Shown: positions 1 to 64,000 of the stretch, piece by piece | Position numbering within the stretch: position 1 is the stretch's first letter | How the letters are laid out: each line of letters opens with the position of its first letter | DNA from: Longimicrobiales bacterium | GTDB taxonomy: Bacteria > Gemmatimonadota > Gemmatimonadetes > Longimicrobiales > Gaopeijiaceae | Length of the DNA stretch: 64,000 nt | Assembly: GCA_965248195.1 (NCBI GenBank) | Contig: CBDFIQ010000002.1 | Location: 1,376,001-1,440,000, forward strand | Direction of reading: 5' to 3' | The notes under the pieces: model-generated | Seen by the model: only the letters and a program-made list of their open reading frames with translations | Database searches by the model: none | Told to the model about the DNA's origin: nothing | Program-made: the position numbers and the translations under genes

Positions 1-358
1 GGGTGGCGAGGCCAGCGAGGGGGCTCGGGTCGCGGCCGAGTCGGACGGACTCAGCCTGGAGGGACATCGGACCACGCCGTTGGACACGGAGTTGGTGGCC
101 TGGGCCAGCCTTATCCTGACCATGGGACCGCACCACGCTGATGCCGTGGAGGCCCTCGGGGGCGGTGGCAAGGTGTGGATGCTGTCCGACTTTTCCGAGG
201 GAGGTGAGGGTCCCGGCGGGCCTGGGGTGCCCGACCCATTCGGAGGAGACGCTCACGCCTACAGGGAGTGTCTGGAGGCGCTCGACGATTTGGTAGAGGC
301 CGCGCTCGGACGTGTCGACGCCGATTTCCTCAATCCGAAAGACGAGGCCGCTCCATGA
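1..358 (+). CDS. Low-molecular-weight protein arginine/tyrosine phosphatase, 3' part (5'-truncated by window)
   Basis: Frame is open from the window edge. Contains the LILTM...H segment and VPDPFGG (DP.GG) motif of LMW-PTPs. Stop overlaps the aroE start (ATGA). Confidence 0.8.
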   Translation, partial: GGEASEGARVAAESDGLSLEGHRTTPLDTELVAWASLILTMGPHHADAVEALGGGGKVWMLSDFSEGGEGPGGPGVPDPFGGDAHAYRECLEALDDLVEAALGRVDADFLNPKDEAAP

Positions 359-1202
359 GCCCTCTGACGGCCCAAACTCGGGTGTTTGCGATCTTGGGTG
401 ATCCGGTTGAGCACTCGCTTTCGCCGGTGATTCAGAACGCGGCTTTTCGGGAGGCCGGGATCGATGGGGTGTACGTGGCGCTTCACTGTGACGCCGAACG
501 CATGGTCGGCTGCATGGCGGCGCTCGGCGGGGCCGGGGGCGGAGGGAACGTCACGCTTCCGCATAAGGAAAAGGCCGCTTCCATCCTCGACAAAGCGTGC
601 GAGGCGGTCCGTCGCACGGGGGCGTGCAACACGTTTTGGGGCGAGGACGGAAAACTTTGTGGGGACAACACCGACGTCGAGGGCTTCGGGCGAGCGCTGC
701 GGCACTTTCTCGGTGGTGGCCCGGCGGGCTACCGGGTGCTCCTGCTCGGGGCAGGAGGCGCGGCGCGTGCGGCGCTGCTCAGCCTCATAGATGACCAGGC
801 CGAGGACGTATTGATCCTCAATCGTACGGTTGAGAGGGCCCGGGCGGTGGCGCGTAGGATCGGTGGGGATCGCGTACGCGTGGCGGAGAGTGGGTCCGAT
901 GTCGATGACGGTGACTTCGATCTGGTCGTGAATACGACCCGCCTCGGGCTCGCCAGTGAAGACGAGCTCCCACTCGACCTCGGGCGCCTCTCACGGGCGG
1001 GTGCCGTGATCGACCTCGTCTATGGCCCCAGCGCTACGCCATTCGTAACAGCCTCCAAACGTCTTGGGATTCCGGCTGTGGATGGCGGGGAGATGCTCGT
1101 GCACCAGGGCGCCGTGTCCTTCGAACGCTGGTGCGGTGAGGCCGCCCCGATCGAGGCGATGAGGCAGGCTTTGGAAGCCGCCCGGTCTGTGCACAGCCGC
1201 GC

Positions 1203-1206
<4 letters not shown>
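355..1206 (+). CDS. aroE: Shikimate dehydrogenase
   Basis: Motifs GDPVEHSLSP, NVTLPHK, GACNT, GDNTD, LLLGAGGAARA, NRT, DG.EMLVHQG. ATG at 355 overlaps the upstream stop. Confidence 0.93.
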
Positions 1207-2995
<1,789 letters not shown>

Positions 2996-2998
2996 TAA

Positions 2999-3301
2999 GG
3001 AGGGTGATCGGCAAGGGGGGTGGGTCGCGCACATGGCGCTTGTGCGCGTTCAGACAAGGAATGACGACGAGGCGTAGCAGAGCTACTCCGAGGAGGAGAG
3101 ACGCAGGATCAACCGCACAACCGCCCTGTGCCCACCACCATGTGGGGCATGATCTTACACGTTGATGGGTTGCGGTGGCACGACCCCATCTCCGTTGTTG
3201 GAGCTCCTAGCCGTAGCGAATGCTATGGCGTCGTCGCTCCGCCTAGGAGCTGGGGCCGTGGCATCCGCAACGCGGCCCACCCCCCTTGCCGATCACCCTC
3301 C
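2999..3301. repeat. Dispersed palindromic (MITE/REPIN-like) element, copy 1
   Basis: 31-bp terminal inverted repeats (2999-3029 / 3271-3301, one T.G pair) flanked by a TAA direct repeat. Internal sequence is homologous to 39133-39538. Confidence 0.85.
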
Positions 3302-3309
3302 TAACCCGG

Positions 3310-4518
3310 ATGGCCAAGAAGACGCTCGGAGAATGTCCCCCGGAGACCCTCGCTGACGAAATCGTGGTGGTTCGGGTCGACTACAACCTCCCGCTCGATC
3401 AACGTGGCGAAGTCGTCGACGATACACGTCTCGTCCGAACCTTGCCCACGATCCAGTATCTTGTCGACGCGGGGGCGAAGGCGGTCCTGCTGTCTCATCT
3501 GGGCCGACCCGGGGGGCAACCGGACCCGGCGCTCTCCCTCCGTCCGGTGGCCGGAAAGCTCGAAGAAGCTCTCGGGTCTCCGGTGGGCTTTTGCCCTGCG
3601 ACGACGGGCCCCCTCGCACGTGACGCCGTTCAGGGAATGGAGACCGGAGATGTCCTCCTCCTCGAGAACACCCGCTTCTGCTCCGAGGACACACGAAACG
3701 ACCCGCAGTGGGCGGAGGAGATCCGTTACGGGTCGAAGCTCTTCGTCAATGACGCCTTTGGAACCGCCCACCGCACGCATGCTTCTACCAAGGGAGTCGC
3801 CGACGCCGTACGGGCGGGTGGGGGAGAGGCGGTGGCCGGGTTTCTGTTGGAAAAGGAGCTCCGTTTCCTTGGCGATGCCATGGCCGACCCGGAGCATCCC
3901 TTCGTAGCGGTAATCGGTGGGGCGAAGATTTCCAGCAAGATAGACGTGATCGAGGCGTTGCTTCCCGCCGTGGACCGGCTACTCATCGGTGGGGCCATGG
4001 CCAACACCTTTTTCAAAGCGCATGGTTGGGCCGTAGGCGATTCTCTCGTGGAAGAAGACCGGATCGATACGGCGCGCTCATTGATGGATTTGGCCGGAGG
4101 CAAACTTCTATTGCCGCTGGACGTGGTCACGGCACCGTGCCTCACGCCGGGTGCGACCACCCGTGTGTCCGCGTGCGACGAGGTAAGGGAGGGCGAACGC
4201 ATCGGGGATATCGGGCCACACACGGTGAAATTTTTCGCCGATGCCCTGGGTGGGGCCCGCACGGTAATATGGAGTGGACCGATGGGCGTTTTCGAGCTGG
4301 CGCCGTTCCAGGCGGGCACATTCGAAGTCGCGCGCGCTGCCGCCTCGACGGCCGATGGGGGCGCAACGGTCATCGTCGGGGGAGGGGATTCCGCGGCGGC
4401 CGCGGTTGCTGCGGGGGTCGTCGATCGCATCACCCACATCTCGACGGGTGGCGGCGCTTCCCTCGAACTCCTCTCCGGCAAGGAATTACCTGGTGTCGCG
4501 GCCCTGTCGGACCGTTAG
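3310..4518 (+). CDS. pgk: Phosphoglycerate kinase
   Basis: VRVDYNLP, SHLGRP, LLENTRF, NDAFGTAHR, GGAKISSK, HISTGGGASLE. The ORF-track extension to 3286 lies inside the repeat element, so ATG 3310 was chosen. Confidence 0.96.
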   Translation: MAKKTLGECPPETLADEIVVVRVDYNLPLDQRGEVVDDTRLVRTLPTIQYLVDAGAKAVLLSHLGRPGGQPDPALSLRPVAGKLEEALGSPVGFCPATTGPLARDAVQGMETGDVLLLENTRFCSEDTRNDPQWAEEIRYGSKLFVNDAFGTAHRTHASTKGVADAVRAGGGEAVAGFLLEKELRFLGDAMADPEHPFVAVIGGAKISSKIDVIEALLPAVDRLLIGGAMANTFFKAHGWAVGDSLVEEDRIDTARSLMDLAGGKLLLPLDVVTAPCLTPGATTRVSACDEVREGERIGDIGPHTVKFFADALGGARTVIWSGPMGVFELAPFQAGTFEVARAAASTADGGATVIVGGGDSAAAAVAAGVVDRITHISTGGGASLELLSGKELPGVAALSDR

Positions 4519-4575
4519 GTGATGTTCCCAGAAGTGTTCCGGCCGTTACGATCGTGAATTTCAGGGGGCCATGAC

Positions 4576-5328
4576 GTGAGACCAAAGGTGATCGCCGGAA
4601 ACTGGAAGATGCATCACGGCCCTGCTGCCACCCGCCAGTTTTTTGGCGAGTTTTCTCCCCGGCTTCCCGAGGGGGAGCCGACGATCTTGATTTTTCCCCC
4701 TGCGATCTCCCTTCCGGCGGCGGCCGAGGCGAGAGGGGGGCGTCCCGAGATCAGCCTCGGCATTCAGAATATCCACTGGGAGCCGAAAGGTGCGTTCACG
4801 GGGGAACATTCGGCTGGAATGGCGTTGGCCGCGGGTGCCCGGTTCGCTCTCGTGGGGCACTCGGAGCGGCGGCACGTGTTCGGTGAGACCGACGCGGAGG
4901 TCGAGCGCAAGGTGGCCGCCGCAATAGGTGAAGGCCTGGCCCCCGTGGTGTGTGTTGGAGAGACGCTGGACGAGCGGCAGGAGGGGCGGGTGAACGACGT
5001 GATCGTCCGCCAGTTGGATGCCGCTCTGCTCGGCGTTCCCGAAGACGTGAGGAAGCCGGTTCTCGTGGCCTACGAGCCGGTTTGGGCGATCGGCACCGGA
5101 GAGACCGCGACTGTGGAGGACGTTGCCGAAGCGCATGGTATGCTTCGCCGCCGCTTGAAAGAGGTTCGGGGCGATGGCTTCGCGCACGAGGTGGCCATCC
5201 TTTACGGGGGGAGCGTGAAGCCGGATAACGCGGCCGAACTCCTTGCGGTCACCGATGTCGACGGAGTTCTCGTGGGTGGAGCGAGCCTCGATCCTGAAAG
5301 CTTCGCGAGAATCGTGGAAGCCTGCTGA
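4576..5328 (+). CDS. tpiA: Triosephosphate isomerase
   Basis: AGNWKM, GHSERR, AYEPVWAIGTG, YGGSV, VGGASL. Confidence 0.97.
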   Translation: MRPKVIAGNWKMHHGPAATRQFFGEFSPRLPEGEPTILIFPPAISLPAAAEARGGRPEISLGIQNIHWEPKGAFTGEHSAGMALAAGARFALVGHSERRHVFGETDAEVERKVAAAIGEGLAPVVCVGETLDERQEGRVNDVIVRQLDAALLGVPEDVRKPVLVAYEPVWAIGTGETATVEDVAEAHGMLRRRLKEVRGDGFAHEVAILYGGSVKPDNAAELLAVTDVDGVLVGGASLDPESFARIVEAC

Positions 5329-5410
5329 TTGCAAGGGTTTTCGGGTTGACACCCCAAAGTGACACGGCGACGTTTAGCCATTATTCCAAACTCTGGACGA
5401 TGGGCGATTC

Positions 5411-5794
5411 ATGTACGCTATCTTGCTGGCAGTCCTGATTCTGGACGGCATTTTTCTCGGCGTTGTGGTCCTTCTGCAATCTGGGAAGGGCGGGGGGCTA
5501 GCGGCGATGGGCGGCGGCGCCGCCGCCACGGACGGAATCCTGGGTGGACGCCAGGCCACGACCATGCTCACGAGGGCCACGTGGATCACCGGAGGGACCT
5601 TCATGGCGTTGTCTCTGGTCCTCTCCATCATGTCGTCGCGTACACAATTGCCGCAGTCGATTCTGCGGCAGGACCTGGCGCCCACCGCGCCGGCCGCTCA
5701 ACCGATTCTGCCCACGTTGGATCAGCCAGGAGATGCGGGTGACGGATCTGGAGCGCCGAGCGATGCTCCCTCAGGCGGCGACGGGAACGACTGA
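5411..5794 (+). CDS. secG: Preprotein translocase subunit SecG
   Basis: Two TM helices, VLLQSGKGGGL motif, conserved position after tpiA. Confidence 0.92.
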   Translation: MYAILLAVLILDGIFLGVVVLLQSGKGGGLAAMGGGAAATDGILGGRQATTMLTRATWITGGTFMALSLVLSIMSSRTQLPQSILRQDLAPTAPAAQPILPTLDQPGDAGDGSGAPSDAPSGGDGND

Positions 5795-5808
5795 CCGGGC
5801 GAACTGAT

Positions 5809-7194
5809 ATGGCCCGCATCGAAGTTTCCATGCCCCAGATGGGCGAGTCTATCGCCGAGGGTACGATATCGAAGTGGCTGAAGCAGCTCGGCGATCCGGT
5901 CGAGAGAGACGAGCTGATTCTGGAGATCTCGACGGACAAGGTGGACGCTGAGATTCCGGCACCGGAGTCGGGCACGCTCGTGGAAGTCCGAATCCAGGAG
6001 GGCGAGACCGTCGAAATCGGTACGGTCCTGGCCTATATCGACACCGGGGCGGATGGCCGCGTGGCTGACGAGGATAATGCGATCGGCGCCCCCGACGGCC
6101 TGGAGCCGGGCGCGGGACCTTCGGACGCCTCCACAAAGCCGTTAGGCACTGAAGCTCCGTCATCCGATGGCCACGCGGCTCAGGCCGCCCCCCAAGAAAG
6201 CGTGCAAACGACGGCGGAGGTGCAGGTACAAACCCGCTCGACTCCTGTGGTGAGGAAGATCGCTGCGGAACATGGTATCGCGATCGCGGATGTGCCGGGT
6301 ACCGGCCAGGCAGGCCGGGTAACCAAACAGGACATCCTCGGCTTCATTGAGAACGGCCTGGCAAAGGCGCCCGTGGTGACCTCGGCGTCGGGTCAGGCGG
6401 CGCCGACCGCCCCCGCGGTTTCTGGGTCGTCGTCGGAGTTGTGGTCGGCCTTCTATGGGGAGGTGCGACACCCGGACTTCCCTGTGCGGAAGGGTGACCA
6501 GGTCGAGCCGATGGACAAGATCCGTCGCCTCACTGCGGAGCACATGGTTCTAGCGAAAAGGGTCGCTTCCCATGTGCACTCCTTCATCGAGATCGATTTT
6601 TCCCAGGTGGCCCACGTCCGCGTGGCCCGCAAGGGACAGTGGGCAGACCAAGGAGTGCGGGTGAGCTTTACCGCGTTCGTCGTGTGGGCGTGCTCGCGGT
6701 TACTGCGCAAGTATCCAGCGATCAATGGCACGGTCTCGGGCAACAACATCATCCATCGAGGCAGTGTGAATATCGGGATCGCCGTAGACCTCGATCCCGG
6801 CCTAATCGTGCCGGTAATACACGACACGGACGAGCTCAGCCTCGTAGGGATCGCTAAGAAGATCATCGATCTTGCCGTTCGCGCTCGGTCTCGGAAGCTG
6901 GCTCCCGCAGAAATTCAAGGAGCGACGTTTTCTATCACCAACCCTGGGGTCCTCGGTACCTTGGTCGGTATGCCTATAATTCCCTTGGGCACGGCGGCAA
7001 TCCTCGGCACCGGGGCGATCGAGAAGCGGCCCGTGGTCGTCGAGGATCCGCTGACCGGCACGGACGCGATCGCGATTCGGAAGCGGTCGCTGTTTTCTCT
7101 CGCGTACGACCATCGGCTCGTCGACGGGGCGGACGCCGCACGTTTCCTCGCGGAGCTGAAGGCTCTTCTGGGGGACTTCCCCGAGGACGCCTAG
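5809..7194 (+). CDS. 2-oxoacid dehydrogenase E2 (dihydrolipoamide acyltransferase)
   Basis: Lipoyl domain (MPQMGESI...STDKV), E3-binding domain (TPVVRKIA...GTG..GRVTKQD), catalytic DHRLVDG. Confidence 0.92.
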   Translation: MARIEVSMPQMGESIAEGTISKWLKQLGDPVERDELILEISTDKVDAEIPAPESGTLVEVRIQEGETVEIGTVLAYIDTGADGRVADEDNAIGAPDGLEPGAGPSDASTKPLGTEAPSSDGHAAQAAPQESVQTTAEVQVQTRSTPVVRKIAAEHGIAIADVPGTGQAGRVTKQDILGFIENGLAKAPVVTSASGQAAPTAPAVSGSSSELWSAFYGEVRHPDFPVRKGDQVEPMDKIRRLTAEHMVLAKRVASHVHSFIEIDFSQVAHVRVARKGQWADQGVRVSFTAFVVWACSRLLRKYPAINGTVSGNNIIHRGSVNIGIAVDLDPGLIVPVIHDTDELSLVGIAKKIIDLAVRARSRKLAPAEIQGATFSITNPGVLGTLVGMPIIPLGTAAILGTGAIEKRPVVVEDPLTGTDAIAIRKRSLFSLAYDHRLVDGADAARFLAELKALLGDFPEDA

Positions 7195-7253
7195 CGCCTC
7201 GGCACTCTCGGTGGCTCGCGAACTTCTGGGACGCCATACTGGAAGACCTCGAA

Positions 7254-7937
7254 ATGCATCCGTCCATACAGTACACGAATGACGCGACAGCGCTGGAGGT
7301 ACGGGATCTGGGCTTGATTCCGTACGCAGAGGCGCTTGCCCTTCAGGCGGACTTGGTCGTTCGCCGGCGAAAGGGCGACATACCGGACCAACTGTTGCTC
7401 CTTCAGCACCCACACATCATCACCCTCGGCACGGCATCCTCACGTTCTAACGTTCTCGCCGACGAATCGAAGCGCCGGCACCTCGGCATCGATCTCATCG
7501 ACGTGGGGAGGGGGGGCGACGTCACCTATCATGGACCTGGGCAACTCGTGGCGTACCCCATCCTCGATCTGAAGCCGGATCGGAAGGACGTTCACCGGTA
7601 CCTGCGGGACCTCGAGTCCGTGCTCGTACGCACTCTCGACGAGGTCGGCATCCGAGGGGAGCCCGTCCCTGACCTCACGGGCGTGTGGGTGGACGGTCGC
7701 AAGATCGCGGCGATCGGGGTGCGAGTATCGAGTGGTTGGATCACGTCGCACGGATTCGCGCTGAACGTGTCGACCGATCTTTCCTACTTCGAGACCATCG
7801 TCCCGTGTGGTATCCGGGAGGTGTCGATAACGTCTGTTTCCCAGGAGCTGGGGCGGCCGGTGGATGTCACCGATATCCTCGAGATCATCTCCGAGGCCTT
7901 CTCGGAAATTTTCGACCGCTCCATTTCCGGCAGCTGA
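7254..7937 (+). CDS. lipB: Lipoyl(octanoyl) transferase
   Basis: RGGDVTYHGPGQLVAYPI, KIAAIG, HGFALNV, IVPCG. Confidence 0.95.
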   Translation: MHPSIQYTNDATALEVRDLGLIPYAEALALQADLVVRRRKGDIPDQLLLLQHPHIITLGTASSRSNVLADESKRRHLGIDLIDVGRGGDVTYHGPGQLVAYPILDLKPDRKDVHRYLRDLESVLVRTLDEVGIRGEPVPDLTGVWVDGRKIAAIGVRVSSGWITSHGFALNVSTDLSYFETIVPCGIREVSITSVSQELGRPVDVTDILEIISEAFSEIFDRSISGS

Positions 7938-8231
7938 AGCGGAGCCTGCTGGCCCGTCATCGCTGAGACCCGTCATTAGCCCCTCGAACGATGTTGGCGG
8001 GCCAACAAATAGACACCCCGCCGCGGTGCGGTTGGCGTCTTCTGTCTCCCGTTCTTTTCCGAATTTCAGGGGCTAAGAGTCCGCATTTTTCCTCACACGT
8101 ACCCGTCGAAACGAGCTGTCTCTGAACCCACGCCATGATATAGAAAATACATTAGAATAAACCGGTAACATGGTATTTCATAACGACATACATCATAATG
8201 ATAGAAACGAATTCATTATGGGCCCACAAGC

Positions 8232-8260
8232 TTGACCTGGGTCCTCGGGGTCGCCATACT
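8232..8260 (+). promoter_or_regulatory. Sigma70-type promoter for the candidate ncRNA
   Basis: TTGACC-N17-CATACT, preceded by an AT-rich tract with the inverted repeat CATAATGA-N11-TCATTATG (8194-8220). Confidence 0.6.
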
Positions 8261-8265
8261 TGTCG

Positions 8266-8615
8266 TGCGTTTCCGACGTGGTTCGCTGATTCGATGGCGT
8301 TGGTCATCCCTTCATGCGATTCGCGAAACGTGATTCACCGGGCGGGACGTCGCAGCGGTGGAAGCTCGTCGAGGAATTGGAGCTCGGTGAGCCGATGGAG
8401 GAGTCGTTGGTCTCCGTCGAAACCTCCGGAGCTCGGAGGGCTCAGGATCGCTACCACGCGAGAATGGGTTAAAAGGGAAGCTGAGTTCGCTACCTGAAGG
8501 AAGGTGAGCCGCAAGGTGAGCCAAAGATCAGGTGGGCGTCCAAGCAAGACGAAGCTTCTACCAACGAAACTGAAGCCCTCGGGACGGCTTGCCGTACCGG
8601 GGGCTTCTTTTTTTT
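8266..8615 (+). ncRNA. Candidate large structured non-coding RNA (family unassigned; possibly an expanded 6S-like RNA)
   Basis: Bounded by a promoter and an intrinsic terminator, with no credible ORF. Closing stem CGTTGGT/ACCAACG, many nested helices, a GCAA tetraloop. Confidence 0.65.
8572..8615 (+). terminator. Rho-independent terminator
   Basis: Hairpin GAAGCCCTCGGGACGGC-TT-GCCGTACCGGGGGCTTC followed by T8 on the + strand. Confidence 0.88.
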
Positions 8616-8676
8616 GACCGGTTAATCGGCGAACTTCGCTCCCGCCGGTTCTGCGCCGACCTTCTGACGCCGGACA

Positions 8677-9261
8677 CTAACGTGGCGGTGCTAGTTCCAG
8701 ATAGTCGCTGTAGCGGCCTCGCCGGTTCCGCTGGTCGTCCAGCCAGGTGCCGAACCCGCTCTCGACCAGCCCGTTGGAGGAGGCGCCCTCCTGCGCGGCT
8801 GCGGTCGCGAGATGATCGGCGTATTCGTTCTGCGGATGCTCCGCGTGACCTCGCACCCAGGTCCATTCGATATGGTGCCTGCTCGCCACCCGATCCAACT
8901 CTTTCCAAAGCTCGAGGTTCTCGATTTTTCCGCCCTTCCGTTTCCAACCTCGAGCTTTCCACCCGCCGAGCCACTCCGTCATGCCCTTGACCAGGTACTG
9001 GCTGTCCGACACGAACCGAACTTCACACCCCCTCTTGCGGAGCAAGCCCAGTCCCACGATCGCGCTGCGCAGGGCCATACGGTTGTTGGTCGTGTCCGGT
9101 TCGGAGATCCAATAATCCCGACGTATCCACCGGTCCCCCGTCCAGTACTCCATCATTCCGGCCGCGCCCCCGGGGTTGGCCCGTCCCTGAAACTGGTTCC
9201 CCAGACAAGACTCGTCGGCGAAGATGGCCACCCCGAGAGATTCGATCATGGATTCAGTCAT
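8677..9261 (-). CDS. rnhA: Ribonuclease HI
   Basis: ADESCLGN..NPGG, TTNNRMAL, SDSQYLVKG, WKARGWK, WVRGHAEHPQNEYAD. Confidence 0.9.
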   Translation of the reverse strand: MTESMIESLGVAIFADESCLGNQFQGRANPGGAAGMMEYWTGDRWIRRDYWISEPDTTNNRMALRSAIVGLGLLRKRGCEVRFVSDSQYLVKGMTEWLGGWKARGWKRKGGKIENLELWKELDRVASRHHIEWTWVRGHAEHPQNEYADHLATAAAQEGASSNGLVESGFGTWLDDQRNRRGRYSDYLELAPPR

Positions 9262-9277
9262 AATCAGTGATGGGATT

Positions 9278-9323
9278 CATGCTCGGGATTGTCGGGAAAG
9301 CATGCTCGGGATTGTCGGGAAAG
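9278..9323. repeat. Perfect 23-bp tandem duplication
   Basis: CATGCTCGGGATTGTCGGGAAAG x2 in the rnhA/carA divergent intergenic region. Confidence 0.9.
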
Positions 9324-9477
9324 GTAGGGCAGTGAGGAAACGGATGGAACGTCCCGGCTCGCTCGCTTGACTCGATTCCACTCGATCCTAAATTTCCGCC
9401 GGCCGAAGCCGATTCGTTCTTCCACACGAACAGCGGATCTTGCTATTCCTTCCACAGGCGTGGAGCCACCGGCTGGT

Positions 9478-10590
9478 ATGCACAAACGTGACCCTGCGTA
9501 TCTCCTCCTGGAGGACGGCCGCCGCTTCGATGGCTACAGGCTCGGGGCGCCCGGGCCGTCGCTGGGAGAGGTCGTCTTCAATACGGCCATGACCGGGTAC
9601 CAGGAGATCCTCACCGATCCCTCCTACGCGGGGCAGCACGTGGTGATGACGTATCCCCTGATCGGCAATTACGGCGTCAACGACGCGGACCGGGAGTCGG
9701 AGGGTCCACATGTTACTGGATTTGTCGTCCGTGAGGCCCCCCCCCGCCATTCGTCGTGGAGGGCCACCGGGTCGCTGGAGGATTATCTCCTCGAGTGCGG
9801 CGTGGTCGGAATCGCCGGTGTCGATACGAGGGCCCTCACCCTCCACATTCGATCGGAGGGAGCCAAGCGGGGCGCCATCGCCCCCGCCGGCGCTGACGAA
9901 GCGGATCTGCTCGAGAGTGTGCTCGCGCATCCCCTCATGGAGGGTCTCGACTTGGCGTGTGGCGTCTCCACCGAGGCCTCCTATACGGTGCCTGCCGTCG
10001 GCGAGGAGCGGTTCCACGTTCTCGCGTACGACTTCGGCGTGAAGGCTCACTCGCCTCGCCTCCTGGCTGAACGTGGTTGCCGGGTCACGGTCATTCCGGC
10101 GGTGACACCGGTCGAAGAAATCCTCTCGGCAGAACCCGATGGGCTCTTCGTGTCCAACGGCCCGGGTGATCCCGCGGCCGTGGAAAGGGCGCAGGAGGCC
10201 ATTCTCGGCTTGTCCGAACGAGGAATTCCGGTCTTCGGAATCTGTCTGGGCCACCAGTTGATCGCTCGGGCCTTCGGCGCCAAGACGTATAAGCTTCCGT
10301 TCGGCCACCACGGCGCAAACCACCCTGTCCGCAATCTCGATCGGAACACCGTCGAGATCACGTCGCAGAACCACGGGTTTGCCGTCGTTGCCGTTGAGGA
10401 GGAGGTTCCGGGGGCTCCCGACCTGCGCGTGACCCACCTCAATCTGTACGACGGGACGGTGGAGGGCCTGGTCCATCGGGAGCGCCCAGTTTTCTGCGTC
10501 CAATACCATCCGGAGGCTGCTCCGGGACCCCACGACAGCGTATATCTCTTCGATCAATTCATCGGGTTGATGGAGACCGGGCTTTCGTAG
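9478..10590 (+). CDS. carA: Carbamoyl-phosphate synthase small subunit
   Basis: GEVVFNTAMTGYQE.LTDPSY, SNGPGDP, GICLGHQ, SQNHGFAV, VQYHPEAAPGPHD. ATG at 9478 chosen by homology. Confidence 0.96.
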   Translation: MHKRDPAYLLLEDGRRFDGYRLGAPGPSLGEVVFNTAMTGYQEILTDPSYAGQHVVMTYPLIGNYGVNDADRESEGPHVTGFVVREAPPRHSSWRATGSLEDYLLECGVVGIAGVDTRALTLHIRSEGAKRGAIAPAGADEADLLESVLAHPLMEGLDLACGVSTEASYTVPAVGEERFHVLAYDFGVKAHSPRLLAERGCRVTVIPAVTPVEEILSAEPDGLFVSNGPGDPAAVERAQEAILGLSERGIPVFGICLGHQLIARAFGAKTYKLPFGHHGANHPVRNLDRNTVEITSQNHGFAVVAVEEEVPGAPDLRVTHLNLYDGTVEGLVHRERPVFCVQYHPEAAPGPHDSVYLFDQFIGLMETGLS

Positions 10591-10677
10591 GTCCAAGGGC
10601 CCCTTGACGTTCCAGGCTCGACAGCGTTACCGTGGCTTCCCTGCCACAGTTTTTCACCGTATCTCGGAGGAAAATGC

Positions 10678-10980
10678 ATGACCAAGGCCGACCTCGTCGA
10701 ACAGGTCGCAGAGGCCATAGGTCCTGGGATTACCAAGAAGGACTGCGCATTGGTCGTGGACGGTCTCCTGAACGCCGTCAAGCGCGCTCTCGCGAACGGT
10801 GAAAATATCGAGATCCGTGGGTTCGGGACGTTCAAGGTGAGGAAGCGGAAGAGCCGCATGGCCCGGAACCCACGTACAGGCGAGGGCGTTGAAGTTCCCT
10901 CGCGGAGCGTGCCGGTCTTCAAGCCCTCGAAGCATCTGCGCTCCCGTGTCAGCCAACTCGACGGGCAGAAGCCGGCATAG
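10678..10980 (+). CDS. HU/IHF-family DNA-binding protein
   Basis: MTKADLVE, IEIRGFGTF, ARNPRTGE, PVFKPSK; GGAGG RBS. Confidence 0.95.
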   Translation: MTKADLVEQVAEAIGPGITKKDCALVVDGLLNAVKRALANGENIEIRGFGTFKVRKRKSRMARNPRTGEGVEVPSRSVPVFKPSKHLRSRVSQLDGQKPA

Positions 10981-11139
10981 GTCGCTTCAAACAGCGCCGG
11001 AGCCGAGCCGTCGCCTCCGCGGGGCCCGTTCGTTCCGTTCTCCGCACTCCGGCATCACCCTTCATCCCGACCTAGCGGCTCGCGCCACTCCTTCGGCAGG
11101 CCTTTTAACGTTCTCCTGACTAGGTACGTCTGATTTACG

Positions 11140-11697
11140 ATGGTCGAGGATTCACGCCTGGCGTCGCCGACGGACGAGGAGTTGGTGCGACGGGTCCGAG
11201 AAGGCGACGAACAGGCCATGAACGTTCTCGTTGACCGTCATCATGGTGTGGTGTTTCGGACCTGTGCGGCCATCCTTGGTGACGAGGATCTAGCGGCGGA
11301 TGCGAGCCAGAACAGTTTTCTCAAGGCCTTCAAGGCGGTCGATCGCTTCAGGGGTGAGGCGGCGTTTCGCACATGGCTGTTGGCCATCGCGGGCAACGAG
11401 GCCCGGGGTCTCCTCCGCCAAGTCAGGCGGAGAAGGGAAGACAGGCTCGAGGACCTGGACATGCTGCCGGCCGGGGGAAACGATCCTTCCGCGGAGGTCA
11501 CTCTAGGGTCCGAAGTCGCAAGGGTACGAGCGGTGCTGGCGGACTTGCCCGAGAAGCAGAGATTGTCCGTGAGTCTGAGAATTTTTGAGGGCTTGAGTTT
11601 TCGTGAGATCGGTGAGACCATCGATTCGACGGAGGGGTCGGCCCGGGTGAATTATCACCATGGGATACAGCGGTTGAGGGAGATGCTGGGGTCATGA
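11140..11697 (+). CDS. ECF-family RNA polymerase sigma factor
   Basis: Region 2 (D..Q..FLKAF...F...FRTWLLAIA.N) and region 4 (LPEKQR...EGLSFREI). Confidence 0.92.
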   Translation: MVEDSRLASPTDEELVRRVREGDEQAMNVLVDRHHGVVFRTCAAILGDEDLAADASQNSFLKAFKAVDRFRGEAAFRTWLLAIAGNEARGLLRQVRRRREDRLEDLDMLPAGGNDPSAEVTLGSEVARVRAVLADLPEKQRLSVSLRIFEGLSFREIGETIDSTEGSARVNYHHGIQRLREMLGS

Positions 11698-12170
11698 CGA
11701 AAATCGGATGCGCACACGTGAAGGACCTCCTGCCGGAGTGGATCCGTCACGAGCTCCCAGAGAGCGATCGTGCCGTCGTCGCCGCACATGTCTCCTCTTG
11801 TGAGTCGTGTTCCGAGGAGGTCGAGTTACTCCGAAGGATCCAGGCCGCCGCGTTCAGCACGCCTCCTTCGCTTGCTTCCGAGATCAAGTCTGCGGTGGCG
11901 GTCCAGATCGAGTCGGATGCCGGGGTCGAGTACGGCCCGGCCGGGCGCTTCGCGGGCTGGCGGCTTCCTGCGGCGGCGAGCGTGGTCTTGGCGCTGGGGA
12001 CGGGCCTGATTTGGCAGCGCACTCAGGCGCTGCCCGAGATAGGGCCCCTCGGACAAGATCCTTTTGCGGTCGTCTGGCCGAGCGACGACGCCGACGTGGC
12101 CGGTGTGCCGATGTTGGCGGATCTCTCCGACGAGGACCTGGCACTCCTACTGGAGGAGATCGGAGGATGA
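11694..12170 (+). CDS. Zinc-binding anti-sigma factor (zf-HC2) with TM helix
   Basis: HxxxCxxC (HVSSCESC), one TM segment, coupled to the sigma factor by ATGA. Confidence 0.85.
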   Translation: MTKIGCAHVKDLLPEWIRHELPESDRAVVAAHVSSCESCSEEVELLRRIQAAAFSTPPSLASEIKSAVAVQIESDAGVEYGPAGRFAGWRLPAAASVVLALGTGLIWQRTQALPEIGPLGQDPFAVVWPSDDADVAGVPMLADLSDEDLALLLEEIGG

Positions 12171-12784
12171 ACGGACGATCGCGGGCGATGACGCGGGCGA
12201 TGAACAGGCCCTCGAGCCTTTTGCTGACGGCGAGCCTCTTGATGATGGGCACGCTGCTGGGCGGTGCCGAGGGGCTCGTCGCTCAGCGTCGAGGAGGTCA
12301 ACAGCCCGGCGGCGGGCAGCGTGCAGAGATGGAGCGAAGAATACAAGCACGTTTTGACAATCTGGTGCGGGAAACACTCAGCCTCAGCGACGATCAGGTC
12401 CAGCAACTTCAGGCCGTGGTGGAGGATTTCCGCGGCCGGCGAGTGGATTTCTCACAAAGAGAGCGTACCACCCGCGCACGCGTCGGACGTTTAGGTCTGA
12501 GAGGCGGGGGAGCGGACCTCACCGAGCAGGAGGCTTCCGAGATCCTCGCGGAGATGCTCGAACTGAGCGGCGATGAAGCGACCCTCTTCCGAGAGGAGCA
12601 GGAGGCGTTCCTCCAAATCCTGAGCGCGCCGCAAGTCGTACGCTTTATCCTGATGCGCCAACAGTTCGGCGAGAGGATTCGAACCCTGCGTGGAGGCGGT
12701 GGCCCGGGCCGAGGGCCGCAGGGTGGACCGGGCCGGAGGCCGCAGGGTGGCCGGCGTCTAGGGCCGCCACTGCTCGGACGTTGA
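12167..12784 (+). CDS. Secreted helical protein, Spy/CpxP-like third component of the ECF module
   Basis: Signal peptide, LSLSDDQ and LSAPQ (LTxxQ-like) motifs, Gly/Arg/Pro-rich ends, ATGA coupling. Confidence 0.65.
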   Translation: MNGRSRAMTRAMNRPSSLLLTASLLMMGTLLGGAEGLVAQRRGGQQPGGGQRAEMERRIQARFDNLVRETLSLSDDQVQQLQAVVEDFRGRRVDFSQRERTTRARVGRLGLRGGGADLTEQEASEILAEMLELSGDEATLFREEQEAFLQILSAPQVVRFILMRQQFGERIRTLRGGGGPGRGPQGGPGRRPQGGRRLGPPLLGR

Positions 12785-12901
12785 CCCCGCAAGGCTGACC
12801 AAGGCTGACACCGGAACGTTGACGGGAACGGCGGGGTTCCTCTACTCTGATCTGCTGAAGTGTTTCGGTTAACTGCCCCCGTCGCTCGGATGTATGGCCC
12901 C

Positions 12902-13147
12902 GTGGAAATCCGCACCCTGTTCTTCGCGTCCTATAAAGAGCTCCTCGGTACGGGGGAGCTCCAGGTCGATCTTCCCGAGGGAGCGACGGTCTCGGATCTC
13001 GTTTCGGCACTCCGCTCCCGTGGTGGCGCTTTTACGGTCTTACCCACCGCGCCCGCCGTAGCCCTCAACATGACCTACACGGACCCTACGTCGTTGCTGA
13101 GCGATGGCGACGAGGTGGCGTTGATTCCGCCGGTTGCGGGGGGATGA
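12902..13147 (+). CDS. moaD: Molybdopterin synthase sulfur carrier subunit
   Basis: LFFASYKE..G, DGDEVALIPPVAGG C-terminal GG. Start is GTG 12902 or ATG 12890. Confidence 0.92.
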   Translation: MEIRTLFFASYKELLGTGELQVDLPEGATVSDLVSALRSRGGAFTVLPTAPAVALNMTYTDPTSLLSDGDEVALIPPVAGG

Positions 13148-13148
13148 C

Positions 13149-13667
13149 GTGAACTCCGCCATCGTTCGGGAGCCCATCGATCCGGCTCACGTCCTGAGCT
13201 TGATCGGCGCCGACCAGGATGGGGCGAGCCTCCTCTTTCTGGGCGTAGTTCGAGATCACAATGACGGCCGTTCGGTGGGAGGCGTGCGATACGATACGTA
13301 TGAGGAAATGGCTGCTCAGGTGCTCTCGGAAATCGTGGACGAGGCCACACGAGCGGCGGGCACGGATCGGGTCGCTGCGGTCCATCGGATCGGCGAGTTG
13401 GCGGTAGGCGACGTCAGCGTCGCGATCGCGGTGTCCAGTCCCCATCGGGCCGAGGCGTACGACGCATCGCGCTACATCATCGAGGAAATCAAGAAGCGCC
13501 TTCCAGTCTGGAAAAAAGAGCGCTACAGAGACGGTGCCGAAGAGTGGGTCGAGGGGCGGACGCCCGATGCGGCCCCGGCACCCCACCAGGCGCCCCAGGC
13601 GCCCCAGGCGGGCGCGCCTCAGGCGGACGCGCCTCAGGCGGACGCGCCCCAGGCGGACGGGTCATGA
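13149..13667 (+). CDS. moaE: Molybdopterin synthase catalytic subunit (with repetitive C-terminal tail)
   Basis: FLGVVRDHNDG, HRIG.L.VG, SSPHR, IKKRLPVWKKE; tail of QAP/QADAP repeats. Confidence 0.92.
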   Translation: MNSAIVREPIDPAHVLSLIGADQDGASLLFLGVVRDHNDGRSVGGVRYDTYEEMAAQVLSEIVDEATRAAGTDRVAAVHRIGELAVGDVSVAIAVSSPHRAEAYDASRYIIEEIKKRLPVWKKERYRDGAEEWVEGRTPDAAPAPHQAPQAPQAGAPQADAPQADAPQADGS

Positions 13668-14644
13668 TCGATCAGTTCGGGCGCCGCGTGGAGTACGTTC
13701 GTGTTTCCGTCACGGACAAGTGCAACTTGCGGTGCGTCTATTGCATGCCCCTCGACGGGCTGGACTGGCTCAAGCGTGAGAGTCTCCTCAGCTATGAGGA
13801 GATCGCGTCTGTTCTGCGCACGATGGCGGGGATGGGTCTCGAGAAAGTGCGCATTACGGGCGGCGAGCCCTTGGTCCGAAAGGATCTGCCACGCCTGGTG
13901 GGTATGGTGGCCGACATCCCTGGCATCGTTGACATCTCGCTGTCCACGAACGCGGTGCTGCTGGCCGATCAGGCCCAGGCGCTCCGCGATGCCGGGGTCA
14001 GCCGGGTCAACGTGTCGCTCGACTCACTCCAAGAGCAGCGTGTGGACGCCATCGCCCGGCGACCCGGCTCCTTCGGGCGCATCATGGAGGGGCTGGACGC
14101 GGCGGAAGCGGTCGGGTTCGATCCGATCAAGATCAACGTAGTCCTCATCGGCGGCCAGAACGATGACGAGATCGAGGACTTCGCGCGCATCACTCGGGAT
14201 CGGCCGTGGCACGTTCGTTTTATCGAGCTCATGCCGACGGGATCCAACCTGGACTTGAGTGCCAACAGCTTCGTATCCTGCCAAGAGGCGCTCGCCAGGA
14301 TCCGCCGCATGGGAAGCATCGAACCGGTTGACGGTCCTGCCGGAAACGGGCCCGCGACGTACTTCCGTTTTCCCGGGGCAGCCGGTACCGTGGGGGTGAT
14401 CACTCCCATGAGCCATAACTATTGCGACCGTTGTAACCGAATGCGGCTGACCGCGGATGGCCAACTCCGCCCCTGCCTTTTCGGGTCCATCCAGACCAAC
14501 CTTCGCGACCCGCTCCGGGCGGGCGCTGACCTCGTCCCGCTCATCGAAGAGACACTCCACATCAAGCCCGAGCGGCACTACCTGATCCAGGGAAGTGACG
14601 AGGGCTCCGGGGGGCTCGTGGCCCTCTCCCAGACGGGTGGTTGA
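13664..14644 (+). CDS. moaA: GTP 3',8-cyclase
   Basis: SVTDKCNLRCVYCMP radical-SAM motif, CDRCNRMRLTADG..RPCL, C-terminal GG. Confidence 0.96.
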   Translation: MIDQFGRRVEYVRVSVTDKCNLRCVYCMPLDGLDWLKRESLLSYEEIASVLRTMAGMGLEKVRITGGEPLVRKDLPRLVGMVADIPGIVDISLSTNAVLLADQAQALRDAGVSRVNVSLDSLQEQRVDAIARRPGSFGRIMEGLDAAEAVGFDPIKINVVLIGGQNDDEIEDFARITRDRPWHVRFIELMPTGSNLDLSANSFVSCQEALARIRRMGSIEPVDGPAGNGPATYFRFPGAAGTVGVITPMSHNYCDRCNRMRLTADGQLRPCLFGSIQTNLRDPLRAGADLVPLIEETLHIKPERHYLIQGSDEGSGGLVALSQTGG

Positions 14645-14738
14645 GCGGTTGGGGCTTAGGTAGACTTCAAGAAATCTAGTAAAAGGTTCAGGAATCCGAA
14701 CAAATCCAACCACTCGATAACACTCCAAGAAGGATCAC

Positions 14739-15665
14739 ATGAGCGCGAATAAAATTACGGTGGTGGGCGCGGGTCACGTCGGCGCGACCTGCGCACAGCG
14801 TCTGGCGGAGATGGAGCTTGCCCGAGAAATCGTCCTGATCGACATCGTCGAAGGCATCCCACAGGGTAAGGGGCTCGATCAATGGGAGAGTGCCCCCGTC
14901 TTGGGCTTCGACTCGCATGTAATCGGCGCAAACGACTACCAAGAGGCGGCGGATTCCGACCTTTTCATTGTCACCGCCGGGATCGCGCGGAAGCCGGGGA
15001 TGAGCAGGGACGACCTTCTCAAGACGAACGCCGGAATCGTGGAATCGGTCTCGAGGGAGATCGCCCGAGTGGCCCCGGACTCGATCATCATCATGGTGTC
15101 CAATCCCTTGGACGTGATGGCGTACGTGGCGATGCAGAGCAGCGGCTTCCCCCGGGAGCGGGTGATCGGCATGGCCGGCATCCTCGATACGGCGCGATAC
15201 CGTTCGTTTATCTCTCTGGAGCTCGACGTCAGCGTCGAGGACATCCAGGCTCTGGTTCTCGGCGGCCACGGTGATACGATGGTCCCGCTGGTCTCCTACA
15301 CGACGATCTCGGGCATCCCGCTCACTCAGTTCCTCGGGAACGAGCGTATCGAAGCACTGCTCGAGCGCACGCGAAAGGGTGGTGCGGAGATCGTCGGCCA
15401 CTTGAAGACCGGGAGCGCCTACTATGCGCCCTCGGCGGCGGCGGCCCAGATGGCCGAGGCCATCGTCAAGGACAAGCGCCGCATTCTACCATGTGCCGCC
15501 TACCTGGAGGGCGAGTACGGGCATGAGGGAATCTTCCTGGGTGTGCCGTGTCAACTCGGCGAAGGCGGGCTCCAGAGGATCATCGAGGTGGAGCTCACGG
15601 AGAGCGAAGCCGAAGCGCTGGCGAACAGCGCCGGAGCCGTGAAGGAAACGATCGGTGCTCTCTGA
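14739..15665 (+). CDS. mdh: Malate dehydrogenase (LDH-like type)
   Basis: [38 protein letters not shown]. Confidence 0.96.
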
Positions 15666-15758
15666 TCCAGGTCTCTTGTTCGCCTCGAGGAACCGAAGAC
15701 CTGACGCTGTGTGTGCGGAAGATACGCATGACGACCATTTGCCCAGACGGGAGTTCGT

Positions 15759-16253
15759 ATGATCATGAGAAGTATGGGAACAAGGTTAAGCGTGGTTGCG
15801 GCGGTGACCCTGGCGCTCGTGGCTTGCGGCGACACCGTCGCCACGGTCGATATGGAGGGCCCCGTGTTCGGCCCCGATCCCGCAGACGTGGAGTTTGCGG
15901 CCTCGCTGGGGATCGATCTCGCCAGCATGATGGAGACCACCACCGGGTTGTTCTATCGAGATGACATCGAGGGCGCCGGGGAGCCCGCCGCGCTCGGAGA
16001 CGACGTTACGCTGACCTACACGGGATGGCTGGTGGACGGCGAGGAATTCGACAGCGGTGGGTTCATCGCCACGCTCGGTGCGACGAGTTTGATTGCCGGT
16101 TTCACAGAGGGCCTCGTCGGTATGCAAGCCGGAGGAACGAGAACGATCGTAATCCCGGCCAATCTGGCGTATAGATCGTCGCCAAACGGGCCTATCCCAG
16201 GGAATGCGGTCCTCGTATTCGAGCTCATGGTCACCGCCGTCGTCAAGCCTTAA
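15759..16253 (+). CDS. FKBP-type peptidyl-prolyl isomerase lipoprotein
   Basis: Lipobox LVAC, YTGWL.DG..FDS, IAGF.EGL.GM..GG.R, IPGNAVLVF. Exact start uncertain. Confidence 0.88.
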   Translation: MIMRSMGTRLSVVAAVTLALVACGDTVATVDMEGPVFGPDPADVEFAASLGIDLASMMETTTGLFYRDDIEGAGEPAALGDDVTLTYTGWLVDGEEFDSGGFIATLGATSLIAGFTEGLVGMQAGGTRTIVIPANLAYRSSPNGPIPGNAVLVFELMVTAVVKP

Positions 16254-16456
16254 CGTCAACGAGACGTCTCCCGACGCACGGGGGGCTTACGGGCTTACCC
16301 CGGCGACTCCCGGAGCTCCCCCGGATCCCCTTACGGACCCCCCGGGGGGTCCTGTCGTCGAAGCCCATAAGCTCGCGACACTCGCCCGGTTCTTACCCCT
16401 GCCGAGCGCTGAACAGCATTCATATCACTCTATGCACTATCCGGCACAAGTGGGTG

Positions 16457-16491
16457 TTGACCTCATTCCTTGACTAGTTTACACTGTTAAC
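16457..16491 (+). promoter_or_regulatory. Promoter with overlapping TetR-type operator; predicted leaderless mRNA
   Basis: TTGACC-N17-TACACT ends 6 nt before ATG 16492. The imperfect palindrome GTTTACACTGTTAAC (16477-16491) covers the -10. Confidence 0.7.
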
Positions 16492-17235
16492 ATGGCTACA
16501 CAAAGAGATCGAATCCTGAATGCCGCGTGTGACCTTCTCGTCAACGGCGGACTCGACGCATTGTCGATGCGAAAGCTCGCAAGGCAGCTTGGGGTCACGG
16601 CGCCTGCGCTCTACCGGCACTATGAGAGCAAGGAGGCGGTGCTCGTCGACGTGGTGGGCGAGGCCTTCAAGGTCTTTGCCCAGTACCTGTACCGCGCGCT
16701 GGACGGGCGCACCCCCGTCGAGCGGTTCAGCTTGACGGGACGGTCTTACCTGGCCTTCGCCCTCGAGCACCCGCGGTACTACGCGTTGTTGCACGCGGCC
16801 CACGAGATCATGGGGCACGCCGCGCTTCCGCATGAGGCGACGGATCATGCTTGCGCGGTGGGCCAGTTCATGGTGGATCGGGTCCGGGAAGGCATGGAAT
16901 GCGGAATGCTGAAACCGGGACCGCCGGAGACGGTGGCCCGCACGATCTGGGCTCACTCACACGGATTGGTGTCGATCTATCACCGCGGTCTGTTCCGGAT
17001 CGACGAAGCGCAGTTTCGCCAGCTCTTTCTGGAGTCGAGCTGGCGCCTCATGGAAGGCCTGGCGGAGCCCGAGTTCGCCGAGACCATGGGTGAGAGGGTG
17101 CGGGCCTCCGTCGAGGCAGAAGGGCGGGCTCGAGTAGCGGAGTCGGAGGCGGAAACACCAACCGCCGAGGCAGAAGGGCGGGCTCGAGCAGCGAAATCGG
17201 AGGCGGAAGCACCAACCGCCGAGGCCAGAAGTTGA
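16492..17235 (+). CDS. TetR/AcrR-family transcriptional regulator
   Basis: HTH LSMRKLARQLGVTAPALYRHYESKE, WAHSHG (WHG-type) C-domain, repeat-derived tail. Confidence 0.93.
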   Translation: MATQRDRILNAACDLLVNGGLDALSMRKLARQLGVTAPALYRHYESKEAVLVDVVGEAFKVFAQYLYRALDGRTPVERFSLTGRSYLAFALEHPRYYALLHAAHEIMGHAALPHEATDHACAVGQFMVDRVREGMECGMLKPGPPETVARTIWAHSHGLVSIYHRGLFRIDEAQFRQLFLESSWRLMEGLAEPEFAETMGERVRASVEAEGRARVAESEAETPTAEAEGRARAAKSEAEAPTAEARS

Positions 17236-17261
17236 TGAGTAACCGAGGCCAGAAGTTGATG
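17112..17261. repeat. 54-bp tandem repeat (2+ copies) plus 19-bp duplication spanning the TetR stop
   Basis: Units start at 17112, 17166 and 17220. CCGAGGCCAGAAGTTGATG occurs at 17219 and 17243. Confidence 0.85.
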
Positions 17262-17312
17262 GGCAGCCGAAGCCGGGAGTCGATGGACAGAGGAACGACG
17301 GGACAAGAGGGG

Positions 17313-18761
17313 ATGACGATGCACATATATGACTGGGTAGCGTTGACGCTGGTGGCTCTGGCGGGAGGAGGAGGTGTCGCGGCGCAAGAGGTCTTCACGC
17401 TCGAGGGGGCCGTACAGATGGCCCTGGAGCAGAATGAGGACCTTCACGGCGCCCGCTACGGTCTCGTGGTGGCTCAAGAGCAGATGGCCGAAGCCCGCAG
17501 TGACCTCTTTCCGAAGATCGACCTGAACGCCTCGTACGCACGCAACCTGATGGTGGCGGAGAACTTCCTTCCCGCGTTCATTTTCGATCCCACGGCCGAT
17601 CCGGATGACCTGATCCCGGTTCGTTTCGGAGCGGACAACGTCTGGACGACCAACGTCACGTTGGAGCAGGCCCTGTTCAAGCCGTCGGCGTTCGTCGCGC
17701 TCGGCGCGGCCGGGCGCTTTGAAAACTTCGAGCAGGAAGCCTTGCGGGGCCGCACACAAGGGATCGTCACACAGGTGCGGGTGCTCTATTACGGCCTCCT
17801 GCTGGCGCAGGAGCAGGCTCGCTTGGTGGAAAACTCCGTTCAACGGGTGCGGAAGTCCCTCCACGACACCCGAGCGCTCAACAAGGCCGGCCTCGCGGCG
17901 GACTACGATGTGCTGCGCCTCGAGGTAGAGTTGGGCAACCTCGAACCCAATCTGTTCCGGGCCCGGAACTCCGTGACGCAGGCTCGGCGCGAACTCGGCA
18001 TCGAGCTGGCACTGGACGATCTCGAAGGCTTTCGCGTCGCGGGCTCTCTCGCGGCGCTCGATCTCGATGATTTCGAGGCCAACTCGCCCGAGAATCGTGA
18101 AATCTTGGGATTCTCGAACTTGGCCACGGAGCCGTTGACCGAGGACATCGTACGTGCGGCCCGAGAGGGCCGGTCGGATCTTCGGCAATTCTTTTTTTCG
18201 GAGCAGCTCCGGCAGTCGGAGTTGAGCTTGGAGCAGGCGCAGTACCTGCCCGAGATCGTGCTCTTCGGGTCCTACGGAGTTTTGGCTCAGCAAAACGGGA
18301 ACCCTGCGTTCTTCGGGGAGTCCAACCAACGAACGTATTCGAGTCAGGCCGGCATTCGGGTCACCTGGCCGATTTTCAGCGGTCTTTCGAGAGATGCCCG
18401 CATCGATCAGAGGCGGGCATCCCTACGCCAAGCCGAGAGCGTGAGCCGGGTCGCCCGGGCCCGGGCCGACAGTGAAGTGGAGACCATTTGGGATCAGATG
18501 GTGGAGGCCAGGGCGCGTGCCGATGCTCAACGAGGGGCGGTCCGGCAGGCGACCCGCGGTTTCGAGATCGCGAGCGCGCAATACCAAGAGGGTCTGGGGA
18601 GTCAGTTGGAGCTCACCGATGCCGAAGTGGCCCTTCGGCAGAGTGAGTTCAACTACGCGCAGGCTGCATACGACTTTTTGGTGGCACAGGCCAATCTCGA
18701 TCTGGCGGTGGGCTCCGTGCCCATGGTGGATTCGGGACCGCTGGCCGGCCGCCTTGAGTGA
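17313..18761 (+). CDS. TolC-family outer membrane efflux protein
   Basis: Signal peptide, TLEGAVQMALEQN, twin OEP repeats, Y.EGLGSQLEL.DA. Confidence 0.9.
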   Translation: MTMHIYDWVALTLVALAGGGGVAAQEVFTLEGAVQMALEQNEDLHGARYGLVVAQEQMAEARSDLFPKIDLNASYARNLMVAENFLPAFIFDPTADPDDLIPVRFGADNVWTTNVTLEQALFKPSAFVALGAAGRFENFEQEALRGRTQGIVTQVRVLYYGLLLAQEQARLVENSVQRVRKSLHDTRALNKAGLAADYDVLRLEVELGNLEPNLFRARNSVTQARRELGIELALDDLEGFRVAGSLAALDLDDFEANSPENREILGFSNLATEPLTEDIVRAAREGRSDLRQFFFSEQLRQSELSLEQAQYLPEIVLFGSYGVLAQQNGNPAFFGESNQRTYSSQAGIRVTWPIFSGLSRDARIDQRRASLRQAESVSRVARARADSEVETIWDQMVEARARADAQRGAVRQATRGFEIASAQYQEGLGSQLELTDAEVALRQSEFNYAQAAYDFLVAQANLDLAVGSVPMVDSGPLAGRLE

Positions 18762-18780
18762 TAGATAAAGGAAGAAGATC

Positions 18781-19860
18781 ATGACGATTCACGCTCGGTT
18801 GAAGACAAGCTTGCTGACCCTCCTGGTGGGTGCTCTGGCCTGCGGAGGAGACGCCGAGGCGGGTGGGGCCAGCGAAGCAGGGGTGCTCGTCGAGGGGGCC
18901 TCACGGGTCATCAACGTCGAGATCTCGACCGTGAAGATCCGCGAATTCGTGGAGCGCATCAGTCTGACCGGCACAGTCGTGGCCGGTCAGGACGTCACGC
19001 TTTCCGCCCAAGAGTCCGGTGTCATCCGCCGTGTCGTCGTCGAGAAGGGGGCTACGGTCTCCGTGGGCGAGCCGCTGCTGGAGGTGGATGATGCTGTGCT
19101 TCGCAGTCAGGTGGAAGAAGCCACGGCGCAGGCCTCCCTGGCGAGCGAAACCTGGGAGCGACGCAAACGTTTGTACGAAGAGGACCAGGTGGGCTCGGAA
19201 CTGGCCTATCTAGAGGCCAAGTACACTGCTGAACAGGCGTCGGCCCGTCTGGCAACGCTTCAGACACGCCTCGGACGCACGGTGATCCGTGCTCCGATCG
19301 ACGGTGTCTTGGAGGACCGTTTGGTCGAAGTCGGGGCCATGGTGAACGTCGGGACGAACGTGGCGCGAATCGTCTCGCTCGATCCGGTCAAGGTCGTGGC
19401 GGGTGTGCCGGAGCGGTACGCGAGGGACGTGATCGTCGGGGCGTCGGCCACGACGGTCTTCGACGTCCTGGACTTATCCTCTGAGGGTACGATCAGCTAC
19501 GTCGGCGCAACGGTGAACGCCCGTAATCGTACGTTTTTGATCGAACTCGTGATGCCGAATCCCGATGGCCTCATCAAGCCGCAGATGGTGGCTAACGTGG
19601 GTTTGGTCCGGCAGACGGTCGAGGATGCGATCGTCATCCCTCAGGAGGCGCTCGTGAGGGTCGAAGACGGATACGTCGTCTTCGTGGTCGAGGGGGACGG
19701 GGATGACGCTGTCGTTCTGTCACGAGCCGTCGAACTCGGCGCCAGCCAGCGGAACGAGGTCGTAATCGAGGCCGGTCTGCGTGCTGGAGAGCGACTCATC
19801 GTGGTCGGCCAGCAGCAGGTGACGGCCGGTGACCGGATCAACGTTGTCGGGATGAGGTGA
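18781..19860 (+). CDS. RND efflux periplasmic adaptor (MFP) lipoprotein
   Basis: Lipobox LAC, biotinyl-lipoyl/hairpin architecture, IRAPIDG, GL..GE.LIV.GQ. Confidence 0.9.
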   Translation: MTIHARLKTSLLTLLVGALACGGDAEAGGASEAGVLVEGASRVINVEISTVKIREFVERISLTGTVVAGQDVTLSAQESGVIRRVVVEKGATVSVGEPLLEVDDAVLRSQVEEATAQASLASETWERRKRLYEEDQVGSELAYLEAKYTAEQASARLATLQTRLGRTVIRAPIDGVLEDRLVEVGAMVNVGTNVARIVSLDPVKVVAGVPERYARDVIVGASATTVFDVLDLSSEGTISYVGATVNARNRTFLIELVMPNPDGLIKPQMVANVGLVRQTVEDAIVIPQEALVRVEDGYVVFVVEGDGDDAVVLSRAVELGASQRNEVVIEAGLRAGERLIVVGQQQVTAGDRINVVGMR

Positions 19861-19867
19861 GGGGAAA

Positions 19868-22800
19868 ATGATCAAACCTTCGGATGGAACCCCGGATTCG
19901 AACGGGAACTCCCCCAGCGGAGCGCCCGAATCCGATGGCCACGTTCCTGCCGAGTCCGGTCGCGATCCCGGATTTCTAGCGCGCTTCAAGGAATTCCGCC
20001 CGACCAGCTTGGCGGTCGACCACCAGACCAGCGTGCTCGTCCTCTTCGCGTTCATCGCGGTGGTGGGTCTGTCCGCGTACCGAGTGATCCCCCGGGAGTC
20101 CTTCCCGGAGATCGAAATTCCGATGATCGCCGTGAACACGATCTATCCGGGCGTGACACCGGCCGACATCGAAAGTCTGGTCACCCGTCCCCTGGAGGAC
20201 GAGCTCTCGACCATCTCCGACATCAAGGAACTGACGTCGACTTCGGTCGAAGGCTACTCGAGCATCGTCGCCGAGTTCGAGGCGACGGTGGACCTCGAAG
20301 GAGCTCTCCAGAAAGTGCGGGAGAAGGTCGACTTGGCAAAGGCCGACTTACCGGCGGACGCTGAGGACCCCTCGATAATCGAGTTCGATTTCTCCGAAAT
20401 TCCCATCATGCAGGTGAACCTCTCGGGGCAGTACGGTCTCGTACGGCTCAAGGAGCTGGGGGAGGAGATACAGGACCGGGTCGAGCAGATCCCGGGGGTG
20501 TTGAGAGTGGACGTCCGGGGAGGGCTGGAGCGGGAAGTCAGGGTGGACGTCCACCTCGACCGATTACAGTTCTACGGCCTCGAGATCCAGGATCTGATCG
20601 ACGCGATTCGTGACGAGAACGTCAACATCCCGGGGGGATCGATCGACGTAGGGCCGCTACAGTATCTGGTGCGCGTCGCTGGCGAGTTCGACGATCCGAT
20701 GATCATCCAGGACCTCGTTGTCGCCACCGAGGACGGCCGTCCGATCTACGTTCGGGACATCGCGGACGTGGAGTTCGGCTTTGAGGATCGAACCAGCTAC
20801 GCCCGCCTCGACAATGATCCGGTCGTCACACTCGACGTGCTGAAGCGCTCCGGCGAAAACATCATCGAGACCGCCGAGCTGGTGAAGGCCGCAATCCGGG
20901 AGATGGAGCCACTTCTGCCGCCCACGACAGTGGTGAAGATCACGTCGGACCAGTCGGTTATGATCGACACCATGGTGAGCAGCCTCGAGAACAACATCAT
21001 CTCGGGGCTCATCCTGATCGTCGGAGTGCTTCTCTTCTTCCTGGGTGCTGGGAATGCTGTGTTCGTGGCTATTTCGGTTCCCACGTCCATGCTGCTTTCC
21101 TTCGCGATCTTGCAGCTCCTCGGGATCACCTTGAACATGGTCGTACTCTTCTCGCTGATCCTCGCCCTGGGGATGCTCGTCGACAACGCGATCGTCGTGG
21201 TCGAAAACATTTACCGGTACGTAGAGGAGGGCTGGGACCGGCGCACTGCCGCGAAGAAGGCCACTGGCGAAGTAGCCATGCCCGTGATCGTCGCCACCGC
21301 AACCACGCTCGCTGCCTTCGCTCCGCTTCTCTTCTGGCCCGGCCAGGTCGGCGAGTTCATGCAGTACATGCCATCGACGCTCATCGTCACACTTTCCAGC
21401 TCGCTGTTCGTGGCGCTCGTGATCATTCCCACGCTGTGCGCCCTGTTCCTCCGGCTCGAGGATGATCCGGCGCCCCCGCTGAGGCCCGCCGCTCGCTGGA
21501 CCATGATTGGCGTGACGGTGTTGGCAGGGATCGCGATCGGGATAAGGAATCCGCTCATGGTGGTGCTCCTCGCCGGGACGGTGGCTGCGCTGTATGGGCT
21601 GCACGACTTCCTCCTGCGAGGCATGGCGGCCCGTTTCCAGGCGGTTCGTCTTCCCCAAATTCTGACGGTGTACGAACGGGCACTCCATTGGGCTTTGGCT
21701 CACAGGGGCTATTTACTCGTCGGCTCCTTCTTGGGTCTCGTCGGGACGGCTGGTCTCTTCTACCGGTTCAACGCCGGCGTCGAGTTCTTCGCCGAGGACA
21801 TGCCGCCCAACCAGATCCTCGTCGACATGGAGTTGCCGGTCGGCAGCAGCCCGGAAGCGACGGACGGGATCGCACGCCGGCTCGAAGAGGACGTCCAGGC
21901 ATTTTCCGGCATGTCGGACGCGGAGTCCGTGGTCGCGACGATAGGTGGCTCGGGGGGGGCCGGAAACCCGATGATGGGGGGCGCTTCGGGTCCCAACGCC
22001 GGGCGGCTGACCGTCAGTATGATCGAGTTCGGTAAGCGAGAGCTGGATTCCCAAGATCTCCTGACTCTGATGCAGGCAGGGCTCGGCCGGGACATCGCCG
22101 GAGCGGACATCAGGGTAGACCAGGTTGCGGACGGACCCGCCCAGGGTAGTCCGGTGAACATCGAGCTCGTGGGAGAAGACCCTGCGACGCTGCAGGCGTT
22201 GTCCGACCGCGTGCTCGCAATTCTGGAGAGCAACCCCGTCTACGGGAAGCTCGTGGGGTTGGAGAGCGACCTCGACGCTGCCCGGCCCGAGTTATCGGTT
22301 TCGGTAGACCGGGAGACCGCCGCGCTCTACGGGCTCTCCAGCCGAGACGTCGGGATGGCGATCCGTGGTGCCATTCAGGGGATCGAGGCGGCGAAGTACC
22401 GGACGGGAAACGATGAGTACGACATCGTTGTGCGCCTCGCTGAGGAGTACCGCGGGGATCTGGAGAGCCTTCGAAACCTGACCGTAATGAACGAAGGCAC
22501 CCAGATCCCCCTTCTTTCGGTGGCGAAGTGGGAGGTCGGGGAAGGGTACGGCAGTATCCGCCGCAAGGACCAGCGGCGCATGGCCACGATCAGTTCGGAT
22601 GTGCGGACAGGTCTCAACAACAATCGCGTTCTGATGGAGGTCCAGGATGTACTGGCGGATTTCACCACGAACGAACTGCCGGTCGGCTATCAACTGCAGT
22701 ACACGGGGCAGTCCGAAGAGCAGGCGGAAGCCCAGGGGTTCCTTCAGGCCGCGTTCCTCGGAGCGATCATGCTGATCGGACTCATCTTGGTGAGTCAGTT

Positions 22801-23488
22801 CAACTCGGTGGTCACACCCGTGATCATCCTTACGTCGGTTTTTATGTCCACCGCCGGGGTGTTTCTCGGCCTCCTCGTGTTCCGGATGCCCTTCGGCATC
22901 ATCATGACGGGGGTGGGCATCATCTCGCTTGCGGGAATCGTCGTGAACAACGCCATCGTGCTGCTCGACTACGTCGGCATTCTGAGGACCCGAGATGGAC
23001 TGGGGCGCCTAGAGGCCCTGGTGCGTGGCGGAACGGTACGCTTCCGGCCGGTGATCCTCACGGCGGTCACGACCGCACTGGGTCTGATCCCGCTCGCCAT
23101 CGGATTGAACTTCGACTTCTTCGGCCTCTACGCGCGACTCGAACCCGAGTTTTACTGGGGAGGGGAACAGGCCGCCATGTGGGGTCCGATGGCCATCGCG
23201 GTGATCATCGGGATTCTGTTCGCGACCTTCCTCACGCTCATCCTGGTGCCCGTGCTTTACTCCGTCGTCGATGACGCGTCGGACTTCTTCAAGCGGAACT
23301 TCACGCAGGGCGGGGTGGCCCTGGCAGAAGATTCGGGTTCTGGGGTGACATGGGGTGAGACGTGGAGCCCGAAGTCCGGTGGTACCGGCGAGCCGGGCCC
23401 GGCTGACCCAGGTGTCGAACCGACCGAAGGTGCTCCCACGGCACCGGATGCGCTGACCGATCCCATCTCCGTCCCGCACCCCGAGTAA
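19868..23488 (+). CDS. RND-family efflux permease (AcrB/AcrD/AcrF)
   Basis: GMLVDNAIVVVENI, GIVVNNAIVL, RFRPVILT; ~1200 aa with a 12-TM RND pattern. Confidence 0.95.
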   Translation: MIKPSDGTPDSNGNSPSGAPESDGHVPAESGRDPGFLARFKEFRPTSLAVDHQTSVLVLFAFIAVVGLSAYRVIPRESFPEIEIPMIAVNTIYPGVTPADIESLVTRPLEDELSTISDIKELTSTSVEGYSSIVAEFEATVDLEGALQKVREKVDLAKADLPADAEDPSIIEFDFSEIPIMQVNLSGQYGLVRLKELGEEIQDRVEQIPGVLRVDVRGGLEREVRVDVHLDRLQFYGLEIQDLIDAIRDENVNIPGGSIDVGPLQYLVRVAGEFDDPMIIQDLVVATEDGRPIYVRDIADVEFGFEDRTSYARLDNDPVVTLDVLKRSGENIIETAELVKAAIREMEPLLPPTTVVKITSDQSVMIDTMVSSLENNIISGLILIVGVLLFFLGAGNAVFVAISVPTSMLLSFAILQLLGITLNMVVLFSLILALGMLVDNAIVVVENIYRYVEEGWDRRTAAKKATGEVAMPVIVATATTLAAFAPLLFWPGQVGEFMQYMPSTLIVTLSSSLFVALVIIPTLCALFLRLEDDPAPPLRPAARWTMIGVTVLAGIAIGIRNPLMVVLLAGTVAALYGLHDFLLRGMAARFQAVRLPQILTVYERALHWALAHRGYLLVGSFLGLVGTAGLFYRFNAGVEFFAEDMPPNQILVDMELPVGSSPEATDGIARRLEEDVQAFSGMSDAESVVATIGGSGGAGNPMMGGASGPNAGRLTVSMIEFGKRELDSQDLLTLMQAGLGRDIAGADIRVDQVADGPAQGSPVNIELVGEDPATLQALSDRVLAILESNPVYGKLVGLESDLDAARPELSVSVDRETAALYGLSSRDVGMAIRGAIQGIEAAKYRTGNDEYDIVVRLAEEYRGDLESLRNLTVMNEGTQIPLLSVAKWEVGEGYGSIRRKDQRRMATISSDVRTGLNNNRVLMEVQDVLADFTTNELPVGYQLQYTGQSEEQAEAQGFLQAAFLGAIMLIGLILVSQFNSVVTPVIILTSVFMSTAGVFLGLLVFRMPFGIIMTGVGIISLAGIVVNNAIVLLDYVGILRTRDGLGRLEALVRGGTVRFRPVILTAVTTALGLIPLAIGLNFDFFGLYARLEPEFYWGGEQAAMWGPMAIAVIIGILFATFLTLILVPVLYSVVDDASDFFKRNFTQGGVALAEDSGSGVTWGETWSPKSGGTGEPGPADPGVEPTEGAPTAPDALTDPISVPHPE

Positions 23489-23499
23489 GAGACGCCCCT

Positions 23500-24807
23500 T
23501 TGCACCGGAACCTCCTCGGCGAAAGGGGCCACGGTGCACTGGCCGTGGCGGCCCTGTGCCTCGGTGTAACACTTTCGGTGGCGCCCGGCGCCACACAGGG
23601 ACAACAGTCCGAGTCCGTTTCCGACGCCCTTCGGGTCTTCTTCGACTGCTCCGGCCGCGACTGCAACTCCACTTACTACCGTACGGAGATCCCTTGGGTG
23701 AACTGGGTCCGGGATCGGACCCTCGCGCAGGTGCACCTCATCATGACCAGCGAGCAGAACGCCAGCGGAGGGCGCGAATACAGCTTCGATTTCCTTGGCC
23801 AGGAGGCGTTGGAGGGCGAGGACGACCTCCTGAACTACATGTCGCTCGGAACCGATACGCGTGAGGAGAGCCTCCGCGGCATCTCGCAGGTGCTCGCCAT
23901 AGGACTCGCCCGCTACTCGGTGCTCGCCGGCGCGGGCGAAGGGCTCGAGGTCCGTAGATCGGGGGAGACGAGGGGGCTCACGGATCGGCTCGTGACCGGC
24001 GACCAAGTAGATGATCCATGGAATTTTTGGGTCTTCCGCATCGGCGTGAACGGGAACTACGATGAGGAGTCCTCGGAAAACGAGCGCCGTCTTCGCGGCA
24101 ACTTCTCTGCCAACCGTACCACTACCACATGGCGGATCAATCTACGCGGCAACGGGAGCCATTCCCGAGAGGAGTTGGACCTCGACGACAGTACGACCGT
24201 CATCGCCACGCGTACGAACTGGAACGTGAATCAGGACATCGTCTACACGCTTGCGGATCATTGGTCCACCGCGTTCACGGCCGGGGCCAGCGCCTCCACC
24301 CGTTCCAACCAGGACCTCGGGGTCTCGGTTCGACAGGGGATCGAGTTCAGTATATGGCCATATGAAGAGGCGCCACGCCGGTCTCTGACGGCGGTGTATC
24401 GCGTCGGAATCCAGTACTTCGATTGGGAGAAGACGACCGAGCTCGGCAAGAACGAAGAGACGCGGCCCGAGCATAGGCTTCAACTGGAGCTCTTTCAGCG
24501 CCAGCCCTGGGGCGACTCACGCGTGAGTCTCCGAGTGTCGTCGTTCCTCGACGATTTTTCCCAGAATAGCGTCGAGTTCAACGGGAATTTGAGTGTACGC
24601 CTCTTTCGTGGGCTTCGCTTCAACATCGGCGGTGGTTTGGAGCGCATTCGAGACCAGATATTCTTGGCGGCCGGGGGGCTGACCGAGGAGGAGATCCTGC
24701 TCCGCCAACGAGAGCGCGCCAGCGAATATCAGTTCGACATCCGGTTGGGCCTCAGCTATCAATTCGGCTCCATCTTCAACAACGTGGTGAACAACAGGTT
24801 CCGCTGA
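23500..24807 (+). CDS. Hypothetical secreted protein, probable outer-membrane beta-barrel
   Basis: Signal peptide, alternating amphipathic strands rich in aromatic residues, ends LSYQFGSIFNNVVNNRFR; 11 nt after the RND stop. Confidence 0.65.
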   Translation: MHRNLLGERGHGALAVAALCLGVTLSVAPGATQGQQSESVSDALRVFFDCSGRDCNSTYYRTEIPWVNWVRDRTLAQVHLIMTSEQNASGGREYSFDFLGQEALEGEDDLLNYMSLGTDTREESLRGISQVLAIGLARYSVLAGAGEGLEVRRSGETRGLTDRLVTGDQVDDPWNFWVFRIGVNGNYDEESSENERRLRGNFSANRTTTTWRINLRGNGSHSREELDLDDSTTVIATRTNWNVNQDIVYTLADHWSTAFTAGASASTRSNQDLGVSVRQGIEFSIWPYEEAPRRSLTAVYRVGIQYFDWEKTTELGKNEETRPEHRLQLELFQRQPWGDSRVSLRVSSFLDDFSQNSVEFNGNLSVRLFRGLRFNIGGGLERIRDQIFLAAGGLTEEEILLRQRERASEYQFDIRLGLSYQFGSIFNNVVNNRFR

Positions 24808-24841
24808 TTCGTGTGAGGTTTCTCTCCTGGAGGCACTTGTC

Positions 24842-25051
24842 TTGAAGACCATTGGTCGGTGGACCATGATCGGCGCCGCGGTCGGTGGAGGCCTGTTCCT
24901 ATCCCTGAGTGTGTATCGGTCCATAACGAGCGGCGGACCCTCTTGGAGTCATCTCAATCCCATCGGGGTGATGACCGTAATCGGTGTCACGGTCGGGGCG
25001 TTGGTCGGCCCTCTCATCGGCGCCATCGTCGCTCGGCGACGAGGCCATTGA
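24842..25051 (+). CDS. Small two-TM membrane protein
   Basis: GGAGG RBS before TTG, two hydrophobic segments with GxxxG, stop overlaps the next start (TTGA). Confidence 0.55.
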   Translation: MKTIGRWTMIGAAVGGGLFLSLSVYRSITSGGPSWSHLNPIGVMTVIGVTVGALVGPLIGAIVARRRGH

Positions 25052-25752
25052 CGGCCTCTCCATCGGAAAACGAAGCGCGCCTGCGGGCCGTAAACCAACG
25101 CGTCGTGGCATGCATCAGGTGTCCGCGTCTGGTGGAGTGGCGCTCGAGGGTGGCTCGGGAAAAGCGGGCCGCGTACGCCTCGGAAGCCTATTGGGGACGT
25201 CCCGTCCCGTCATTCGGGGACCCCGACGCGGAGCTTCTGATCGTGGGTCTCGCTCCGGGCGCGCACGGAGCCAATCGGACGGGCCGCATGTTCACCGGGG
25301 ATCGCTCCGGGGACTGGTTGTATCGAGCTCTGCACCGGGCAGGATTTGCCAACCAGCCCGACGGGCGCACAGCCGACGACGGGTTATGTCTGACGCGAGC
25401 CTACATCACGGCCGCCGTCCGATGTGCACCGCCTGCGAACCGCCCGACCGCCGCCGAGCGGGACCACTGCAGGCCGTACCTCGAAGAGGAGCTGGAGATC
25501 TTTCGGTCCGTGCGCGTGGTCGTGGCGCTCGGGAGGTTCGCATTCGATCAGGTGCTGCGAATCCTCCAGAGCAGCGATGAGGGCGTCCCCCAGGCCCGGC
25601 CCAAGTTCTCGCACGGCGTCGAGGTGGGCCTCGGAAGCAGAACGGTGCTCGGCTGCTACCATCCGAGCCAGCAGAATACGTTCACCGGCCGGCTCACCGA
25701 GTCGATGTTCGATTCCGTGTGGGAGAGGGCAAAGCACCTTATCACATCCTAG
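25048..25752 (+). CDS. Uracil-DNA glycosylase, family 5 (UdgB-like)
   Basis: CIRCPRL Fe-S ligands, VGLAPGAHGANRTGRMFTGDRSG, YHPSQQNTFTG. Confidence 0.9.
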   Translation: MTASPSENEARLRAVNQRVVACIRCPRLVEWRSRVAREKRAAYASEAYWGRPVPSFGDPDAELLIVGLAPGAHGANRTGRMFTGDRSGDWLYRALHRAGFANQPDGRTADDGLCLTRAYITAAVRCAPPANRPTAAERDHCRPYLEEELEIFRSVRVVVALGRFAFDQVLRILQSSDEGVPQARPKFSHGVEVGLGSRTVLGCYHPSQQNTFTGRLTESMFDSVWERAKHLITS

Positions 25753-26803
25753 AAAGGTGATCGGAAAGGGGGGCGGGTAGGATCGTGACGGGTAGGCGCC
25801 GAAAGTGCCGCTCTCGAACATCATCGGGAGTCAACAGCTCGTCGATGATGCGGGCTAATTCCTCTTCGCGTTTCCACATGAACTCGATGGCCTGAAGCTC
25901 CAACTCCATCATGCGGCGTTCGACGCTGTCGTTCACGGCGATCTCGAGGGCGATGGAATGGGTTTTACCCATGCCCCACAGCGACTTGCGTTCTTTTGTC
26001 ACCAGGGCCTCGAAAGCCTCGGAGGACCCGGCGGATTCGATCACGCGGGAGGCGTCCCGGATCGTACCCTCGGTCGCGCCTGTGATGTGTTGGTAGGCCA
26101 GGATCCGTCGAAGAACGTTTTGCGCCTCCGGGCCTCCGATCTCGTAGACCTTCTTCGGTGTCCATGGGTCACAACGAGGACAGGGCACCTCGACCACCGT
26201 GCGGCCGGTCTCCGGCTCGATTCGAGGGAAAACCCACCATGAGAGGTCATACCGCAGGGCCTTGAGCGAGCTGTTGCAGTACGGACAATCGACGGAGCCA
26301 TGCCACGCGGCCCATCCGAACCTACGCCATCGAAGAATGTCCGCCGTCGGTGCGTCATCCCAAACGATGCTGAGATCGTCATCGCCGAGCCCGAAGGCGT
26401 CGGACAAGTAAGCCACGGCGCCGAACGTATAAGCGGTCAGACGAGATCGTGCGCTGTGAAACCGCGATCGCCGCCGGTCCAGCTCGCGGCCATAGCGCCA
26501 CCACGCTCTCTCCGCGAGTCGAGCCCTACCCACCCGGATCAGGAAGAGCTCCCCCGCGGATAGGAGCGCGATGTTGTCTGTTTCGGCCACGAGCCGGGAT
26601 CGGTCACGCACCATCCGTTCCAACTCATGGAGCGCCTCCCAGCGCTCTTCCATGGCGCAGAGATTCCAGCGGCCGCACCGCTCACAGACTGCCCACAACC
26701 GTCCCTCTTCGGGATCGAAGGCCAGGCGGCGGCCTGGAGGAAGGCGCCCGAAGACGCCGTTCTCCCGAAATCTCGTGTGGCAGAAGATGCACCGAGTGAA
26801 CAA
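25742..26803 (-). CDS. Conserved hypothetical protein with two zinc-ribbon (4 x CxxC) modules
   Basis: GGAGG RBS then TTG at 26803; CIFC, CERC, CPYC, CPRC. The upstream part of the 765-aa track ORF is an antisense shadow. Confidence 0.75.
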   Translation of the reverse strand: MFTRCIFCHTRFRENGVFGRLPPGRRLAFDPEEGRLWAVCERCGRWNLCAMEERWEALHELERMVRDRSRLVAETDNIALLSAGELFLIRVGRARLAERAWWRYGRELDRRRSRFHSARSRLTAYTFGAVAYLSDAFGLGDDDLSIVWDDAPTADILRWRRFGWAAWHGSVDCPYCNSSLKALRYDLSWWVFPRIEPETGRTVVEVPCPRCDPWTPKKVYEIGGPEAQNVLRRILAYQHITGATEGTIRDASRVIESAGSSEAFEALVTKERKSLWGMGKTHSIALEIAVNDSVERRMMELELQAIEFMWKREEELARIIDELLTPDDVRERHFRRLPVTILPAPLSDHLSRM

Positions 26804-26994
26804 AGTACCTCCCAACCTTGCGGACCCGACCAGCGGTCCACGCATCCCCCATCGTCGGTGTCGCATCCCAGAAATGTCTCGGTCATTGCAGACACCGGGC
26901 GGGGTCCATCGGTTCCGAAGGGGGAGGGGCGGTGCCTGCGCTGTACGGTTTTGATTTCTCTGGCGCGGGTGCTGGGGATGGATGATCATTGTAA

Positions 26995-27501
26995 ATGGCG
27001 AATCAAGTACCCGATGACGCTCGGGCCGGGTCTCCCGTGGCCAAAGCGGTCGAGCGCATGGCGGCGGCCAGGATCGCGGTGGGCCTCCCTCCGCTGGCGG
27101 TTCTCGGGCTATACGGCCTGGTGCAGTCCCTCCGCAACGGATTCCGGCCCTCCGAGCCAATGGTGTTCTTGATTGGCGCCGTGGTCTCGATGGTGGCGAT
27201 GGTCGCCTACGGGTTGCAGGCGGTCTCGAGAGTTCTGGAGAAACCAAGCCGTTGGAGCGGTCTGGTCTTCGCGGGTAGCTTCTTGCCCATCCTCTTCGCC
27301 GGGTACGTGATCGTGACCCGGCTCTTTTTTCTCTTCCGGCTCGGCGGCGCAGCCGGTCTCGGGCCGGTGGTAGGCAACCTCGGCCTCTTGGCGCTCGCGG
27401 CCCTGTGCATGCGGGCGCAGTGGAAGCTGATCGAGGTGCATCTGCTTGCGAGGGAGATGGCCGGGGTGGAACGGGCGGGCCTGGAGCGTGGCGCCCCTTG
27501 A
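26995..27501 (+). CDS. Hypothetical four-TM membrane protein
   Basis: Four hydrophobic segments; stop overlaps the next start. Confidence 0.65.
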   Translation: MANQVPDDARAGSPVAKAVERMAAARIAVGLPPLAVLGLYGLVQSLRNGFRPSEPMVFLIGAVVSMVAMVAYGLQAVSRVLEKPSRWSGLVFAGSFLPILFAGYVIVTRLFFLFRLGGAAGLGPVVGNLGLLALAALCMRAQWKLIEVHLLAREMAGVERAGLERGAP

Positions 27502-28469
27502 TCGCAGGCAGGGGCGGTAGGGTGCGGCGGGGCGCTGACGTCGAGGACTCCAGGGTCGAAGGCCCTTCCGACGCGGCCGGGCGGGTCACTGCCAGGCTTG
27601 CCGCCTCCCTCGAACGCTGGCCCCCACGAACTGCAGCGGGGTTTTCGATCGGCCTGGTCGTCGCGGTCGGCGCGGCCGAGATCTCGTCGGGGTTCGAGCC
27701 CTCGTTGTTTTCGCTATATGTCATACCGGTCGCACTCGCGGCGTGGGCGGTCAGGCCCCGCACCGCGTATGCTCTGGCCGCCGTTGCGGTAACACTTCCG
27801 ATACCCTTTTCTGCGCTTGCCGGCGAGCCAATCGGTGGGGCCGTCATCTGGAGCGTTTCTTCGAACTTCGCCCTTCTCGCGATCCTCGTGGTGCTGCTCA
27901 CTACGCTGAAGCGTCGGCTATCCGACGAGGCGGCCTTCGTGGCGACGGATACGCTGACCGGGCTCCTGAGTCGCGGGTCATTCATCGAACATCTGGACGC
28001 CGAGTTGGCCCGGGCAGCGCGGTACGGGCGGGCGTTCACGCTCGCCTACGTGGATCTCGACAATTTCAAGGCGGTCAACGACCTGGAGGGACACGACGCG
28101 GGCGACGAGCTCCTTCGCCGGGTGGCGGACGCACTCCGGGCCAGCACGCGACAGACGGACGTGCTCGGGCGCCTGGGAGGAGACGAATTTGCGGCGGTCC
28201 TGCCGGAGATCACGGGCGGAGCCACCGGATCGGTGCTGGAGAATCTGCATAAGCAACTCACCCGGGCGATGGCGAAAGGTGGGTGGCCGGTGACGTTCAG
28301 CATCGGCGCCGTGACGTTCGAGGCGCCGGTCGACACGAGCCGAGAGGCGCTCCAGGTAGCGGACGCAGCGATGTACCGGGTCAAGCGCTCCGGGAAGGAT
28401 GGGATCCACCATGTGGTGTGGGACGGCGATGGCTCGGGTTTCTTCGCAGGGCCGCGGTTGCTACAATAA
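27498..28469 (+). CDS. Membrane-bound diguanylate cyclase
   Basis: N-terminal TMs, D.LTGL, DLDNFK.VND..GH..GD, RQTD I-site, RLGGDEF. Start approximate. Confidence 0.9.
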   Translation: MIAGRGGRVRRGADVEDSRVEGPSDAAGRVTARLAASLERWPPRTAAGFSIGLVVAVGAAEISSGFEPSLFSLYVIPVALAAWAVRPRTAYALAAVAVTLPIPFSALAGEPIGGAVIWSVSSNFALLAILVVLLTTLKRRLSDEAAFVATDTLTGLLSRGSFIEHLDAELARAARYGRAFTLAYVDLDNFKAVNDLEGHDAGDELLRRVADALRASTRQTDVLGRLGGDEFAAVLPEITGGATGSVLENLHKQLTRAMAKGGWPVTFSIGAVTFEAPVDTSREALQVADAAMYRVKRSGKDGIHHVVWDGDGSGFFAGPRLLQ

Positions 28470-28534
28470 CCGGCTGCCGTGGTCCCGTCCGTCCGGCGGC
28501 ATTCCGTGACCATTTCGACCGTGGAGCGTTCCCG

Positions 28535-29644
28535 ATGCGTTTGACTGGCGCTGATATCGTTGCTGGCCTGCTACTCCTGGTGGGGACGCTCGCGGCGAAG
28601 CCTGTCGCCGGCCAGGGCATCACCGTCGAGGAGTACGAGCCGCGTAATACGCTCGTCGTTTCCGAGCACGTCGTAACGAGCGCCCGCTTTCCTTTCGTGG
28701 ACATTCACGGACACCAGAACGGTTCCCGCATGTCGTCCGACGACGTCGACCGGCTGATCGGCGAGATGGACGAGCTCAACATGGCGGTCATGGTGAACCT
28801 CTCGGGTGGAACTGGGGCGAACCTCGTCACGGGGCTCGAAAACATGACCCGCGACCACCCCGGACGCTTCGTCTTCTTTGCCAACGTCAACTTTCGAGGT
28901 GTGGGCGAGCCCGGCTGGGGTGAGCGGGCTGCGGCCCGGCTGGAAGCGGATGTCGCGGCCGGGGCTGCCGGTCTGAAGATCTTCAAGAGCTTGGGTTTGA
29001 GCGCGCTCGACACCGATGGAAATCGGATCCCCGTGGACGATCCGCGGCTCGACCCCGTGTGGGCGAAAGCCGGTGAACTGGGGATCCCCGTGTTGATCCA
29101 CTCAGCCGACCCCGCGGAATTTTGGCAGCCCTACGACCGCTTCAATGAGCGCTGGCTCGAGTTGACGCTTCGACCACGGCGGTTGCAGCCTCCGGGTAGG
29201 AGCGCCCCCTTCGAGCAAATCATCGGGGAGCAGCACAACCTCTTCCGGAGGCATCGCAACACGAAGTTCATCTCGGCTCATCTCGGATGGCTGGGCCACG
29301 ACCTGACTCGGCTCGGGAGCCTTCTGGACGAGTTGCCCAACATGTACGTGGGCCTTGGCGCGGTCGTCTACGAGCTGGGAAGACAACCCCGGTCCGCGAA
29401 GCAGTGGCTCACCGAATACCAGGACCGAGTCTTGATGGGCAAGGACTCTTACGACCAGGAGGAATTCCACACGTACTTCCGTGTCTTCGAAACTGCAGAC
29501 GACTACTTCGATTACTACCGGAGGTACCACGCATTCTGGCAGATGTATGGATTGGACCTCCCGGACGAGGTGCTCCGCAAGATCTATTACGAGAATGCCC
29601 TCGACCTGGTGCCCAGCATCGATCGGTCGCTCTTCCCCAATTGA
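28535..29644 (+). CDS. Secreted amidohydrolase-family protein
   Basis: Signal peptide, VDIHGH, PVLIH, AHLG, LPDEVLRKIYYENA. Confidence 0.85.
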   Translation: MRLTGADIVAGLLLLVGTLAAKPVAGQGITVEEYEPRNTLVVSEHVVTSARFPFVDIHGHQNGSRMSSDDVDRLIGEMDELNMAVMVNLSGGTGANLVTGLENMTRDHPGRFVFFANVNFRGVGEPGWGERAAARLEADVAAGAAGLKIFKSLGLSALDTDGNRIPVDDPRLDPVWAKAGELGIPVLIHSADPAEFWQPYDRFNERWLELTLRPRRLQPPGRSAPFEQIIGEQHNLFRRHRNTKFISAHLGWLGHDLTRLGSLLDELPNMYVGLGAVVYELGRQPRSAKQWLTEYQDRVLMGKDSYDQEEFHTYFRVFETADDYFDYYRRYHAFWQMYGLDLPDEVLRKIYYENALDLVPSIDRSLFPN

Positions 29645-29672
29645 GGCAGGTATCCATGGCACAGGAGCGGAT

Positions 29673-29909
29673 GTGAGCCGTGATCGGATCATGACCACGG
29701 TCGTGGCGCGTTTCCACTATCGCCACGAAGGGGAGATGGCTCACGGGTACCTGGAGAGCGCGGGCGTGGATTCGGCCTTGCTGATCGACGATGCGGGAGG
29801 TATGGACGTAGGCTTGGCGTTCGTGAACCCTGCGCGGCTCGTCGTTCGGGACGACGACGAGGAGCGCGCCCGGAGCGTGCTGGTGGACGCGGGGATGCTG
29901 GACCCATGA
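29673..29909 (+). CDS. DUF2007-like small protein (putative signal-transducing)
   Basis: AGGAG RBS, EGEMAHGYLESAGV, RLVVRDDDEERARSVL pattern; ATGA coupling to the next gene. Confidence 0.7.
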   Translation: MSRDRIMTTVVARFHYRHEGEMAHGYLESAGVDSALLIDDAGGMDVGLAFVNPARLVVRDDDEERARSVLVDAGMLDP

Positions 29910-31540
29910 CAGCCGCCGAGCTCTTCGTCCGATGCCTCGAAAACGAGGATGTAGACTACGTCTTCGGCATCCCGGGCGAGGAAAACATCGATGTGATGGA
30001 CGTCCTGCTCGACAGCACGATCCGTTTCATCACCACGCGCCACGAGCAGGGCGCGGCCTTCATGGCTGACGTGTACGGGCGGTTGACGGGTAGGGCGGGC
30101 GTTTGCCTGTCGACGCTCGGTCCCGGCGCCACGAATCTGGTGACGGGGGTGGCGGACGCGAATATGGACCGGGCACCCGTCGTGGCCATCGCGGGCCAGG
30201 CGGCCACCACCCGGATGCACAAGGAGAGCCACCAGCACCTCGATCTGGTCAGCCTCTTCGCTCCGATTTCCAAGTACAGCACGCAGATCCGGGAACCGGA
30301 AATCATCCCGGAGGTAGTTCGCAAGGCCTTCAAGCAGGCGCTGACAGAAAAGCCCGGCGTCAGCTTCATCGACTTTCCCGAAAACATCGCCGGCGCCGAT
30401 GTCGAGGGGAAGGAGCCGCTCCGAGTGCAGGCCGCCGCGACCCCGGAGCCCCCCCGAGCCAAGGTCGAGCAGGCCGCCGAGATCATCTCGAGCGCCAGGC
30501 ACCCGATCATCATGGCGGGGAACGGGATCATCCGCTCCCGTGCTACCGAGCAACTGCAGGCGTTCGCCGAGAATCTTCAGATTCCGGTGGCGACCACCTT
30601 CATGGCCAAGGGCGCGATACCCTTCTCGCACCCCTTGAGCCTCGGCACAGTGGGCCTCCAAGCGCACGACTATGTCGACTGCGGATTCGACCGGGCCGAT
30701 GTGATCATTTGTGTAGGCTACGACATGATCGAGTACCATCCTTACCTGTGGCACCCCGAAAAGCACGCCCAGCTCCTACACATCGATGAGACACCCGCCG
30801 AAGTGGATGAGCACTACATTCTGGCGGCCGGCGTCATTGGCGACGTCGGTGAGTCGCTACAGCGGATCGCTGAACTGGCGCGGCCTCAGCACGAGCCGAA
30901 CCTCGGAACGCTTCGGGATTTCGTTCTCCGAGAGCACTCCGAGCACGCGGAGAACCCGGCGTTTCCCATGGTGCCCCAGCGTATTCTCTGGGACCTTCGC
31001 CAGGTGCTCGAGCCGGAGGACATTGTCATAAGCGACGTGGGTGCTCACAAAATGTGGACCGCCCGGCTTTATGAGGCCGAGCGCCCCAACACCTGCATCA
31101 TTTCGAACGGCTTCGCCAGCATGGGGATCGGCGTGCCGGGTGCTATCGCGGCGAAGCTGGCTCGTCCGGAGTGTACGGCCGTAACCGTAACCGGCGATGC
31201 AGGATTCCTGATGAACTGTCAGGAGATCGAGACCGCGCTGCGTATCGGGACCCCGATCATCATTCTCATCTGGACCGACAACGAGTATGGCCTGATTCAT
31301 TGGCATCAGCTGCGTCACTTCGGACGACCCAGCCACATCGGGTTCAACAATCCCGACTTCGTGAAGTTTGCGGAGAGCTTCGGGGCCAAAGGTTATAGGG
31401 TGGAAGCCGCCGACGAGTTGGTGCCCACCCTGAAGAAGGCGATCGCCGACGACACGGTCGTGATCATCGACTGTCCGGTCGACTACTCGGAAAACATGAA
31501 ACTTACGGAGAAGCTGGGGAGCCTGGTTTGTCCTATATGA
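29906..31540 (+). CDS. Acetolactate synthase large subunit-like TPP enzyme
   Basis: FGIPGEEN, RHEQGAAFMA, TLGPGATN, GDAGF.MN TPP motif. Confidence 0.93.
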   Translation: MTAAELFVRCLENEDVDYVFGIPGEENIDVMDVLLDSTIRFITTRHEQGAAFMADVYGRLTGRAGVCLSTLGPGATNLVTGVADANMDRAPVVAIAGQAATTRMHKESHQHLDLVSLFAPISKYSTQIREPEIIPEVVRKAFKQALTEKPGVSFIDFPENIAGADVEGKEPLRVQAAATPEPPRAKVEQAAEIISSARHPIIMAGNGIIRSRATEQLQAFAENLQIPVATTFMAKGAIPFSHPLSLGTVGLQAHDYVDCGFDRADVIICVGYDMIEYHPYLWHPEKHAQLLHIDETPAEVDEHYILAAGVIGDVGESLQRIAELARPQHEPNLGTLRDFVLREHSEHAENPAFPMVPQRILWDLRQVLEPEDIVISDVGAHKMWTARLYEAERPNTCIISNGFASMGIGVPGAIAAKLARPECTAVTVTGDAGFLMNCQEIETALRIGTPIIILIWTDNEYGLIHWHQLRHFGRPSHIGFNNPDFVKFAESFGAKGYRVEAADELVPTLKKAIADDTVVIIDCPVDYSENMKLTEKLGSLVCPI

Positions 31541-31543
31541 CCG

Positions 31544-32551
31544 CTAACGATCATTTCCGTCGGTGGCAGGGAGTCCCGCCGAGCGCGCCGCCTCGGAGAA
31601 GCGGCGGATGATGGAGGCGACGGGCTCCACGGTCCGAATTCCCGACACGCTCTTGCCGGCCTGCCAGTAGTCTCCTCGCACGCTGGTCGCGTGAAGAGAC
31701 CGGCGAAGTTGCCAAAACGACTTCAGCGCGTAAATCGTGCGCATCCAGTGTTTGGTGCGCCGCCCCCGCAGCATCCAGCGGGCCAGGGGCCCGGCCCGCA
31801 GGCCCAGTCTCCGGATTGAGGGAGTGTTGATCACCGCTACCGGCACGCCTGTGAGACGCTCGCTGTGCACGATGTCCTCTTCTTCAGCGTCCACGATGGT
31901 CTGCTTGTATTGGGCACTGGCGGTGCATTCGTCCGTCGCGATGAAGCGTGTACCCATCTGCACGCCGGCGTATCCCATTCTCAGGGCCGCCACGAAGTCC
32001 TCCTCCCTCCCGACGCCACCCGCGCACACGACGGGTAGCCCGAGGTCGCCGACGTCGTCCAGGAGAGCCCGGACATCGAGAGGGCCTGGATGTCCACCGG
32101 CCCGGCTGTTTACGGCGATGAGACCATGGACTCCACAGTCGACCCCTTTTTGCGCCCACTTACGCTCGGTCACGTCATGATATACGCGACCGCCCAGCGG
32201 CTCGACCCGTTGAACCACCCAGTCCGGCTTGCCCAGTGAGGTCACGAAGAAGCGCACACCCTCCTCGAGCGCAGTGTCGATCCACTCCTCCATGCGGCGC
32301 CGGTACAGCTTCGAGGACTGCTCGATGAGTGCGTTCATCCCGATCGGGCGGTCGGTGAGCGAACGGATCTTGCGGATGCCTGACCGGAAAGTGTACCCGT
32401 GCACGAATGTGAGAGAGATCGGCTGGAGGACTCCAAGCCCGCCCGCTTGTGAGGCGGCCGCGACGAGCTCCGGGTTGGAACAGGGGTACATGGCGCCACA
32501 GACGATGGGAATGCCGATTCCCGCGTCTACGGTCAGGGGTGTTTCCGTCAC
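31544..32551 (-). CDS. Nitronate monooxygenase / FabK-like flavoprotein
   Basis: [42 protein letters not shown] overlaps the upstream stop. Confidence 0.85.
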
Positions 32552-33030
32552 GGTTTGGGTCCCAGCCGCCACAATACCACCACGCGGGCGACGACCTCTC
32601 CAGTTTGATCCCGGATTTCGGACGTGACCGTGTAGTCGGTAGGCTCCAATACGGCGGGGGGATCACAGGTGCATTCGGCGATGAGCCGGCCGCGGGCCTT
32701 CTTCACGAACTCCGTTGAAATTTTGGTCACGATGCCGCGGACGGTGGGCGGTTGGGCCAAGAGCATCGCGAGACCGCTCGTCAACTCGCCGAGATTGACG
32801 AGCGCTACGGCGTGCACGGACCGAAGATGGTTGCGAAGCCGGCGGCGATCTCGAAGGGACAGGCGGGCGTACCCAGGCTCCAGCGCTTCGACACGCACGC
32901 CGATGGTGCTGCTGTACGGGACCCTGAAACCCAGGACCTTGCTGAACGCCCACTTTCCGCCCGGGATGCCGGAAAGCCGCTTCCACCACCGCCCGAGAGA
33001 TGTCCCTGGTGATTCGGCAGATCCATCCAT
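32548..33030 (-). CDS. Hotdog-fold (PaaI/DUF4442) protein
   Basis: [32 protein letters not shown]. Confidence 0.8.
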
Positions 33031-33242
33031 GTTGTGATGTGCTCCCCCGAGCTACGGGGCTTCAGGCCCCGGAGCGGTGTTCGATGGGCCGGTACCCAGC
33101 GACGGCTCGATGCCGCACGGCCAAGATACCGGGTCGGCACGACTCCCGTCACTCTGCGGTCGTCACGCACAGATCCAATGGTGGACGGTCGGGTATCCTT
33201 GGAGGAGCCCGGTGGCGCGAACTCACGACTCGGCGGCACCGC

Positions 33243-33294
33243 CGAACGCATGTTTCGGACGCACGATGTGGACGCACCCTGCGGACGCACCCTG
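33243..33294. repeat. 13-bp imperfect tandem repeat x4
   Basis: CGAACGCATGTTT / CGGACGCACGATG / TGGACGCACCCTG / CGGACGCACCCTG. Confidence 0.7.
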
Positions 33295-33336
33295 CGGGAG
33301 TGGCCCAGCACTCAGATCTGGAGAGCGGAGGAGCCG

Positions 33337-33636
33337 ATGCTGGAAGGGATTCTAGGTTCGCTCGTTTGGGTCGTGGCCAACTTCGCCTACGGCTCCTATC
33401 TCCGCGACGGCGAGCGGGGCTTTAAGCGCCTTGCCGCTTTCGTGCTCGGATTCCCTCTGACACTCTGTGCGGGCTTTTTCATTCCGCGAAGGAGGAGCAT
33501 CATGAAATCCAGACGAGATGAGTTTGAAGAGGACCGGGAGCTCCTCATGGAAATTCGGCGCGATCGGGCTCGTAGACTCTCTGGGGGTCAGGGCGCGGAC
33601 GAGGGAGCGGACGTGGCCAGGGACGAGGAGGCCTGA
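33337..33636 (+). CDS. Small hypothetical membrane protein
   Basis: GGAGGAG RBS, two hydrophobic helices and a charged tail. Confidence 0.6.
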   Translation: MLEGILGSLVWVVANFAYGSYLRDGERGFKRLAAFVLGFPLTLCAGFFIPRRRSIMKSRRDEFEEDRELLMEIRRDRARRLSGGQGADEGADVARDEEA

Positions 33637-33737
33637 CCCGTCTCGCAGGACAGGCGGGGAAAATGTATTATTCTACCATCCCGCGCCGGACCCCTCCGGG
33701 GCCCGGCGCGGTTCTTATTTGTGTACTCCAATGATCA

Positions 33738-35105
33738 TTGGCGCTGATGCACGTTGTCCGTCAGATGGTTCCGTCGAGGGACCACATCACCTCGCTGCTC
33801 CGCTTGGCGTTGCCCGTGGCCACCGTCCAAGTGGGTTTCATCTTCATGGGGGCGGTGGATACGGTCATGGTGGGGCACGTGTCACCGAGGGATCTTGCCG
33901 CGGTAGCGCTCGGGAACCTCTACTTTTTCATGACGACGAGCTTCGGGTTGGGCACGTTGTTCGCATTGGATCCCCTCGTTTCTCAGGCCTTTGGCGCCGG
34001 CGACCGTGCTGGGATCGCGCGCGCGTTTCAACGAGGCTTCGTGATCGCGGTCGGCTTGGCGGTCTTCAGTTCGCTCCTTCTGACGCCGGGACGTCCGTTG
34101 CTGACGTTCCTCCGCCAACCGGCGGACGTGATTCCGGTGGCGGCCGACTACGCGTTGGTATCCATACCAGGCGTGCTGCCCTTCTTCTGTTTCGTCGTTT
34201 TGCGCCAAGGTCTCCAATCGATGGGTCGGGTGGGGCCGATCGTTGTTGTGATCCTTCTGGCGAACGCCGCCAACGTCTTCTTCAACTGGGTGCTCATCTT
34301 CGGGAACTTGGGCGCTCCCGCGATGGGAGCGGTTGGATCCGGCTGGGCGACGACGCTCAGCCGATGGTTCATGCTCCTTACCTTGGTGGCGATCGCTTGG
34401 CCGCTTCTTCGACCCTATGTGCGGCCGCTCCGGGGCGATGCGCTGGACATCGAGCCCCTCCTACGGATGGGCCGGCTCGGGATTCCCATCGGGATTCAGT
34501 TCTTTCTCGAGTTCGGAGTCTTCGGTGTCATCGGGATTCTGATGGGGTTCCTCGGGACCATACCTATGGCGAGCCATCAGGTGGCGATCAACTTGGCGAG
34601 CGTAACCTTCATGATGGCGGTTGGTGTGACCCAAGCGACCACGGTCCTCGTGGGGCAGGCGGTGGGTGCCGGAGACCCTGCGCGGGCGAGGCGTTCGGCC
34701 GGGGCGGGGTTGCTGATCGCCGTTACGCTGATGGCGTTGAACGGAGCCATCTTCCTGTCGATTCCGGGGCTCTTGGCGCGCCTCTACACGCCGGACGTGG
34801 AAGTGTGGGGGCTCGCCGCTACGCTCATCCCGGTCGCTGGAATTTTCCAAATCTTCGACGGACTCCAAGCCGTCGGGTCGGGCGTTCTCAGGGGAGTCGG
34901 CGATACCCTTGCTCCGATGATCGTCAACCTGGTCGGCTTCTGGCTGATCGGGCTGCCCATCAGCCTTTACCTGGCCTTTCCAGGAGGGCTTGGGCCGCTG
35001 GGGCTGTGGTGGGGGATGGCGGCGGGGCTGGCAGCGGTGGCGCTTTTTCTCCTCATCCGGGTGCGCATCCGCTTCGGAAGAGATCTGACGCGCATCGCGC
35101 TCTAG
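33738..35105 (+). CDS. MATE-family efflux transporter
   Basis: LALPV...VDTVMVG, 12-TM pattern, FQIFDGLQAV..GVLRG.GDT. Start approximate. Confidence 0.92.
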   Translation: MALMHVVRQMVPSRDHITSLLRLALPVATVQVGFIFMGAVDTVMVGHVSPRDLAAVALGNLYFFMTTSFGLGTLFALDPLVSQAFGAGDRAGIARAFQRGFVIAVGLAVFSSLLLTPGRPLLTFLRQPADVIPVAADYALVSIPGVLPFFCFVVLRQGLQSMGRVGPIVVVILLANAANVFFNWVLIFGNLGAPAMGAVGSGWATTLSRWFMLLTLVAIAWPLLRPYVRPLRGDALDIEPLLRMGRLGIPIGIQFFLEFGVFGVIGILMGFLGTIPMASHQVAINLASVTFMMAVGVTQATTVLVGQAVGAGDPARARRSAGAGLLIAVTLMALNGAIFLSIPGLLARLYTPDVEVWGLAATLIPVAGIFQIFDGLQAVGSGVLRGVGDTLAPMIVNLVGFWLIGLPISLYLAFPGGLGPLGLWWGMAAGLAAVALFLLIRVRIRFGRDLTRIAL

Positions 35106-35135
35106 GAGTTCGGGCCGCGGAGCGGTCCGGTTCCG

Positions 35136-37685
35136 TCAGGAGTTTTCGTCCGAGTCGGTCGGGTCGGGGGCGATCGAAGTGATCGAAACCGGTGGTTCCT
35201 CGTCCTCGGCGAGCGAGCCCAGGAGGAGCGAAGCGATCGAAGCCGGTGGCTCCTCGATTTCAGGGAGCGGGTCCGGGGTGATGGAAGCCGATGGCTCCTG
35301 GATCTCCGGGAGCGGGTCTGGAGCGATGGAAGCCGGTGGCTCCTCGATTTCCGGGAGCGGGTCCAGGGCGATGGCAGCCGGTGGCTCCTCGATTTCCGGG
35401 AGCGTGTCCGGAGCGATGGAAGCGGATGGCTCCTCGATTTCCAGGAGCGGGTCCGGAGCGATGGAAGCGGATGGCTCCTCGATCTCCGGGAGCGGGTCCA
35501 GGGCGATCGAAGCCGATGGCTCCTCGATCTCCGGGAGCGGGTACGGGGCGATCGAAGCGGATGGCTCCTCGATTCCCGGGAGCGGGTCCGGGGCGATGGA
35601 AGCGATCCAATCCGCGGTGTGCTCCGCCGCCTCGAAGGGGTCCCTGGCGATCGGCTTCTTCTTGACTAGGGCAGATGACACCGACGATCCCCGCCATCCG
35701 CCCAGCACATTGATCAGCTCCTCGGTGTTTCTCGTGCGGAAGAAATAGGCTCTTCCCTTGGTTGGCCGTATGTAGATTCCCGGACCGACCAGGCCAAACG
35801 CGAGCGGCACGCACTGGAACACGTCCTTCCTGAACCAAACCTGCCGAACTCGGCGCGTGGTAAGCTCTAACAAGTCGTCGGGCTTTATGATGCGAGACCG
35901 ATAGGCTAGGAACTTGATGCGGAGGTGGTCCGGAAACACGATAATCTTACGAGGAAACAGTGAGAGATAGAGGATGAAGAGCACGACGGCAGCGATGAGC
36001 ATGGCTCCATAAAACACGAGTTGGGCACCGTAATGGTCGATGGTCACGACGTAGGCGAGCGCCAAGGACTGGGCGGCGAACACGATCAGCCGACCAACGA
36101 TCAATCCGACACCGCCGAAGCCGACCACCGCGGCGATCAGAAGCGGAACGGGCATACGGAACCGCGCCACATAAAGGATTCCAGGCATCGTCAACGGCCG
36201 CGTGAGTGCCCAGGCGACCGCCCGAAGCGTGAGGAACACAAGCAGGAGGGCTGCCGCGGCGAAAATCAATTGGCTCATTGGCTGCACCCGAACGAGTGTG
36301 GTGACTTCTCGTTCGGGTACGAAAGTGCGGGCGGCGAACGTCGCCACCTCATCCTGGGTCACACCCGCGAAAAAGGAGAGCAGATCCGGGAAGTCCGTGT
36401 GCTTGGAGGGGTCGTAGAAGTTGCGGAGTACCCAGAAATTCAGGGCTTGCGCCGTCGAGTTTTCCCCCCGGAGCCGTTCGACGAGAGCCGTTCGGTCCGC
36501 CTCGAATTCCTCGGGTGGCAGCGTCCCCTGCCCGAGTGCTGCGATTTCCTCCCGGATGATCGCGTGGGCGAAGTCGTATTCGTTCTCCGCGATGGAGCCC
36601 TGAATCTGCAGGAACCCCCCGGGGCCCCTCTGCGTCGTGCTGACCTGCAATCCGTATACTGCTTTCTGTTCTCCGTATCGAAGGCGTTGATTCAAACGGC
36701 GCGTCAACAGATCCCGAATGAACAGGACCATCAAATCATCCTCGGCATCGCTGTCGAAGAGCTTGTGCCGCGCCGTGTACCGCACGTTGGGGCCAAAGCC
36801 CCAGTAGGAGGCGGCCCGCCCTCGGTCGGGGTCTTCCACGGCCATGGCCCTGGCGGGCACGGGTCTCTTGTCCAGGGACCCCAACGTGCGCTCTGCGATC
36901 TCCAGGATCTCGCTTCGGTCCAGGTCTCCGATTACCGTGAGCGTCATTGCCTCCGGCACGTAGTAGCGGTCGTAAAAATCGGCGACGTCCTCCGGGGTGA
37001 TGCGTTGGAGGCTGGCCCAGCGGTCGTACTGGCGGGCATCTCGGGTTCTCATGCGGAACTCGCGTCGCCAAAAATCACGGGGTAGAAGCCAGGAAGGGTT
37101 GAGCAGCGCCCAGACGCTCTCGAGGAACTGACGCGGCTGTGCGTTGATCTCCACTGCCACCGGAAGGCGGTTCCTCTCCACTACGTCGGCGTCCATCACA
37201 TGCGGGGACACGACCCGAGACAGCCATTCCAGGGCGAACTCCCCGTGCTCCTTCGAGATGGTCACGTAATACCACGTATGGTCCGGGGTCGTGAATCCGT
37301 TGTGTCGGCCGCCGAGGCCGTCGATCGCGTCCTTGATTTCCTGCTCGGTCCGTCCATCGTGATCGGAAAACAGGACGTGCTCCGTCAGGTGCGCGAGCTC
37401 CTCCTTGCCGCGAGGATCCGAATCCCATCCGTACGGCACACCGACGCTGATAGCGACGTTAGGGGCCTCCGGGAGTCGCTTGAACCAAACTCTCAGTCCG
37501 TTCGACAGGTAGTAGGTTTCGAATCCGGAGAAGGGGTTCGCCTTCATCTCGCTCGCTGAAGGGGCCGCCGAAGGCAGGGTCTGTGACCAGACGCCCCGCG
37601 GCACAACCGACCCGATTAGGACCAGCCCGAAGAGGGCCGGAAACTGGAGAATGCCGGGCCTGATCCCTGGAACGATATGTGACAT
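35136..37685 (-). CDS. M16-family zinc peptidase with C-terminal TM anchor and acidic repeat tail
   Basis: Signal peptide, LSNGL, HLTEH (HxxEH), NGFT...T.YY, ~3 TM helices, 15-aa repeats. ATG 37685 has a GGAGAG RBS. Confidence 0.85.
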   Translation of the reverse strand: MSHIVPGIRPGILQFPALFGLVLIGSVVPRGVWSQTLPSAAPSASEMKANPFSGFETYYLSNGLRVWFKRLPEAPNVAISVGVPYGWDSDPRGKEELAHLTEHVLFSDHDGRTEQEIKDAIDGLGGRHNGFTTPDHTWYYVTISKEHGEFALEWLSRVVSPHVMDADVVERNRLPVAVEINAQPRQFLESVWALLNPSWLLPRDFWRREFRMRTRDARQYDRWASLQRITPEDVADFYDRYYVPEAMTLTVIGDLDRSEILEIAERTLGSLDKRPVPARAMAVEDPDRGRAASYWGFGPNVRYTARHKLFDSDAEDDLMVLFIRDLLTRRLNQRLRYGEQKAVYGLQVSTTQRGPGGFLQIQGSIAENEYDFAHAIIREEIAALGQGTLPPEEFEADRTALVERLRGENSTAQALNFWVLRNFYDPSKHTDFPDLLSFFAGVTQDEVATFAARTFVPEREVTTLVRVQPMSQLIFAAAALLLVFLTLRAVAWALTRPLTMPGILYVARFRMPVPLLIAAVVGFGGVGLIVGRLIVFAAQSLALAYVVTIDHYGAQLVFYGAMLIAAVVLFILYLSLFPRKIIVFPDHLRIKFLAYRSRIIKPDDLLELTTRRVRQVWFRKDVFQCVPLAFGLVGPGIYIRPTKGRAYFFRTRNTEELINVLGGWRGSSVSSALVKKKPIARDPFEAAEHTADWIASIAPDPLPGIEEPSASIAPYPLPEIEEPSASIALDPLPEIEEPSASIAPDPLLEIEEPSASIAPDTLPEIEEPPAAIALDPLPEIEEPPASIAPDPLPEIQEPSASITPDPLPEIEEPPASIASLLLGSLAEDEEPPVSITSIAPDPTDSDENS
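35232..35603. repeat. 45-bp coding tandem repeat x8 (ASIAPDPLPEIEEPS/P)
   Basis: Eight near-identical units plus a partial ninth at the 3' end of the M16 peptidase. Confidence 0.92.
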
Positions 37686-37844
37686 GGTCCTCTCTCCAAC
37701 CGGACGCGGAATCGGCACCGTGGTCCGCCTCACGGTTGCCGGCCGAGCGGCACGGGTTCAACTTTCGCCGCAGCTCGCTCGTGCAAACGGCGCAACGCTC
37801 CTACTACGACACTAATACCACGACCGCGTCCAGCCTACGTTTCC

Positions 37845-38405
37845 ATGTCCTTTCAATTCGAGCCTCTCGCGATCCCAGACGTGATCCGGATCACTCCGGC
37901 TCTGCACGGTGATCACCGGGGCTTCTTCTCGGAGACCTACCGTGCCTCCGCGTTCGAGGGGGCGGGGATCAGGGACGTCTTCCTTCAGGACAATCATGCC
38001 CGCTCAACCCGCGGAGTGCTGCGCGGGCTACACTACCAGGCGCCCCCGCGTCCGCAGGCGAAACTAGTCCGAGTCGTCCAGGGAGACGTATTCGACGTCG
38101 CGGTGGACCTCCGTGTGGGCTCTCCCACGTTTGGCCAGTGGGCTGGTGGGGCTCTCTCTGGGGAGGATGGGGTGATCCTTTACATTCCCGAGGGCTTCGC
38201 CCACGGATACGTATGCCTCAGTGAGCGTGCCGACTTGGTTTATAAGGTCTCGAACGAGTTCGACGCTGGGCTCGATCGGGGGATCTTTTGGGATGATCCG
38301 GTGATCGGGATTCCGTGGCCCGTGGAGAATCCTACTCTGTCCGAAAGGGACCTCTCGCTGCCCAGCCTCGATTCGGTGATCAGCCCGTTCCAATTCCGGC
38401 AGTGA
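37845..38405 (+). CDS. rfbC: dTDP-4-dehydrorhamnose 3,5-epimerase
   Basis: D.RGFFSE, GVLRGLHYQ, QAKLVR, FDVAVDLR.GSPTFG, PEGFAHG. Confidence 0.95.
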   Translation: MSFQFEPLAIPDVIRITPALHGDHRGFFSETYRASAFEGAGIRDVFLQDNHARSTRGVLRGLHYQAPPRPQAKLVRVVQGDVFDVAVDLRVGSPTFGQWAGGALSGEDGVILYIPEGFAHGYVCLSERADLVYKVSNEFDAGLDRGIFWDDPVIGIPWPVENPTLSERDLSLPSLDSVISPFQFRQ

Positions 38406-39133
38406 GGGAGCGACATATTCGGGTCGCCCGAACGGCGCGTTACTACACCCTCGGGCCGGCCGGCACGAGTCTCCGAGAAGTATGGCTCGTATGTCATGGA
38501 TACCGGCAGCTGGCGCGGCGTTTTCTAACTCGATTCGCCGACCTGGACGATGGAACGCGACTGATCGTGGCGCCCGAGGGCCTCTCCCGCTTTTACCTCC
38601 ACGACCCTGCGTCCGGCCACGGTAAGGAAGTCCCGATCGGCGCCACGTGGATGACGAGAGAAGACCGCGAGAACGAGATCACGGACTATGTGGGGTTTCT
38701 CGATGGAGTTCTGGACGAGGTTCTGGACGAGGTCCTGGACGAGGTTCTAGACGAGGTTCTAGACGAGGTTCCGGACGAGGTATCCGCGGAGTCGGGTGGA
38801 GCGATCGCGCGCCTCACGGTGTTGGGGTTTTCACAGGGTGCCCACACCGTGTGTCGGTGGGTGGCGGCGGGAGAGGCCGCCATCGAACGGATCATCCTTT
38901 GGGGAGCGTATCTTCCCGACGACTTGGATCTGGACCGCGGGCCCGAGCGGTTGGGATCGGCCGAACTCATCCTGGTACGGGGGCTTCTCGATTCCTTCAT
39001 CTCTGACGAGGCCCACGCCTCTCAAGAGAAAAGACTGGAAGATCTAGGAATCCCTTTCGAGACGATTACACATCCCGGAGGCCACGAAATCGATACGGTC
39101 CTGCTTCGGCAGATCGCGGGCGTGACGGATTAG
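38402..39133 (+). CDS. Phospholipase/carboxylesterase (alpha/beta hydrolase)
   Basis: HGY.Q, APEGLSRFY, GFSQG nucleophile elbow, GGH; GTGA coupling. Confidence 0.85.
   Translation: MRERHIRVARTARYYTLGPAGTSLREVWLVCHGYRQLARRFLTRFADLDDGTRLIVAPEGLSRFYLHDPASGHGKEVPIGATWMTREDRENEITDYVGFLDGVLDEVLDEVLDEVLDEVLDEVPDEVSAESGGAIARLTVLGFSQGAHTVCRWVAAGEAAIERIILWGAYLPDDLDLDRGPERLGSAELILVRGLLDSFISDEAHASQEKRLEDLGIPFETITHPGGHEIDTVLLRQIAGVTD
38711..38782. repeat. 12-bp coding tandem repeat x6 (LDEV)
   Basis: CTGGACGAGGTT-type units, in frame. Confidence 0.92.
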
Positions 39134-39538
39134 AAGGCTGTTGAAGGAGTACAGCGGGTCGCGCACAGGGCGCTTGTGCGCGTTCGGACAACGTCGCGGA
39201 CGTGATGTTCGGCGATGGACATTGGTTTCCGCGGCACCTGAGCCGAAGGCGAAGAACGAACGACGACGAGGCGTAGCAACGCTACGGTGAGGAGGAGAGA
39301 CGCAGGATCAACCGCACAACCGCCCTGTGCCTCCACCATTTAGGGCATGACCTTGCATGTTTGTGGGTTGTGGTGGCACGGCCCCGACCACGCTGCGCGT
39401 GGTGCCCCCGTTGTTGGAGTTCCTCGCCATTGCTACGGCTATGGCGTCGTCGCTCCGCCTAGGAGCTAGGACCGTGGCATCCCGGGTACCCGTGCCGTGG
39501 CACGGGTGGCGGCCCACTGTACTCCTTCAACAGCCTTC
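39133..39538. repeat. Dispersed palindromic (MITE/REPIN-like) element, copy 2
   Basis: 30-bp terminal inverted repeats (39133-39162 / 39509-39538, 28/30). Internal blocks match 2999-3301, with additional hairpin insertions. Confidence 0.85.
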
Positions 39539-39542
39539 AAGG

Positions 39543-40487
39543 TCAGAATTCCCCAACGAACGTGATCTCCGGCACGAGCTCGTATCCGAGCTCGTCGGCG
39601 ACTCGTCTCTGAGCGAGGTCGATCAGAGCCCGGACCTCCGAGGCAGTCGCATTCCCCCGGTTTACGATGATGTTGGCGTGCTGCGAGAAGATCTGGGCGC
39701 CGCCCTCAGTGTGCCCCTTGAGGCCGCACTGGTCGATGAGCCGCCCGGCGCCGATCCCGTCGATTTTCTTGAAGATCGAGCCCACGCTAGGCAACACGGT
39801 CAGGTCCGGATGGCGGTCCTTGCGCCAGGTCAAGTTTTCTTCCATCACTCGACGCAGTTCCTCGGGGGGAGCAGGGGTCAACTTGAAGTCCACCGTGAGG
39901 ACGACGTCATCCCTCTCGTGCAGGATGCTGTAGTCGTAGCCGAACCTGAAGTATTCCCGATCCACCGTGCGCCGCTCTCCCTCCTGTGAGAGGATCTCGG
40001 CGGACTCGACCACCTCCTCCATGAAGACCGTGCGGGCTCTCTCAGGTGCCGGTGACAGAAAGTGCAGGTTCTGCCACATGGCCCCGCCGACGGTGCTCGG
40101 GATCCCGACGAAGTGATGCAGGCCTCCGAGTCCGCGGGATACGGTGGCCTCGATGAGGTCGGGATGAGTCTCCACGCCTGCACCGGCGCGGACCCGGCCG
40201 TCGTCGAAAAAGTCGGTGCCGCCCACCTCGGAGCGGATTATCAATCCGCGAAATCCTCGGTCCCCGAAGAGCACGTTGGCACCCTTGCCGAGCAGGAAAT
40301 GTGGGATGCCGAGGTCCCGGGCCACCAGGATCGACTCTGCCAGCTCGTCCGGCGACCGGGCGTGAAAGAGCCGGTCGGCCGGGCCTCCGATGCGAAACGT
40401 AGTCAGCGGCGCGAGTGGCGCATCGACCTCCATCTTGCTTGAATCGAGGCGCTGATCGAGCTCGAGAAGGGTTTCCTCGGTGACCAT
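39543..40487 (-). CDS. murB: UDP-N-acetylmuramate dehydrogenase
   Basis: LAPLTTFRIGGPAD, LGKGANVL, GIPSTVGGA, PSVGSIFK, QHANIIVN.G.ATA, L.PEI. Confidence 0.92.
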   Translation of the reverse strand: MVTEETLLELDQRLDSSKMEVDAPLAPLTTFRIGGPADRLFHARSPDELAESILVARDLGIPHFLLGKGANVLFGDRGFRGLIIRSEVGGTDFFDDGRVRAGAGVETHPDLIEATVSRGLGGLHHFVGIPSTVGGAMWQNLHFLSPAPERARTVFMEEVVESAEILSQEGERRTVDREYFRFGYDYSILHERDDVVLTVDFKLTPAPPEELRRVMEENLTWRKDRHPDLTVLPSVGSIFKKIDGIGAGRLIDQCGLKGHTEGGAQIFSQHANIIVNRGNATASEVRALIDLAQRRVADELGYELVPEITFVGEF

Positions 40488-40628
40488 CGTCCTGGACTCG
40501 CTCCGGTTGGGGTCGGTATGCCGCGCCAAGATAGAAGCCTCGAAGGGTTGCAGGAAGCGTGCCTCGTCGAAACCGGCGTTCGAGTGCCTCCGTAGGGATC
40601 AACGCCCGGCAAAGAGGCCAGGCGGCGG

Positions 40629-40758
40629 GTGTCCGATATTGGGATTCGAGGTCCCGAAGGTGGGCACCTGGCAGGGGCACGGACGAGACAACGAACGGTG
40701 TAACCATAATAGGAATAAAGGTTTAGGGTGACATTTAGTTCTTGGCACGAACCTTTCT
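40629..40758 (+). promoter_or_regulatory. Candidate sigma54 promoter with upstream enhancer-like sites
   Basis: TGGCACG-AACC-TTTCT at 40743-40758 (strong -24, imperfect -12). GTGTCCGATATTGGGAT at 40629 and GTCCCGAAGGTGGGCA at 40651. Confidence 0.55.
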
Positions 40759-40832
40759 TGATGAGTGGTCATGAAAGGGTGACGCGAACGAACTCGTGGG
40801 TGATGCGAACGCTGGACTGGGAGGAACGGCAC

Positions 40833-42326
40833 GTGAACAGAGCATTGACCCTGACGGCGGCTGCACTATTGGCCACCGCGGCGATGGTCATGGGGCAGGA
40901 AACGGTGCGCCTCACATTGGACGAGGCGATCGACCTCGCCCGTGAGAACAACCCCACGTTCCTCACGACGCAGAACAATGAGGCGGCGGCCGATTGGGGC
41001 GTCAGGGAAGCCACGAGTAACCTTTTACTCCCGTCAGTTACAGCTTTCGGGCAGGCGGGGTACCGATCTCCAGGCTTGTCGCGGATTGGGACGATCAACA
41101 CCGGTGGGGTCGCGCAAGGGGCGCAATACACATCCTTTTATCGACTCCTAGCGACGTACACGCTGAACGGGAACACGCTGTTCGGTCTCAGCAGCGCCAA
41201 AGCGGATCGGAACGCCGCCCGCGCGCTTACGGACGCGGCTGAGTTTACGATGGGATCCCTGGTCACGCTCCAATACATGACAACATTGCGTGCGCGAGAC
41301 CAAGTCGAAGTAGCGCGCCTACAGGTCGAGCGCTCGATCGAAAGTCTCGAAATCGCACAAGCACGCGTGGATGCCCAGGCGGCCATCGTCACGGATGCCA
41401 AGCAGGCGCAAGTTCAGATCGGACGCGACTCCGTTGCTCTGCTACGGGCGGAGTCGGGTCTGCGCGTAGGGACCCTCGGGCTCTTGGAGACCGTCGGCCT
41501 CAATCTTGGCGCCGAGGTGGAGCTGGTGAGCCAGTTCGAAGTGTTCCGCCCCTCGTGGACGGGTACGGAGTTGATCTCGATCGCTCTGGAGTCCCACCCT
41601 GGGCTCAACGCATTCGTGGCCAGTGAAGGAGCTCGGCGCGCCAACCTTCGGCAGGCCCGTGGCCAATATTTTCCCAACGTTTCCCTGACCGGCTCCTGGG
41701 ATGGTTTTACGCAGGAGATCCAGAACGGGGCATTCAACGTCCTGGCTGCGGAAGCGGGCGTTTCCCGGTCCATCGAGACCTGCAATACGTTCAACAGCAT
41801 ATCAGCGGGTTTGACGACGCCGTTGGCAGGATTTCCCACAGATTGTGGCGCGCTGCAACTCAGCAACGAGGGCCGCCAGGCGATTCTGGACGCGAACAGT
41901 GTCTTCCCCTTCAACTTCACGAGCCAGCCATTCCGCGCAACATTGAGTGTGAGTATTCCGATTTTCAACGGGTTCAGCAGGGAGCGGGAAGTGTCTCAGG
42001 CCGCCAATGCACTCGAGGACGCCGAGTATTCCCGCCGCGCGGAGGAATTACGTCTCCGGACGGCCGTGACGAGCGCCTACGACGCGCTGATGACTTCATA
42101 CAACGTAGTGCAGGTAGAGGAGCGGAATCGGGAGGTGGCCGCCGAACAACTCGAGTTGTCCCGCCAGCGATACGCCCTTGGCGCGGACAATTTCCTCGTC
42201 TTGCTCGACGCGCAACGTACGATGGCGGACGGGGAGCGCGCTTACCTGGACGGTCTATACGCGTTCCATCTCGAGCTGGCGAATCTTGAAAACGCCGTGG
42301 GCCAGCCGCTCCGGCCCGAAGAGTAG
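40833..42326 (+). CDS. TolC-family outer membrane protein
   Basis: GGAGGA RBS plus GTG, signal peptide, LTLDEAIDLARENNP, RY.LG....L.LLDAQ. Confidence 0.9.
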   Translation: MNRALTLTAAALLATAAMVMGQETVRLTLDEAIDLARENNPTFLTTQNNEAAADWGVREATSNLLLPSVTAFGQAGYRSPGLSRIGTINTGGVAQGAQYTSFYRLLATYTLNGNTLFGLSSAKADRNAARALTDAAEFTMGSLVTLQYMTTLRARDQVEVARLQVERSIESLEIAQARVDAQAAIVTDAKQAQVQIGRDSVALLRAESGLRVGTLGLLETVGLNLGAEVELVSQFEVFRPSWTGTELISIALESHPGLNAFVASEGARRANLRQARGQYFPNVSLTGSWDGFTQEIQNGAFNVLAAEAGVSRSIETCNTFNSISAGLTTPLAGFPTDCGALQLSNEGRQAILDANSVFPFNFTSQPFRATLSVSIPIFNGFSREREVSQAANALEDAEYSRRAEELRLRTAVTSAYDALMTSYNVVQVEERNREVAAEQLELSRQRYALGADNFLVLLDAQRTMADGERAYLDGLYAFHLELANLENAVGQPLRPEE

Positions 42327-42392
42327 GGGAGCGCATCGAATGCCGGGCGGCTATAGTCGTTCCGGCCGAAACTTCTAGAGAGTGAGGTTATC

Positions 42393-43649
42393 GTGGACAT
42401 CGCCCGCGATCCCAAGCCGAAAACGAGAAAAAGAATCATCCAGTGGTCGGTCGCGGCCGTGGCCCTGACCGGGGTTACCGTGGGGTTGAGGAATCTTGAA
42501 CCCGCGGCGCCCAGCGTGGATGCAGCGACCGTATGGATGGACACCGTCCAGCACGGCACCATGGTACGCCAGGTTCGCGGACCCGGTACGCTCGTGCCCG
42601 AGCAGATGCGCTGGATCACCGCTCTGACGGCCGGGCGTGTCGAGCAAATCATCGTGTTGCCCGGAACCGTGATCGAGGAAAACACGGTGATCATCCGGAT
42701 GAGCAATCCGGACGTTGTGGTACAACTACTCCAGGCTCAACAAGCGCTCAGCAGCGCCGAAGCGACGCTGATTCAATTGGGCTCGAGTCTCGCGACCCAG
42801 CGCCTTTCGCAGGAAGCGCTTCTAGCCCAGGTGCGCACCCAACTCCGGAACGCGGAGCGAGACCACGCGACCAACCAGCGTCTCTACGATACGAATCCCG
42901 AGTTGGTCGCCGCGACCGAGTTCGCCAGCACCAGGGACGCGGTGGAGGAGTTCAAGGAGCGGGTGCGGCTCGGCGAGGAGCAGGTGTCGGTGCTGGTGGC
43001 TTCGGTCGACGAACAGTTGAATGCTCAGCGGGTCCAGATCGGTCGGCTCGTCGACATCGTCGACTTCAACCGTGATCGAGTGAGTTCGATGGAGGTGACG
43101 GCGGGCGTGTCCGGGGTTCTGGCGGAGCTGCCGCTCGACGAGGGCCAGTGGGTTCAGTCTGGCGAGACGCTTGCCAGGGTCGTGCAGCCGGGACGCCTGA
43201 AGGCCGAGGTCCGGATTCCCCAGACACAGGCGCAGGACATCGCCGCGGGCCAGGTCGCGTATATCGACACACGAAACGATACCATCGTGGGGCAGGTAGT
43301 GCGCATCGATCCTTCGGTGCAGAACGGCACCGTGACGATCGACGTGGCGCTTCCCGCCGACCTTCCGCGGAGCGCTCGTCCGGACCTGAGCATCGACGGC
43401 AACGTGGTGATTCAGCGGCTGGACGACGTGACGTATGTGGGACGTCCCGCATACGGCCAGGCGAATCAGCGGGTGGGTATGTTCAAGGTGCTCGAGGACC
43501 GCCAGTACGCCGAGCGCGTCAACGTGTTGTTGGGGGCCAGCTCGGTCAACGAGATCGCAGTGCTCGAGGGGCTGCAGGAGGGGGATGTCGTGATCCTTTC
43601 GGACATGTCCCAGTGGGACGGATTCGATCGGGTCCGATTGAGGAATTAG
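42393..43649 (+). CDS. Periplasmic adaptor (HlyD/MacA-like)
   Basis: N-terminal TM, VRGPGTLVP, long coiled hairpin, GLQEGD.VILSD. Confidence 0.88.
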   Translation: MDIARDPKPKTRKRIIQWSVAAVALTGVTVGLRNLEPAAPSVDAATVWMDTVQHGTMVRQVRGPGTLVPEQMRWITALTAGRVEQIIVLPGTVIEENTVIIRMSNPDVVVQLLQAQQALSSAEATLIQLGSSLATQRLSQEALLAQVRTQLRNAERDHATNQRLYDTNPELVAATEFASTRDAVEEFKERVRLGEEQVSVLVASVDEQLNAQRVQIGRLVDIVDFNRDRVSSMEVTAGVSGVLAELPLDEGQWVQSGETLARVVQPGRLKAEVRIPQTQAQDIAAGQVAYIDTRNDTIVGQVVRIDPSVQNGTVTIDVALPADLPRSARPDLSIDGNVVIQRLDDVTYVGRPAYGQANQRVGMFKVLEDRQYAERVNVLLGASSVNEIAVLEGLQEGDVVILSDMSQWDGFDRVRLRN

Positions 43650-43707
43650 GAGGCTGGTCTGCATACCGGCCATTTACATTCGCCGTAGCATGGGTTCCAA
43701 GGGAGGG

Positions 43708-44469
43708 ATGATGGAAGACACGCTAGAGCAAGATACCGGTTCCACACTGATCGACCTTCAGGGCCTCAGCAAGGTGTTTTACACCGAGGAGGTGGAAACC
43801 CACGCATTGTCCGACATCCACTTGGACGTCAAGGCCGGTGAGTTCGTGTCGATCGCCGGACCGTCGGGTTGCGGCAAGACCACGCTGCTGTCGATCCTCG
43901 GGCTGCTGGACTCTCCAACGATGGGGGACTATCTGCTCGACGGCGAGCCTGTGGCTGAGCTCACGGCCTCACAGCGAGCCAAGATCCGCAACCAGGCGAT
44001 CGGATTCATCTTTCAGGCTTTTAACCTGATCGGAGATCTCACGGTCTACGAAAATGTGGAGCTTCCGCTCACGTACCGCGGGATGGCCGGAGGGGAGCGT
44101 AAGGAGCGCGTGCACATGGCTCTCGAAAGGGTCGGCATGGCGCACCGCATGAACCACTATCCGAGTCAACTCTCCGGTGGTCAGCAACAGCGTGTGGCGG
44201 TGGCGAGGGCCATCGTCGGCAAGCCACTCATCCTGCTGGCGGACGAGCCTACCGGAAACCTCGACTCGAAGAACGGGAATGCGGTCATGGACCTCATGAA
44301 GGAATTGCACGACGAGGGGGCGACGATCTGCATGGTGACGCACGATCCGCGTTACGCGACGGTAGCCGATCGGTCGGTGCACCTCTTCGATGGCCAGGTC
44401 GTCGACGAGGAAGACGCCCACCGGGCGGAACATGCTCAGGAGTTGGAGGAAAGCGGCTTCGAGGTCTAG
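43708..44469 (+). CDS. ABC transporter ATP-binding protein (MacB/LolD type)
   Basis: GPSGCGKT, GFIFQAFNLI, LSGGQQQRVA, LADEPTGNLD, VTHD. Confidence 0.95.
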   Translation: MMEDTLEQDTGSTLIDLQGLSKVFYTEEVETHALSDIHLDVKAGEFVSIAGPSGCGKTTLLSILGLLDSPTMGDYLLDGEPVAELTASQRAKIRNQAIGFIFQAFNLIGDLTVYENVELPLTYRGMAGGERKERVHMALERVGMAHRMNHYPSQLSGGQQQRVAVARAIVGKPLILLADEPTGNLDSKNGNAVMDLMKELHDEGATICMVTHDPRYATVADRSVHLFDGQVVDEEDAHRAEHAQELEESGFEV

Positions 44470-44500
44470 CGGCGGAGCACCGCCGCGGGCAGAGCGTTGT

Positions 44501-44533
44501 CGAAGGGGCGGCCATCGGGCCGCCCCTTCGTTT
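44501..44533 (+). terminator. Strong hairpin, probable terminator
   Basis: CGAAGGGGCGGCC-ATCG-GGCCGCCCCTTCG followed by a short T run. Confidence 0.65.
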
Positions 44534-44570
44534 CAGAGAGGTTCCGTGGTGCGTTGACTGGAGCCATTGA

Positions 44571-44589
44571 GTGTCCGATTTTGGGACAC
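44571..44589. promoter_or_regulatory. Palindromic regulator-binding site (second copy of the 40629 motif)
   Basis: GTGTCC-GATTTTG-GGACAC; first 17 nt are 15/17 identical to 40629-40645. Confidence 0.65.
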
Positions 44590-44673
44590 CTGTTTCGGTA
44601 AGTGACCCCTCCGGCATAAAGTAACGTAGCATATGAAAATGGTTAAAAACTTTAATGGCAATAACATAGATCT

Positions 44674-45345
44674 ATGACACTGATCCATACGAAGGGCATC
44701 GAGAAGTCATATAAGACCGGTGCGGGTGAGACCTTCGTCCTCCGGCGGATCGATCTCGAGATCGAAGCGGGTGACTTTATCACGATCATGGGGCCCTCCG
44801 GTGCCGGAAAATCGACGCTGCTGTCGATCCTGGGCATGCTGGACGGGGATTGGCGGGGCGAGTATTGGCTCGCCGGTGAGCCGGCACACGCCATGAAGCC
44901 TCGATCGCGTATCGAGCTCAACAAGCGCTACGTCGGGTTCGTCTTTCAGCAATACCATCTGCTCGACGATCTCACGGTCTACGAGAACCTGGAGATCCCG
45001 CTCTCGTACCGGAACGTGAAGCGGAAAGAGCGCCAGGCCATTGTCGCCGACTCCCTCGACCGGTTTCAGATCGTCGGCAAGAAGGATCTCTTTCCGTCGC
45101 AGCTCTCCGGGGGCCAACAGCAGCTTGTCGCTGTGGCCCGGGCGGTCATCGCCGAGCCGAAGGTCATTCTGGCCGACGAGCCGACCGGAAGCCTGCATTC
45201 GAGCCAGGGCCGCATGATCATGGATCTACTCGCCGAGCTGAACCGTGAGGGGACCACGATCATTCAGGTCACACACAACGAAGAATATGCGGCGTACGGG
45301 CAGCGCATCATTCAGCTCAAGGACGGCTGGATCGTCGACGAGTAG
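44674..45345 (+). CDS. ABC transporter ATP-binding protein (MacB/LolD type), second paralog
   Basis: [26 protein letters not shown]. Confidence 0.93.
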
Positions 45346-45438
45346 CCCGCGAAGACGAATAGCCCACGAGGACGAGTAGCCCACGAGAACGAGTAGCCGC
45401 GAGAACGAGTAGTCCACGAGAACGAGTAGCCCGCGAGA
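45338..45438. repeat. 17-bp tandem repeat x6 beginning at the gene's stop codon
   Basis: Consensus ACGAGTAGCCC(A/G)CGAGA; units at 45338, 45355, 45372, 45389, 45405, 45422. Confidence 0.9.
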
Positions 45439-45443
45439 ACTAG

Positions 45444-46254
45444 GGCCTGTTAACACTATCTGAGGGCTTCGACGATGAGCGCGAAGTGGATGAAGGCGGT
45501 AAACATCACGTCGAGCTTGTCAAAGCGGGAGAAGATTCTTCTGAAGCCTTTGAGTCGCCGAAATAACCGCTCTATTTCGTTACGACGGCGATACATGACT
45601 CGGTCATACTGCCACGGGTTAACACGGCCCTGCTTGGGTGGCACGACCGGCGTAAACCCCAGCTCCAACACCAATTGCCGTGTTTCGCCCCCCTCGTACG
45701 CCCGGTCCATGATCATGGACACTGTGGAATGTACCGGCTTCAACGTGCGTAGCAGTTCCCGTCCTTCCGGCGCGTCGTGCTTGTGGCCTGGCGATAGCGA
45801 GAAGGTTATCGCGGTTCGAGCATCTGCGGCAACCATATGAATCTTGGTGGTCCAGCCTCCACGCGACTTGCCGATGGCCTGCGGGCCGTTTTTTTTAGAG
45901 CGCCGGTGCCATCAGGGTGCACCTTGACGATGGTACTGTCGATCGACAGAGCTTGGATCTTGATCCGGATAATTTGCTCGTCTTGCAGGGCCGCAAAGAC
46001 ACGATCCAGCACACCTGCCCTGGCCCAGCGATTCATTCGGGTGTAGATCGTATGCCAGTTACCGAAACGCGGAGGCAACCCCCGCCATTTGCAGCCGTGT
46101 TCGGCCACATACAGGATCGCGTTAAGCACTTCGAGATTGGAGATGCTCACATTGCCGCGCTGATGCGGAAAGCAAGCCTCTATCCGACGATATTGGGACT
46201 CTGTGATTTTCATAGCCCCAATATACTACAAATTGCCCTTAGTGTTAACAGACC
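45444..46254 (-). mobile_element. IS5-family insertion sequence (IS427-like), apparently intact
   Basis: 15-bp IRs GG(C/T)CTGTTAACACTA, flanking CTAG direct repeat (45440-45443 / 46255-46258), two overlapping transposase ORFs. Confidence 0.93.
45456..46213 (-). CDS. IS5-family transposase, OrfA/OrfB joined by a -1 frameshift
   Basis: OrfA has GCKWR.LP..FG.W.TIY.R..RW and IDST. OrfB has DRAY and YRRRNEIER.F.RLK. An A8 slippery run lies at 45889-45896. Confidence 0.9.
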
Positions 46255-46301
46255 CTAGCTGTCCCGAGGACGAGCGGCTTGCGCATGAGAGGCGGTAGGA
46301 G

Positions 46302-47708
46302 ATGAGCACGACGGACGCTGGGACTGTCCTGGTCGCGGACGACCAGGCGGACGTCTTGGAGGCGCTTCGAATTCTCCTCAAAGCGGAGGGGTTCGAGATC
46401 GCGACTGCGAACTCGCCTCCGCGCATCCTCTCCAACATCGAGCAGGCGGACTTCGACGCCGTCCTGATGGACCTCAACTATGCGCGGGACACGACCTCCG
46501 GCGGAGAGGGGATGGACCTCCTCACCCAGATTCGGAGTCTCGATGCCACCCTCCCAGTGTTGGTCATGACGGCCTGGGGAAGCGTGGATGGGGCGGTGGA
46601 AGCGATGCGGCGGGGGGCTCGGGACTACGTCGAGAAGCCATGGGACAATGAGCGGCTCCTGAAGACCCTGCGGACCCAGGTCGAATTGGGTAGGGCACTC
46701 CGACGGGGTCAGCACCTCGAGGACGAGAACCGCTGGCTCCGGGGTGAGGACGCGCCGGACTTCATCGCGGGATCCAAGGTCATGCAACCGGTGCTGAGGG
46801 TGATGGAGCGGGTGGGACCCTCCGAGGCCAACGTGTTGATCACCGGCGAGCATGGCACCGGAAAGGAAGTCGTAGCGCGTTGGCTTCATGCTGTGTCGGG
46901 ACGGGTGAAGAACACACTCGTGGCGGTCAATGCGGGAGGCTTTTCCGAGGGCCTGTTCGAGAGCGAGCTGTTCGGGCACGTGAAGGGGGCGTTCACGGAC
47001 GCCAAGGCGGATCGAATCGGATGCTTCGAGTTGGCGCACCAGGGTACACTCTTCCTCGATGAGATCGCCAATATCTCCTTGCAACAACAAGCGAAGCTTC
47101 TGCGCGTACTCGAGACTGGGGAGATCCAGCGCGTCGGCTCGTCCAAGATAAGGAAGGTGGACGTCCGCATTCTTGCGGCGACGAACGCGGATCTCATCGA
47201 GATCGTGGCCACAGGCGAGTTCCGAGAAGATCTGCTTTATCGAATGAATACCGTCGAGCTCCGCCTACCCCCGCTGAGAGAGCGGAGCGAAGACGTCGTG
47301 ACCCTCGCCCTGCACTTTCTCGAACGCCATCGCGCTCGCTACAGGAACTCGGTCGAGGGCTTCGCCGAGGATGCGATACGGGCGTTGCTCGGGCACTCGT
47401 GGCCGGGGAACGTCCGTGAGCTCGAGCACTCGGTGGAGCGCGCCGTCCTCATGGCGCAGGGACATCTCATCCGTTCGGAGGATCTCGGGCTGATTCGGCG
47501 TGCCGACGGCGGTGCCCAGATGGAGCAGCTTACGCTGGAGGAGGCGGAGAGGGTCTTGATCGAGAAGGCCCTGGATCGAACCGACGGCAATGTCTCCCGC
47601 GCCGCGAATGAACTGGGCCTCAGCCGTAGCGCTTTGTACCGGCGGCTCCAGCGGTATGGAATAGAGGCCCGAGTCCGAGTGATCCAGGGGGTGAAAAACA
47701 CCGGATGA
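46302..47708 (+). CDS. Sigma54-dependent (NtrC-family) response regulator
   Basis: REC domain, GEHGTGKE, ESELFGH..GAFTDA, LFLDEI, WPGNVREL, Fis-type HTH. Confidence 0.95.
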   Translation: MSTTDAGTVLVADDQADVLEALRILLKAEGFEIATANSPPRILSNIEQADFDAVLMDLNYARDTTSGGEGMDLLTQIRSLDATLPVLVMTAWGSVDGAVEAMRRGARDYVEKPWDNERLLKTLRTQVELGRALRRGQHLEDENRWLRGEDAPDFIAGSKVMQPVLRVMERVGPSEANVLITGEHGTGKEVVARWLHAVSGRVKNTLVAVNAGGFSEGLFESELFGHVKGAFTDAKADRIGCFELAHQGTLFLDEIANISLQQQAKLLRVLETGEIQRVGSSKIRKVDVRILAATNADLIEIVATGEFREDLLYRMNTVELRLPPLRERSEDVVTLALHFLERHRARYRNSVEGFAEDAIRALLGHSWPGNVRELEHSVERAVLMAQGHLIRSEDLGLIRRADGGAQMEQLTLEEAERVLIEKALDRTDGNVSRAANELGLSRSALYRRLQRYGIEARVRVIQGVKNTG

Positions 47709-49090
47709 GCGGATGGTGGGAGCGGATTCCTCACGACTACCGCATCGTCGTGCTGGCCCTCTTGGCGGCGCTCCCCGGAATCGCCATCTCGCTCGCGTTC
47801 CTTTGGATGGGTCCGTACTCGGCCGGACTCCGATGGACGGCTACGGTTTTTCTCCTCGGCGGTTGGGCCGGCTTCACTTACGCGCTGCGAGCCAGGGTGG
47901 TACGCCCGCTCCAAACGCTTTCCAACATGCTCGCAGCGTTGCGGGAAGGAGACTTCTCGATTCGGGTCCGCGGAGCGGGATCGAGCGGTGCTCTCGCCCT
48001 CACGTATAACGAGGCGAACGCGCTCGAGGAGGTTCTTCGGGAGCAGCGTCTGGGCGCGGTCGAGGCCACGGCTCTGCTCCGCAAGGTGCTGGAGGAAGTC
48101 GATCTGGCGGTGTTCGCCTTCGATGAAAACGAAACCCTCCGGCTCCTGAATAGGGCGGGTGAGGCGCTGCTTGGTCAGCCGAGTAAGCGAGTGATCGGCA
48201 CACCGGCCGCCGAACTTCGGCTCCAAGAAACGCTCAGCGGAATCGCGCCACGCACGCTCGAGCTCAATCATCCTGGGGGGACGGGCCGATGGGAGCTCCG
48301 GCGTACGGTGGTACGCCAAGAGGGCCATCCCTTGCGGCTGATCATCCTTTCGGATCTCAGCCGGGCGCTACGGGAGGAGGAGCGACAAGCCTGGAAGCGC
48401 ATCATCCGGGTGCTGAGTCATGAGATCAACAACTCGTTGGCGCCCATCAAGTCGATCGCCGGAAGCCTACAGAGTCTGACGCGACGCGGATCCCTGCCTC
48501 CCGATCTCGACGAGGACGTTGAGAGCGGCCTCAAGGTGATCGCCGGTCGCGCGGAGTCCTTGGGAAGGTTCATGGCTTCATATGCCCAACTCGCTCGGCT
48601 GCCTGAACCCCGGCTCGCCGCCGTAGAAGTGAACGCACTCGTGCGACGGATCGTGGCGATCGAAACCAGACTGGAGGTCGGCGTGCGACCCGGGCCGGAT
48701 CTCACCGTTCAGGCGGACGCGGACCAACTCGAACAGCTTCTGATAAACCTGATGAGAAACGCGGTCGACGCCGCCCTCGAAACGAAGGGTGAGGTGGAAG
48801 TGTCCTGGTCCGTGATAGGCAATCGACTGCATGTGGTGGTCACGGACGAGGGCCCGGGCCTGCCGGTGGACACCGGTAACTTGTTCGTACCCTTCTACAC
48901 AACCAAACCCGGCGGGAGCGGAATCGGCCTGGCTCTCTGCCGGCAGATCGCGGAAGGCCACGGTGGTACGCTGACGCTCGAAAATTCTCCCGAAGGGAAG
49001 GGGGCCAGGGCCCGACTCACGATCCCCCTGGACCTCATTTCAGCTGAGCCCGTGGCGTCGTTGGCTCTGCCGCCGGAGTCCTCCGGTTGA
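47705..49090 (+). CDS. Sensor histidine kinase (two TM, HAMP/PAS, NtrY-like)
   Basis: LSHEINNSL H-box, NLMRNA, DEGPG, F.PFYTTK, GSGIGL; ATGA coupling. Confidence 0.93.
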   Translation: MSGWWERIPHDYRIVVLALLAALPGIAISLAFLWMGPYSAGLRWTATVFLLGGWAGFTYALRARVVRPLQTLSNMLAALREGDFSIRVRGAGSSGALALTYNEANALEEVLREQRLGAVEATALLRKVLEEVDLAVFAFDENETLRLLNRAGEALLGQPSKRVIGTPAAELRLQETLSGIAPRTLELNHPGGTGRWELRRTVVRQEGHPLRLIILSDLSRALREEERQAWKRIIRVLSHEINNSLAPIKSIAGSLQSLTRRGSLPPDLDEDVESGLKVIAGRAESLGRFMASYAQLARLPEPRLAAVEVNALVRRIVAIETRLEVGVRPGPDLTVQADADQLEQLLINLMRNAVDAALETKGEVEVSWSVIGNRLHVVVTDEGPGLPVDTGNLFVPFYTTKPGGSGIGLALCRQIAEGHGGTLTLENSPEGKGARARLTIPLDLISAEPVASLALPPESSG

Positions 49091-49380
49091 ACTAGGTCAA
49101 TCAGCGCCCTCCTCCGTGGCCGGAGCCCCCCGCCTGTGGCCTGGGTAGCCCGCATCGCGGCCACGTCGACATGTTTTTGCGGATCCTGCCTCGAGAAAGC
49201 CGCGTTCAGTAAGAATAAACGTGGCATGCGTGTCAGGGTTCTCCTATGTTTGGCGTAGGTATCGTGGTCCAATTTCTGCCCCGATGGGCAACGCCAAAAG
49301 GGGCCGTGGAGTTGGGTTGAATGTCGTCTTCATGGTGCGTCCTTGGCGGGGGCGCGAAGCCGCGAGTTGGCCTTCTATAG

Positions 49381-50283
49381 ATGAGCGATTCTGCACACCG
49401 ACCTACAAGCCTACTTGTCGTAGAGGCTGACCCTGACCGTCTGGAATCCCTTCGGGAGCATCTCCGGAGCACGGATGGGAACATCAAGCTTCATGGCGCC
49501 GGCGAACTGGCGGTGGCGTTGGAGCGGCTTTCCAGCGGTGGCGTGGACGCCGTGATTCTCGACCCCGATCTACCCGATAGCCAGGGCATCGTGAGCTTCG
49601 AGCGCATGTACGCGTTCGCCCCGAACGTTCCGGTCGTCGTACTGACCAATGAGGGGGAGGATGAGCTTGCGGTCCGCGCCGTCCAGGGTGGGGCGCAGGA
49701 CTGCATGCGTAAAGATGAGGCCGAACCATCGGTCCTGCTTCGATCCGTGCGCTACGCCATCGAGCGTCACCGTCTACTCGATGCGCTTCGGAGCTTGTCG
49801 CTGATCGATGGCCTCACGGACTTATACAACCGGCGGGGATTTAATGACCTCGGTGAGCAATACCTCAAGCTCGCCGTTCGCTCCTCTCGGTCGGTTTCCC
49901 TCATCTACCTCGACATCGACCGCTTCAAGACCATCAACGACACACTCGGTCATCACGTTGGTGATCGTGCCTTGCTGTGCGTGGCGGACACCCTTCGGGA
50001 TACGTTTCGCCGTTCCGACATCGTTGCCCGAATGAGTGGGGATGAGTTCGCCGTCCTGGCGTTCGAAACCTCGGAGGAGGACGCCGAGACGCTCGCCCAG
50101 CGGCTAAGGGCGAAGATTAATGAGCTGAACGAGACCACGAGGGAACGGTTCCAGCTTTCCGTCAGCATCGGCCTGGCCCGGAACGACGGTGATACTGCGG
50201 TGCCCCTCGACGAGTTGCTGAGGCAGGCCGACGCAGCGATGTACAAGGAAAAACGAAACAAGAGAAGGAAGGTGGCGCGGTGA
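49381..50283 (+). CDS. Response-regulator diguanylate cyclase (REC-GGDEF)
   Basis: N-terminal REC (VILDPDLPDS), D.LT.LYNRR, RRSD I-site, SGDEF active-site variant. Confidence 0.9.
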   Translation: MSDSAHRPTSLLVVEADPDRLESLREHLRSTDGNIKLHGAGELAVALERLSSGGVDAVILDPDLPDSQGIVSFERMYAFAPNVPVVVLTNEGEDELAVRAVQGGAQDCMRKDEAEPSVLLRSVRYAIERHRLLDALRSLSLIDGLTDLYNRRGFNDLGEQYLKLAVRSSRSVSLIYLDIDRFKTINDTLGHHVGDRALLCVADTLRDTFRRSDIVARMSGDEFAVLAFETSEEDAETLAQRLRAKINELNETTRERFQLSVSIGLARNDGDTAVPLDELLRQADAAMYKEKRNKRRKVAR

Positions 50284-52493
50284 GTCGGGACGAAACAGCA
50301 ACCGATGCTGAACGCCGTGGCGAGAGCAGGCCCGTCCCCTTGGATTCCGCGCCCCATGGATCGGATTCGGAGACGAGCATAGGGCCCGGTGGGGCGAGCC
50401 CGGCCACCTCGGTACACTGGCTGGCCCGGGTTGCGGAGAGGGCAGGGCTCGAGGGAAAGCGTCCGACTATCGCTCCCGATATGGCCGCAAAGGAAGCGTG
50501 GCCGGTCGTGACCCGAACGTACAAGATAGGGGACTCCCGGCTTTGCGAGTTAGTGTCCACCTATTTCCGGCTGGATATCGCCGATTTCGGGGAGCGTGAC
50601 CCGAATGCGCCTCTTCTCGTGCCGGAGCTATTGGCACGGAGGTACCACGTCTATCCCCTCTACGAGACCGATAAGCACCTGCTCGTCGCCACGTGTGACC
50701 CCACCCAAGTGGAAGCGGAGCGCGCCCTGGGGTTCAGCACGGGAAGAACCACCGTATTCCAGGTGGCCTCTCCCAGGGCTATCCAGGAGATCCTCGACGA
50801 CCGCTTTTCGCCTGAGGTGGCCATCGATTCCCTCCTCGATGGCTTCGATGTCGATGATCTCGACGGCGACGCGGTCAAACTCGTGGAAGAGATGGGGCCC
50901 GAGTCCATCTCTTCGGAAGACGCCGAAGCGACCCCGGTCGTGAGGCTCACGAATCTCATCATTCGCGACGCCATCGCGCAGGTTGCTTCCGACATCCACA
51001 TCGAACCCGGCCGCCGCGTCGGCGTGATTCGGTACCGGGTCGACGGTGTCCTCAGAAAGCACATGGACCTTCCGATGGCGGCGATGAACCGCGTGATTTC
51101 ACGCATTAAGATTCTGGCCCGGCTCGATATTGCGGATCGGCTTCGCCCCCAGGACGGCAAGGCGCACGTCCGAGTCCAGAATCTGGCCTACGACCTGCGC
51201 GTGTCCACGATCCCGGCAGGAAGGGCCCATGAGAAGTGCGTCATCCGAATTCTGGACTCGAACGCCGAGGAAACCCTCGACGACCTGTCCCTTCCGTCCT
51301 ACGAGTTGGACCGCCTGCGGCAGCTCATCAAGCTCAGGGAGGGGATCGTGCTGGTGACGGGCCCAACGGGGTCGGGGAAGACGACCACCCTCTACGGCGC
51401 GTTACGCGAGATGGCCGACGGTAAGGTCAACATCATGACCGTCGAGGATCCGATCGAATACGAGCTCGCACAGATTACACAGACGCAGGTGGAAACGAAG
51501 CAGGGAGTCACCTTTGGCGCCGCCCTCCGGGCTATTCTCAGGCAGGATCCCGACGTCATCCTGGTAGGAGAGATTCGAGACCAAGAGACCGCCGAAACGG
51601 CTTCGCATGCCGCGATGACGGGCCACCTCGTGCTTGCCACCGTACACGCGAACGACGCGGTGAGCGCCGTAGGCAGGTTGGCCGCCATTGGCCTGCCGTT
51701 CAGCACGATCGCCTCCACCTTGAGGGGTGCCATCGCTCAACGCCTCTTGCGGCGGATTTGTCCGACCTGCGCCGAGCCAGTACGCGGAGAGTTGACGCCG
51801 GAGGAGCAGCGCATGACCGAGCATCATGAGGTCGAACCGGTGGTGCGGGCCGTGGGTTGTAATGAATGTGGATTCACCGGCTATAAGGGTCGCATTCCGG
51901 TGAACGAAGTCATGGTTGCCGGGCCACGGTTTCTGGCCGCCGTGGAAGCCCGAAAGGGATGGCAGACGCTCCACCGCATCGCGATCCAGAGCGGCATGCG
52001 CCCGATGCATCAGGTGGCGCTGGACTGGGTAATAAAAAGCAAGACCACGCTGGTCGAGATCGAGAGGGCGCTCGGGACGCACAAACCGGGAGAGGAAATC
52101 AAAGAGGACACCGGCCCGACCCGGATCCTGGTGGTCGATGACGACGAGGAAGCCCGGCTCATGGCGGCGAGCATACTCGAAATGGAAGGGTTCCAGGTAT
52201 CGATGGCCAAGGACGGGTACGAGGCCATGGAGCGGCTCAAGGCCGACCCGAACTTCAGCCTGGTGATCTTGGACCTGACGATGCCCGGTATGGACGGCCG
52301 CAAGGTGCTCGACCGCATTCGTGGGTCGAAGGACACCGCGGCCATCCCGGTGCTGATCAGCACCAACTTCGGAGGAGACGACGTGGAGACCGAACTTCTC
52401 GAAGCCGGTGCGGACGACTTTCTCGAGAAGACCGGCGATGCCAAGCGGTTTCTCGCGAGGGTCAAGGCCGTCCTTCGCCGTGCGGTAATGTAG
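50280..52493 (+). CDS. PilB/GspE-family secretion ATPase with C-terminal receiver domain
   Basis: ASDIHIEP, GPTGSGKT, TVEDPIE, DPDVILVGEIRD, TGHLV.ATVH, CPTC/CNEC; C-terminal RILVVDDD...LDLTMPGMDG. Confidence 0.9.
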   Translation: MSRDETATDAERRGESRPVPLDSAPHGSDSETSIGPGGASPATSVHWLARVAERAGLEGKRPTIAPDMAAKEAWPVVTRTYKIGDSRLCELVSTYFRLDIADFGERDPNAPLLVPELLARRYHVYPLYETDKHLLVATCDPTQVEAERALGFSTGRTTVFQVASPRAIQEILDDRFSPEVAIDSLLDGFDVDDLDGDAVKLVEEMGPESISSEDAEATPVVRLTNLIIRDAIAQVASDIHIEPGRRVGVIRYRVDGVLRKHMDLPMAAMNRVISRIKILARLDIADRLRPQDGKAHVRVQNLAYDLRVSTIPAGRAHEKCVIRILDSNAEETLDDLSLPSYELDRLRQLIKLREGIVLVTGPTGSGKTTTLYGALREMADGKVNIMTVEDPIEYELAQITQTQVETKQGVTFGAALRAILRQDPDVILVGEIRDQETAETASHAAMTGHLVLATVHANDAVSAVGRLAAIGLPFSTIASTLRGAIAQRLLRRICPTCAEPVRGELTPEEQRMTEHHEVEPVVRAVGCNECGFTGYKGRIPVNEVMVAGPRFLAAVEARKGWQTLHRIAIQSGMRPMHQVALDWVIKSKTTLVEIERALGTHKPGEEIKEDTGPTRILVVDDDEEARLMAASILEMEGFQVSMAKDGYEAMERLKADPNFSLVILDLTMPGMDGRKVLDRIRGSKDTAAIPVLISTNFGGDDVETELLEAGADDFLEKTGDAKRFLARVKAVLRRAVM

Positions 52494-52661
52494 AGGCTCA
52501 GCCGGCGATATGACCGGCTCCTGAAATTGCGGCTCCGGGCCGCCTGAATGGCCCGTGTCCGGAACCGTGGCAGGCCATGAAACGGTAGATTGACAGGCGT
52601 GGCCCGGCCCTGCGAGGTTACTGGGCTTTGAAGCGGTCATTACCCCAGCCGGACCGTCCTG

Positions 52662-54284
52662 ATGTTCACATCCTTACGAGCCCGTATCATCGTCATTCTC
52701 GCGTTGGTCGGCGTCAGCATAGGATACCTGGTCACCAATCAGATCAAGCTGGGCCTGGATCTCCAGGGCGGAATGCACCTCGTCCTCGAGGTAAACGATC
52801 CCGAGGGCACGATGACGTCCGAGGCCGTTGCCGACGCCATCGACCGGGCCGAGCGCATCCTGCGTACCCGCATCGATGAGTTCGGCGTAGAGGAGCCACT
52901 CGTCCAGAAGGTAGGGTCCGACCGCATCATCGTGGAGCTCCCGGGAATCGGACTCGACGACGAGAGTCGGGCGAAGGATCTAATTCAACAGTCGGCGTTC
53001 CTCGAGTTCAAGCTCGTGCTTCCGGTAACGGAGCTGCAGTCGGCACTAGCCCGGATCGACCGCCAGATTGTCGCGGCGGTGGGTCTGGAAGAGCTTCGGT
53101 TGCTCGGCCGGGATGAGGAAGGCCCTGGTCAGGACATTCAGAACCTCATTTTCGGCGGCCAGAGCGCGGACTCCGCCCAGGCGGATAGCACCGGGGTGGA
53201 AGAGGAACCCGTAGAAGAGGATCAATCGGTCAACCTCAGTCCCCTCACGTCGCTACTGCTTTCGGGAGACGTCGAGGGCGCCTATCTGGTCGCGACGGAG
53301 GACGTGGAGGTGGCCGAGCGATTCCTCGCGCTATCCGAGGTCCAGCGGGCTCTGCCCAGAAACGTATCACTCCACTGGGAAGCGGACCCGATCGGTCTCG
53401 GGCAGAGAACCTACCGCCGCCTGTACGTCACTGAAGAAGATTCGTTCGTGACCGGAGAGATGCTGGAGGATGCGACCGCGCAGCGGGACCCGCAGTTCAA
53501 CCAGCCCCAGGTAGCGTTCGAGTTCAACAGGGCGGGTGGCCGGCGCTTCTCGAATTTCACCACGGTACACATCGGCGATTACATCGCCATCGTGCTGGAC
53601 GATGAGATCGTGAGCGCGCCCGTGGTACAAGATCGCATCGGGGCCAGCGGCGTCATCAATATGGGCAATGCCGACATGGTCGAAGCGGCAGACCTCGCGT
53701 TGGTGCTCCGGGCGGGTGCGTTGCCCGCGCGTCTGGAGATCATGGAGGAGCGGACGGTTGGACCGTCGCTCGGGCAGGACTCCATCGACCGGGGCCAGAT
53801 CGCGGGCATCATCGGGATGGTCCTCGTGATCCTCATCATGACCCTTTACTACCGCGTGGTGGGGATCCTGGCTGTAATGGCCCTGGGTGTGTACCTCGTG
53901 TTGGTCTTGGGTGGCCTTTCGGCGTTCGGCGCTACGCTGACGCTCCCAGGGATGGCGGGCCTGATTCTGTCTGTCGGTATGGCCGTGGACGCAAACGTGC
54001 TCATCTTCGAACGGATCCGGGAGGAATTGATCCTCGGGCGAGCTACCCGGACGGCGGTGGACGAGGGCTTCGCCCATGCGTTGTCCGCGATCGTCGATGC
54101 GAATATTACGACCCTCATCACCGCGCTCATCCTCTTCCAGTTCGGGACCGGGCCCGTGAAGGGCTTCGCCGTGACCCTTTCAATCGGGATCGTTGCCTCG
54201 TTCTTCTCGGCCCTGTACGTGACACGAACCTTCTTCCTCATCTACCTGTCGGGGAAGAAGGCATCAGACCCGATCAGCATCTGA
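52662..54284 (+). CDS. secD: Protein translocase subunit SecD
   Basis: LGLDLQGG, LRAGALPA, VGPSLGQDSI, GMAVDANVLIFERIREE. Confidence 0.97.
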   Translation: MFTSLRARIIVILALVGVSIGYLVTNQIKLGLDLQGGMHLVLEVNDPEGTMTSEAVADAIDRAERILRTRIDEFGVEEPLVQKVGSDRIIVELPGIGLDDESRAKDLIQQSAFLEFKLVLPVTELQSALARIDRQIVAAVGLEELRLLGRDEEGPGQDIQNLIFGGQSADSAQADSTGVEEEPVEEDQSVNLSPLTSLLLSGDVEGAYLVATEDVEVAERFLALSEVQRALPRNVSLHWEADPIGLGQRTYRRLYVTEEDSFVTGEMLEDATAQRDPQFNQPQVAFEFNRAGGRRFSNFTTVHIGDYIAIVLDDEIVSAPVVQDRIGASGVINMGNADMVEAADLALVLRAGALPARLEIMEERTVGPSLGQDSIDRGQIAGIIGMVLVILIMTLYYRVVGILAVMALGVYLVLVLGGLSAFGATLTLPGMAGLILSVGMAVDANVLIFERIREELILGRATRTAVDEGFAHALSAIVDANITTLITALILFQFGTGPVKGFAVTLSIGIVASFFSALYVTRTFFLIYLSGKKASDPISI

Positions 54285-54294
54285 GACGGATTCC

Positions 54295-55251
54295 ATGAGA
54301 CTGTTCGACCAAGCCAAATACAGGTTCATCCGAAACCGACGCAGGGCCTACGTGGTCTCCGGTACCCTGATCCTCGCCGGGCTCGCAGGGATGATCTTCA
54401 ATGTCTTCAGCATCGGAAGTTGGCAGAACTACGGGGTGGACTTCACTGGCGGTTCACTGATCCAGGTACAGTTCCACCAGCCTGCTACGGCCGCGCAGCT
54501 CCGGGCGGCCCTCGGTGGCTCGCAGGCGCCGCCTATCACACGTTTCGGTGAGGAAAACGAGTTTACGATCCGTGCACCGCTCGGGGATGCCACCGTCGAG
54601 ACCATACGGGCCCGCTTCGAGAGCCAACTCAGCACCGCATTCGCGAATGACGCGTTCACCATCGTGCGGACCGAGACCGTGGGACCGAAGATCGGAGCCG
54701 AGCTCCAGCGGAATGCGGCTCTGGCCATTCTGTTCTCTTTTGTTTTGACGCTTCTCTATATTGCGATGCGGTTCGAGCTTCGCTTCGGCTTGGCTGCGGT
54801 GATCGCGACGGTGCACGACATTCTGATCACACTTGGCTTCCTGGCGCTGTTCAGGGTCGAGATCGCGCTGCCCACGGTGGCGGCCATCCTGACGATTGTC
54901 GGGTATTCGCTGAACGACACCATCGTCGTGTTCGATCGCGTTCGGGAGAATCTCAACGCCAAGGGCGGCCGGCGGCAGGATCCGGTGGAGCTCGTGAACC
55001 ACTCGGTCAACGAGACACTACCTCGGACGGTGCTCACATCCGGGACGACGCTCGCGGTCCTGGGGTCTCTCCTCGTCGTAGGTGGTGCGGTGATCCGCGA
55101 CTTCACCGTGGTGTTGATGCTGGGCGTCACGATCGGGACGTATTCTTCCATCTTCGTGGCTTCGCCGGCCTTGCTCGAGATCCAGAAGCGTTTTGGCGAC
55201 GGCACTGCGAGCCGCGAGCGCAGAAAGCGCAGGGCCCAGGCGACCACCTAG
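54295..55251 (+). CDS. secF: Protein translocase subunit SecF
   Basis: GVDFTGG, VGP.IG.EL, GYSLNDTIVVFDRVRE, GTYSSIFVA. Confidence 0.97.
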   Translation: MRLFDQAKYRFIRNRRRAYVVSGTLILAGLAGMIFNVFSIGSWQNYGVDFTGGSLIQVQFHQPATAAQLRAALGGSQAPPITRFGEENEFTIRAPLGDATVETIRARFESQLSTAFANDAFTIVRTETVGPKIGAELQRNAALAILFSFVLTLLYIAMRFELRFGLAAVIATVHDILITLGFLALFRVEIALPTVAAILTIVGYSLNDTIVVFDRVRENLNAKGGRRQDPVELVNHSVNETLPRTVLTSGTTLAVLGSLLVVGGAVIRDFTVVLMLGVTIGTYSSIFVASPALLEIQKRFGDGTASRERRKRRAQATT

Positions 55252-55287
55252 GGCCAGGCGACCACCTAGGGCCAGGCGACTACCTAA
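55236..55287. repeat. 18-bp tandem repeat x3 spanning the secF stop codon
   Basis: CCAGGCGACCACCTAGGG x2 plus CCAGGCGACTACCTAA. Confidence 0.9.
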
Positions 55288-55295
55288 CCAGAGCC

Positions 55296-56060
55296 GTGTT
55301 CGACAGTCACTGCCATCTCACAGACGGCCGCTTCGACACGGATCGGGCGGCCGTTCTCGATGCGGCGTTGGAGGCGGGGGTCACCCGGATGGTTACGGTC
55401 GCTTCGGATCTCGAGGATGCCAGGGCCGCTGCGGAGCTCGCGGAGGGTCATCCGGCCCTCTGGTCGACGGCGGGCATTCATCCCCACGAGGTTTCTGAGG
55501 CCGCGGACGCCGACCTCGAGGCGGTCCGGGAGCTCGCCGCTACGCACCCCGAAGTCGTCGCCATCGGCGAGACCGGCCTGGATTACTTCTACGATCATTC
55601 GCCTCGGCGGCTCCAACGCCGCTGGTTCGAGGCGCACCTGGAACTCGCCGCGGGTCTCGATCTTCCGATCGTGATTCACACCCGTGAAGCGGAAGACGAT
55701 ACGATTTCGGTGCTACGGAACGCTCCCGAATCGGTTCGCAAGGTGCTCCACTGCTTTACCGGGAGCATGAAGTTGTTGGAGGTGGGGCTGGAGGAGGGTT
55801 GTTACGTGTCGTTTGCGGGGATCATTACATTCTCCAAGTTCGACGGTCAGGCCGCCGTACGGGCGGTCCCGGGAGGTTGGCTGCTCGCCGAGACGGACGC
55901 GCCGTACCTGGCGCCGGTTCCGCGTCGGGGAAAACGGAACGAGCCGGCCTTGGTAACGCATGTGGTGGCGGCGCTCGCCGACATTCGGGGCGAAGACGTG
56001 GGAGTGGTCGCGGAGGCCACGGCGGAGAACGCCGAACGATTCTACGCGCTCCGGCCTTGA
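55296..56060 (+). CDS. TatD-family hydrolase
   Basis: DSHCHL, GIHPH, IGETGLDY, IH.R.A, LHCF, ETDAPYLAP. Confidence 0.93.
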   Translation: MFDSHCHLTDGRFDTDRAAVLDAALEAGVTRMVTVASDLEDARAAAELAEGHPALWSTAGIHPHEVSEAADADLEAVRELAATHPEVVAIGETGLDYFYDHSPRRLQRRWFEAHLELAAGLDLPIVIHTREAEDDTISVLRNAPESVRKVLHCFTGSMKLLEVGLEEGCYVSFAGIITFSKFDGQAAVRAVPGGWLLAETDAPYLAPVPRRGKRNEPALVTHVVAALADIRGEDVGVVAEATAENAERFYALRP

Positions 56061-56085
56061 AGGGTGTGGCTGCCCATGAGTGAAT

Positions 56086-57936
56086 ATGCCGCGCACGATT
56101 GAAGTCCTTCCGGATCTGGTGGCGAACCAGATCGCCGCCGGTGAAGTGGTAGAGCGGCCCGCGTCCGTCGTAAAGGAACTGGTCGAAAACGCCCTCGACG
56201 CCCGGGCGACACGCATCGACATCGACATCGAGCGTGGTGGCAAGCGACGCATCCGGGTGACTGACGACGGGGTCGGCATGGGCCGGGAAGACGCGCTTCT
56301 TTCTCTCGACAGGCATGCCACCAGCAAGATCCGCGCTGCCGTCGATCTCCAATCGGTGGGGACCTTCGGCTTCCGGGGAGAAGCGTTGCCCTCCATCGCC
56401 GCGGTGGCGCGCATGACGCTCGAAACCAGGGGAGACCCCGACCCAGTGGGCACCCGGGTTCGCGTGAAGGGTGGGACGATCACGGGGGTCGAGGACGTTC
56501 CTCGTAGGCGGGGCACGACCGTCGAGATCTCCGACCTGTTCTTCAACGCACCCGCCCGGTCAAAGTTTCTGAAGGCGGTTGGGGCGGAGGCCCGCGCCGT
56601 GAGTGACGTGGTGAGCCTTCTGGCCCTTGCCAACGCGTCGGTCGGCTTCGGCCTCACCTCCGGTGGCCGGATCCTACTCGAACTTCCTCCGGCCGCGGAT
56701 CTGACGGCCCGCGTTGCTGCTCTTTGGGGGAGGGAAGCGGCCACCACGCTGATCGCCCTCTCCACCGAATCCGAGGGTGTTCAGGTGCGCGGTCTGATCC
56801 AACGGCCGGATGCGGCCAAGAGCGGGTTTCGGCGTGCTCACCTCTTCGTAAACGGGAGACCCTTTCGCAGCCGTCCACTCCTCTCGGCGGTCGATCGCGG
56901 GTATCGCACCACGATCCCGGAGAGGGTACGGCCGTGGGCGTTCCTCTACCTCCGGATGCCGCCCGGAACCGTGGATATGAACGTACATCCGGCCAAGGCC
57001 GAGGTGCGTTTCCGGGACGCGGCGGCGGTCGAGTCCTTCGTCGAGGAAGCGGTGCGGGTGGGTCTGACGTCGGAGGCGAGCGCCGCCACCCTGGACACAC
57101 AACTGGTCCCTCCCCAACTGCTGGTCCGAGAACCGAGTCCCCCACGGCCCAGTAGGAAGTCCGAGGTGGAGAGCCAGACCGCCATGTTCCTTTCGGCCGA
57201 CGCCGCGCTGCCGTCGAGCACGGCGCCCCCTTTGGGCACGGCACCCTCTTCGGGCTCGGCAGCGACGGGTGCCGCACCTGCCCGCGAAGCAGTGACGCCT
57301 GGCGTTTCTGCTCGCAAAGACGTACCGGGTGACGCATCTGCCGATCCTATCCCGGTGGTCGAGGAGCGGCCTCGCCTCTGGCAGGTGCTGAACACTTACG
57401 TGCTCGCGGAGACGCGCGAGGGTCTGATCATCATCGACCAGCACTCGGCACACGAGCGAATCCTGTTCGAGCGCCTGAGCCGAGCCTTCGAGGCGAGCGG
57501 GGAGACCGGCCAGAGGCTCCTCTTCCCGCTCACCATTCGCCTCGCCAAGGCCGAATACGAACAAGTGCAGGCCCTGACTGGCATCCTGGACCGTGTGGGC
57601 TTTGAGGTCGAGGGCTTCGGTGGCAACACGATCATCGTGCACGCGGTTCCGGATCCACATCCCTACTTCGACCCTGAGCGCTGCCTCAGGGAGATGATCG
57701 ACGAGCTGGTTGAGGGTTCGGATCTCACGCGCTCTGCAAAGAACCAGCACGAGAAGATCGCCATGACCTTCGCCTGCAAGGGGGCGATCAAGGCCGGCCA
57801 AGGGTTGAGCGAGACCGAGATGCAGGAGTTGTTCGACCAGCTTTTCGCCACGGAGCTGCCCTACCACGACGTGCACGGTCGCCCGACCATCGTCCGTCTG
57901 AGCAAGAGTGAGCTGGAGAGGAAATTCGGGCGGTGA
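56086..57936 (+). CDS. mutL: DNA mismatch repair protein MutL
   Basis: NQIAAGEVVERPASVVKELVENA, GFRGEAL, DQHSAHERILFE endonuclease motif, ACK, HGRP. Confidence 0.97.
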   Translation: MPRTIEVLPDLVANQIAAGEVVERPASVVKELVENALDARATRIDIDIERGGKRRIRVTDDGVGMGREDALLSLDRHATSKIRAAVDLQSVGTFGFRGEALPSIAAVARMTLETRGDPDPVGTRVRVKGGTITGVEDVPRRRGTTVEISDLFFNAPARSKFLKAVGAEARAVSDVVSLLALANASVGFGLTSGGRILLELPPAADLTARVAALWGREAATTLIALSTESEGVQVRGLIQRPDAAKSGFRRAHLFVNGRPFRSRPLLSAVDRGYRTTIPERVRPWAFLYLRMPPGTVDMNVHPAKAEVRFRDAAAVESFVEEAVRVGLTSEASAATLDTQLVPPQLLVREPSPPRPSRKSEVESQTAMFLSADAALPSSTAPPLGTAPSSGSAATGAAPAREAVTPGVSARKDVPGDASADPIPVVEERPRLWQVLNTYVLAETREGLIIIDQHSAHERILFERLSRAFEASGETGQRLLFPLTIRLAKAEYEQVQALTGILDRVGFEVEGFGGNTIIVHAVPDPHPYFDPERCLREMIDELVEGSDLTRSAKNQHEKIAMTFACKGAIKAGQGLSETEMQELFDQLFATELPYHDVHGRPTIVRLSKSELERKFGR

Positions 57937-58862
57937 GAGACTTCCTGGCGATCACGGGGCCGACGACCTCCGGGAAGACGCAGGTCTCGATCGCGGTCGC
58001 CGAGGCGCTGGACGCCGAAATCATCTGCATGGATTCCCGGCAGGTCTACCGGGGGATGGACATCGGTACGGACAAGGTCTCCACGGAAAATCGAGACCGG
58101 GTGCGCCATCACGGCCTCGACCTCCGGGACCCGGACGAGTTCTATAGCGCCGGGCAGTTCGGCCGGAATGCCCGCGGCTGGATCGAAGAGATTTCTGGAC
58201 GAGGGCACGTTCCTCTTTTGGTCGGGGGCACGGGTTTGTTTCTGCGATCCTTGACCCATCCGTTGTTCAAACAGCCGGACATCGACGCGACGCGCCTCGA
58301 AGCGCTTCGTGGCTTCATGGCCAAGCGGCCCGCGACCGAGTTGGAGCGCTGGGTTGGGGCGCTGGACTCCGGCCGCACGGATCTCGCCCGGGAGGGAGGT
58401 CCGCAGCGTCTGGGCCGGACCATCGAGGTGGCGCTCCTTACGGGTCGCCCCCTCTCGTGGTGGCACTCACAGGGCACGCCGGCCCAAGAGCCCCTCGAGG
58501 GTCTTATCGTCGTGCTCGACAAGGACCGTGAGGAACTGGACCGGCGCATCGACGCCCGGGTAACCCGGATGGCGGCCGAGGGGCTGGTCGACGAAGTGAA
58601 GGGCTTGATGGAGAAAGGATATGGGCCGGAGGATCCGGGGATGACCAGCACGGGGTACCGGGAAATCGCCGCCTACATCGGTGGGGACATGACACTGGAG
58701 GAGGCCCTCGACCGAATGCGGTCTCAAACCAGACAGTACGCGCGCCGGCAGCTCACTTGGTTCCGGCACCAGCTACCGGAAGACACGATCAACGTCGATA
58801 CTTCGCGGCCCCTGGACACGCAGGTGGCGGACGTGGTGGCGGCGTGGCGGCTCGAGGACTGA
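57933..58862 (+). CDS. miaA: tRNA dimethylallyltransferase
   Basis: GPTTSGKT, DSRQVYRGMDIGT.K, VGGTGL, TRQYARRQLTWFR. Confidence 0.96.
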   Translation: MRDFLAITGPTTSGKTQVSIAVAEALDAEIICMDSRQVYRGMDIGTDKVSTENRDRVRHHGLDLRDPDEFYSAGQFGRNARGWIEEISGRGHVPLLVGGTGLFLRSLTHPLFKQPDIDATRLEALRGFMAKRPATELERWVGALDSGRTDLAREGGPQRLGRTIEVALLTGRPLSWWHSQGTPAQEPLEGLIVVLDKDREELDRRIDARVTRMAAEGLVDEVKGLMEKGYGPEDPGMTSTGYREIAAYIGGDMTLEEALDRMRSQTRQYARRQLTWFRHQLPEDTINVDTSRPLDTQVADVVAAWRLED

Positions 58863-58900
58863 ACGATAAACGGGCCACGACAGGAAGGGCGAATGATCGA

Positions 58901-60052
58901 ATGAAAATCGGGGTGACCTGTTATCCGACCTACGGTGGCTCCGGAGCCGTGGCCACGGCGTTGGGGATCGAGTTTGCCGAGCGGGGTCACGAGATCCATT
59001 TCGTTTCGTACGCTCAGCCTTTCCGCCTGGGACGTTTCCACGAGCGCGTGTTTTTCCACGAAGTGGAGATGGAGCAGTATCCTCTCTTCGAGCATCCGCC
59101 CTACACGTTGGCTCTCGCGGTCGCGCTGCACGACGCCGCGCGCACCCATGATCTGGACCTGATCCACGTGCACTACGCGATTCCCCACGCCACGTCGGCG
59201 TGGATCGCACAGCAGATGCTCGGCAAGGAGGGTCCGCCCGTGGTGACCACCCTCCACGGCACGGATATCACCCTGGTAGGGATCCATCCGTCTTTTCAGG
59301 CGATCACCAGTTTTTCGATCCTCCAGTCGGACGGGATCACCTCGGTATCCCGTTTCCTCAAGGATCAGACCGTCCGGGACTTCGGCGTCGCGGCGGATGA
59401 CATCGAGGTGATTCCGAACTTTCTCGACACGGACGTATACGGGCCCGGCAAGGAGCCCTGCCACCGTGACACGCTCGCGGAGCCGGGGGAGAAGATCTTG
59501 ATGCACGTGTCGAACTTTCGGCCCGTGAAACGCGTCTGGGACGTGGTGAACGTGTTTGCTGGAGTCGCCGAACGCATGCCCGCCCGCTTGATCATGATCG
59601 GCGACGGGCCCGAGCGGCCTCGTGCCATCGAGGCGGCGGAGGCTCTGGGGGTGGGGGATCGTGTCGTCTTCCTGGGCAAGCACGGTGCGGTGGAGGAGCT
59701 CCTGCCGTGCGCCGACCTGTTTCTGTTACCGAGCGGGTCCGAATCCTTCGGCCTCGCGGCACTCGAAGCGATGGCCTCCGGCGCGCCGGTCGTGGCGTCC
59801 AATGCGGGGGGCCTGCCCGAGGTCGTGCCAAACGGCGAGGCGGGATATCTCTTCGAGCCGGGTGACGTGGAAGGCATGACGGGGGGAGCCATAGAGATCT
59901 TGAGTGACCCGGAGCGGTGGAAGGCGTTCAGCGAGGCGGGCCGTGCCGTGGCCGTCGAGCGTTTCTCGGCGGAGCGAGTGGTGCCGATATACGAGAACTT
60001 CTGCGAGCGCGTCATCGAGACGCACAGGCGCAAAGCGGACTCGCGCGAATGA
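58901..60052 (+). CDS. bshA: N-acetyl-alpha-D-glucosaminyl L-malate synthase (GT4)
   Basis: MKIGVTCYPTYGGSG, HVHYAIPHA, TTLHGTDITLVG, HVSNFRPVKR, ESFGLAALEA. Confidence 0.92.
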   Translation: MKIGVTCYPTYGGSGAVATALGIEFAERGHEIHFVSYAQPFRLGRFHERVFFHEVEMEQYPLFEHPPYTLALAVALHDAARTHDLDLIHVHYAIPHATSAWIAQQMLGKEGPPVVTTLHGTDITLVGIHPSFQAITSFSILQSDGITSVSRFLKDQTVRDFGVAADDIEVIPNFLDTDVYGPGKEPCHRDTLAEPGEKILMHVSNFRPVKRVWDVVNVFAGVAERMPARLIMIGDGPERPRAIEAAEALGVGDRVVFLGKHGAVEELLPCADLFLLPSGSESFGLAALEAMASGAPVVASNAGGLPEVVPNGEAGYLFEPGDVEGMTGGAIEILSDPERWKAFSEAGRAVAVERFSAERVVPIYENFCERVIETHRRKADSRE

Positions 60053-60885
60053 GCGTTTGGGAGGCGGTTTTCCTCGGGGTTCTCCAAGGGGCGACCGAAT
60101 TCTTTCCGGTATCGAGTTCCGGGCACCTGGTGGTCGGCCAGACGCTGCTCGGCTTGGAGATTCAGGGCGTGCAGTTCGTGGTGGCGGTACACGTAGCTAC
60201 GCTGATCTCGGTGCTCGTGATGTATCGGAGCCGTCTCATCGAGCTGCTTTACGGCGCGCTTCGGCGAGACGGAGATGCTTGGCGGTACGTGGGGCTGCTC
60301 GCCCTCGCGACGCTACCCGCGGCGATCGTCGGCGTGCTCTTGGTGGACACGATCGAGGGACTCTTCGAGAGCCCGTTCGTGCCGGCCACTGCCTTTCTGG
60401 TGACAGGCGGGATCCTGTGGAGCACGCGCCGGGTGCCCGGGCGGGCGGAGCTCGGGCGGGAGGGGAGCTCGGGTGGGAGGGAGCTCGGGCGCGAGGATCG
60501 GAAGAAACCAGGGTGGGGTGCTGCCTTGTTGATCGGCTTCGCCCAGGCGTTCGCCCTGGTGCCCGGCATCTCCCGCTCGGGGACGACGGTCGTGATGGCG
60601 CTGTGGCTCGGCGTGGCGGCTGAAGAGGCTGCCGCGTTCTCGTTCCTGATGGCGATCCCTGTGATCGCCGGAGCCGCGTTGCTCCAGATGCCGGACCTCA
60701 CTTCGCAGGGCCTGACCCTCTCGGGGACGGCCCTGGCCGCGGGCTCCATCGTGGCCGCCGTCACCGGAATCCTGGCGATCAAGGGTTTCGTGGCTCTGCT
60801 GGTGCGGAGGGCCTTCCACCGCTTCGCCATTTACTGCTGGGCACTTGGCGCAGCTTTCCTCGTCTACCTCTTCGTGTTCGGGTAG
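60049..60885 (+). CDS. uppP: Undecaprenyl-diphosphate phosphatase
   Basis: QGATEFFPVSSSGHL, Q..AL.PGISRSG.T, FSFL. Confidence 0.93.
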   Translation: MSVWEAVFLGVLQGATEFFPVSSSGHLVVGQTLLGLEIQGVQFVVAVHVATLISVLVMYRSRLIELLYGALRRDGDAWRYVGLLALATLPAAIVGVLLVDTIEGLFESPFVPATAFLVTGGILWSTRRVPGRAELGREGSSGGRELGREDRKKPGWGAALLIGFAQAFALVPGISRSGTTVVMALWLGVAAEEAAAFSFLMAIPVIAGAALLQMPDLTSQGLTLSGTALAAGSIVAAVTGILAIKGFVALLVRRAFHRFAIYCWALGAAFLVYLFVFG

Positions 60886-60892
60886 GGGGACG

Positions 60893-61702
60893 GTGAGCGG
60901 AGAGCCCGAGGTACTCGATCTCTGGGAGGGCCGACCGGTCGAGGAGTGGGCACGGCGCTGGGGCGTGCCGCACGTCGAGGCTTACGATGAGCTTCCCTCC
61001 ACGAACGATCGCCTCCGCGCTCTGGCGGAGGATGGGGCCTCCCACTTCACCGTGGTGACCGCCGACTTCCAGACCGGGGGAAAGGGACGGGGCGGAAAGC
61101 ACTGGGATTCGCCCCGCGGAATGGGCCTTTGGATCTCCTTTCTCGTGCGGAGTGACTCGGACGTCCCACCGACGCTCGTCCCGATCCTCGTGGGGTTGGC
61201 CGCCGCCCGTGCCCTCGAGCGGCTCTGCCCGTCGCTTAGGCCCGGGATCAAGTGGCCCAACGACATCGAGGTGGAGGGCCGAAAGCTGGGAGGTATCCTT
61301 TGCGAGGGCGCCGGGACCGGAGCGGTTGTTGTCGGGGTCGGTCTCAACCTTCGGCAGGGGATCGAGGACTTCGATCCCGGGTTGAAGGAACGAGCCGCGT
61401 CGATGGAGATGGCCGGGTGCAGGGGCGTGAGGCGATCGAGGGTCGCCGGTGAGCTCCTGTCGGCCGCACGTGCCCTGGTGAATCCACCCCCCCGGTTGCT
61501 CGACGAGCGGTTGAGGCAGGAGGTCCGGGACCGCGATACCTTAAACGGCCGAACGGTGCGTACCGACGTGGGTGTCACAGGAACGGCCATGGGCATCGCA
61601 GCTGACGGAGCACTCTTGGTGGAGGTCGACGGTGGAGTCGAGGAGATTCGAGCGGGGGGTGTGATGGCCGTGGGCAACATGAATGAGCGTGGAGGGGCGT
61701 GA
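60893..61702 (+). CDS. birA: Biotin-protein ligase (no N-terminal HTH)
   Basis: STND, QTGGKGRGG..W.SP, KWPND, KLGGIL.E, GVGLN. Confidence 0.9.
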   Translation: MSGEPEVLDLWEGRPVEEWARRWGVPHVEAYDELPSTNDRLRALAEDGASHFTVVTADFQTGGKGRGGKHWDSPRGMGLWISFLVRSDSDVPPTLVPILVGLAAARALERLCPSLRPGIKWPNDIEVEGRKLGGILCEGAGTGAVVVGVGLNLRQGIEDFDPGLKERAASMEMAGCRGVRRSRVAGELLSAARALVNPPPRLLDERLRQEVRDRDTLNGRTVRTDVGVTGTAMGIAADGALLVEVDGGVEEIRAGGVMAVGNMNERGGA

Positions 61703-61703
61703 C

Positions 61704-62480
61704 ATGGAGCTCGTCATCGACGTGGGAAACAGCGAGACCGTGCTCGGCATCGTGGATCCTGGAAAGCTCGATCTGCGCGCCCACTGGCGGTTGAGCACGC
61801 CGATTCCCCGCACGCCCGATGAATACAGACTGCTGCTGCAGTCGTTGCTTCGCGACGGCGGGATTTCCCACCACGACCTGACGATGGCTGTCCTAGGTTC
61901 GGTGGTGCCCTCCGCGACCCGAATTCTCACGGATACTCTCGAGCAGATTCTGGGAGGGCCACCCATCGTGGTAGACGCGCGGAGCCCACTGCCGATTCGG
62001 CTCGACGTGGACGAGCCGCTCACGGTCGGCGCCGATCGTATCGTGAACACACTCGCGGCTAAGGAGATGTACGGACGCGACACCATCGCCGTCGATCTCG
62101 GGACTGCCACCACGTTCGACTGCATTACGGCCGACGGCGTATTCGTCGGGGGTGTGATCGCCCAAGGCCTGGAGTCCGGGCTCGAGTGGCTGGGAAGGAA
62201 GACCGCCAAGCTCCCCCGGGTCGAGCTGACTCCGCCCGAGAGCGTGATCGGACGGCGCACGGAGGCGTGCATCCAAAGCGGCGTGTTCTTCTCGGCGGTC
62301 GACGCCGTGGACGGGATCGTTCGGCGGATCCTGGACGAATGGCAGCGGGAAGACGTCTTTGTGGTCGCGACCGGGGGATACGCCACCACCGTCGGTCCCC
62401 ACGCCCAGACCGTTGACCACATCGAACCCTTCCTCACCCTCTTCGGCCTCGCCCTCGCGGGGAGGACGATTCGGGGGTAG
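61704..62480 (+). CDS. coaX: Type III pantothenate kinase
   Basis: IDVGNS, VGADR, VDLGTATTFD, GGVIA, ATGG. Confidence 0.93.
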   Translation: MELVIDVGNSETVLGIVDPGKLDLRAHWRLSTPIPRTPDEYRLLLQSLLRDGGISHHDLTMAVLGSVVPSATRILTDTLEQILGGPPIVVDARSPLPIRLDVDEPLTVGADRIVNTLAAKEMYGRDTIAVDLGTATTFDCITADGVFVGGVIAQGLESGLEWLGRKTAKLPRVELTPPESVIGRRTEACIQSGVFFSAVDAVDGIVRRILDEWQREDVFVVATGGYATTVGPHAQTVDHIEPFLTLFGLALAGRTIRG

Positions 62481-62500
62481 GAGCCCGCGGTGCATTCCCG

Positions 62501-62562
62501 TTGACACGATCCCGTACGCCACTACATTTACGGCATTAGCACTCATGTGGTGAGAGTGCTGA
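62501..62562 (+). promoter_or_regulatory. groESL promoter and CIRCE operator (HrcA site)
   Basis: TTGACA (62501) ... TACATT (62523). TTAGCACTC-N9-GAGTGCTGA at 62536-62562 has one mismatch to the CIRCE consensus. Confidence 0.9.
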
Positions 62563-62611
62563 CAGTTCTCTAAACCTAATAATATCAACCAGTTAGTAGG
62601 AGGCGTTTCGG

Positions 62612-62917
62612 ATGGCAAACAAGACTGCGGTCAACGTCGAGCCGTTGGCGGATCGCGTGGTGGTGTCGCCCCTCGAGGAAGAGGAGCAAATGCGTGGAGG
62701 CCTGTACATCCCGGACACGGCCAAGGAGAAACCCCAATCCGGCAAGATCGTCGCCGTGGGGCCGGGCAAGCTCTCCGAGGAGGGTGTGAGAATCGAGCCC
62801 GACGTCGAGGTCGGCCAGACCGTTCTCTACGGGAAGTACAGTGGGACGGAAGTCACCGTAGAGGGCGAGGATTACCTCATCCTGCGCGAGTCGGACATCC
62901 TCGCCGTCCTCGGCTGA
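62612..62917 (+). CDS. groES: Co-chaperonin GroES
   Basis: [45 protein letters not shown]. Confidence 0.97.
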
Positions 62918-62978
62918 CCTGCCGTGCGTTTCAAAGAAAACGAAAGAATTCACAAGCATCATACACAGGAGTAGATAG

Positions 62979-64000
<1,022 letters not shown>

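Follow-up and report, generated by a model that had tools for sequence, protein, structure and literature searches.

MITEs are generally regarded as dead ends, each derived from a single insertion sequence (IS) by deletion. The families described in bacteria (Nezha, Correia/NEMIS, RUP, ERIC and YPAL) are presented in PMC3184786 and PMC3733652 as non-coding elements with IS-like terminal inverted repeats (TIRs) of 15-30 bp, empty as well as filled sites, a stable fold and a gene-adjacent location. The IS matching Nezha occurs only in other species (PMC3184786). The bcr1 element of the Bacillus cereus group, known to us by its description in PMC3184786, folds much like a cruciform, a terminal stem carrying two stem-loops; it has compensatory changes, and its genomic positions are not conserved. 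REPINs, the REP doublets that go with RAYT, are two inverted hairpin units acting as a mobile doublet (PMC3733652, PMC3116915). Homogenisation of inverted-repeat arms by template switching, described for bacteria in PMC5941160, is reported for yeast as well (PMC5941160, PMC8604942): the sequence of one arm serves as template for its partner, with mirrored multi-base changes and spacer inversion as the outcome.

The family of 303-bp elements analyzed here has the listed MITE features and, like Nezha, has its matching ISs in other species. Among described systems, Nezha, bcr1 and the general MITE class of PMC3733652 are nearest to it. It differs from the described bacterial MITEs in that one core is found with six or more end types matching different IS clades, the ends vary copy by copy in mirror image, and the core consists of two inverted units of a kind that is also found singly. 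The fold, the compensatory changes and the shifting positions are shared with bcr1, which differs in being ~155 bp long, in having 5-bp direct repeats and in having been shown to be transcribed; the bcr1 description in PMC3184786, the basis of this comparison, does not mention end swapping. In contrast to those of REPINs, the hairpin units are ~100 nt and enclosed in IS-type TIRs that match DDE elements. The template-switching cases in PMC5941160 and PMC8604942 involve short spacers (the limit used in PMC5941160 is 70 nt), whereas the arms of the present element are ~240 nt apart, a much longer spacer, and would need a folded core to meet. No description of the family, or of end swapping on a conserved core, was found in literature searches that covered mainly papers outside subscription journals; the stem-loop family survey PMC2267715, or supplements, could list unnamed families. 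Particular to this family are the inverted doublet, partner ISs for five end types, copy-level mirroring counts and an orientation bias.

Two copies lie in the window, the whole 64,000-nt stretch of Longimicrobiales DNA that was analyzed (Table 1). The initial annotation had placed both copies correctly, and its count of 13 differences among the 31 left-end positions, 12 of them mirrored at the right end, proved exact, as did the TAA flanks of copy 1. Copy 2 is flanked by TA on the left and AA on the right, and its first G completes the TAG stop codon of the upstream ORF, for which the earlier label of esterase has no Pfam support. Both copies fold far better than shuffled sequence, with z = -11.6 for copy 1 and -7.8 for copy 2 and 0/100 shuffles as good in each case. 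Neither copy contains an ORF of at least 100 aa. No sigma-70 promoter or terminator was found in copy 1, and a promoter in the central loop, considered as a candidate, gained no support.

Table 1. Positions of the two element copies, their predicted parts and a solo end in the window
Feature	Position	Strand	Remarks
Copy 1, basic 303-bp element, type B ends	2999..3301	+	between gap and pgk, co-directional with both
Copy 1 left terminal arm, 22 nt, type B	2999..3020	+	outer 17 nt match the ends of IS1182 element L161 at 14/17
Copy 1 right terminal arm	3280..3301	-	all 22 nt mirror the left arm exactly, the rarer C at position 14 among them
TAA flank of copy 1	2996..2998	+	recurs at 3302-3304; probable target duplication (the family targets TA in CTAG)
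Copy 1 predicted left hairpin arm	3029..3131	+	covarying helix, three tandem GA/GA motifs, apical GTAGC-N4-GCTAC
Copy 1 central unpaired variable stretch	3132..3168	.	near-fixed length; only a few bases left in 274-bp forms
Copy 1 predicted right hairpin arm	3169..3271	-	homologous to the left arm in inverted orientation; its purine-rich loops are on the bottom strand
Copy 2, 406-bp element, type A ends	39133..39538	+	between an ORF without a Pfam hit and murB
Copy 2 left terminal arm, type A	39133..39154	+	outer 17 nt agree at 16/17 with IS ends of the L171 transposase clade
Copy 2 right terminal arm	39517-39538		mirror of the left arm 39133..39154
Copy 2 optional 65-nt segment in left arm	39190..39254	+	common to a few other copies
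Copy 2 optional small hairpin	39386..39407	.	fixed spot of the right arm
Copy 2 second optional small hairpin	39484..39508	.	close to the right end
Solo type B end (remnant)	25752..25779	+	begins at the stop codon of a uracil-DNA-glycosylase-family gene

The source genome (G000; 4.86 Mb in 2 contigs) holds 24 full copies together with many solo ends and collapsed hairpins, so the element is not confined to the two window copies. The repeat was detected in 11/11 genomes of the same genus, and a divergent-member query matched 70/351 genomes of the order in 33/113 genera, nearly all of one family. Plasmid sequences gave no match to the element, and viral contigs had neither the core motif nor a relative of L161. 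A scan of the window against Rfam 15 gave 0 matches, with only weak chance hits at E values up to 10, and 0 matches were obtained at E 0.05 in 11 related loci; the family thus matched no known structured RNA in this check. The copy set comprised 92 anchored copies from the genus, of which the 3 without two scorable ends were dropped to leave 89; mirroring, G-U and flank counts were made on 86 after one chimera and two copies with shifted arms were removed. TIRs in the 89 copies span 22-31 nt. The basic length is 302-303 bp across genera and exactly 303 bp in 48/86 genus copies; longer copies carry small optional hairpins added at fixed spots.

Comparison with related genomes identifies the element as mobile. 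The gap-pgk site was empty in 11/11 same-genus genomes and the murB site of copy 2 in 5/5 relatives checked. Among 65 copies from relatives, 38 correspond to an empty site in the source genome whose flanks meet within 6 nt, and for 4 the site is occupied there as well. Pre-existing target hairpins as the origin of the ends were ruled out by the empty sites, which lack them. Net gain per insertion was 2 nt at 9/25 measurable sites and 1 nt at 7/25. TA was the commonest flank in the genus copies (left, 30/86; right, 35/86; both sides, 11/86), and the first G of the element completes an upstream stop codon in 15/89 copies. Immediately right of the element, the first base differs from the empty site in 23/31 cases, where the background is near 15%. 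Other genera have cleaner junctions than the genus, where the junctions are also less clean than those of the ISs themselves. We read this pattern as insertion into the TA of CTAG-like sites followed by decay; imprecise insertion is a possible alternative. Multicopy dispersal, empty sites and the literature search together bear out the proposal of an uncharacterised non-autonomous mobile family.

One core occurs with at least six end types (A, B, C, D, F, G, H), the two sides being mirror images in each type; types C, D, F, G and H came from the divergent members, which have the same core. Partner ISs were sought with an IS1182 family search over 61 genomes of the family, and the ends of 38/53 IS loci were compared. 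Type A matches the ends of the L171 clade at up to 17/17 nt (15 metagenome loci) and type B those of the IS1182 element L161 at 15/17, both partners having been chosen for likeness to the ends. The partners of types D, G and F/H were in hand before those types were seen: type D matches the IS1182 element L165 at 17/17, type G matches L168 at 15/17, and types F and H match L175 at 14/17. Type C is without a close partner (11-14/17). Shuffled ends equalled these five IS match scores in 0-1/1000 trials. L161 and L165 score 329.6 and 311.2 against the IS1182 cut-off of 270, and L168 and L175 fall under it. The L171 transposase (DUF772 + DDE) scores 157.9, over the IS5_4 cut-off of 140, and 254.2, under the IS1182 cut-off. 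The partner ends are in register with the outer 17 nt of the element and have TA flanks in CTAG, with no core inside. IS1182/IS5-family ISs (NCBIfam NF033551, NF033581) differ from the element in that they encode a transposase, have unequal left and right ends and lack a hairpin core. A second small module, positions 18-22 of the element, occurs in free combination with the outer 17 nt. Two end types occur within one genome in G000, G565 and G582, and unlike ends were found in two copies, L105 (which holds an N) and L112.

The partners come from other genera and from metagenomes. Searches of the 12 genus genomes turned up no A- or B-type transposase (for B, coverage was 2 of them), and the source genome gave no DUF772 transposase. 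The exact 30-nt A end was found at 46 loci from 185,579 species genomes, 45/46 in records titled Longimicrobiales or Gemmatimonad- MAGs, and none of these loci is an autonomous element; the core was absent from 32 loci with A-like ends. The active IS5-type element of the source genome, present in 13 copies, was considered as a partner and rejected: although it too is flanked by TA, its ends do not line up in register with types A and B. A copy of that IS5-family element lies in the window at about 45440-46260 (~820 bp; TA-flanked in CTAG; 13 Pfam hits across the genome, in near-identical copies).

The initial annotation had read the 12 compensated positions as a sign that pairing rather than sequence is maintained. 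For the window copies this part did not hold, as those positions separate two fixed end types. The sequence of each type is conserved across genera, as in ordinary transposase-bound TIRs, and the ends of the two copies match two IS clades (16/17 for copy 2 and 14/17 for copy 1), an outcome which the initial annotation had itself named as refuting its reading and which does so for this contrast. The contrast between the copies is thus largely the distance between the conserved types A and B.

A part that did stand is that the ends seem to be re-copied from each other, and it rests on changes within a type. In the outer 22 nt of the 70 type A copies, 64 changes are present at both ends and 31 at one end, where 7.2 of the former are expected by independence; the 16 type B copies have 10 both-end and 11 one-end changes with 2.4 expected. 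The two types together thus have 74 mirrored changes against about 10 expected. These comprise 25 distinct changes, of which 11 were seen once and 9 are transversions, and one copy (L075) has a mirrored deletion. Private mirrored variants are present in three other genomes too. In permutations of the right arm, the observed 26 non-consensus perfect type A copies were reached in 0/5000 trials, also within genomes; the within-genome result for type B was weak (153/5000). Left-right mismatches at stem positions 23 and 27 persist in 78/86 and 73/86 genus copies and are mostly absent in G077, which means that copying must usually stop at about 22 nt. In one copy (L069 in G006) the left and right ends have exchanged the position-27 mismatch, as expected from core inversion between the arms.

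Eight same-locus groups were available. Three pairs with the same left junction, from two species, differ on both ends at once; one further group differs on one end, one nowhere, and three look like separate nearby insertions. In-place end change is likely at the same-site pairs. Their interiors are no closer than those of other copies, so the pairs may be repeat insertions or converted copies.

Plain MITE subfamilies are very unlikely to account for these counts. By that explanation, mirrored variants descend from master copies and gene conversion among copies scrambles the interiors. It accounts for the A/B contrast and for the presence of B ends at 10 places on the interior tree, and fits with interiors that are closer within than between genomes and with a tree so poorly resolved that 8/83 branches are starred; the same tree was tried as a clock of end changes and set aside as too mosaic. 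Each master would still require two matching mutations, however, and 16/20 perfect type A haplotypes occur once. All 24 source-genome copies were examined, which makes unseen masters unlikely there.

The interior was aligned for 23 diverse members. Two long arms stand on the terminal stem with an unpaired center, and 97% of cells are paired. Changes on both sides were found at 27/64 interior pairs, a number reached in 0/500 shuffles and compared with 4-8 in slid controls, in this set of 23 related sequences with relatedness uncorrected. The covarying fold of the initial annotation is thereby borne out for the core. Read on the other strand, the right arm is homologous to the left, making the core an inverted doublet of one hairpin unit. 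Near-invariant tandem GA/GA motifs mark the top strand of the left arm, and purine-rich loops mark the bottom strand of the right arm. G-U exceeds A-C by 31:15 in the left arm and the ratio is 56:87 in the right arm, counts in which the copies are not independent. Folding energy, used as a strand test, picks no strand. Searches with a model of one arm matched 14/150 genomes across the phylum, mostly 161-172 bp single-arm elements with yet other TA-flanked ends and also 275-bp doublets.

Orientation was scored from gene directions given by a simple hexamer caller that was checked on three window genes. Between co-directional genes the doublet is in the sense orientation in 65:5 cases in the genus (88/89 copies scored) and 32:5 outside it (54/55), or 97:10 combined. 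Single-arm elements have no orientation bias (6:8; 19 loci). In the source genome, 18/24 copies follow GC skew, and the 6 copies against the local skew are all sense to a neighboring gene; replication-strand bias was set aside for gene direction on this ground. Taken from gene arrangement, the bias points to an effect at the level of transcription.

Another explanation is host selection on a folded RNA: in operon transcripts the element would fold as a closed unit whose helices, the terminal one included, are kept by stepwise compensation. The sense bias follows genes and not the replication fork, the core covaries, G-U outnumbers A-C among left-arm pairs, and a precedent that is transcribed exists in bcr1 (PMC3184786). 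We nevertheless regard this explanation as doubtful for the element as a whole. One-end changes in the terminal stem give 12 G-U and 20 A-C on the top strand, which is the sense strand for nearly all copies and therefore reveals no wobble preference, and the right-arm ratio is also reversed. The one-off mirrored transversions and the mirrored deletion do not fit stepwise compensation, the two arms have their GA motifs on opposite strands, folding energies are indifferent to strand, and the single-arm relatives are unbiased. Mirrored one-off transversions, the deletion and the missing G-U preference together favor arm-to-arm copying over RNA pairing. The proposal in the initial annotation that a folded RNA keeps the ends paired is thus the weaker of its two readings.

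The family is probably a 303-bp MITE with a conserved core, predicted to form two inverted hairpin arms, and exchangeable 22-bp ends; IS1182/IS5-like transposases likely move it, and the ends are likely matched by arm-to-arm DNA copying. We infer the following steps. Passing IS1182/IS5-like elements would cut the MITE and paste it into the TA of CTAG-like sites, often stop codons. Where the element becomes single-stranded at a replication fork, the folded core may set the ends side by side, and template switching or conversion could then copy a change from one end onto the other. By the same copying, a new end gained on one side would become a matched pair in one step, re-addressing the core to another transposase. 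Copies with unlike ends (L105, L112) are the expected intermediate of such one-sided end capture. The host may tolerate the element in operons mainly in one orientation. DNA copying alone leaves the orientation bias and the core covariation unexplained.

Matched ends could also arise if the folded single strand were itself the mobile form, its own ends pairing, the transposase cutting the duplex and mismatch repair giving new copies that are born with matched ends. Mirroring over exactly the outer 22 nt of the duplex, the fixed length across genera, strand-specific GA motifs at each end, imprecise junction bases and the absence of the core from the partner ISs are what such a form would produce. 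We consider it very unlikely. DDE transposases act on double-stranded ends. The same-site pairs suggest change after insertion, and the collapsed mini-hairpins and solo ends are ordinary decay. A search for a Y1 (HUH)/RAYT transposase, a gene the initial annotation had suggested looking for, gave 0 hits for PF01797 in the source genome (91.8% complete). REPINs and IS200/IS605 derivatives are not known to have IS-type TIRs at their termini, which in the present element are long and match DDE elements.

Arm-to-arm copying in a MITE moved by passing transposases has a bolder version, which is speculative and rather unlikely. The element would be a self-editing, re-addressable transposon whose folded single-strand core joins the ends, copies a new end to its partner and so passes from one IS1182/IS5 transposase to another, unrelated one; at its boldest, this version would make the folded single strand itself the substrate of a DDE transposase, with the GA-rich arms as recognition sites for a host or element factor. 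The lasting entity in this family is the core, and the transposase address is its replaceable part. Arm-to-arm copying, if true, would supply new matched ends in a single step and account for the persistence of a non-coding element beyond the transposases passing through its lineage. With its many copies the family amounts to a natural experiment, repeated over and over, on whether inverted-repeat arms are homogenised when a long folded spacer separates them, and the orientation bias gives a direct clue to the conservation of the structured core.

Several further arrangements were observed. In L199:250-300 an A-clade IS has inserted directly at the terminus of a B-type end, and in L195:985-1100 another IS lies beside a single-arm core; ISs landing next to these elements are a possible route to end capture. 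In G006 a 1209-bp DUF772 IS (L373-L383) whose two ends are unequal and F-like is present in ~30 identical copies, and no F-type MITE was present among the 18 copies examined there. In some relatives (L143, L123, L147, L155, L210) solo ends place AAGGAG or GGAG a few bases before ATG or GTG and could be ribosome-binding sites; the source genome has no clear pattern of this kind. The single-arm unit forms head-to-tail arrays with a ~173-bp period in G087 (L328, L314). At G000:C1:900660-900922 a B-type end continues into sequence that resembles the beginning of the single-arm elements, a decayed hybrid. The window also holds a short internal repeat at 35235-35604 and, at 43761-44428, a 670-bp stretch that has one further genomic match. 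Genome-wide, a ~1390-bp repeat cluster with up to 162 linked intervals is probably a very abundant IS, and several smaller IS-sized families are present too.

What the first reader, a model, noticed from the sequence alone, without database searches (positions are those of the whole stretch)
8266..8615. Stand-alone ~350-nt highly structured non-coding RNA candidate between lipB and rnhA
Seen: a promoter (TTGACC-N17-CATACT, 8232-8260) and a strong + strand intrinsic terminator (8572-8615) bracket a region with no credible ORF. The next gene is convergent, so this is not a 5' leader. Nested pairings: CGTTGGT 8298/ACCAACG 8560; AGCGGT 8354/ATCGCT 8447; AGCTC 8363/GAGCT 8380; TGAGC 8388/GCTCA 8440; GATGGAG 8394/CTCCGTC 8412; CCTCCG 8423/CGGAGG 8434; GAAGCT 8477/AGCTTC 8553; ACCTGA 8492/TCAGGT 8528; GCC-GCAA-GGT tetraloop 8508. 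It lacks the hallmarks of tmRNA, RNase P RNA and SRP RNA. The order GGGA...AGC / GCT-ACCAC...GGGTTAAAAG loosely recalls 6S RNA motifs, but it is much longer and more branched than typical ~180-200-nt 6S RNAs. Inference: either an unusually expanded 6S-like RNA or an undescribed large ncRNA.
Basis: partly seen in the sequence, partly recalled or inferred. Interest (0 to 1): 0.8.

Follow-up and report, generated by a model that had tools for sequence, protein, structure and literature searches.

The report
New self-pairing knotted bacterial RNA family
This is a real, stand-alone gene for an intricately folded 350-base RNA that fits no catalogued RNA family, and one of its loops carries the evolutionary signature of RNA copies sticking to each other, so it probably builds an RNA-only dimer or larger assembly whose job is still unknown.

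Summary
The RNA gene at 8266-8615 is real. It has its own promoter and terminator and no Rfam match. Homologues occur in 73 of 121 genomes of the family, across Gemmatimonadota (up to five copies per genome) and in seven Gammaproteobacteria genomes. RNA libraries of seven studies hold it. It is not an expanded 6S: a separate 6S-like gene lies elsewhere in this genome, and four of five carrier Gammaproteobacteria have canonical 6S. New here: loop L7 (8429-8434) holds a self-complementary 4-mer that switches among ten palindromes (66/102, held-out 60/89; shuffles about 24%), the signature used for OLE's intermolecular kissing loop. Best reading: a dispensable, trans-acting RNA that dimerises or oligomerises as a scaffold. 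Oligomerisation is inferred, and partners are unknown. This scan found the family before on other genomes (three notes); those notes, as shown, mention neither the self-pairing loop nor carriers outside Gemmatimonadota.

The parts
8232..8260 (+). sigma-70-type promoter (-35 TTGACC, 17 nt, -10 CATACT); start site inferred near 8266-8267
   Evidence: start site not measured
8266..8615 (+). whole RNA gene, about 350 nt
8267..8331 (+). 5' domain: P1 (8267-8276/8321-8331), P2 (8283-8289/8312-8319), P3 hairpin (8293-8308); shorter single hairpin in distant homologues
   Evidence: (P1 87%, P2 91%, P3 100% paired in 12 sequences)
8278..8282 (+). PK1 5' strand (bulge in the 5' domain), pairs with loop L9 8453-8457
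   Evidence: 0 of 2000 permutations; 98% paired
8334..8362 (+). P4 hairpin with GACG tetraloop L4 (8346-8349)
   Evidence: GACG in 149 of 194
8364..8392 (+). P5 hairpin; loop strand 8377-8381 forms PK2 with 8539-8543
   Evidence: (P5 87%, PK2 94% paired)
8393..8419 (+). P6 hairpin; its 11-nt loop L6 (8401-8411) is the most conserved sequence and forms PK3 with 8560-8567
   Evidence: (P6 89%, PK3 98% paired)
8423..8439 (+). P7 hairpin; loop L7 (GAGCUC 8429-8434) is self-complementary, the candidate intermolecular kissing loop
8441..8468 (+). P8/P9 hairpin; loop L9 (8452-8457) is the PK1 3' strand
8476..8559 (+). 3' domain: P10 (8476-8482/8553-8559), P11 (8490-8535, with a lineage-specific GCAA-hairpin insertion), PK2 3' strand 8539-8543
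8560..8567 (+). PK3 3' strand
8572..8615 (+). terminal hairpin P12 and U-run (intrinsic terminator); in many homologues, but not this one, its loop also kisses loop L11

Best explanation
A stand-alone, trans-acting, non-essential non-coding RNA of a new family. Shown by comparison: it has its own promoter and terminator, and folds into a row of hairpins that three long-range pairings (PK1-PK3; a fourth, L11-L12, in many homologues) lock into a compact shape (about 0.95). Shown: it moves, duplicates and is lost independently of any neighbouring protein gene (about 0.9). Inferred: loop L7 pairs with L7 of a second copy of the RNA, so the molecule forms an RNA-only homodimer or larger symmetric assembly, and some of the pseudoknots may in fact be between copies (about 0.65). 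Inferred by analogy with OLE and raiA RNAs only: the assembly is a stable, abundant scaffold that binds and organises or sequesters protein partners (about 0.4).
For: Structure: 58 pairs, 87.4% paired, 55 with two-sided changes, covariation 0.457 against 0.214 shuffled and 0.08-0.12 slid; 91.8% paired in 92 further sequences fitted to the model. Long-range pairings beat 2000 of 2000 permutations in the first set (PK1, L11-L12) and in the held-out set (PK1-PK3). PK2 switches among UUGG/CCAA, UUCG/CGAA, UUGA/UCAA, CAGG/CCUG and UUUGG/CCAAA. Transcription: 14 RNA runs of 7 studies hold the stretch; in the 4 runs laid, 415-2726 contigs each pile on 8274-8637, and 4-22 of 30 bins have any cover. 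Trans action: neighbours of non-syntenic copies are unrelated genes in both orientations, with no transposase, reverse transcriptase or nuclease family among 120 flanking ORFs. Dispensable: lipB abuts rnhA directly in 3 single-contig genomes without the RNA. Self-pairing: a self-complementary 4-mer lies inside L7 in 66 of 102 (shuffle mean 24.8, maximum 40) and in 60 of 89 held-out sequences (mean 22.4, maximum 35; 47 of 60 off the hairpin axis). No other loop is enriched. At under 70% identity: 38 of 66 against 15.9, and 20 of 48 against 9.8 (p 0.0004) after removing AGCU loops. Ten palindromes occur; GGCC needs 9 changes on the tree, GAUC 8, AAUU 5. PMC12286853 (passages) uses the same GGCC/GAUC/AGCU switch as support for the OLE L9.3 intermolecular bridge.
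Against: 64 of 190 homologues have no strict palindromic 4-mer in L7, among them a whole genus-level clade and both copies in cultured Gemmatirosa, so L7 pairing cannot be universal. A 4-6 bp kiss is weak (duplex energies -2.5 to -8.3 kcal/mol). The permutation tests ignore relatedness, and 33 of the 92 held-out loci were found with a pattern that demands parts of PK2 and PK3. The RNA data are contigs from relatives at 88-100% identity, from runs chosen because they hold this stretch: they give no strand, ends or level, so abundance is not shown. No partner was found: Ro60 is in 2 of 121 and CsrA in 23 of 121 genomes of the same sample, neither in G000. The scaffold role rests on analogy alone.
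Confidence: 0.55

Rival explanations
1. A monomeric, pseudoknot-locked RNA (raiA-like) that works as a ribonucleoprotein or regulator; the L7 palindrome is an accessory or protein-binding feature.
For: A third of homologues lack the palindrome. The most conserved bases are in L6/PK3, not L7. raiA RNA is an abundant, compact, trans-acting RNA bound by KhpA/KhpB (PMC12968392 passages).
Against: A protein site would fix a sequence, not self-complementarity across ten sequences.
Confidence: 0.22
2. A ribozyme or ligand-binding RNA with a catalytic or binding core around L6/PK3.
For: Several pseudoknots, near-invariant bases in L6 and PK3, and presence in two phyla meet the 'biochemically sophisticated' criteria of PMC5737381 (passage). 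The window copy starts with GUGCG, like group II introns (recalled).
Against: No ribozyme or group II intron family matches. The 5' end is not conserved. Few conserved bases are unpaired.
Confidence: 0.1
3. A selfish, non-autonomous mobile RNA gene that spreads as a promoter-RNA-terminator cassette and does little for the host.
For: Up to 5 dispersed or tandem copies per genome, patchy presence, filled and empty sites in Gammaproteobacteria relatives, two copies on a megaplasmid.
Against: One copy keeps the lipB-rnhA site across two families. No mobility gene among 120 flanking ORFs. No target-site duplication seen by eye at the filled site. None of 36 viral-contig pattern matches is real and no phage record matches.
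Confidence: 0.08
4. An expanded 6S- or Ms1-like RNA that binds RNA polymerase.
For: RF00013 reaches its cut-off in 0 of 101 genomes of the order, so the slot looked empty. Own promoter and terminator.
Against: No RF00013 or RF02566 match. No promoter-mimic rod. A separate 6S-like rod exists in G000 and canonical 6S in 4 of 5 Gammaproteobacteria carriers.
Confidence: 0.03
5. A cis-acting element (riboswitch or leader) or a small protein gene.
For: A 99-aa ORF at 8198-8497 overlaps it in the window.
Against: The downstream gene is convergent here, downstream genes of other copies vary in identity and orientation, and no frame is conserved.
Confidence: 0.02

Closest known systems
OLE RNA (RNA-only homodimer; PMC12286853, passages)
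   Same: Large orphan bacterial RNA; a loop whose central 4-mer switches between palindromes GGCC, GAUC and AGCU, which in OLE is the intermolecular bridge B3.
   Different: No Rfam match; about 270-350 nt against about 580; different topology; no conserved neighbouring partner gene found; different phylum.
raiA motif RNA (PMC12968392, passages)
   Same: Similar size class, stand-alone, trans-acting, pseudoknotted compact core, subtypes that gain or lose peripheral stems, function unknown.
   Different: No closing stem between the 5' and 3' ends; three or four long-range pairings rather than two; the UUAGA(C/A)GUAA linker is in 0 of 105 homologues; no Rfam match.
ROOL, GOLLD, ARRPOF, manA, EGFOA RNA-only assemblies (PMC12286853, PMC12990946, 10.64898/2026.07.01.735769, passages)
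   Same: Several covarying loop-loop or pseudoknot pairings, which in those RNAs proved partly intermolecular.
   Different: No Rfam match; not found in viral contigs or phage records searched; sits mostly among chromosomal housekeeping genes; oligomer not shown here.
6S RNA (RF00013) and Ms1 RNA (RF02566)
   Same: Independently transcribed structured RNA with promoter and terminator.
   Different: No match to either model; no rod with central bubble; coexists with a separate 6S or 6S-like gene.
Retroviral dimer-linkage motifs (palindromic kissing loops, GACG tetraloops; PMC516450, passages)
   Same: Same two motif types occur here: a palindromic loop (L7) and a GACG tetraloop (L4).
   Different: Analogy only; no homology. 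Support for L4 self-pairing is weak.

Membership tests
6S RNA | Match to RF00013 | tested here: not met
   (0 at E up to 10)
6S RNA | Long irregular rod with central bubble mimicking an open promoter (recalled) | tested here: not met
   covariation gives side-by-side hairpins tied by pseudoknots
6S RNA | Binds sigma-70 RNA polymerase holoenzyme and templates pRNA (recalled) | not testable with these tools
   needs co-purification
Ms1 RNA | Match to RF02566 | tested here: not met
raiA motif RNA | Closing P1 formed by the 5' and 3' ends | tested here: not met
   5' end pairs with 8321-8331; feature from PMC12968392
raiA motif RNA | Conserved UUAGA(C/A)GUAA linker | tested here: not met
   0 of 105
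raiA motif RNA | Compact pseudoknotted core, trans-acting | tested here: met
   a likeness of behaviour, not of fold
OLE / ROOL / GOLLD / ARRPOF | Match to their Rfam models | tested here: not met
OLE / ROOL / GOLLD / ARRPOF | Loop with palindrome-to-palindrome switching (sign of symmetric intermolecular kiss) | tested here: met
   in two thirds of homologues
OLE / ROOL / GOLLD / ARRPOF | Forms an RNA-only oligomer | not testable with these tools
   needs mass photometry or cryo-EM
tmRNA, RNase P RNA, SRP RNA | Model match and being the genome's copy | tested here: not met
   each found elsewhere in G000, SRP at 39.8 bits against cut-off 40
Group II intron / ORF-less IIC ribozyme | Domain V model match and conserved GUGYG 5' end (recalled) | tested here: not met
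   no intron family hit; 5' ends vary
Y RNA / CsrB-type sponge | Co-occurs with Ro60 or CsrA | tested here: not met
   Ro60 2 of 121, CsrA 23 of 121, RNA 73 of 121; neither protein found in G000
omegaRNA / retron / RT-linked RNA | Adjacent nuclease, transposase or reverse transcriptase gene | tested here: not met
   none among 120 flanking ORFs, one longest ORF per side; none in the window context

The most novel reading that the evidence does not exclude
A new class of chromosomal RNA that self-assembles into an RNA-only cage or filament through L7 and inter-copy pseudoknots, in which paralogues in one cell carry different palindromes (AGCU in one subtype, GGCC in the other; both in G118 and G128) and so form separate, non-mixing assemblies with different cargo.
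Probability: 0.25. Interest if true: 0.93.

Novelty: categorically new. Interest (0 to 1): 0.82.

Why it matters
Large, multiply pseudoknotted bacterial RNAs are rare, and those known are either core machines or open puzzles. This one is widespread in an abundant soil and marine phylum, has crossed into Gammaproteobacteria, and comes with a specific, cheap test: a loop whose self-complementarity has been kept through many sequence switches. If it oligomerises, it adds a new fold to the short list of natural RNA-only assemblies, and natural paralogues with different palindromes offer a direct test of assembly specificity. A cultured host with two copies (Gemmatirosa kalamazoonensis) makes the in vivo question approachable. 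'Categorically new' refers to the family and fold; the proposed way of working resembles OLE-type assemblies.

Tried and rejected
Rfam: best hits over the RNA were 14.7-18.2 bits, far below cut-offs; nothing at gathering level in the window; nothing on the RNA in 11 and 7 homologue loci. A kiss between L4 GAC and L6 GUC is 83-95% pairable but shows no two-sided change: not claimed. L4 as a second self-kissing loop: CG changes to UA in 11 sequences (5 changes on the tree), but only 12 of 32 non-GACG tetraloops keep a palindromic dinucleotide (about 8 expected): weak. Template-switch repair as the cause of L7 palindromes: disfavoured, as 47 of 60 are off-axis and other loops are not enriched. 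oriC next to the gene: the best DnaA match is on the other contig. Weak R1/R2 hits under about 30 bits are noise: 7 of the 8 weakest R1 loci (L068-L074) and the 2 weak R2 loci read were not homologues. 47 of 121 genome pattern matches and all 36 viral ones were chance. Absence of cover on the flanking genes in the RNA contigs is not taken as evidence of their silence. The ORF count was crude and is not used. Shared flanking protein among paralogues: only lineage-level synteny found. Literature searches that named nothing like it: 0 papers; listings, none on this RNA. 'Gemmat' is absent from the main texts of PMC11109978, PMC8632094, PMC5737381, PMC12990946 and the bioRxiv paper and from the one supplement file of PMC8632094 that was held. 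The supplements of PMC11109978 and PMC5737381 could not be read and could hold this motif.

Full report
Observation. The window between lipB (7254-7937) and convergent rnhA (8677-9261) holds a promoter at 8232-8260, 350 nt that fold better than all 100 shuffles (z -4.3), and a hairpin plus U-run at 8572-8615. Rfam 15 gives nothing credible here or on 18 homologue loci. tmRNA, RNase P RNA and a near-cut-off SRP RNA lie elsewhere in the genome. No reading frame is conserved.

Distribution. BLAST finds it in 20 of 61 relatives, nearly always between lipB and rnhA or carA. Model R1 (5' 199 nt) hits 65 of 151 genomes of the order, with up to 5 matches per genome in family f3, some in tandem (this tally includes unpublished G115, G056 and G171 and a few weak hits). 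Model R2 (core) hits 73 of 121 genomes of the family and, above 55 bits, 21 of 151 of the phylum: f1 9/16, f3 1/1, f5 9/31, f4 1/74, none in the other families sampled. Only 16-20 candidates per genome were scored in these large searches, so misses are possible. G000 has one copy. A pattern scan of GTDB genomes stopped at 121 stretches; 74 are real by a local profile: 68 labelled Gemmatimonadota, 5 Pseudomonadota (4 Steroidobacteraceae), 1 unlabelled. That the window is from Gemmatimonadota is inferred from these labels. Two copies lie on plasmid 2 of cultured Gemmatirosa kalamazoonensis. None was found in viral contigs or phage records.

Gain and loss. Five single-contig genomes have no match; in three of them lipB abuts rnhA directly, in two other genes lie there. 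Seven Gammaproteobacteria genomes carry it behind the same LysM gene. That gene is native to the group (30 of 31 relatives; tally includes unpublished G443 and G450), and the RNA is at that site in 3 of 28 loci searched. Two close relatives show the empty site, terminator directly followed by the next gene. Only 1 of 121 genomes of that order matched. These copies fall among Gemmatimonadaceae-type sequences in the tree; transfer from Gemmatimonadota is my inference, and no rooted clade test was run. Neighbours of dispersed copies are unrelated genes in both orientations, with no mobility or nuclease family among 120 ORFs (one longest ORF per side).

Structure. Covariation, not the minimum-energy fold, defines it: the nested part scores -135.5 against an MFE of -157.5 kcal/mol because four loops or strands are held free for long-range pairing. 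In 64 sequences, 58 pairs are 87.4% paired, 55 show two-sided change, and the covariation score is 0.457 against 0.214 shuffled and at most 0.12 slid. In 92 further sequences fitted to the model, 91.8%. The 5' domain and PK1 hold in 12 sequences (95.1%). Long-range pairings: PK1 (8278-8282 with 8453-8457), PK2 (8377-8381 with 8539-8543), PK3 (8404-8411 with 8560-8567), each better than all 2000 permutations in the held-out set. A fourth, loop L11 with the loop of the terminal hairpin, scores at least 5 in 40 of 88 short-loop homologues (0 of 2000 permutations) but not in G000. These tests ignore relatedness, and a third of the held-out set was found with a pattern covering parts of PK2 and PK3.

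Transcription. Fourteen RNA runs from seven studies (sponge, sediment, marine and other metatranscriptomes) hold 43-66% of the sampled words. I laid 4 of the 14: 415, 1817, 2726 and 2253 contigs, concentrated on 8274-8637. These are contigs of relatives from runs chosen for holding the stretch, so strand, ends and level are not shown. A conserved promoter fixes the + strand by inference.

Not 6S. RF00013 passes its cut-off in 0 of 101 genomes of the order, with three weak hits in family f2 (one is unpublished G037, not used further). The two published weak hits (26 bits, E 0.04) find one clear homologue in G000 at C1:1175531-1175686 (E 5e-15). It folds as a rod with a central bubble and a terminator (z -1.96) but is itself not hit by Rfam, so it is a probable 6S. 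Four of five Gammaproteobacteria carriers have canonical 6S at 78-82 bits. Ro60 and CsrA do not track the RNA.

The mechanistic lead. Loop L7 (GAGCUC, 8429-8434) contains a self-complementary 4-mer in 66 of 102 homologues (3 of 105 dropped for loop length; shuffle mean 24.8, maximum 40), while L4, L5, L6, L9 and L11 are at or near their shuffle means. After noticing this I fetched new homologues: 60 of 89 (1 of 90 dropped; mean 22.4, maximum 35), 47 of them off the hairpin axis. With one sequence per 70%-identity cluster it is 38 of 66 against 15.9, and 20 of 48 against 9.8 when AGCU loops are removed. Ten palindromes occur, several with multiple origins on the tree. Adjacent bases in a loop cannot pair with each other, so kept self-complementarity points to pairing between two molecules. 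PMC12286853 makes this argument for the OLE L9.3 bridge with the same 4-mers (passage). Against: 64 of 190 lack a strict palindrome, including both Gemmatirosa copies. Two subtypes coexist in some f3 genomes, one mostly AGCU with the L11-L12 kiss, the other mostly GGCC or GAUC without it.

Mechanism, step by step. Shown by comparison: independent gene, conserved pseudoknotted fold, no linked protein, dispensable. Supported, not shown: transcribed at high level. Inferred: L7-mediated dimer or oligomer (about 0.65). Analogy only: scaffold for protein partners (about 0.4). Rivals are a monomeric raiA-like ribonucleoprotein, a ribozyme, a selfish cassette and a polymerase-binding RNA.

Known and new. 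It fails membership of 6S, Ms1, raiA, OLE, ROOL, GOLLD, ARRPOF, tmRNA, RNase P, SRP and group II introns, but plausibly works like the orphan RNAs that self-assemble. Papers seen as passages: PMC12286853, PMC12968392, PMC5737381, PMC11109978, PMC8632094, PMC12990946, PMC516450 and 10.64898/2026.07.01.735769. Nine searches found no description, but most subscription papers are not held and two large supplements could not be read. The general features of 6S RNA, group II introns and IHF sites are recalled. Three earlier notes of this scan describe the same family on other genomes; I read them after the family, fold and RNA evidence were in hand, and they are not independent support.

Verdict. 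A real, new, multiply pseudoknotted RNA family with a testable self-assembly signature; interest 0.82.

Noticed in passing
G000:C1:1175523-1175700 (L349:1523-1700): Probable divergent 6S RNA of this lineage, missed by Rfam: rod with central bubble and terminator, homologous to two weak RF00013 hits in family f2.
   Followed up: partly
window 7992-8007: Inverted repeat TGTTG-N6-CAACA just after lipB, unique in G000; a similar repeat is at the same place in many homologues. Possible operator or lipB 3' hairpin.
   Followed up: partly
window 8120-8230: AT-rich tract (36% GC against 63%) upstream of the promoter; IHF-like matches (recalled consensus, up to 1 mismatch) upstream in 13 of 101 homologues against 1 of 101 downstream, confounded by base composition.
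   Followed up: partly
L061-L066, L117-L180 upstream of the -35 box: Gemmatimonadaceae-type copies share a GGGA-W-rich-CCC-like motif abutting the -35 box; possible regulator site.
   Followed up: no
G000 genome, both contigs: About 50 copies of an identical short repeat (longer than 28 bp, envelope about 140 bp), two of them at C2:1336299 and 1338389, surfaced as weak hits; probably a MITE or REP-like element.
   Followed up: no
G000:C1:1071378-1073597: Array of 17 tRNA genes in 2.2 kb.
   Followed up: no
L011 (G010:C191): The 5' half of the RNA and its promoter are missing, with the AT-rich tract joined directly to loop L6; a deletion or a misassembly.
   Followed up: no
L290-L293 (genus g44): Divergent subtype at another locus with a much longer 5' domain, apparently no PK1 and no L7 palindrome.
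   Followed up: partly
L350 (G051) downstream of lipB: In this RNA-less genome two short ORFs that look like a PIN-type toxin-antitoxin pair (my reading, not searched) occupy the lipB-rnhA gap.
   Followed up: no
L023 (G009:C235): A second, divergent lipB-RNA-rnhA locus on a 2.6 kb contig of G009 groups with other genera in the tree, probably bin contamination.
   Followed up: no
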